Position numbers and translations under genes: made by a program | Shown: piece by piece, positions 1 through 20,000 of the stretch | Numbering within the stretch: the first letter of the stretch is position 1 | Layout of the letters: every line of letters begins with the position of its first letter | Source: an uncultured virus (IMG/VR IMGVR_UViG_3300032676_000720) | Lineage: Duplodnaviria; Heunggongvirae; Uroviricota; Caudoviricetes | Reading direction: 5' to 3' (one strand) | Length of the DNA stretch: 20,000 bases | Virus record (IMG/VR): IMGVR_UViG_3300032676_000720 | The notes under the pieces: generated by a model | Database searches by the model: none | Told to the model about the DNA's origin: nothing | What the model saw: only the letters and a program-made list of their open reading frames with translations

Positions 1-1
1 A

Positions 2-214
2 TATGTTACGAGCTAAACACTCTACATCCTTGTCTGAAAGGAATGGTGTCGCAATTAAATTTACAGTACGCTCTACAAAATATGTAGCTTGGCCAACCAT
101 CTGTCCTGTAAATGTTGTATTGTCTGCTAAGACAACTACTTCTTGTTTTACTTCTGCTGCTTGTACTACAATACTGCTTACTACTAGTAATAACGATAAT
201 AAGATATTCTTCAT
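2..214 (-). CDS. SleB/Hydrolase_2-family cell wall hydrolase, N-terminal part (runs off the window edge)
   Basis: Not in ORF track. Manual translation MKNILLSLLLVVSSIVVQAAEVKQ...LSDKDVECLARNI: signal peptide, then the 'ECLARNI' start of the SleB catalytic motif; SD GAGGAG at 226-221. Confidence 0.75.
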   Translation of the reverse strand, partial: MKNILLSLLLVVSSIVVQAAEVKQEVVVLADNTTFTGQMVGQATYFVERTVNLIATPFLSDKDVECLARNI

Positions 215-476
215 TTCGTTCTCCTCACGGCACAACTGGGCCAGTTCAGCGGATGCTCAGGATGAGCGCATTGACAATGATGGAGAGTGTAGGTACGAGA
301 CCTCGGCCTTCTTTGGCATTTACTCTTTCGTATATTAAACAACTAATATACAATACCATATTGTCAACGAAAAGGATTTCCGAAGTCCTCTTTCGAATCG
401 GATTCAAACTGACATCCGGTGCGTGACTTACATTTATATTCCGGACAAGCCCGTTCGGTGTTCGCTACTATATATA
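215..476 (-). ncRNA. Putative large structured 5' leader RNA (cis-regulatory) of the cell wall hydrolase gene
   Basis: Long intergenic region, about 50% GC in parts, with many nested complementary segments: CGTTGACAATATGG 369-356 / CCATCATTGTCAATG 283-269; TCACGCAC 426-419 / GTGCCGTGA 233-225; GTATATTA/TAATATAC. Confidence 0.6.
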
Positions 477-483
477 CTTACTA

Positions 484-512
484 AGTTTACTACAGAACAA
501 TAAAAAAAGCAA
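484..512 (-). promoter_or_regulatory. sigma70-like promoter TTGCTT-17-TAAACT
   Basis: -35 at 512-507, -10 at 489-484, 17-bp spacer; followed by TAAGTA (480-475). Confidence 0.5.
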
Positions 513-541
513 TCATTTCGGTACCTTTTTGCCGTTAACTA

Positions 542-1159
542 CTAATATAATGGCTCCGGTGGAGGCATAGCTTTAAGTTTAGCCCACATCTCACCTTGTT
601 CCTTTAATTTGGCTTCTAATGCGCGATACTTGTCGCCTAATTCTTTAAGTTCATCCCATTCCTTTTCCAATTCTGGATTTGGAACTAAGACATTTAATCT
701 TTCTTCAAGTTTTTGTATGACATCAGTTAAACTACGACCATTAATTTTTATGTCAGCGTTATCGCCTTCGAGATTTAATTGACCAGTAGCATTGGTGTAT
801 AAAGAAGTATTAGTGGCGTTAGTTGCGCCAAAATTATATCCAGTTCCTGCTCCGGCAGAGATAGTATATGGGCCAGTGTTAGCTCCAGTTAAACTAGGAG
901 AGATTGTGTATCCGCCGCCAATAACAGTATTACTATACAACGATCCAGATGCTGCTCCTGGATTAAGTGTAATGGTATCAGTTGTCGCACCGTTATTATA
1001 AGTTAAATCAAACGGATTATATGAACTTGAATATTCATAACCTGCTATTGTAACAGTATCTTCTGTTTCTGTTACCGGAGTCGGGTCATTAATTTTTTTA
1101 AGTGCGTTACGAATTTCATCCAATTGTTCTTGAGCCAATTGCTCTTGCGTAAGGTCCAT
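542..1159 (-). CDS. Hypothetical phage protein (T/G/N-rich middle, C-terminal coiled coil)
   Basis: 205-aa ORF with AAGGA SD; start lies inside the preceding AbrB-like ORF. Confidence 0.8.
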   Translation of the reverse strand: MDLTQEQLAQEQLDEIRNALKKINDPTPVTETEDTVTIAGYEYSSSYNPFDLTYNNGATTDTITLNPGAASGSLYSNTVIGGGYTISPSLTGANTGPYTISAGAGTGYNFGATNATNTSLYTNATGQLNLEGDNADIKINGRSLTDVIQKLEERLNVLVPNPELEKEWDELKELGDKYRALEAKLKEQGEMWAKLKAMPPPEPLY

Positions 1160-1290
1160 GTGCCATCCTTATTATCAATCCACTCTAGCGTGTCGCCGAC
1201 CTTCCAGCCGGCTTCACGACAGAGCTCATCACCGAGATCCAGGATTAAGTCGCCTGTATCTGGATCTTCGATGATATTTCTTGTTGCCAT
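1072..1290 (-). CDS. AbrB/MazE-like swapped-hairpin DNA-binding protein
   Basis: EDPDTGDLILDLGDELCREAGWKVGDTLEW pattern typical of phage AbrB/SpoVT-like proteins. Confidence 0.7.
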   Translation of the reverse strand: MATRNIIEDPDTGDLILDLGDELCREAGWKVGDTLEWIDNKDGTWTLRKSNWLKNNWMKFVTHLKKLMTRLR

Positions 1291-1291
1291 A

Positions 1292-1480
1292 TTACTTAAC
1301 AGACAATGCTTCTTTTTCTGCTGTAATTTCTTTACGACGCTCTTTGATGCCCTTAGACATTTCTTGTAATGCTTTACGTGCCCTGGCGGCAGATGCTTTA
1401 ACGCCTTTAGTTGTAAACTTAGTGTTTTCTTCGATATATGTATTATAAGCCGCTACAATAGCGTCATGTTGTTGTGACAT
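1292..1480 (-). CDS. Histone H1-like (Hc1-type) nucleoid protein
   Basis: 62 aa, basic; KGVKASAARARKALQEMSK-KERRKEI resembles the Hc1-family motif; SD AAGGA. Confidence 0.7.
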   Translation of the reverse strand: MSQQHDAIVAAYNTYIEENTKFTTKGVKASAARARKALQEMSKGIKERRKEITAEKEALSVK

Positions 1481-1521
1481 TTAATTTCCTTTATATTAAT
1501 ATTATGCTTTCGCATTACACT

Positions 1522-1550
1522 ATAATACGCATTAATGCGCTAATAGTCAA
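1522..1550 (-). promoter_or_regulatory. sigma70-like promoter TTGACT-17-TATTAT with a 12-bp palindrome in the spacer
   Basis: -35 1550-1545, -10 1527-1522; CGCATTAATGCG at 1528-1539. Confidence 0.7.
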
Positions 1551-1559
1551 CCTTATTGA

Positions 1560-2237
1560 TTAAGTTGTTTTTTTCTTACAGCGATCCATGTGCCATCTTT
1601 TCATGATACTAAGACCGCCAGTTTTATTACAATGAGGACAAGTTATTACTTCTTTAATTCCTGCCCTTATTCCTACTAACTCGCCCGATGCTAACCGAGG
1701 ATCGTCTACTGATACCTGCATAACATTGCCATTTTTATCTTTTACTGTAGTAGTTCCGGCTGTAGCATTAACTAACTCGCCAGTTTTAATTCTAATATCA
1801 TCTACTGCTACTCTAAATTTATTGCCAGCTTTATCAACTACGGTTACCTTACCTTTAGTATGTGCTACTAACTCTCCGGATATAAACCGAGGATCGTCAA
1901 CGGCTACTCTAAATTTATTACCGGCTTTATCTATCACTGGAGTAGTGCCTTTATTGCGTCCTTTAGGACCAAACCCTCCGCCAGACTCAGGAATCCTATT
2001 AGCCCATTCTGCGCTCTCAACTATATTCCATTTCTCACTAAGTCGTCGCCCTTCATTATCAATTACCGATTTATCATCAGATTGACATATTATTTCAGTA
2101 ATATGATTCTTTCCGTGCTCTGCTAAATGTAGTTTCCAGTCAACCCCGGATCCTCGATATTTAAACGGATCCCGTTCTGTCTGTCCCAGATACTTTAATC
2201 CAGTAACCGAGTGAGTCTTAAGATAAAGATAGTGCAT
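1560..2237 (-). CDS. GIY-YIG-like (Seg-type) free-standing homing endonuclease
   Basis: N-terminal YLYLKTH..TGLKYLGQT...Y.GSG..W motif; three 32-aa repeats; C-terminal CPHC...KRWH..C module. Confidence 0.75.
   Translation of the reverse strand: MHYLYLKTHSVTGLKYLGQTERDPFKYRGSGVDWKLHLAEHGKNHITEIICQSDDKSVIDNEGRRLSEKWNIVESAEWANRIPESGGGFGPKGRNKGTTPVIDKAGNKFRVAVDDPRFISGELVAHTKGKVTVVDKAGNKFRVAVDDIRIKTGELVNATAGTTTVKDKNGNVMQVSVDDPRLASGELVGIRAGIKEVITCPHCNKTGGLSIMKRWHMDRCKKKTT
1665..1952 (-). repeat. 3 x 96-bp (32-aa) tandem repeat inside the endonuclease
   Basis: KGTTPVIDKAGNKFRVAVDDPRFISGELVAHT / KGKVTVVDKAGNKFRVAVDDIRIKTGELVNAT / AGTTTVKDKNGNVMQVSVDDPRLASGELVGIR; gctactctaaatttatt at 1807 and 1903. 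Confidence 0.9.
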
Positions 2238-2245
2238 ACTAGTTA

Positions 2246-2273
2246 ATTATACACGATTTACAATAATAGTCAA
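2246..2273 (-). promoter_or_regulatory. sigma70-like promoter TTGACT-16-TATAAT directly before the endonuclease ATG
   Basis: -35 2273-2268, -10 2251-2246; ATG follows after 8 nt; no SD. Confidence 0.65.
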
Positions 2274-2280
2274 ATTTTTA

Positions 2281-2523
2281 TTAGAAATAAACGTGTCGTT
2301 TGGCATAACAGTCCCAAACTAATATATTGTCCCAACTATGTGTCCAAGTTACTATAAACAGACTAAGGGTATTGTGGTCAAAGATATGTAATTTATTGTC
2401 ATCTACTCTTGCTTGAATTGAACGGCTAGTAGTTGTCCATTTTTGTAAACGGTTTCGTGCTTCTGGATCTCTCATTATTACGGTATACAGAGAGTCACCG
2501 TTTTTAAAAACTGGTAAGGTCAT
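2281..2523 (-). CDS. Hypothetical protein
   Basis: 80-aa ORF, ATGA overlap with the upstream gene. Confidence 0.75.
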   Translation of the reverse strand: MTLPVFKNGDSLYTVIMRDPEARNRLQKWTTTSRSIQARVDDNKLHIFDHNTLSLFIVTWTHSWDNILVWDCYAKRHVYF

Positions 2524-3269
2524 TTACGTTCTATATCTTCTTCTTGACAGTCTTCACCATATTGTATTTCAACTATGCGACACGGATTGTCTGACATATT
2601 AATTAATTGGTGCCAAGTATTTACTGGAATGTCAATTGTTTCGTGTGTGCTGAGTTTTACAATATTGTCATCACCTGCTACACGACCTTCGCCTTCTTCT
2701 ACTACCCAATACTCGCTACGCTTAAAATGTCGTTGCATACTTAAACTCTTACCTGGATTGACTGTAAGCTCTTTAACCTTCATGCCCGGAGCTTCGTGTA
2801 GTACACGATAATGACCCCATTGGCGTTCTGTTTTAGGCGCTTTCCATTCTTGTAGTATCCAAGATGATGAATTCATTTTGTTTTCGCCACCAACTCCAAA
2901 TACAAATTCTAGATTGCTATCGACTAAATCCATTTCAGGAATGTTGGTACTAGTTCTATCGCCACCGTTAGCAAATATAATCTTATCATTTGGATAACTT
3001 TGTCGGGCCATTGTGATAGCGTGTTTAGCTGAGTTATCTGAATCATTGAAGTCAATAACATAATCAACTCCTACAATGTTTTGTACGATAGCCGAGCGTT
3101 CCGAATAAGGCATAAATGCTCGTCCTTTTTTACGCATCAGCCAAGCATCTGAATTAACACCAACTACTAATATATCTCCCAGCTTTTTTGCGGCTTGAAG
3201 GTAAGCAATATGTCCAGAGTGTAGCGGATCAAAGCCGCCAGTTACTACAACAATTTTTAAAGGTTTCAT
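2520..3269 (-). CDS. Cytidylyltransferase-like (RfaE/TagD-type) domain fused to a mannose-6-phosphate isomerase type II-like cupin
   Basis: GGFDPLHSGH (HIGH-type motif), VGVNSD, FANGGDR; C-terminal RQWGHY...LSMQRH..RSEYW...WHQL.N...IVEIQYG..C.EEDIER. Confidence 0.9.
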   Translation of the reverse strand: MKPLKIVVVTGGFDPLHSGHIAYLQAAKKLGDILVVGVNSDAWLMRKKGRAFMPYSERSAIVQNIVGVDYVIDFNDSDNSAKHAITMARQSYPNDKIIFANGGDRTSTNIPEMDLVDSNLEFVFGVGGENKMNSSSWILQEWKAPKTERQWGHYRVLHEAPGMKVKELTVNPGKSLSMQRHFKRSEYWVVEEGEGRVAGDDNIVKLSTHETIDIPVNTWHQLINMSDNPCRIVEIQYGEDCQEEDIERK

Positions 3270-3512
3270 TTAATGTAAAGTTTGGTTACCGCTATCGGCT
3301 GATGTTAAATCAACCATTTGAGAAATGTATTTACTAAAATCATCTGTGAGCTCTATACGATCTTCATCACACTCTTGCGCTTCTTCATCGCTAACACCAA
3401 TTAAGCGCATCAAGGCACCCATATGAACTTCTTTGATGCCATGTTTATGTAGCACCATCATTAGTTCCATTATGATTAGCCTAACTTCTTGATCAATTTC
3501 AGCATCAGTCAT
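3270..3512 (-). CDS. Hypothetical acidic protein
   Basis: 80-aa ORF abutting the downstream gene. Confidence 0.75.
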   Translation of the reverse strand: MTDAEIDQEVRLIIMELMMVLHKHGIKEVHMGALMRLIGVSDEEAQECDEDRIELTDDFSKYISQMVDLTSADSGNQTLH

Positions 3513-3546
3513 ACTTTTAATTATCCAAACTGAAATTATAGTTGTG

Positions 3547-3567
3547 AAAAAGCGGCCGAAGCCGCTT
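3547..3567 (-). terminator. Intrinsic terminator with a cUUCGg loop
   Basis: Minus strand AAGCGGC-TTCG-GCCGCTT followed by a T-run, just after the hydrolase stop. Confidence 0.85.
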
Positions 3568-3583
3568 ATAATACTAACTGTTA

Positions 3584-4339
3584 TTAATTTTTTAAGTTTT
3601 TATCAAAGAATTCTTTAGTTTTAATAGCTGATTGAGTAGCCGCAAACTCATCCCAAGCTAACGCATGGCCGCCCCATTTAATTCTATATGCTACAGGTAA
3701 ATCAAAGGAATGGTAAGCATCAGGGTAAGAATTAATGTCGTGCTTTGGATTATTATATTCTTTTAATGCTACGCATGGGCCCGGTAATGTCCAATCATCT
3801 TTGGCGCCCACATGCATTTGTAATGGGACCAAAGGATTCTTTTCAAGTTCAGTTACACAATTACCATAATATGATATCATAGCATCTACGGATCGTTTTG
3901 CTCGTTTAGTTGGGGCAAATGAATTGATAGCAGAGCCACCATGACTCCAACCAATTACACCAATTTTACCTTTGTGCCAAGGTTGTTGCTTAATCCATTG
4001 TGATACATATTCAATATCATATGTGCGTGACCATGCTGAATTTCTTACACCATTTACGCATTCGTGTGTGTAACCACGCTCTGTAAAACTGTCTGGCAAT
4101 ACAACATTGTATCCGTAAGTTTGATAAAGCTGAGCCCAACCTATTTCATGTGGGTCAAGTCCAAAGCAGGTGTGTAAAGCAATAATAGTTGGTGCTGGGT
4201 GGTCTTGTTTTAATACCATTACACCAATATTGAAATCTTGTTTTAAGTAATCATCATGTACCAATACATGATCATCGAAAAAATATGCTTGTGCTGTTAA
4301 ACAATAACCTAACATCAGTGTCATTAATAGTTTACGCAT
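3584..4339 (-). CDS. Dienelactone hydrolase-family alpha/beta hydrolase with signal peptide
   Basis: GWSHGG nucleophile elbow, GAKDDW (Asp), YPDAYHSFD (His); N-terminal MRKLLMTLMLGYCLTAQA. Confidence 0.85.
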   Translation of the reverse strand: MRKLLMTLMLGYCLTAQAYFFDDHVLVHDDYLKQDFNIGVMVLKQDHPAPTIIALHTCFGLDPHEIGWAQLYQTYGYNVVLPDSFTERGYTHECVNGVRNSAWSRTYDIEYVSQWIKQQPWHKGKIGVIGWSHGGSAINSFAPTKRAKRSVDAMISYYGNCVTELEKNPLVPLQMHVGAKDDWTLPGPCVALKEYNNPKHDINSYPDAYHSFDLPVAYRIKWGGHALAWDEFAATQSAIKTKEFFDKNLKN

Positions 4340-4383
4340 TTTTGTTCCGTATATAAAAATAGTTGTCTGAAGTTAAATTAATG

Positions 4384-4415
4384 CTAAAGGACTTACGGCC
4401 AAAGCCTGCCTTTAG
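4384..4415 (-). terminator. Hairpin after the 4419 gene (terminator or processing site)
   Basis: CTAAAGG...CCTTTAG outer stem with GGC-TTTG-GCC inner stem; no clear U-tract. Confidence 0.4.
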
Positions 4416-4418
4416 TTA

Positions 4419-4745
4419 TTAGGCTGTTACTTTTGGTGTAGCCTTGGCAGTAGCTTTTACGCTAGTTGCCTTAACTTTAACTTCGCCTTTTTTGGCTAGT
4501 TTAGTTTTTTCAGCTACTTTGCTTGCTACTGCGTAGCCAGCGTCACCTTGTGTGATGCCTTGCTCTTGAAGATACTGAAGTGCTTCAAGTTTTGTCATTG
4601 GCTTTGGGAGCTCAACGAGATTTACATCTGTGTGTCCAGCGCGATGTAACGCTTTAATACGGCTTACCAAATCATTGGCAAAACGAACTTTAACCTCGCC
4701 TTGACGATTAGATGTACCTGCTACTGTGAATAAAGATTGTGTCAT
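4419..4745 (-). CDS. Hypothetical phage protein with a K/A-rich tail (possible DNA binding)
   Basis: 108 aa; SD AAGG; own promoter. Confidence 0.8.
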   Translation of the reverse strand: MTQSLFTVAGTSNRQGEVKVRFANDLVSRIKALHRAGHTDVNLVELPKPMTKLEALQYLQEQGITQGDAGYAVASKVAEKTKLAKKGEVKVKATSVKATAKATPKVTA

Positions 4746-4808
4746 TTTGATGCCTTTCTAAGATGCCTGTTTAAGTTAATTTAAATTTACTACTTTACTA
4801 CTGTTACT

Positions 4809-4837
4809 AGTATAGCTGATTTGATTATATTTGTCAA
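4809..4837 (-). promoter_or_regulatory. sigma70-like promoter TTGACA-17-TATACT
   Basis: -35 4837-4832, -10 4814-4809. Confidence 0.8.
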
Positions 4838-4865
4838 CTATATTAGTTCTTTTGGTTTACCAAAA

Positions 4866-4994
4866 TTACTTTGCTTGTTCTTGGATAACCGTTTTGGTTT
4901 GATCAATACCTTTATCTACTACACGGGCAATACCACTTAGACCCACTGTAGAAATAGCGATACCAACAAATACTCCAACCAAAAACTTAGTCAT
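4866..4994 (-). CDS. Small membrane protein (42 aa)
   Basis: Below ORF-track cutoff; MTKFLVGVFVGIAISTVGLSGIARVVDKGIDQTKTVIQEQAK; SD GGAGG. Confidence 0.7.
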   Translation of the reverse strand: MTKFLVGVFVGIAISTVGLSGIARVVDKGIDQTKTVIQEQAK

Positions 4995-5112
4995 TTTCCG
5001 CCTCCTCTTCCTGCTCTACAATATAGTTAATATCGAAACGCTTACACCAATCCGCATATTCGCGTTCGAACTGTTCTTGTTCTTTGGCTTCCAATTCAAA
5101 TACCTGTTCCAT
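4987..5112 (-). CDS. Small acidic protein (41 aa)
   Basis: Below ORF-track cutoff; MEQVFELEAKEQEQFEREYADWCKRFDINYIVEQEEEAEND; TAATG coupling to the upstream gene. Confidence 0.65.
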   Translation of the reverse strand: MEQVFELEAKEQEQFEREYADWCKRFDINYIVEQEEEAEND

Positions 5113-5516
5113 TATTTCACCTCGTATGGTTGATCCCACGCACCAATATTAATATCAATATAATATGCTGTGTCAAAGTAATCTGTCATTGCGTCACTGC
5201 GGTCATAGTAGCCAGTACCTTTGTGATAACCTTCACCGCGGATTGGAGCTGTTTTGATAATTTGCTGAACTTGCTTTAAAAATGGTGCGTGTTCTTTGTA
5301 AAAACTATCAATATGGTAACCATTAATTTGTGCGTACTGACGTTTTTGATTGTACGCATCTTGATTAAAGATTGAACTAAAGTCTGTTGGACCTGATTTG
5401 ATAGTTACCGATACAGCCATACCATCACGTTTACGAACACCAAACTTGAACTCAGGGAAAGTTTCTTTAAGTTCTTTACGAATCTGTGCTACATCTTTTG
5501 CGTTAATATAAGCCAT
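5112..5516 (-). CDS. LPD29-like phage protein
   Basis: IRKELKETFP..KFGVR...DRSDAMTDYFD pattern; SD AGGAG. Confidence 0.65.
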   Translation of the reverse strand: MAYINAKDVAQIRKELKETFPEFKFGVRKRDGMAVSVTIKSGPTDFSSIFNQDAYNQKRQYAQINGYHIDSFYKEHAPFLKQVQQIIKTAPIRGEGYHKGTGYYDRSDAMTDYFDTAYYIDINIGAWDQPYEVK

Positions 5517-5546
5517 TTAAAACTCCTTTTTGTTTACTATAATGCA

Positions 5547-5575
5547 AGTATAGTGCCAAATGAATTAATCGTCAA
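5547..5575 (-). promoter_or_regulatory. sigma70-like promoter TTGACG-17-TATACT
   Basis: -35 5575-5570, -10 5552-5547. Confidence 0.8.
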
Positions 5576-5580
5576 CCGAA

Positions 5581-5892
5581 TTACATACTCCAGTAAGTTT
5601 CGCTAGCAGGGGATAAAAACAATGGGGTATTAGCCTTTTCCATGTACTTTTTACCAGTCATTATGTTGGTTCTTTCAACTAAATCGTTGTTTTCATACAA
5701 CGAAACTTTGAGCTGTTTAAGGTTCATATCAATAGCGCAAAGACGAGCTGTACGGTTACCATTGTATTTTACATCAATCCACGGAACTGTATTGCCTGCG
5801 GCATTTTCGCTAAGAACAATATTAGTAATTTCGCCATTCAATTTACCAGCTGCGCTTACCCAACTAATTTGATTTCCGATTGCTAATTTCAT
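5581..5892 (-). CDS. Hypothetical phage protein
   Basis: 103 aa, SD AGGAG; ends NTPLFLSPASETYWSM. Confidence 0.8.
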   Translation of the reverse strand: MKLAIGNQISWVSAAGKLNGEITNIVLSENAAGNTVPWIDVKYNGNRTARLCAIDMNLKQLKVSLYENNDLVERTNIMTGKKYMEKANTPLFLSPASETYWSM

Positions 5893-5922
5893 TTGCTTCT
5901 CCTATTTGTTTACTATGTTAAT

Positions 5923-5951
5923 AGTATAACAAATTGGCAATTTCTCGTCAA
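5923..5951 (-). promoter_or_regulatory. sigma70-like promoter TTGACG-17-TATACT
   Basis: -35 5951-5946, -10 5928-5923. Confidence 0.8.
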
Positions 5952-5968
5952 CCTTTTGGAAATCCCAC

Positions 5969-5992
5969 AAAAAAGCCCCAATTAAGGGGCTT
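5969..5992 (-). terminator. Intrinsic terminator
   Basis: Minus strand AAGCCCC-TTAATT-GGGGCTT followed by a T-run, downstream of the rubredoxin. Confidence 0.85.
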
Positions 5993-6017
5993 AAAAGTGT
6001 TGTATATACACAACGAA

Positions 6018-6149
6018 TTAGAGTGTAATTAGCTCGTAATCTGACTTACTTACACCACACTCCGGGCAACATACATCGTCTGGAAGTGCTTCCCAATCTG
6101 CTACTGATAACTCGTGTCCGCATACTACACATCGCATGATTTGATTCAT
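6018..6149 (-). CDS. Mini-rubredoxin (43 aa)
   Basis: Not in ORF track; MNQIMRCVVCGHELSVADWEALPDDVCCPECGVSKSDYELITL has CxxCG...LPDD..CPxCG; TAATG-coupled to rubrerythrin. Confidence 0.85.
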   Translation of the reverse strand: MNQIMRCVVCGHELSVADWEALPDDVCCPECGVSKSDYELITL

Positions 6150-6598
6150 TATAGTGTCTCCAATTTAGTTTGATATGCTTCGGCATGGCGTTTTTCAACT
6201 CCAGCCAATGCTTTAAAACGCTTTTCAGCTTTAGCCAATACTTCAGCAAATTGTTCAGCGTGTTCTTTTGATTCTTCGATTTGGTGCTGTGCTTCGATGG
6301 CAGCCTGTTGATTACCTTCCTCAACTGCTTCTTTAAGCATTGTTGGGTACATATAGGTAAACTCTTCGGTCTCGCCGTCGATAGCCTTTTGTAAACATTC
6401 TTTGGTAGTTGGCTTACCGATAAGCAATTCTAAATGGCCCCATGCGTGTAGCAATTCTTGGTCTGCCGTGTGTTCGAAATGCTTTGCTACTTCCTCATAG
6501 CCTTCGGCACGAGCAATCTTAGCAAAATAACGATACTTGATATGAGCTTGTGACTCGCCGGCCAATGCCGACTCAAGATTTTTAATAGTAATACTCAT
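6149..6598 (-). CDS. rbr: Rubrerythrin (ferritin-like di-iron domain only)
   Basis: NLESALAGESQAHIKYRYFAKIARAEG, QELLHA, GETEE...MYP, ESKEHA; start moved to ATG 6598 after AGGAG. Confidence 0.9.
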   Translation of the reverse strand: MSITIKNLESALAGESQAHIKYRYFAKIARAEGYEEVAKHFEHTADQELLHAWGHLELLIGKPTTKECLQKAIDGETEEFTYMYPTMLKEAVEEGNQQAAIEAQHQIEESKEHAEQFAEVLAKAEKRFKALAGVEKRHAEAYQTKLETL

Positions 6599-6623
6599 TG
6601 ACATCTCCTTATAGTAAAGTAAT

Positions 6624-6652
6624 ATTGTAATAGTATTTACTAATAAGATCAA
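6624..6652 (-). promoter_or_regulatory. sigma70-like promoter TTGATC-17-TACAAT (TAAATA in spacer)
   Basis: -35 6652-6647, -10 6629-6624. Confidence 0.55.
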
Positions 6653-6663
6653 GCGAAATTAGC

Positions 6664-6711
6664 GATTTTTTCAATAATAATTTTAATAACGCTTATTGAT
6701 TTTTTCAATAA
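6664..6711. promoter_or_regulatory. OxyR/LysR-like binding site with a 14-bp direct repeat
   Basis: TAAT(6684-87)-N7-ATTG(6695-98)-N7-CAAT(6706-09); GATTTTTTCAATAA at 6664 and 6698. Confidence 0.45.
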
Positions 6712-6716
6712 CAAAA

Positions 6717-7373
6717 TTATAATAATGCCAAAACTTGTTCAGCAGTTAAATCTGGAAACTCTATACAAAATGTAAATCGGTCAACCGTATCTTTAATCTC
6801 ATGTGCCGAATGAAACTCTAGTTGATTAAACAGATACCAAACGTCTTTCTCCATTACTAATCTATATACTTCTTCTAAGTGGTCTGGATTAGCATATTTG
6901 AGGAAATCATATTCAGTAAAGTCTACAATTTTTTTATAGAATCTAGTTTCCATATCAGGTTCAGATAATACAACAAAGAAGCTAGATTTTCTTAAATGGT
7001 CAGTATGTAATAATAGATAATCCCCATCTCCTGCGTGTTGTAAAGTTAACACTATGTTTTGATTCTTAATACTATTTGGCAATAAGTTAATAATTTCTTG
7101 TGTAGCTTCTTTACTGATGTCGTAGTGATTAAACTTACATCGCTTGCCATATAGTTCTTCGGATCGTCGTAACCTTTCGGCAAATTCTAAGGCTTGATCC
7201 TTTGTCATTATAGATTCAGGAATAGTTTGGCCCGATGGGTCTTTTTTAAACCACTCCCTTGCTTCTAAGTGATACGGCTCTCGGACTGTATAGCTTTTAC
7301 TGTTAATAATTTCATTAACGATAGCTGTAACTTTGGATAAGTCAATGGGCGATTCTTTTAAGTAGAAACTCAT
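6717..7373 (-). CDS. 2OG-Fe(II) oxygenase-like protein
   Basis: HTD motif, distal WYLFN...FHSA and R-x-T, typical of double-stranded beta-helix oxygenases. Confidence 0.55.
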   Translation of the reverse strand: MSFYLKESPIDLSKVTAIVNEIINSKSYTVREPYHLEAREWFKKDPSGQTIPESIMTKDQALEFAERLRRSEELYGKRCKFNHYDISKEATQEIINLLPNSIKNQNIVLTLQHAGDGDYLLLHTDHLRKSSFFVVLSEPDMETRFYKKIVDFTEYDFLKYANPDHLEEVYRLVMEKDVWYLFNQLEFHSAHEIKDTVDRFTFCIEFPDLTAEQVLALL

Positions 7374-7564
7374 CAGTGTACTGATTCGTCCTCGTAGCCA
7401 ATGAATACATTACACCCTCGCTGTCGAGCTTCATCCAATGCTTGTTCAGTAGCAGCATCGCATACCAATTCGAACATTTCATCAATCTCATTCTGAGTTA
7501 AATGTTCTTCTCCGATAAGTCCTGCGAATACTGCTTCTGCTACCATTAATCTATCGTCTGTCAT
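7373..7564 (-). CDS. Hypothetical protein
   Basis: 63 aa, coupled on both sides. Confidence 0.75.
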   Translation of the reverse strand: MTDDRLMVAEAVFAGLIGEEHLTQNEIDEMFELVCDAATEQALDEARQRGCNVFIGYEDESVH

Positions 7565-7728
7565 TATTTCTCCGTTGGAGTAAATCGTTCGTTAAATGCT
7601 TCTGTACGACAAGTAAATTCCTCGCCGAGATGATTAGTGTATTTGATCCAATCATCTTGATCTACTGTGTATCGTTCTTTAACATAAAAGATTCTTGAAT
7701 CTTTATCCATATAAACTATTTGTACCAT
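7564..7728 (-). CDS. Hypothetical protein (54 aa)
   Basis: Start reassigned to ATG 7728 (TAATG overlap). Confidence 0.7.
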   Translation of the reverse strand: MVQIVYMDKDSRIFYVKERYTVDQDDWIKYTNHLGEEFTCRTEAFNERFTPTEK

Positions 7729-8078
7729 TATTGATTCCTTGCTAATCTTGCTTCGCGATGTGCGTTCCAACTTGCGTCTAAGTTGGCATTTTGTCTAAAC
7801 AATTTGTCGTATGCTCTGTCAGTGATACCATACAAATTGCCTTCTTGTTGTGATTCAAAAAAATTATAATCTATTGTCCATCTAGGAATAATTGTAACCA
7901 ATGCGTCTGCGTCATGTAATACCGGAAGTTGTTTCCACTGGAACATTAGTCGATCCACACAAGATTTCCAATATGTTTTAGACCATTCAGATTTTGCGCT
8001 GGCTAAACTTTTACGAGCCGCATCTAACCGTCCACCGAGCACTTCTGCTTCTTCACCTAAAAAACGATATGATTTCAT
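7728..8078 (-). CDS. Hypothetical protein
   Basis: 116 aa, TAATG-coupled. Confidence 0.75.
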   Translation of the reverse strand: MKSYRFLGEEAEVLGGRLDAARKSLASAKSEWSKTYWKSCVDRLMFQWKQLPVLHDADALVTIIPRWTIDYNFFESQQEGNLYGITDRAYDKLFRQNANLDASWNAHREARLARNQ

Positions 8079-8263
8079 TATACACTTTCCTTAATATGAA
8101 GTTCTTCTACTAAGTCATGCGCTAGATTTAATGCCATCATTGCGCCAAGATATACTAACCTTCGTTCGTTGTCATCGCCAGAGCAATTTTCTGTCATAGA
8201 CATAAGTTCTTCAAACGATTTTGGTGTAACAAATAGCCCCGAATGGGGAATGGGATTTAACAT
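8078..8263 (-). CDS. Hypothetical protein
   Basis: 61 aa, SD AGGAG. Confidence 0.75.
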   Translation of the reverse strand: MLNPIPHSGLFVTPKSFEELMSMTENCSGDDNERRLVYLGAMMALNLAHDLVEELHIKESV

Positions 8264-8291
8264 TTAAACTCCTTTATCTAACTATAGAACT

Positions 8292-8320
8292 ATTATAGCA
8301 AAATTGGATTTAATTGTCAA
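8292..8320 (-). promoter_or_regulatory. Consensus sigma70 promoter TTGACA-17-TATAAT
   Basis: -35 8320-8315 (overlaps the TGA of the upstream gene), -10 8297-8292. Confidence 0.85.
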
Positions 8321-8547
8321 CTCCACTTCATTAAGAAGGAAAGATAGTCTCTTTCGGAGTCAAAATAGAAGATATATTCACCATTTTTGGTATGAGTGCT
8401 TACTTCTATTAGTTGCCAGCGCCATTCGGCTACCAATTCATGTTTACACCAATCCAATATTTGTTCAATAATGCCAAAAGATTTAATTATTCTGTGAGCA
8501 TGATTATATTGCTCTTTTGAATGAATAAATTCACCTTGTATTATCAT
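8317..8547 (-). CDS. Hypothetical small protein (possible paralogue of 8544-8765)
   Basis: Ends FYFDSERDYLSFLMKWS. Confidence 0.75.
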   Translation of the reverse strand: MIIQGEFIHSKEQYNHAHRIIKSFGIIEQILDWCKHELVAEWRWQLIEVSTHTKNGEYIFYFDSERDYLSFLMKWS

Positions 8548-8765
8548 GCGGTTACCTCACCAAACTTCAATTTGAATAGCAAAGCGTCGTGTTCTTCTTT
8601 GAATATCCAATCCATACAGTTACCGCCAATGTCAGTAATGTATCTACCACCAGGTAAACCAAATAATTCTACTGCTTTATAGCACACTTCGTCCCATCTT
8701 AATATATTATCAAGATCATTTTGTAGTGTTACCCTAACACTGAATGTATATTCAGGATCACGCAA
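8544..8765 (-). CDS. Hypothetical small protein
   Basis: Ends WIFKEEHDALLFKLKFG... Confidence 0.75.
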   Translation of the reverse strand: MRDPEYTFSVRVTLQNDLDNILRWDEVCYKAVELFGLPGGRYITDIGGNCMDWIFKEEHDALLFKLKFGEVTA

Positions 8766-8997
8766 TATAAGTTTTCCTTATGTAATCGTCTGATTGTTCA
8801 GGAGTCATTGTATAATATAATAAGTTATCTTTTATATTAAAACGATTACAAAAACTTTGTCCATAGCGCAATCCATGTAAGGCGTCCCAGATAAAATCTT
8901 TGACCCACAGTTCGTATTCATCTAAAGTAATTCTTAGACTAGTGTGTCGTTCGTCATGTAATTCGTGATGTGTAAAAACAGAATGTCCGCTAGTCAT
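8758..8997 (-). CDS. Hypothetical protein
   Basis: 79 aa, LRYGQSFCN motif. Confidence 0.75.
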   Translation of the reverse strand: MTSGHSVFTHHELHDERHTSLRITLDEYELWVKDFIWDALHGLRYGQSFCNRFNIKDNLLYYTMTPEQSDDYIRKTYIA

Positions 8998-9038
8998 TAT
9001 TCTTTAACTTCTATGTTTGGTTTTTCTTTGTTAGTCAT
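8997..9038 (-). other. 13-codon mini-ORF MTNKEKPNIEVKE with TAATG coupling at both ends
   Basis: ATG 9038 overlaps the upstream TAA; its TAA overlaps ATG 8997. Confidence 0.5.
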
Positions 9039-9199
9039 TAGTTTTTCAGACTATCTATTATAAAATCACCAGCATCTCCAAACTCATAGCCTTGATGCGG
9101 ATACACAGCAATATTCCGTTCTCTACGATATATTGTAGTGAGCCAATGCCACTGTCCGTTGATCCGACGTGGTTTCCACGGACCTTGCGGTCCTTTAAT
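9038..9199 (-). pseudogene. Small gene lacking a canonical start next to the HNH insertion
   Basis: IKGPQGPWKPRRINGQWHWLTTIYRRERN...SLKN looks like a real small protein, but no in-frame ATG lies near its 5' end. Confidence 0.45.
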
Positions 9200-9226
9200 A
9201 AATTTAATAAGTGTTAGACGAGATGA

Positions 9227-9295
9227 TAAATAAGAATGCCGATCACGATACTGGACATATCTACCGGCTCTAACAGTTAATAAGGAACTATCAGC
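9227..9295 (+). promoter_or_regulatory. Late-promoter-like TAAATA plus a structured leader sequestering the HNH RBS
   Basis: TAAATA 9227-9232; GCCG/CGGC and GATA/TATC stems; AGTT/AACT stem around AAGGA. Confidence 0.6.
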
Positions 9296-9967
9296 ATGAT
9301 ATTTATACCCAACAAATACACTAAATGGTATTTTGCCATTATCAATAATGCCAGGACTCGTACTAATACTGGTTATAACGAACAACATCATATTACTCCT
9401 GAGTGCTTTTTCAAAAACAGAACTCGCAAAGGTCCAGCTGGACAGCTAGTCGGTAATCCTGAAGATCCATCCAACAAAGTAAAACTTACAGCAAAAGAAC
9501 ACTTCATTTGTCATCACCTTCTAACTAAAATGCTTGCCGATACTCGCCCACGGGCACAAATGCTAAAAGCCCTAGAACGAATGACCGCAAGTAATAATAA
9601 ACATCAACGCTACAAAATAACAGCCCGACTATTTCAACAAATTCGTATCGAAGCCGCTACAGCACATTCAACTCTAATCAAAGGCAAACCGAGCCATTCA
9701 AAAGGTAAAAAATGCCCTAACATCTCAATGGCTAAAACAGGTAAATCTATTAAACAACCACCTAGAACCGAACAGCATCGTATCAATCTTGGCAATAGCC
9801 TCAAAGGTAAACCTGCTTGGAACAAAGGTAAAACTTACACTAACAAACCATACAAACGATTAACCTGTCCTCATTGCGGATTAGAAGGTAGCATCGCTAA
9901 TATTAAACGCTGGCATAACAATAACTGTAAATCAATCCCAATGGGCACGGAAGTACTTTCCAAATAG
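9296..9967 (+). CDS. HNH homing endonuclease with NUMOD3-like segments and a C-terminal CPHC module
   Basis: EQHHITP...NKVKLTAKEHFICHHLL; KGKPAWNKGK; only credible plus-strand gene in the minus-strand block. Confidence 0.85.
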   Translation: MIFIPNKYTKWYFAIINNARTRTNTGYNEQHHITPECFFKNRTRKGPAGQLVGNPEDPSNKVKLTAKEHFICHHLLTKMLADTRPRAQMLKALERMTASNNKHQRYKITARLFQQIRIEAATAHSTLIKGKPSHSKGKKCPNISMAKTGKSIKQPPRTEQHRINLGNSLKGKPAWNKGKTYTNKPYKRLTCPHCGLEGSIANIKRWHNNNCKSIPMGTEVLSK

Positions 9968-10603
9968 TCTAAATCCGTTATCCATCCGGGCTTGATGTGC
10001 TTTAAGTCCTTCCCAATCACATTTAGGACTTACGTAATTTTCGTCCCATGGCGCTGTGTCATTACAGCCACTATGATCCCAAAACTTATCTTCGGAGTGT
10101 TCATCAACTAATTGTTCGAATGCCCATATTTCTTCGTTAAGCACCCAGTCCCAACGGTCATGTAGTGTTGTATCTTCATCGCCCATGTCTACAGCGTGTG
10201 CGTTAACCTCTACACCTTTTTTCTTACGACGCTGACCTTTTTTGTAGCCTTCAGATTGTAAGTGTACCGGTACATCTTCGTCGTCGACATATGGACTACC
10301 ATGCTTAGTATCACGTAACTGTTTGAGCATAGGTAGTATGACATCAGCTAATGTATGATCCATTGACCAAGTGTCCCAAAAGTCAATCTTGATATAAGAC
10401 CAGCGTGGGTGGACTGTGTCTAGGAACTTTTGCCATAGTTGGCAAATAGGATCTAATATCTTAACCCAAGTTCCATATACAGGTTTATACGCTACATCGT
10501 GGTCATAAAAGACTCCATCGTCCTTTTCCCAAAAGCAAACTCGCTTGAGAATATGATACGGGCTTACCCAGTGATTACGATACTTACTTGTCCAAATTTT
10601 CAT
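9932..10603 (-). CDS. Hypothetical phage protein
   Basis: 223 aa; IDFWDTWSMDHTLA...GFRLFGKYF; 3' end overlaps the HNH gene by 36 bp. Confidence 0.8.
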   Translation of the reverse strand: MKIWTSKYRNHWVSPYHILKRVCFWEKDDGVFYDHDVAYKPVYGTWVKILDPICQLWQKFLDTVHPRWSYIKIDFWDTWSMDHTLADVILPMLKQLRDTKHGSPYVDDEDVPVHLQSEGYKKGQRRKKKGVEVNAHAVDMGDEDTTLHDRWDWVLNEEIWAFEQLVDEHSEDKFWDHSGCNDTAPWDENYVSPKCDWEGLKAHQARMDNGFRLFGKYFRAHWD

Positions 10604-10778
10604 TTTTGTATTCCTTGATATAATCTTTTAAAATTTGTTCAACCAACTGATTTAGTGTAATATCTTGTTCATGAGCATATAACATAAGCTGATACAACTC
10701 TTCGCGATCTAATCGTAGTTCAACAATTTCGCTACCATCTAACGGGTCATCTATACTTGTTAAATCAATATCTGTCAT
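10584..10778 (-). CDS. Ribbon-helix-helix-like small DNA-binding protein
   Basis: VELRLDREELYQLMLYAHEQDITLNQLVEQIL; start at the TAATG overlap. Confidence 0.6.
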   Translation of the reverse strand: MTDIDLTSIDDPLDGSEIVELRLDREELYQLMLYAHEQDITLNQLVEQILKDYIKEYKNENLDK

Positions 10779-10960
10779 TACCAACTCCCGTCATCTATCC
10801 ATAGTCTTACTGTTAAAAACAACCAACTAACGTACCAAGTACGTTCATTAGGTCCTGCCCATTCATCTGTAAACGCTCTGCCACCTTGTGGCATATAACG
10901 CCAGTGTAATGGATTAACTGTTATTATAACAGACATTCCCGAGTAAGTCAACCATTTCAT
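10778..10960 (-). CDS. Hypothetical Trp-rich protein
   Basis: 60 aa, coupled. Confidence 0.7.
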   Translation of the reverse strand: MKWLTYSGMSVIITVNPLHWRYMPQGGRAFTDEWAGPNERTWYVSWLFLTVRLWIDDGSW

Positions 10961-11379
10961 TTGTATTCCTTATCTAATTTGGTACTAGTTAATTCAGCTA
11001 GTACTTGGAACTTATCCCATGCTTCTTTAACTGCTGGGCGCTTGGCCAACTCGGTATCAGGTAACACGGTTTCTAGCCAAATCTCAGATCTGCGTGTGCT
11101 GTGTGCGCCAAACTTACGAGGTTGGTGTAGCTTGCCGGAATCGTATAGTTCCATCGATATAGCTCTAAAAGCCAATTTGTGTTTATCGGTTGGGTAGTGT
11201 TGCCACTCCGGACTACTCCAACTTTGACGAGCATGATATCCTTGCCAAATGTCTTCCCACTCCTCATCGATATGTGGATCAAAATTAGTACGAGCAATAA
11301 CAACCAATACATCGTCAATGTCCACAACCCCTTCGTAGAGATCAACTAAACATCGACTATAACTTAATCCTACTTTCAT
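10957..11379 (-). CDS. Hypothetical protein
   Basis: 140 aa, coupled. Confidence 0.8.
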   Translation of the reverse strand: MKVGLSYSRCLVDLYEGVVDIDDVLVVIARTNFDPHIDEEWEDIWQGYHARQSWSSPEWQHYPTDKHKLAFRAISMELYDSGKLHQPRKFGAHSTRRSEIWLETVLPDTELAKRPAVKEAWDKFQVLAELTSTKLDKEYK

Positions 11380-12299
11380 TACACCTCCAAATATTGTAAT
11401 TTAAACCAATCAGCACTTGCTTCATGGCCAACATAGCCTCGTGGGTTACATACTACTCTAGTATCGCCAATCCAATAGTTAAAATTAAAATGCGTGTGTC
11501 CATGTAGCCAATACTTAATCTGTGGCCTAGCTTCAATAAAATCATCCAAGTTACTACGAAAAGCAGCGTTTAGTAAGTTACCTTTATATACATCTGCTAC
11601 GCTTAACTCAGACGGACAATGATGACCAACAACAATATAACTGCCGGGATCGCGTGTAACATGGTCAACATAGGCTAACATTTTCTTATGGTCAACCACG
11701 CTATCTTCAGGAGTCCATCGAGCCGGCTCTTCTTTGCTCTTGTAGCCAATATTGATCATGGCACCTGTGGCATCTTTGCTATACTGCCCACCGTTACGAC
11801 CATCATCGGTCCACAAAGGATTCTTTTCGTAGATAGGAACATTCCGCACAACCATTCTATTGCTGTTTAACACTTCGCGGAAATCATTCATAGATCCTTG
11901 AGCATAATTCATAGCTAACGAATCCTCATTGTTCATGTCGGTCCATAGTGTACCACCAATAAATGTATGATCCATATGAGTCCAACACTCTTTCTCAAGG
12001 ATATGTAAATTACCATAGTCCAAATGATACTTAAGAATGTTTTCAGTATGGGCAACATCTCCCGAGTAGTGTTCGTGATTGCCCATGATGTAAACTATAT
12101 GGGGAAACTCTCGACAAACATTGTCAAAAAACTGCCTGTACTCTTTAGCCAAATGCTTTAAGTAAGTGGGCCTACCATCTGTGAAGTGTTTAGCTACACA
12201 GATGTCGCCAGCAAGAACTAATACATCTGCCTGTTCTTCATTCTTGAGTTCAATAGGTCCGAACTCTAAATGGATATCACTTGCTAGAGCTAATTTCAA
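11379..12299 (-). CDS. Calcineurin-like metallophosphoesterase
   Basis: SDIHLE, LAGD, GNHEHY, GHHCP, HGHTH, CNPRGY motifs; TTG start. Confidence 0.9.
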   Translation of the reverse strand: MKLALASDIHLEFGPIELKNEEQADVLVLAGDICVAKHFTDGRPTYLKHLAKEYRQFFDNVCREFPHIVYIMGNHEHYSGDVAHTENILKYHLDYGNLHILEKECWTHMDHTFIGGTLWTDMNNEDSLAMNYAQGSMNDFREVLNSNRMVVRNVPIYEKNPLWTDDGRNGGQYSKDATGAMINIGYKSKEEPARWTPEDSVVDHKKMLAYVDHVTRDPGSYIVVGHHCPSELSVADVYKGNLLNAAFRSNLDDFIEARPQIKYWLHGHTHFNFNYWIGDTRVVCNPRGYVGHEASADWFKLQYLEV

Positions 12300-12633
12300 T
12301 TGTGACTTCCTTTAATTGTGTTTGTAGTTCTTTTACTAGGTCTTCGTCACCGCCTGCTAAGTAGGCTGTTTTATCCGGAAAGCGAGCTTTAATAGCATCG
12401 CGAAGTTCTGTTATTGTATTACCTTGACAAAGAAACTGTTTGTCTTCTTCACTATAACAATAGATTTGGCCGTTAACTCGTTCGACAGTAACCGGCATTA
12501 AAGTATCCGAGGCTTGCTTAATTTTAGAATCAATTTCTCCAATAACTTGGCGAACTACGCTTCTAATATAAACATATACAAATACAAATGTTAATCCAAT
12601 ACCGATTACAATTCCTAAAATAATATCGCTCAT
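12277..12633 (-). CDS. Membrane-anchored hypothetical protein
   Basis: N-terminal hydrophobic helix IILGIVIGIGLTFVFVYVYI. Confidence 0.75.
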   Translation of the reverse strand: MSDIILGIVIGIGLTFVFVYVYIRSVVRQVIGEIDSKIKQASDTLMPVTVERVNGQIYCYSEEDKQFLCQGNTITELRDAIKARFPDKTAYLAGGDEDLVKELQTQLKEVTIEISSSK

Positions 12634-13148
12634 TTATCTAATCCTTTATCTTCTACACCTTGTTTATACCATTCAGTTAAGGGTTCTGGCTCTTCGTCAT
12701 CTTCCCAACCCCATTCATCTTTAACTTTATCTTTGTAGTACTCTGGTTCATTGGAACTATCTGTACATTCATCATCGAAGTACTCGCCATCGTATATAGC
12801 TGTTCCTACAAATCCTACTCCAGGCTCAAAGTAATCTAGCTGAAATGTTACATTGGGTTGACTTCTTGCCCAAGTTTCAAACGCTTGAACTGGAGGAGCC
12901 CATGCCGTACTAAAACTAAAACTAATCGAATCACCTTCTTCGTCGTCTAGATAACATTCGTTGATATCCCACTTGGTGCCCCAATTTTCTACATTCCAGC
13001 TATACCAGTCTTGGTCGTTTTCAAACTTAGGTTGTGGGACCATCCAGTTCAATAATTCTCCATCATCGCTTTCTATAATCTTTTTGATTTCATTAATTAC
13101 TTCTGCTGGACCACTAATAGTTGCTCTGTTATCACACCAATTAGGCAT
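12630..13148 (-). CDS. YubB/DUF1281 ferredoxin-like domain protein
   Basis: MPNWC.N start after AGGAG; WY.W...NWGTKWD, F.TAWAPP, YFEPG..F.G. Confidence 0.8.
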   Translation of the reverse strand: MPNWCDNRATISGPAEVINEIKKIIESDDGELLNWMVPQPKFENDQDWYSWNVENWGTKWDINECYLDDEEGDSISFSFSTAWAPPVQAFETWARSQPNVTFQLDYFEPGVGFVGTAIYDGEYFDDECTDSSNEPEYYKDKVKDEWGWEDDEEPEPLTEWYKQGVEDKGLDK

Positions 13149-13602
13149 TCTTCTTCTCCTTGCGGTTTTCAAAATATTGTTCGTGTTGGACCCATTCATC
13201 ATTAACTAGGAATCCCCAGTCTCTTCTTTGCTTACCAGGCATAAACAATGTCCAACAAGTCTTACCTGGCTTCAACTCAATTCTATGATATGATTCTGCC
13301 GAACAAGTACGGAAGTGCCCTGGGCCACGCCATTTTTGTACTTCGCTAACCATTTCACCCATTTCATTAAAGTATGGGATCCATTCATAATAGCCACCCC
13401 ATAAAATTATTGTAGCATAGGGCCAAGGATGATCATGAACATCATCTGGATCGCCCTTTAGGAACTTGTGTAGGAATATATTAAATGGAAAGTGCTTACG
13501 ATCCTTTAGGAACAAATAATATCGTTCCAAATAAGGTTCGTTATCTTGCCTGTCCAAAATAACACGGTATTTACCTAATCGTTCGAATAGTTTTTTAAGC
13601 AT
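13141..13602 (-). CDS. Cupin-like phage protein
   Basis: HDHPW...GGYYE...YHRIEL...WTLF; start reassigned to ATG 13602. Confidence 0.7.
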   Translation of the reverse strand: MLKKLFERLGKYRVILDRQDNEPYLERYYLFLKDRKHFPFNIFLHKFLKGDPDDVHDHPWPYATIILWGGYYEWIPYFNEMGEMVSEVQKWRGPGHFRTCSAESYHRIELKPGKTCWTLFMPGKQRRDWGFLVNDEWVQHEQYFENRKEKKNA

Positions 13603-13608
13603 ACAATG

Positions 13609-13637
13609 ATTATACCTTAAAATCAATTACTTGTCAA
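13609..13637 (-). promoter_or_regulatory. Consensus sigma70 promoter TTGACA-17-TATAAT, likely giving a leaderless mRNA
   Basis: -35 13637-13632, -10 13614-13609, 6 nt, then ATG 13602. Confidence 0.85.
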
Positions 13638-13639
13638 TG

Positions 13640-13666
13640 AAAAAGCCCCAGGGATTGGGGCTTTTT
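13640..13666. terminator. Bidirectional intrinsic terminator
   Basis: AAAAAGCCCCA-GGGAT-TGGGGCTTTTT. Confidence 0.85.
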
Positions 13667-13703
13667 GGTTTTAAATGCCGCCGAACGGGGCATTTAGGTG
13701 TGA

Positions 13704-13973
13704 TTACAAGCCTACAGCAAGAGCGCGGTAGCCAGCAGCGATCAACTCGCGTGATGGTTTGGTCAATGCGTATTCAGTTACTTGAATGCCATTACCAGCC
13801 TTACGGTTGATAGTAGCTACAGCAAAACCATTGTGGCGAATGCGTGAAACTTCAGCGGCCAAGTTCTTGATGCCAAAACGCTTTTGTGCTACAGAAGCTG
13901 TAACAACTTCACCTGCTTGAAGAGCTGTTTGGAGTTTAAATGTTTTTGTATCGCGTGAATATTGATATTTCAT
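13704..13973 (-). CDS. Winged-helix/HTH DNA-binding protein (89 aa)
   Basis: LQAGEVVTASVAQKRFGIKNLAAEVSRIRHNG; SD AAGGA before ATG 13973. Confidence 0.7.
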   Translation of the reverse strand: MKYQYSRDTKTFKLQTALQAGEVVTASVAQKRFGIKNLAAEVSRIRHNGFAVATINRKAGNGIQVTEYALTKPSRELIAAGYRALAVGL

Positions 13974-14033
13974 GTTTATTGTATCCTTTCTTAGTAGTAA
14001 TAAACGGTAGTTGATTTTACACAACTTAGAACT

Positions 14034-14062
14034 AGTATACACTCACTAACTTAATAAAACAA
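14034..14062 (-). promoter_or_regulatory. sigma70-like promoter TTGTTT-17-TATACT
   Basis: -10 14039-14034, weak -35 14062-14057. Confidence 0.5.
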
Positions 14063-14120
14063 GTGAAACGGCGCACTAAATTGGTTAATTCTGCCAAAAA
14101 CCGCTATACAGCGTTTTAAC

Positions 14121-14126
14121 TAAATA
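14121..14126 (+). promoter_or_regulatory. Late-promoter-like TAAATA upstream of the tail gene
   Basis: Core of the T4 late promoter TATAAATA, 25 nt before the ATG; same hexamer at 9227 and 19992. Confidence 0.5.
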
Positions 14127-14151
14127 ATAAAGCTAACCAAGGATAACATAG

Positions 14152-16248
14152 ATGTCCCAAATTATTATTAACACCGGAAATATTGCCAATGATGGCACTG
14201 GTGACCCGCTACGTACCGCATTTAATGATGTAAATAACAATTTTACACAGGTTTTTAGTGCCGGCCCGGTAGGTAGTAACATAGCAATCGCTAACAATAC
14301 TATCCAAACTACCAATACAAATGGTAATTTAATCCTTGCTACAAATGGTGTAGGAGTTGTTGTTCCGGCGGCTAATTTTGTTCCAGATAGACCAAACACT
14401 CGTTCTATTGGTACTTCAGCAGACCGTTTTTCTACAGTTTACGCCCAATATCTTAATGCCAATTCAGGTACATTTAGTGGTAACATTTATGCTGGAAATA
14501 TGCATTTTACTGGCAATGTTGTTACAGTTAACTACTCTACAGCAAATATTGGAAACCTTAATCTTACATTAGCGGCCAACGCTTCTAATGCCGCATTAGC
14601 TAATGGCGCTGGTATTATAGTTGCTAATGCCAATGCTAACTTAATTTATAATTACAGTTCTAATTCTTGGGATAGCTCAATTGCTATTACAGCCCCAACC
14701 TTTATTGGCGATGGCGCAAATTTAACCAATGTTGTTGCTAATGTTAATGCTATTAATTTATTAGGCAACACATTAAGTTCATCTGTTGTATATTCAAATT
14801 TAACTAGTTTTGGAAGTGTAACTAGTTTATCAGCTATAGGTGATATATCAACTACAGGTAATGTTTATGCTAACGCAATCGTTGGCAATACTATCTTTGG
14901 TGCTCTTAATGGCGACGGTAGTAACATTACTAATATTACGGCTAATGCTATTGTAGGTAATGTTCCATTTGCTCTTAATGCTAACTCAGCTTATACAGCT
15001 AACTTAGCAGCACTAGCCACACAAGCTATCAATGCCGACACAGCATTGTTTGCCATTAATGCTAACTTAGCAGCATTTTCTAATGTAGCAACTTCAGCAC
15101 AAACAGCTAACAGTTCTCATTACTCTATTCAATCAGACAATGCTAACTCTGCTGTTGTAGCAGGTATGGCTTATGAATTATCTCCTAGTGCTAATGTGTC
15201 CTTAACTGGAAACATTCAAGTTGGAGGCATTTTAACTAACGGTTATTACTATGCTAACGGTACACCATTTACTGGTGCTACTAGTAATGTTTCTAATTTA
15301 GTTAATGGCAATGCTATTTTTAGTTTAACATCAGATGGCGTGTTAAATCTTCCAGTAGGGCATAGTTATTCATACAATGCTACCCTTACTGGCTATGGCA
15401 GCAACACAGCCCAAATACATTTTAATTTAGTTTGCGATCAATCAGGCACACAAACTGAATGGCAAGCAGGAATTACCAATCCAGGTAACGGATATTCTGT
15501 AGGCCAAACATTTACATACGATTCTACATTCATAGGAATACCTAACGCATCTGTTAGTATCGAAGTCGCAAGTGTAAACGGATCTGGCGGAGTTACTAAT
15601 TTAGCATTTACACAACCTCCATTATATCCACCTAGCTTTTATCAATCAAATTCATTTATAGCGTTAGAAGCTAATACACAGCGTTGGACTTTTGGATTAA
15701 ATGGCAACTTAACATTGCCGGCCACTATAACTGGCTTGGCTACTGCTGTCACACTTAACGCTGGCCTCACAGTAGGCTACTCCACAGCGGCCAACGTGCC
15801 AACCATTGCTGACACAGGTACAGGCACAGGCCTAACTGTTGACATCATAGCCGATAGTGGCAACGCTGGTTCAATTACTAGTGTCACCCTTAATCAGCGT
15901 GGCCAAGGCTATGCGCCGGGTGATCAGTTAACTATTAATCAGCCCAGCAGTACTGGCAACGGTGAGTTAACTGTTGTGGCAGTCGAGACTGTCAATCCTA
16001 GCATTAACTATGCTAACGGTCAACCATATGGTGGTAGTGGTAACTTTACAGGTAATATTAATGCTGTTAATGTTACAGCTACCGGTAATGTTAGTGCTGG
16101 CAATTTATATATTGGTAACACACTTTTTACAAGAACACTTTTAGTAGGAACATGGACTGCCCCAGTTACTGTGCCGCTAGCAAGTAATAATAGTTTTAAT
16201 GTTTTAACTGCTAATGGCAGTTCTAACATCGTGGTATATACAACTTAA
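14152..16248 (+). CDS. Tail fibre/baseplate wedge-type structural protein
   Basis: N-terminal IINTGNIANDGTGDPLRTAF (T4 gp9/gp10-like); N/G/T/A-rich beta repeats. Confidence 0.75.
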   Translation: MSQIIINTGNIANDGTGDPLRTAFNDVNNNFTQVFSAGPVGSNIAIANNTIQTTNTNGNLILATNGVGVVVPAANFVPDRPNTRSIGTSADRFSTVYAQYLNANSGTFSGNIYAGNMHFTGNVVTVNYSTANIGNLNLTLAANASNAALANGAGIIVANANANLIYNYSSNSWDSSIAITAPTFIGDGANLTNVVANVNAINLLGNTLSSSVVYSNLTSFGSVTSLSAIGDISTTGNVYANAIVGNTIFGALNGDGSNITNITANAIVGNVPFALNANSAYTANLAALATQAINADTALFAINANLAAFSNVATSAQTANSSHYSIQSDNANSAVVAGMAYELSPSANVSLTGNIQVGGILTNGYYYANGTPFTGATSNVSNLVNGNAIFSLTSDGVLNLPVGHSYSYNATLTGYGSNTAQIHFNLVCDQSGTQTEWQAGITNPGNGYSVGQTFTYDSTFIGIPNASVSIEVASVNGSGGVTNLAFTQPPLYPPSFYQSNSFIALEANTQRWTFGLNGNLTLPATITGLATAVTLNAGLTVGYSTAANVPTIADTGTGTGLTVDIIADSGNAGSITSVTLNQRGQGYAPGDQLTINQPSSTGNGELTVVAVETVNPSINYANGQPYGGSGNFTGNINAVNVTATGNVSAGNLYIGNTLFTRTLLVGTWTAPVTVPLASNNSFNVLTANGSSNIVVYTT

Positions 16249-16268
16249 TTCACTAGGAAATAATAGCA

Positions 16269-19200
16269 ATGGCAAACCAAATCCCATTAATCGTAAATGC
16301 TGGCGCAGGTCAGATACAACAATTAGCAACAGAGGATAATCTTTCTGTTACTGCTAATGTTGTTACAGGTAATATTTTAGCAGGTGGCTACTTTTACGCA
16401 AACGGACAACCGTTTAGTGGCGGCGGCAATGCTACTCCAGGCGGCAGCAACACACAAGTTCAGTTTAATCTTGATGGCGCATTTGCTGGCGACTCTAGCT
16501 TTACATATGATAGTGCTAATGCCGCTAATGGCTTAATACTACAATCATCATTTGTAGCCAACCCAGGCGCTAGTATTTTAGAAGTACACGGGTTAAGCGC
16601 ATATATGGGCGAAGTAGCCGGAGGTGGTATTGAGGTTAATGCTGCTACTCACACAACTACTATTAGTACTCCTGCTACAAATATTACCGGCGATGTATCT
16701 GCCGCAGGCAATATTACTGGCAATTTTATTATTGGAGATGGTTCTCAGTTAACTAATCTTCCGTCAAGTACTCCTACAAATATTCAATATGGCACAACTA
16801 CAGTGGCTATTGACGCTCCAAGTGGTAATGTTTATATTCAAGTAGATGACAATCCAATTTGGACATTTAATTCTGATGCCACACTTACTGCTCCTGGCAC
16901 AATAATTGCTCAAGAATTAAATGCTGGCGACTACACATATGGAACTTCTGGCGATGCGTTTTTCCATTCTAATATTAGTGGAACTAGTATAGGCGTTACT
17001 GGTGGTGGTGGCATTGCCGTTGATGGTGGCGGCATCAGTATTGGTGGCACAGGCGGAGCAAACATTTTTGGTATTGCTAATGCTAACATTATTATTGGTG
17101 GTCCTTATACACAATCCGTTAATGTATTAACTCCTATCAATGCTACTAATAGTATCACAGCTACAAATTTTTATGGTACTGATATTTCAGCTTCGGGTAA
17201 TATTACTAGTGATGGCAAAGTTATTACAGTAGCTAGCAACTTATCAGATGGCGCAGTATCTGGTGCTGGATTAATTGCTGGAGCAAATACTGCTACTATT
17301 CTTTATGACAATAGCGTGTTTGGTTGGACAGTAAATCAAGGTTGGCACCCAGCGGCTAATGCAACATATAACTTAGGTCGTCCAACTCGTTATTGGAATA
17401 ATCTTTATTCAGTTAATGTTACAGCTGATAACATGGATATTGTCGACGGGCTTGCTAGTAATTCTATTACTTCTGGATCATTCTTATTAGCTAATGCGGG
17501 CAATTCAACTACTAGTATAATTCAACAAAATCAAAATCCTCCATTAGGTTCAGAGGCATTTGGTATTGAGTTATTAACCACTGCTAATGATAACCCTGGT
17601 GTTTACAGTAGTGTTTCTGCTGGGCCAGACTATGTTTCATTACAAAGTAGTAATGCTGGTAATGCTAATGTAACATTACAAGGTGGATATGGTATTACAC
17701 TTAATACAAGTAATGCTACAGGCGGTGGACAACAAACTTGGACCTTTACAGAAGGCGGTCAATTCCTTGCTGCCGGAGATGTTAGCACAACAGGTAATGT
17801 ATTAGCTCAAGGAGTAGTTTCTGCTACTGGCAATATTATTACTGACGGATACTTTGTTGGTAACTTTGCTGGTAACATTACAGGTAATATTGTTGTTCCT
17901 GGTTCAAATACACAAGTATTGTTTAACACAAACGGTAATGTTGATGCTGTTGGTGGATTAACTTATAACAAAGATTCAAACACATTAACAATTTTAGGTG
18001 TTGTAAGTGCTCAAGGCGATGTATTTGGAGCTACTATTAATGGCAATGGTGCTAACTTAACTAGCTTGTATAGTACTGTTGATGTCATTGCTCTTGGTAG
18101 AAATGCTGGCGGCGGCTCTTATGCTAATTCCATATCAATTGGTGTTGGTTCAGGTGACCAAGGAGCAAACTCAGTAGCAGTTGGTCCTTACAGTGGCGCT
18201 AATGCTCAAGGCAGTTATAGTGTAGCAATTGGTCGTAGCGCAGCTTATTCAGCTCAAGGAAATATTGCTATTGCTATTGGTCGCGGCGCTGGATGGGGCA
18301 ACCAAAGTGACGAAGCGATTTCGATTGGTTATGGAGCAGGTAATTCAACACAAGGGTACCAAGCTATTTCCATTGGTTCAAATGCGGGTGCTAATTCACA
18401 AACTGATAACGCTATATCAATTGGTTCAGCGGCTGGTTTTGAAACACAAGGCGAATTTTCAATTGGTATTGGACATATAGCAGGCGGATATTTCCAAGGA
18501 CCACAAGCTATTGCGATTGGTTTATCAGCAGGTAATACTACGCAAGGCGCAAATGCTATAGCGTTAGGATGGATAGCTGGTAATATTAACCAAGGCAGTG
18601 ATGGCATTGCTATTGGTACTAACGCTGGTAACAGTAATCAAGGCGTTGGAGCTGTTGCTATCGGCCGCTGGGCAGGCAATGGTAATCAAGGTATTAACTC
18701 TGTAGCACTTGGCCGCAATGCTGGTAATGTTAGTCAAGGTATAGAAGCTGTAGCTGTTGGTCATAGTGCTGGTAATACTACACAAGGTAATGCGGCAGTA
18801 GCCGTTGGTTGGCAAGCAGGTTATATCAGTCAAGCTGATTATTCTGTAGCGATTGGCGCTTATGCTGGTAACCTTAACATGGGTGCTAACGCTGTAGCCA
18901 TTGGATCCTTTGCTGGATATCCAAATTCAGCTAATAACTCTATTGCTATTAACGGCAATCCAACTCCATTAGATGCGCCTAACGCAGGCTTTTATGTAGC
19001 TCCAGTTCGCAATGACACAGGTAATGTAACTAATGTCGTTTATTACAATACTTTAACTAATGAAGTTACATATGGTCCAACAACCATTGGTAGCTCAATT
19101 GTTAATGGTAATAGTAATGTTTCTATTAGTACTGCTGGTGGCAACATCGACCTCAATGTAAATGGAAATCCATTTGGTAGTTTAGGATTTGGTGTTGCTT

Positions 19201-19991
19201 TAGGATACAATGCTGGCGGATCAGGAAATACAGCATTCCAAGAATCAGGCATTGCTATTGGTACGAGTGCTGGTAATACTAGCCAAGGCATACATAGTAT
19301 TGCTATTGGTTGGAATACTGGTGAATATCTACAAGGTAATAGTGCCGTAGCTATTGGAGAAAACGCTGGTTACGCACAACAGGGCGATTTTGCTATTGCC
19401 ATTGGGGCAGTAGCTGGTCGTGCGTTACAAGGTGCTAATGCTATTGCTTTCGGTACTCGAGCTGGATTAGAAGGCCAAGGAGCTTATGCTATTGCTATTG
19501 GTGCCGAGGCTGCTTCAAATAATCAACCTGTTAATAGTATTGCTATCGTAGCATCTGGTGTTGACCCAGTGCCAACTAACTCAGGATTGTATATTGATCC
19601 AGTTCGCAATGACACAGGCAATGTAACTAACGCTGTTTACTATAATACAACAACTAAAGAAGTTACATATGGCCCAGCGGGTGGCGGATCTAGTGTGGCC
19701 GAAGCGGCATTTACTATCCAATCATCTGACTTTAATGCGGTAGTTGGCAATAGATATGGAGTAGACACTACTAGTAATCCAGTAACAGCCACATTAACTG
19801 CGTTTCCTATAACAGGAACTGCTGTGTTCTTTGCTGATGCAGGCGGAGCATTTGCCACAAATAATTTAACAATTAACCCAGTAGGGCGAACCATTATGGG
19901 TTCAAGTGGCAACTATGTTGTTAATACTAACAATAATAGTTTTGGCTTGTTCTGGAATGGAACAACATGGCGCACATATAGTAATGTTTAA
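16269..19991 (+). CDS. Long tail fibre/adhesin with YadA-head-like 16-aa repeats
   Basis: 1240 aa; GSNTQVQFN motifs; QGxxAIAIGxxAG repeats; SD AGGA. Confidence 0.8.
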   Translation: MANQIPLIVNAGAGQIQQLATEDNLSVTANVVTGNILAGGYFYANGQPFSGGGNATPGGSNTQVQFNLDGAFAGDSSFTYDSANAANGLILQSSFVANPGASILEVHGLSAYMGEVAGGGIEVNAATHTTTISTPATNITGDVSAAGNITGNFIIGDGSQLTNLPSSTPTNIQYGTTTVAIDAPSGNVYIQVDDNPIWTFNSDATLTAPGTIIAQELNAGDYTYGTSGDAFFHSNISGTSIGVTGGGGIAVDGGGISIGGTGGANIFGIANANIIIGGPYTQSVNVLTPINATNSITATNFYGTDISASGNITSDGKVITVASNLSDGAVSGAGLIAGANTATILYDNSVFGWTVNQGWHPAANATYNLGRPTRYWNNLYSVNVTADNMDIVDGLASNSITSGSFLLANAGNSTTSIIQQNQNPPLGSEAFGIELLTTANDNPGVYSSVSAGPDYVSLQSSNAGNANVTLQGGYGITLNTSNATGGGQQTWTFTEGGQFLAAGDVSTTGNVLAQGVVSATGNIITDGYFVGNFAGNITGNIVVPGSNTQVLFNTNGNVDAVGGLTYNKDSNTLTILGVVSAQGDVFGATINGNGANLTSLYSTVDVIALGRNAGGGSYANSISIGVGSGDQGANSVAVGPYSGANAQGSYSVAIGRSAAYSAQGNIAIAIGRGAGWGNQSDEAISIGYGAGNSTQGYQAISIGSNAGANSQTDNAISIGSAAGFETQGEFSIGIGHIAGGYFQGPQAIAIGLSAGNTTQGANAIALGWIAGNINQGSDGIAIGTNAGNSNQGVGAVAIGRWAGNGNQGINSVALGRNAGNVSQGIEAVAVGHSAGNTTQGNAAVAVGWQAGYISQADYSVAIGAYAGNLNMGANAVAIGSFAGYPNSANNSIAINGNPTPLDAPNAGFYVAPVRNDTGNVTNVVYYNTLTNEVTYGPTTIGSSIVNGNSNVSISTAGGNIDLNVNGNPFGSLGFGVALGYNAGGSGNTAFQESGIAIGTSAGNTSQGIHSIAIGWNTGEYLQGNSAVAIGENAGYAQQGDFAIAIGAVAGRALQGANAIAFGTRAGLEGQGAYAIAIGAEAASNNQPVNSIAIVASGVDPVPTNSGLYIDPVRNDTGNVTNAVYYNTTTKEVTYGPAGGGSSVAEAAFTIQSSDFNAVVGNRYGVDTTSNPVTATLTAFPITGTAVFFADAGGAFATNNLTINPVGRTIMGSSGNYVVNTNNNSFGLFWNGTTWRTYSNV
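18159..18926 (+). repeat. 16 x 48-bp (16-aa) YadA-head-like repeats; second block of about 6 at 19239-19523
   Basis: QGANSVAVGPYSGANA ... MGANAVAIGSFAGYPN counted in the translation. Confidence 0.85.
19001..19676 (+). repeat. About 79-bp direct repeat (PVRNDTGNVTN.VYYNT.T.EVTYGP) at 19001-19079 and 19598-19676
   Basis: TCCAGTTCGCAATGACACAGG and GAAGTTACATATGG identical in both copies; 597-nt offset. Confidence 0.85.
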
Positions 19992-19997
19992 TAAATA
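19992..19997 (+). promoter_or_regulatory. Late-promoter-like TAAATA for the next gene
   Basis: Immediately after the stop codon of the fibre gene. Confidence 0.4.
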
Positions 19998-20000
19998 TAC

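Follow-up and report, generated by a model that had tools for sequence, protein, structure and literature searches.

The window (the whole 20,000-nucleotide stretch of DNA analyzed here) corresponds to bases 84514-104513 of a linear virus record of 158.5 kb and of lake-water type, and the stretch occurs in DNA runs from lake-water and freshwater metagenomes; among the runs that contain it, none is of RNA. The completeness of the record (45%, CheckV) points to a giant phage, as do related contigs of 317-349 kb. At the start of the window, on the minus strand, lies the gene for a hydrolase with a signal peptide, and a spacer of 327 nt separates its start codon (214) from the end of the next ORF upstream (542). 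The leader described here (545-215, minus strand, ~330 bases) lies directly 5' of the hydrolase gene. The coding features at the locus are the following:

1-214, minus strand: 5' part of the hydrolase gene, which extends past the window edge (223 aa in full; complete ORF taken from L001)
212-226, minus strand: Shine-Dalgarno sequence GAGGAG (226-221) and start codon ATG (214-212) of the hydrolase gene
542-1159, minus strand: upstream ORF of 205 aa, with its stop codon TAG at 544-542

The product of the hydrolase gene belongs to Pfam family Hydrolase_2 (PF07486, SleB/CwlJ-type; score 71.3 bits, gathering cut-off 27, E = 1.1e-19) and matches PHROG endolysin families (phrog_938, E = 4.4e-17). Its translation in the window begins with an N-terminal segment resembling a signal peptide; across the four clades of relatives described below, the predicted export signal is a signal peptide in clade A, to which the window belongs, and in clades B-D it is a membrane anchor at the N-terminus. 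With export predicted, the action of the enzyme need not wait for a holin. For the upstream 205-aa ORF no Pfam or PHROG family was found; its C-terminal tail (...W.KLKAMPPP) and its placement right before the leader are kept in clades A and B, and another gene stands upstream of the leader in clades C and D.

Several other genes of this phage are of interest in their own right. A phage-encoded IF-1 homologue of 72 aa (L001:33-248, minus strand; Pfam eIF-1a, E = 3.1e-20) lies two genes downstream of the hydrolase gene, on the phage genome (G000) ~1.3 kb past the window start, and thus close to a gene whose relatives frequently use a UUG start. A histone H1-like Hc1 protein of 62 aa, unusual for a phage, is encoded at 1295-1480 (minus strand; PF07432, E = 2.6e-10), and two auxiliary metabolic genes, both on the minus strand, encode a cytidylyltransferase fused to a mannose-6-phosphate isomerase/cupin domain (2523-3269) and a rubrerythrin (6152-6652). 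Two large ORFs on the plus strand (14152-16245, 698 aa; 16269-19988, 1240 aa) contain no Pfam family.

A previous reading of the window from its sequence alone (the sequence-only reading) had proposed that a large multi-helix RNA of a new class precedes the hydrolase gene, with a closing stem that overlaps the ribosome binding site. All of the strands it named are found where it placed them, and most of them are paired in the minimum free energy fold of 215-430 (-61.5 kcal/mol). This fold is modestly better than those of dinucleotide shuffles, of which 3 of 200 equal it (z = -2.25); for the spacer as a whole (205-545), z is -1.51 and 9 of 100 shuffles fold as well. The window alone thus folds just weakly better than chance, and the proof of a structured RNA rests on its relatives.

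The expectation that the RNA would fall outside known classes was borne out. Across the 20-kb window no match reached the gathering threshold of any Rfam 15 covariance model, in a search that included ydaO, c-di-GMP-I/II, lysine, glycine, ROOL, GOLLD, raiA, and the NLPC_P60 and lysM motifs; over positions 1-900 at E-values up to 10, none fell inside 215-476, and two sub-threshold chance matches lay at 470-570. A tRNA/tmRNA scan placed no gene in the leader region, blastn gave no match among INPHARED phage records, and a simple promoter and terminator scan of the spacer found nothing. The leader is present in a single copy in the genome of the window's phage.

Occurrence of the leader before SleB-type hydrolase genes

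Relatives of the leader were collected with the protein and with the RNA. A search of IMG/VR with the hydrolase returned 50 loci, among which only L002-L007 share a long spacer like that of the window, and an alignment of six sequences with such spacers already contained compensatory changes. A pattern of 22 nt, taken where conservation is highest, then matched 46 IMG/VR loci, all of them real, and a looser gapped pattern matched 56, of which 44 were confirmed by nhmmer and 12 were chance matches in GC-rich coding DNA; the sets of 46 and 44 loci overlap. A third pattern was found at no fewer than 120 loci (at least) in metagenome contigs. In 185,579 species genomes the same pattern had one match (L154), on a contig of 2370 bases (CAITCX010000170.1) assigned to a Dehalococcoidia MAG; the contig holds both the leader and the hydrolase gene and is probably a phage fragment mis-binned into the MAG. 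From the pooled searches 116 distinct core sequences were assembled, and these form four clades, of which clade A is small and consists of the window with L078, L064, L180, L234, L242, L269, and L184.

The gene that follows the leader is constant. At all 46 viral loci an ORF of 182-235 aa starts 93-113 nt past the beginning of the pattern match, and its product carries the QFSW and E[PS]xEG hydrolase motifs in every case. Among the 121 genome and metagenome matches listed, 73 have the hydrolase motif, 39 are cut before the motif, and 9 end earlier still; in none of the 121 does another gene follow the leader, and the hydrolase is downstream at 73 of 73 readable metagenome loci among those listed. 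At every readable locus among the matches listed, therefore, the leader occurs only before Hydrolase_2/SleB-type genes.

The association does not hold in the other direction. When hydrolase relatives were fetched without the RNA pattern, the best 80 of at least 566 comprised 62 without the leader, 17 with strong matches to the covariance model, and one with a weak match. The hydrolase loci with 140-nt spacers (L008-L051) gave no nhmmer match, and their covariance-model matches were weak (at most 14.2 bits) and misplaced, so that the leader is absent from all 44. Since most relatives of the hydrolase are without it, the leader marks a sub-lineage of these phage hydrolases.

Conserved core, pseudoknots and optional elements

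A covariance model (R1; 193 positions, 36 pairs) built from an alignment of 107 sequences was used to align 100 distinct members, in which 40 pairs in seven helices were counted over a core of 190 nt. The R1 alignment is fitted to the model's nested helices, toward which the following counts therefore lean: 91.6% of cells are occupied by standard pairs as against 79.1% after shuffling, 0 of 500 shuffles reach the observed value, and 33-45% are paired when the partners are slid. Both sides have changed in a compensatory manner in 27 of the 40 core pairs, and cells with changes on both sides number 496 (166 in shuffles); the covariation in homologues by which the sequence-only reading was to be judged is thus present. 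The elements of the leader, in which the words called invariant formed part of the search patterns, are listed here in window coordinates from 5' to 3' of the RNA:

503-538, minus strand: conserved 5' segment of the leader, UUAACGGCAAAAAGG...GCUUUUUUU, directly past the stop codon of the upstream ORF (from alignments, all clades)
475-480, minus strand: UAAGUA box, invariant in every clade, 43-180 nt from H1
399-466, minus strand: 5' hairpins specific to clade A, including the local hairpin CGGAU 418-414/AUCCG 403-399 (RNAalifold, eight clade A sequences)
370-392, minus strand: hairpin H1, with stem 392-386/376-370 and loop CUUCGGAAA (385-377) containing the invariant UCGG.A
269-369, minus strand: long-range helix S (369-362/276-269), which closes the multi-branch core and extends to 356/283 in the window's clade
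328-353, minus strand: variable hairpin H2 (353-344/337-328), with changes on both sides in all eight modelled pairs
284-326, minus strand: three-way junction of AGAGU 326-322/ACUCU 288-284, GCC 317-315/GGC 308-306, and AGGU 303-300/ACCU 294-291
301-306, minus strand: CCGAGG, complement of the H1 loop sequence CUUCGG (385-380), a candidate loop-junction pseudoknot
255-267, minus strand: hairpin P (GCUCA 267-263/UGAGC 259-255), with changes on both sides in five of five pairs and 90.2% pairing
228-250, minus strand: H-type pseudoknot of stem A (250-247/238-235) and stem B (243-240/231-228), with strands in the order A5'-B5'-A3'-B3'

Much of the multi-helix interior that had been drawn from the window recurs in the family. 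The AGAGGA/TCCTTT hairpin, here H1, is conserved and covaries, with seven pairs that are 99.4% paired and four that bear compensatory changes. Of the 14-bp long-range stem, the inner 8 bp (369-362/276-269) form helix S throughout the family (95.1% paired; pair 32-176 is AU in 70 sequences, GC in 15, and GU in 15), and the extension to 356/283 belongs to the clade. The hairpin enclosed by that stem (H2) covaries along its whole modelled length, as does the GCTCA/TGAGC hairpin (P). The three-way junction, which contains the invariant CCGAGGUCU (306-298), shifts its register from clade to clade. Its GCC/GGC helix is swapped to GGC/GCC in other clades, with a middle pair that is GC in 65, CG in 5, and unpaired in 30 of the 100 sequences of the model-made alignment, and its AGAGT/ACTCT and AGGT/ACCT helices are kept at the level of the window's clade (eight sequences).

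The outer parts of the earlier drawing fared differently. Of AACTG/CAGTT only the CTG/CAG part is retained, as stem A of the pseudoknot; the central pair of this stem (201-214) is CG in 59 and GC in 26 sequences, and stem A is absent from the alignment model, so that its covariation is independent of the method of alignment. Stem B, which had been overlooked, has compensatory changes at all five pairs and ends 1 nt from the Shine-Dalgarno sequence in the window and 1-3 nt from it in all clades. The supposed closing stem P1 (TCACGCAC 426-419 with GTGCCGTGA 233-225) is missing from the nearest relatives (L078, L064, L180, and L234), and its 3' strand serves instead as the 3' strand of stem B. 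For stem P2 (CGGAT 418-414 with ATCCG 254-250) a local partner, ATCCG 403-399, gives the better explanation: the resulting hairpin grows longer with compensatory changes in L078, L180, L234, L242, and L269. The TTTGAAT/ATTCGAA hairpin shows no conservation. Also missed were ~70 further conserved bases upstream, to ~545, which include the UAAGUA box.

Two further elements are tentative. The H1 loop and CCGAGG can pair in 99.0% of 600 cells (17-78% in slid controls), but both words are part of the search patterns and no covariation between them was detected in the 100-member alignment; variants found without those patterns comprise one swap of G-U for U-G (L288) and two mismatches (L284 and L303). 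This loop-junction pairing would constitute a third pseudoknot. The UAUGG-like words of the window (321-317 and 359-355), together with CUAAG at the UAAGUA box (480-475), are reminiscent of the two strands of the 11-nt receptor of GAAA tetraloops; both copies of UAUGG and CUAAG are found family-wide, and the CC of the tetraloop receptor is unconserved.

The second pseudoknot lies outside the core. In most relatives the UAAGUA box and H1 are separated by an extra domain of ~100 nt. When 80 distinct sequences were aligned by MAFFT alone, without fitting to structure, the 21 pairs of this domain were 98.8% paired as against 89.6% after shuffling (0 of 500 shuffles reach this), and 11 of the 21 were compensatory. 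The domain includes an H-type pseudoknot of CGG with CCG, for which there are three compensatory sequences. A long-range version of P2 (CGGA with a distal UCCG), suggested by RNAalifold for clade B, was dropped in favor of this local pseudoknot on account of those three sequences and of minimal-leader variants that are without CGGA. The domain is optional: some members have ~43 nt in its place, and clade A, including the window, has other hairpins there (466-399).

The UAAGUA box was also considered as DNA. TAAGTA(T), the sole internal word that is conserved, was rejected as a general phage promoter, since the two strands of the 158.5-kb genome contain 17 and 25 copies, with 24 expected, and so show no excess of the word. 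As a side observation, one weak match to the model (21.8 bits; L354:466-637), lies directly 5' of a hydrolase relative. It retains helix S and H1 and has a loop-junction complement that is shifted but intact (CUCGGG/CCCGAG), and neither the 3' pseudoknot nor hairpin P is present; the match could represent a leader that has diverged or been reduced.

Start region and probable control of translation

Transcription of the leader appears to differ between clades. A near-consensus sigma-70-like promoter (TTGACA-17-TATAAT) precedes it in 74 of 127 unique 5' regions, which suggests transcription by the host polymerase, and a post-transcriptional restraint of a lysis enzyme would then be useful. No such promoter was found in the window or its clade, where the leader may therefore be read through from the upstream gene. 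No terminator lies between the leader and the hydrolase ORF.

The hydrolase start codons in the family are TTG in 50 members, ATG in 45, and GTG in 4, with one misread (of 100). In the conserved fold the Shine-Dalgarno sequence is unpaired and lies outside the pseudoknot, with stem B ending at column 227 and the Shine-Dalgarno sequence starting at 229-231. The core contains no conserved anti-Shine-Dalgarno, the best column being complementary in 16 of 100 sequences, which makes simple occlusion of the ribosome binding site unlikely; the idea that a closing stem over this site serves as the expression platform is not supported on the same ground, and P1 itself is specific to the window.

Complementarity to the start codon is of another kind. 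The start region (-6 to +12) finds its best complements in the junction of the 3' strand of H1 and the 5' strand of S, with a mean duplex energy of -5.5 kcal/mol, and in the 3' strand of S, with ~-5.0 kcal/mol, as compared with -2.6 to -3.3 kcal/mol for shuffled start regions. In several sublineages the start contexts (CAUUGAA, GUUGACAA, AUGACAA, and GACAAUG) resemble the 5' strand of S, and UUG starts stand mostly in the context CAUUGAA, a copy of that strand (CAUUGACAA). These resemblances are short and inherited within clade B, so that they may reflect few independent events. In the window the start region can form no more than ~5 bp with the 3' strand of S, and a different 7-bp match is present instead, between UUUCGUU (373-367) and AACGAAA (220-214).

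The leader is conserved, covarying, non-coding, and fused to the ribosome binding site, and it constitutes a real, abundant, and previously unclassified family, an orphan riboswitch candidate or structured mRNA leader. The reading preferred here, with a probability of roughly 0.6, is that 545-215 (minus strand) belongs to a new family of mRNA leaders, structured and with several pseudoknots, which act in cis as sensors and gate an exported endolysin-type hydrolase. The leader probably controls translation of the hydrolase: the folded core (H1, helix S closing the three-way junction, P, and the H-type pseudoknot) would act as the sensor, its folding state would set whether the 30S subunit loads, and a lytic enzyme that is Sec-exported and does not depend on a holin would thereby be restrained until the appropriate point in infection. 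The likeliest switch would have the 3' strand of S pair either with its 5' strand, leaving the core folded and the start free, or with the start codon, which would then be hidden; if an effector locked S and the pseudoknots in place, the start codon would become free. Judged from the short sequence matches, which are weak in the window, this competition for a strand of helix S is only a lead.

As to the effector, we lean toward a small molecule rather than a protein. The leader would then be a new class of riboswitch of giant freshwater phages, with two to three pseudoknots, in which a small molecule reports the state of the infected cell and times translation of the Sec-exported endolysin; this narrower proposal is a tentative one. 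A covarying, aptamer-like domain is present and keeps a constant 5' position before a coherent set of genes. What could serve as an expression platform includes no terminator, an anti-Shine-Dalgarno in at most 16 of 100 members, and a modest, lineage-dependent complementarity of the start to the strands of S. The earlier label of an unclassified regulatory RNA is accordingly kept for a conserved multi-helix leader tied to a phage peptidoglycan hydrolase, and its riboswitch part is put forward as a hypothesis.

Among the rival explanations, the most durable, though rather unlikely, is that the leader is a translational operator, at which a phage or host protein reads UCGG.A, CCGAGGUCU, and UAAGUA and represses or activates initiation; the protein would possibly be a late-infection factor or the product of a neighboring conserved gene. 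T4 gene 32 protein and RegA regulate their targets by operator binding of this kind. The long invariant single-stranded words beside covarying helices, the location of the pseudoknot just 5' of the initiation region, and the synteny with the upstream ORF in clades A and B (its product ending in ...W.KLKAMPPP) are consistent with an operator, but known protein operators need far less than a core of ~190 nt with at least seven helices, the upstream gene is not the same in clades C and D, and no RNA-binding domain was found among the neighbors examined.

Less probable still is a constitutive structural leader that senses nothing and either stabilizes the mRNA against 5' decay or provides a ribosome standby site or enhancer for a weak UUG start. 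Such a leader would account for a conserved fold that leaves the Shine-Dalgarno sequence free, for UUG starts in 50 of 100 members, and for the fact that no alternative conserved fold has been demonstrated. The invariance of junctions and loops across four clades nevertheless exceeds what a stabilizing structure needs, and specific regulation is suggested by the optional pseudoknotted domain and by an association with one gene family only.

It is very improbable that the leader functions apart from the hydrolase gene that it adjoins, be it as a trans-acting non-coding RNA or through some other activity. Its size and complexity are like those of large ornate phage-borne RNAs and it has a promoter of its own in 74 of 127 unique 5' regions, yet no terminator precedes the ORF, the distance from motif to start is confined to 93-113 nt in 46 of 46 loci, the genome of the window's phage has one copy of the RNA, and among the matches listed the RNA never stands apart from the hydrolase gene.

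A non-functional RNA, whose conservation would reflect a small protein gene, promoter DNA, or chance, would suit the modest fold of the window (z of -1.5 to -2.25) and the fact that 27 of 100 members have one sense frame open throughout the core, but it is almost certainly wrong. Compensatory changes affect 27 of the 40 pairs in the core and 11 of the 21 in the optional domain, with the observed values reached by 0 of 500 shuffles; in the frame that is open in the window, 76 of 100 members have a stop within 45 codons (median 19); and core lengths occupy all three residues modulo 3. The frame stops, the core lengths, and the compensatory changes together exclude a conserved small ORF, which was rejected.

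Comparison with known systems

The ydaO/kimA (c-di-AMP) riboswitch (RF00379) is a large pseudoknotted 5' leader that is frequent before genes for cell-wall hydrolases. The phage leader shares its size, its pseudoknotted character, and its place before a cell-wall hydrolase gene; it differs in its helices and conserved words, in giving no Rfam match within 215-476 at E-values up to 10, and in being carried on giant-phage contigs rather than on bacterial chromosomes. A link of c-di-AMP riboswitches with cell-wall peptidases is also indicated in the literature (PMC9960051).

The covarying H-type pseudoknot right at the initiation region of the leader is reminiscent of preQ1-II and SAM-II. Both are translational riboswitches with an H-type pseudoknot at the ribosome binding site, in which the Shine-Dalgarno sequence is part of the pseudoknot. 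In the phage leader, by contrast, the Shine-Dalgarno sequence stands 1-3 nt past the pseudoknot, and the RNA is several times larger and has more pseudoknots.

Post-transcriptional control through 5' leaders is familiar from phage T4, in the pseudoknot of the gene 32 leader, the RegA operators, and gene e (lysozyme), in which a hairpin covers the ribosome binding site on the early transcript and an internal late promoter is present. The leader resembles these controls in that a 5' structure is proposed here to restrain expression after transcription, that of a lysis enzyme included, and its pseudoknot has a parallel in gene 32. Unlike gene e, it has no conserved segment that pairs with the ribosome binding site and no sign of an internal late promoter, and its structure is far larger and more conserved than those of the T4 controls.

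The NLPC_P60 and lysM motifs of Rfam are short bacterial orphan leaders that precede peptidoglycan-acting enzymes. The phage leader is likewise a conserved structured leader before a peptidoglycan enzyme, and neither motif matched it in cmscan. By its size, the invariance of its junction, and its pseudoknots, it looks most like an orphan riboswitch, and with more than 100 distinct sequences in four clades and clear compensatory mutations it is a well-populated candidate of that type.

Phage lysis timing is usually ascribed to holins and late transcription. A large leader that is multiply knotted, invariant in sequence, and confined to a position in front of an exported endolysin would, in giant lake phages that are abundant and uncultured, add a checkpoint for lysis at the level of RNA, and a ligand, if one exists, would reveal what the infected cell signals at lysis.

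A catalogue of RNAs from IMG/VR published in 2023, as far as its accessible part goes, contains more than 10,000 candidate structured RNAs with models of at most 151 nt and gives them no function (PMC10690425). One of its entries, DNAVirus_9038 (99 nt; 38 sequences, of which 32 are from freshwater), is tabulated in one instance as lying upstream of a SleB/Hydrolase_2 gene, at most 25 bp away (PMC10690425), and, compared by table entries only, may be a fragment of this leader. The texts reached by a full-text literature search contained no description of the leader RNA, and DNAVirus_9038 is the only possible overlap among them.
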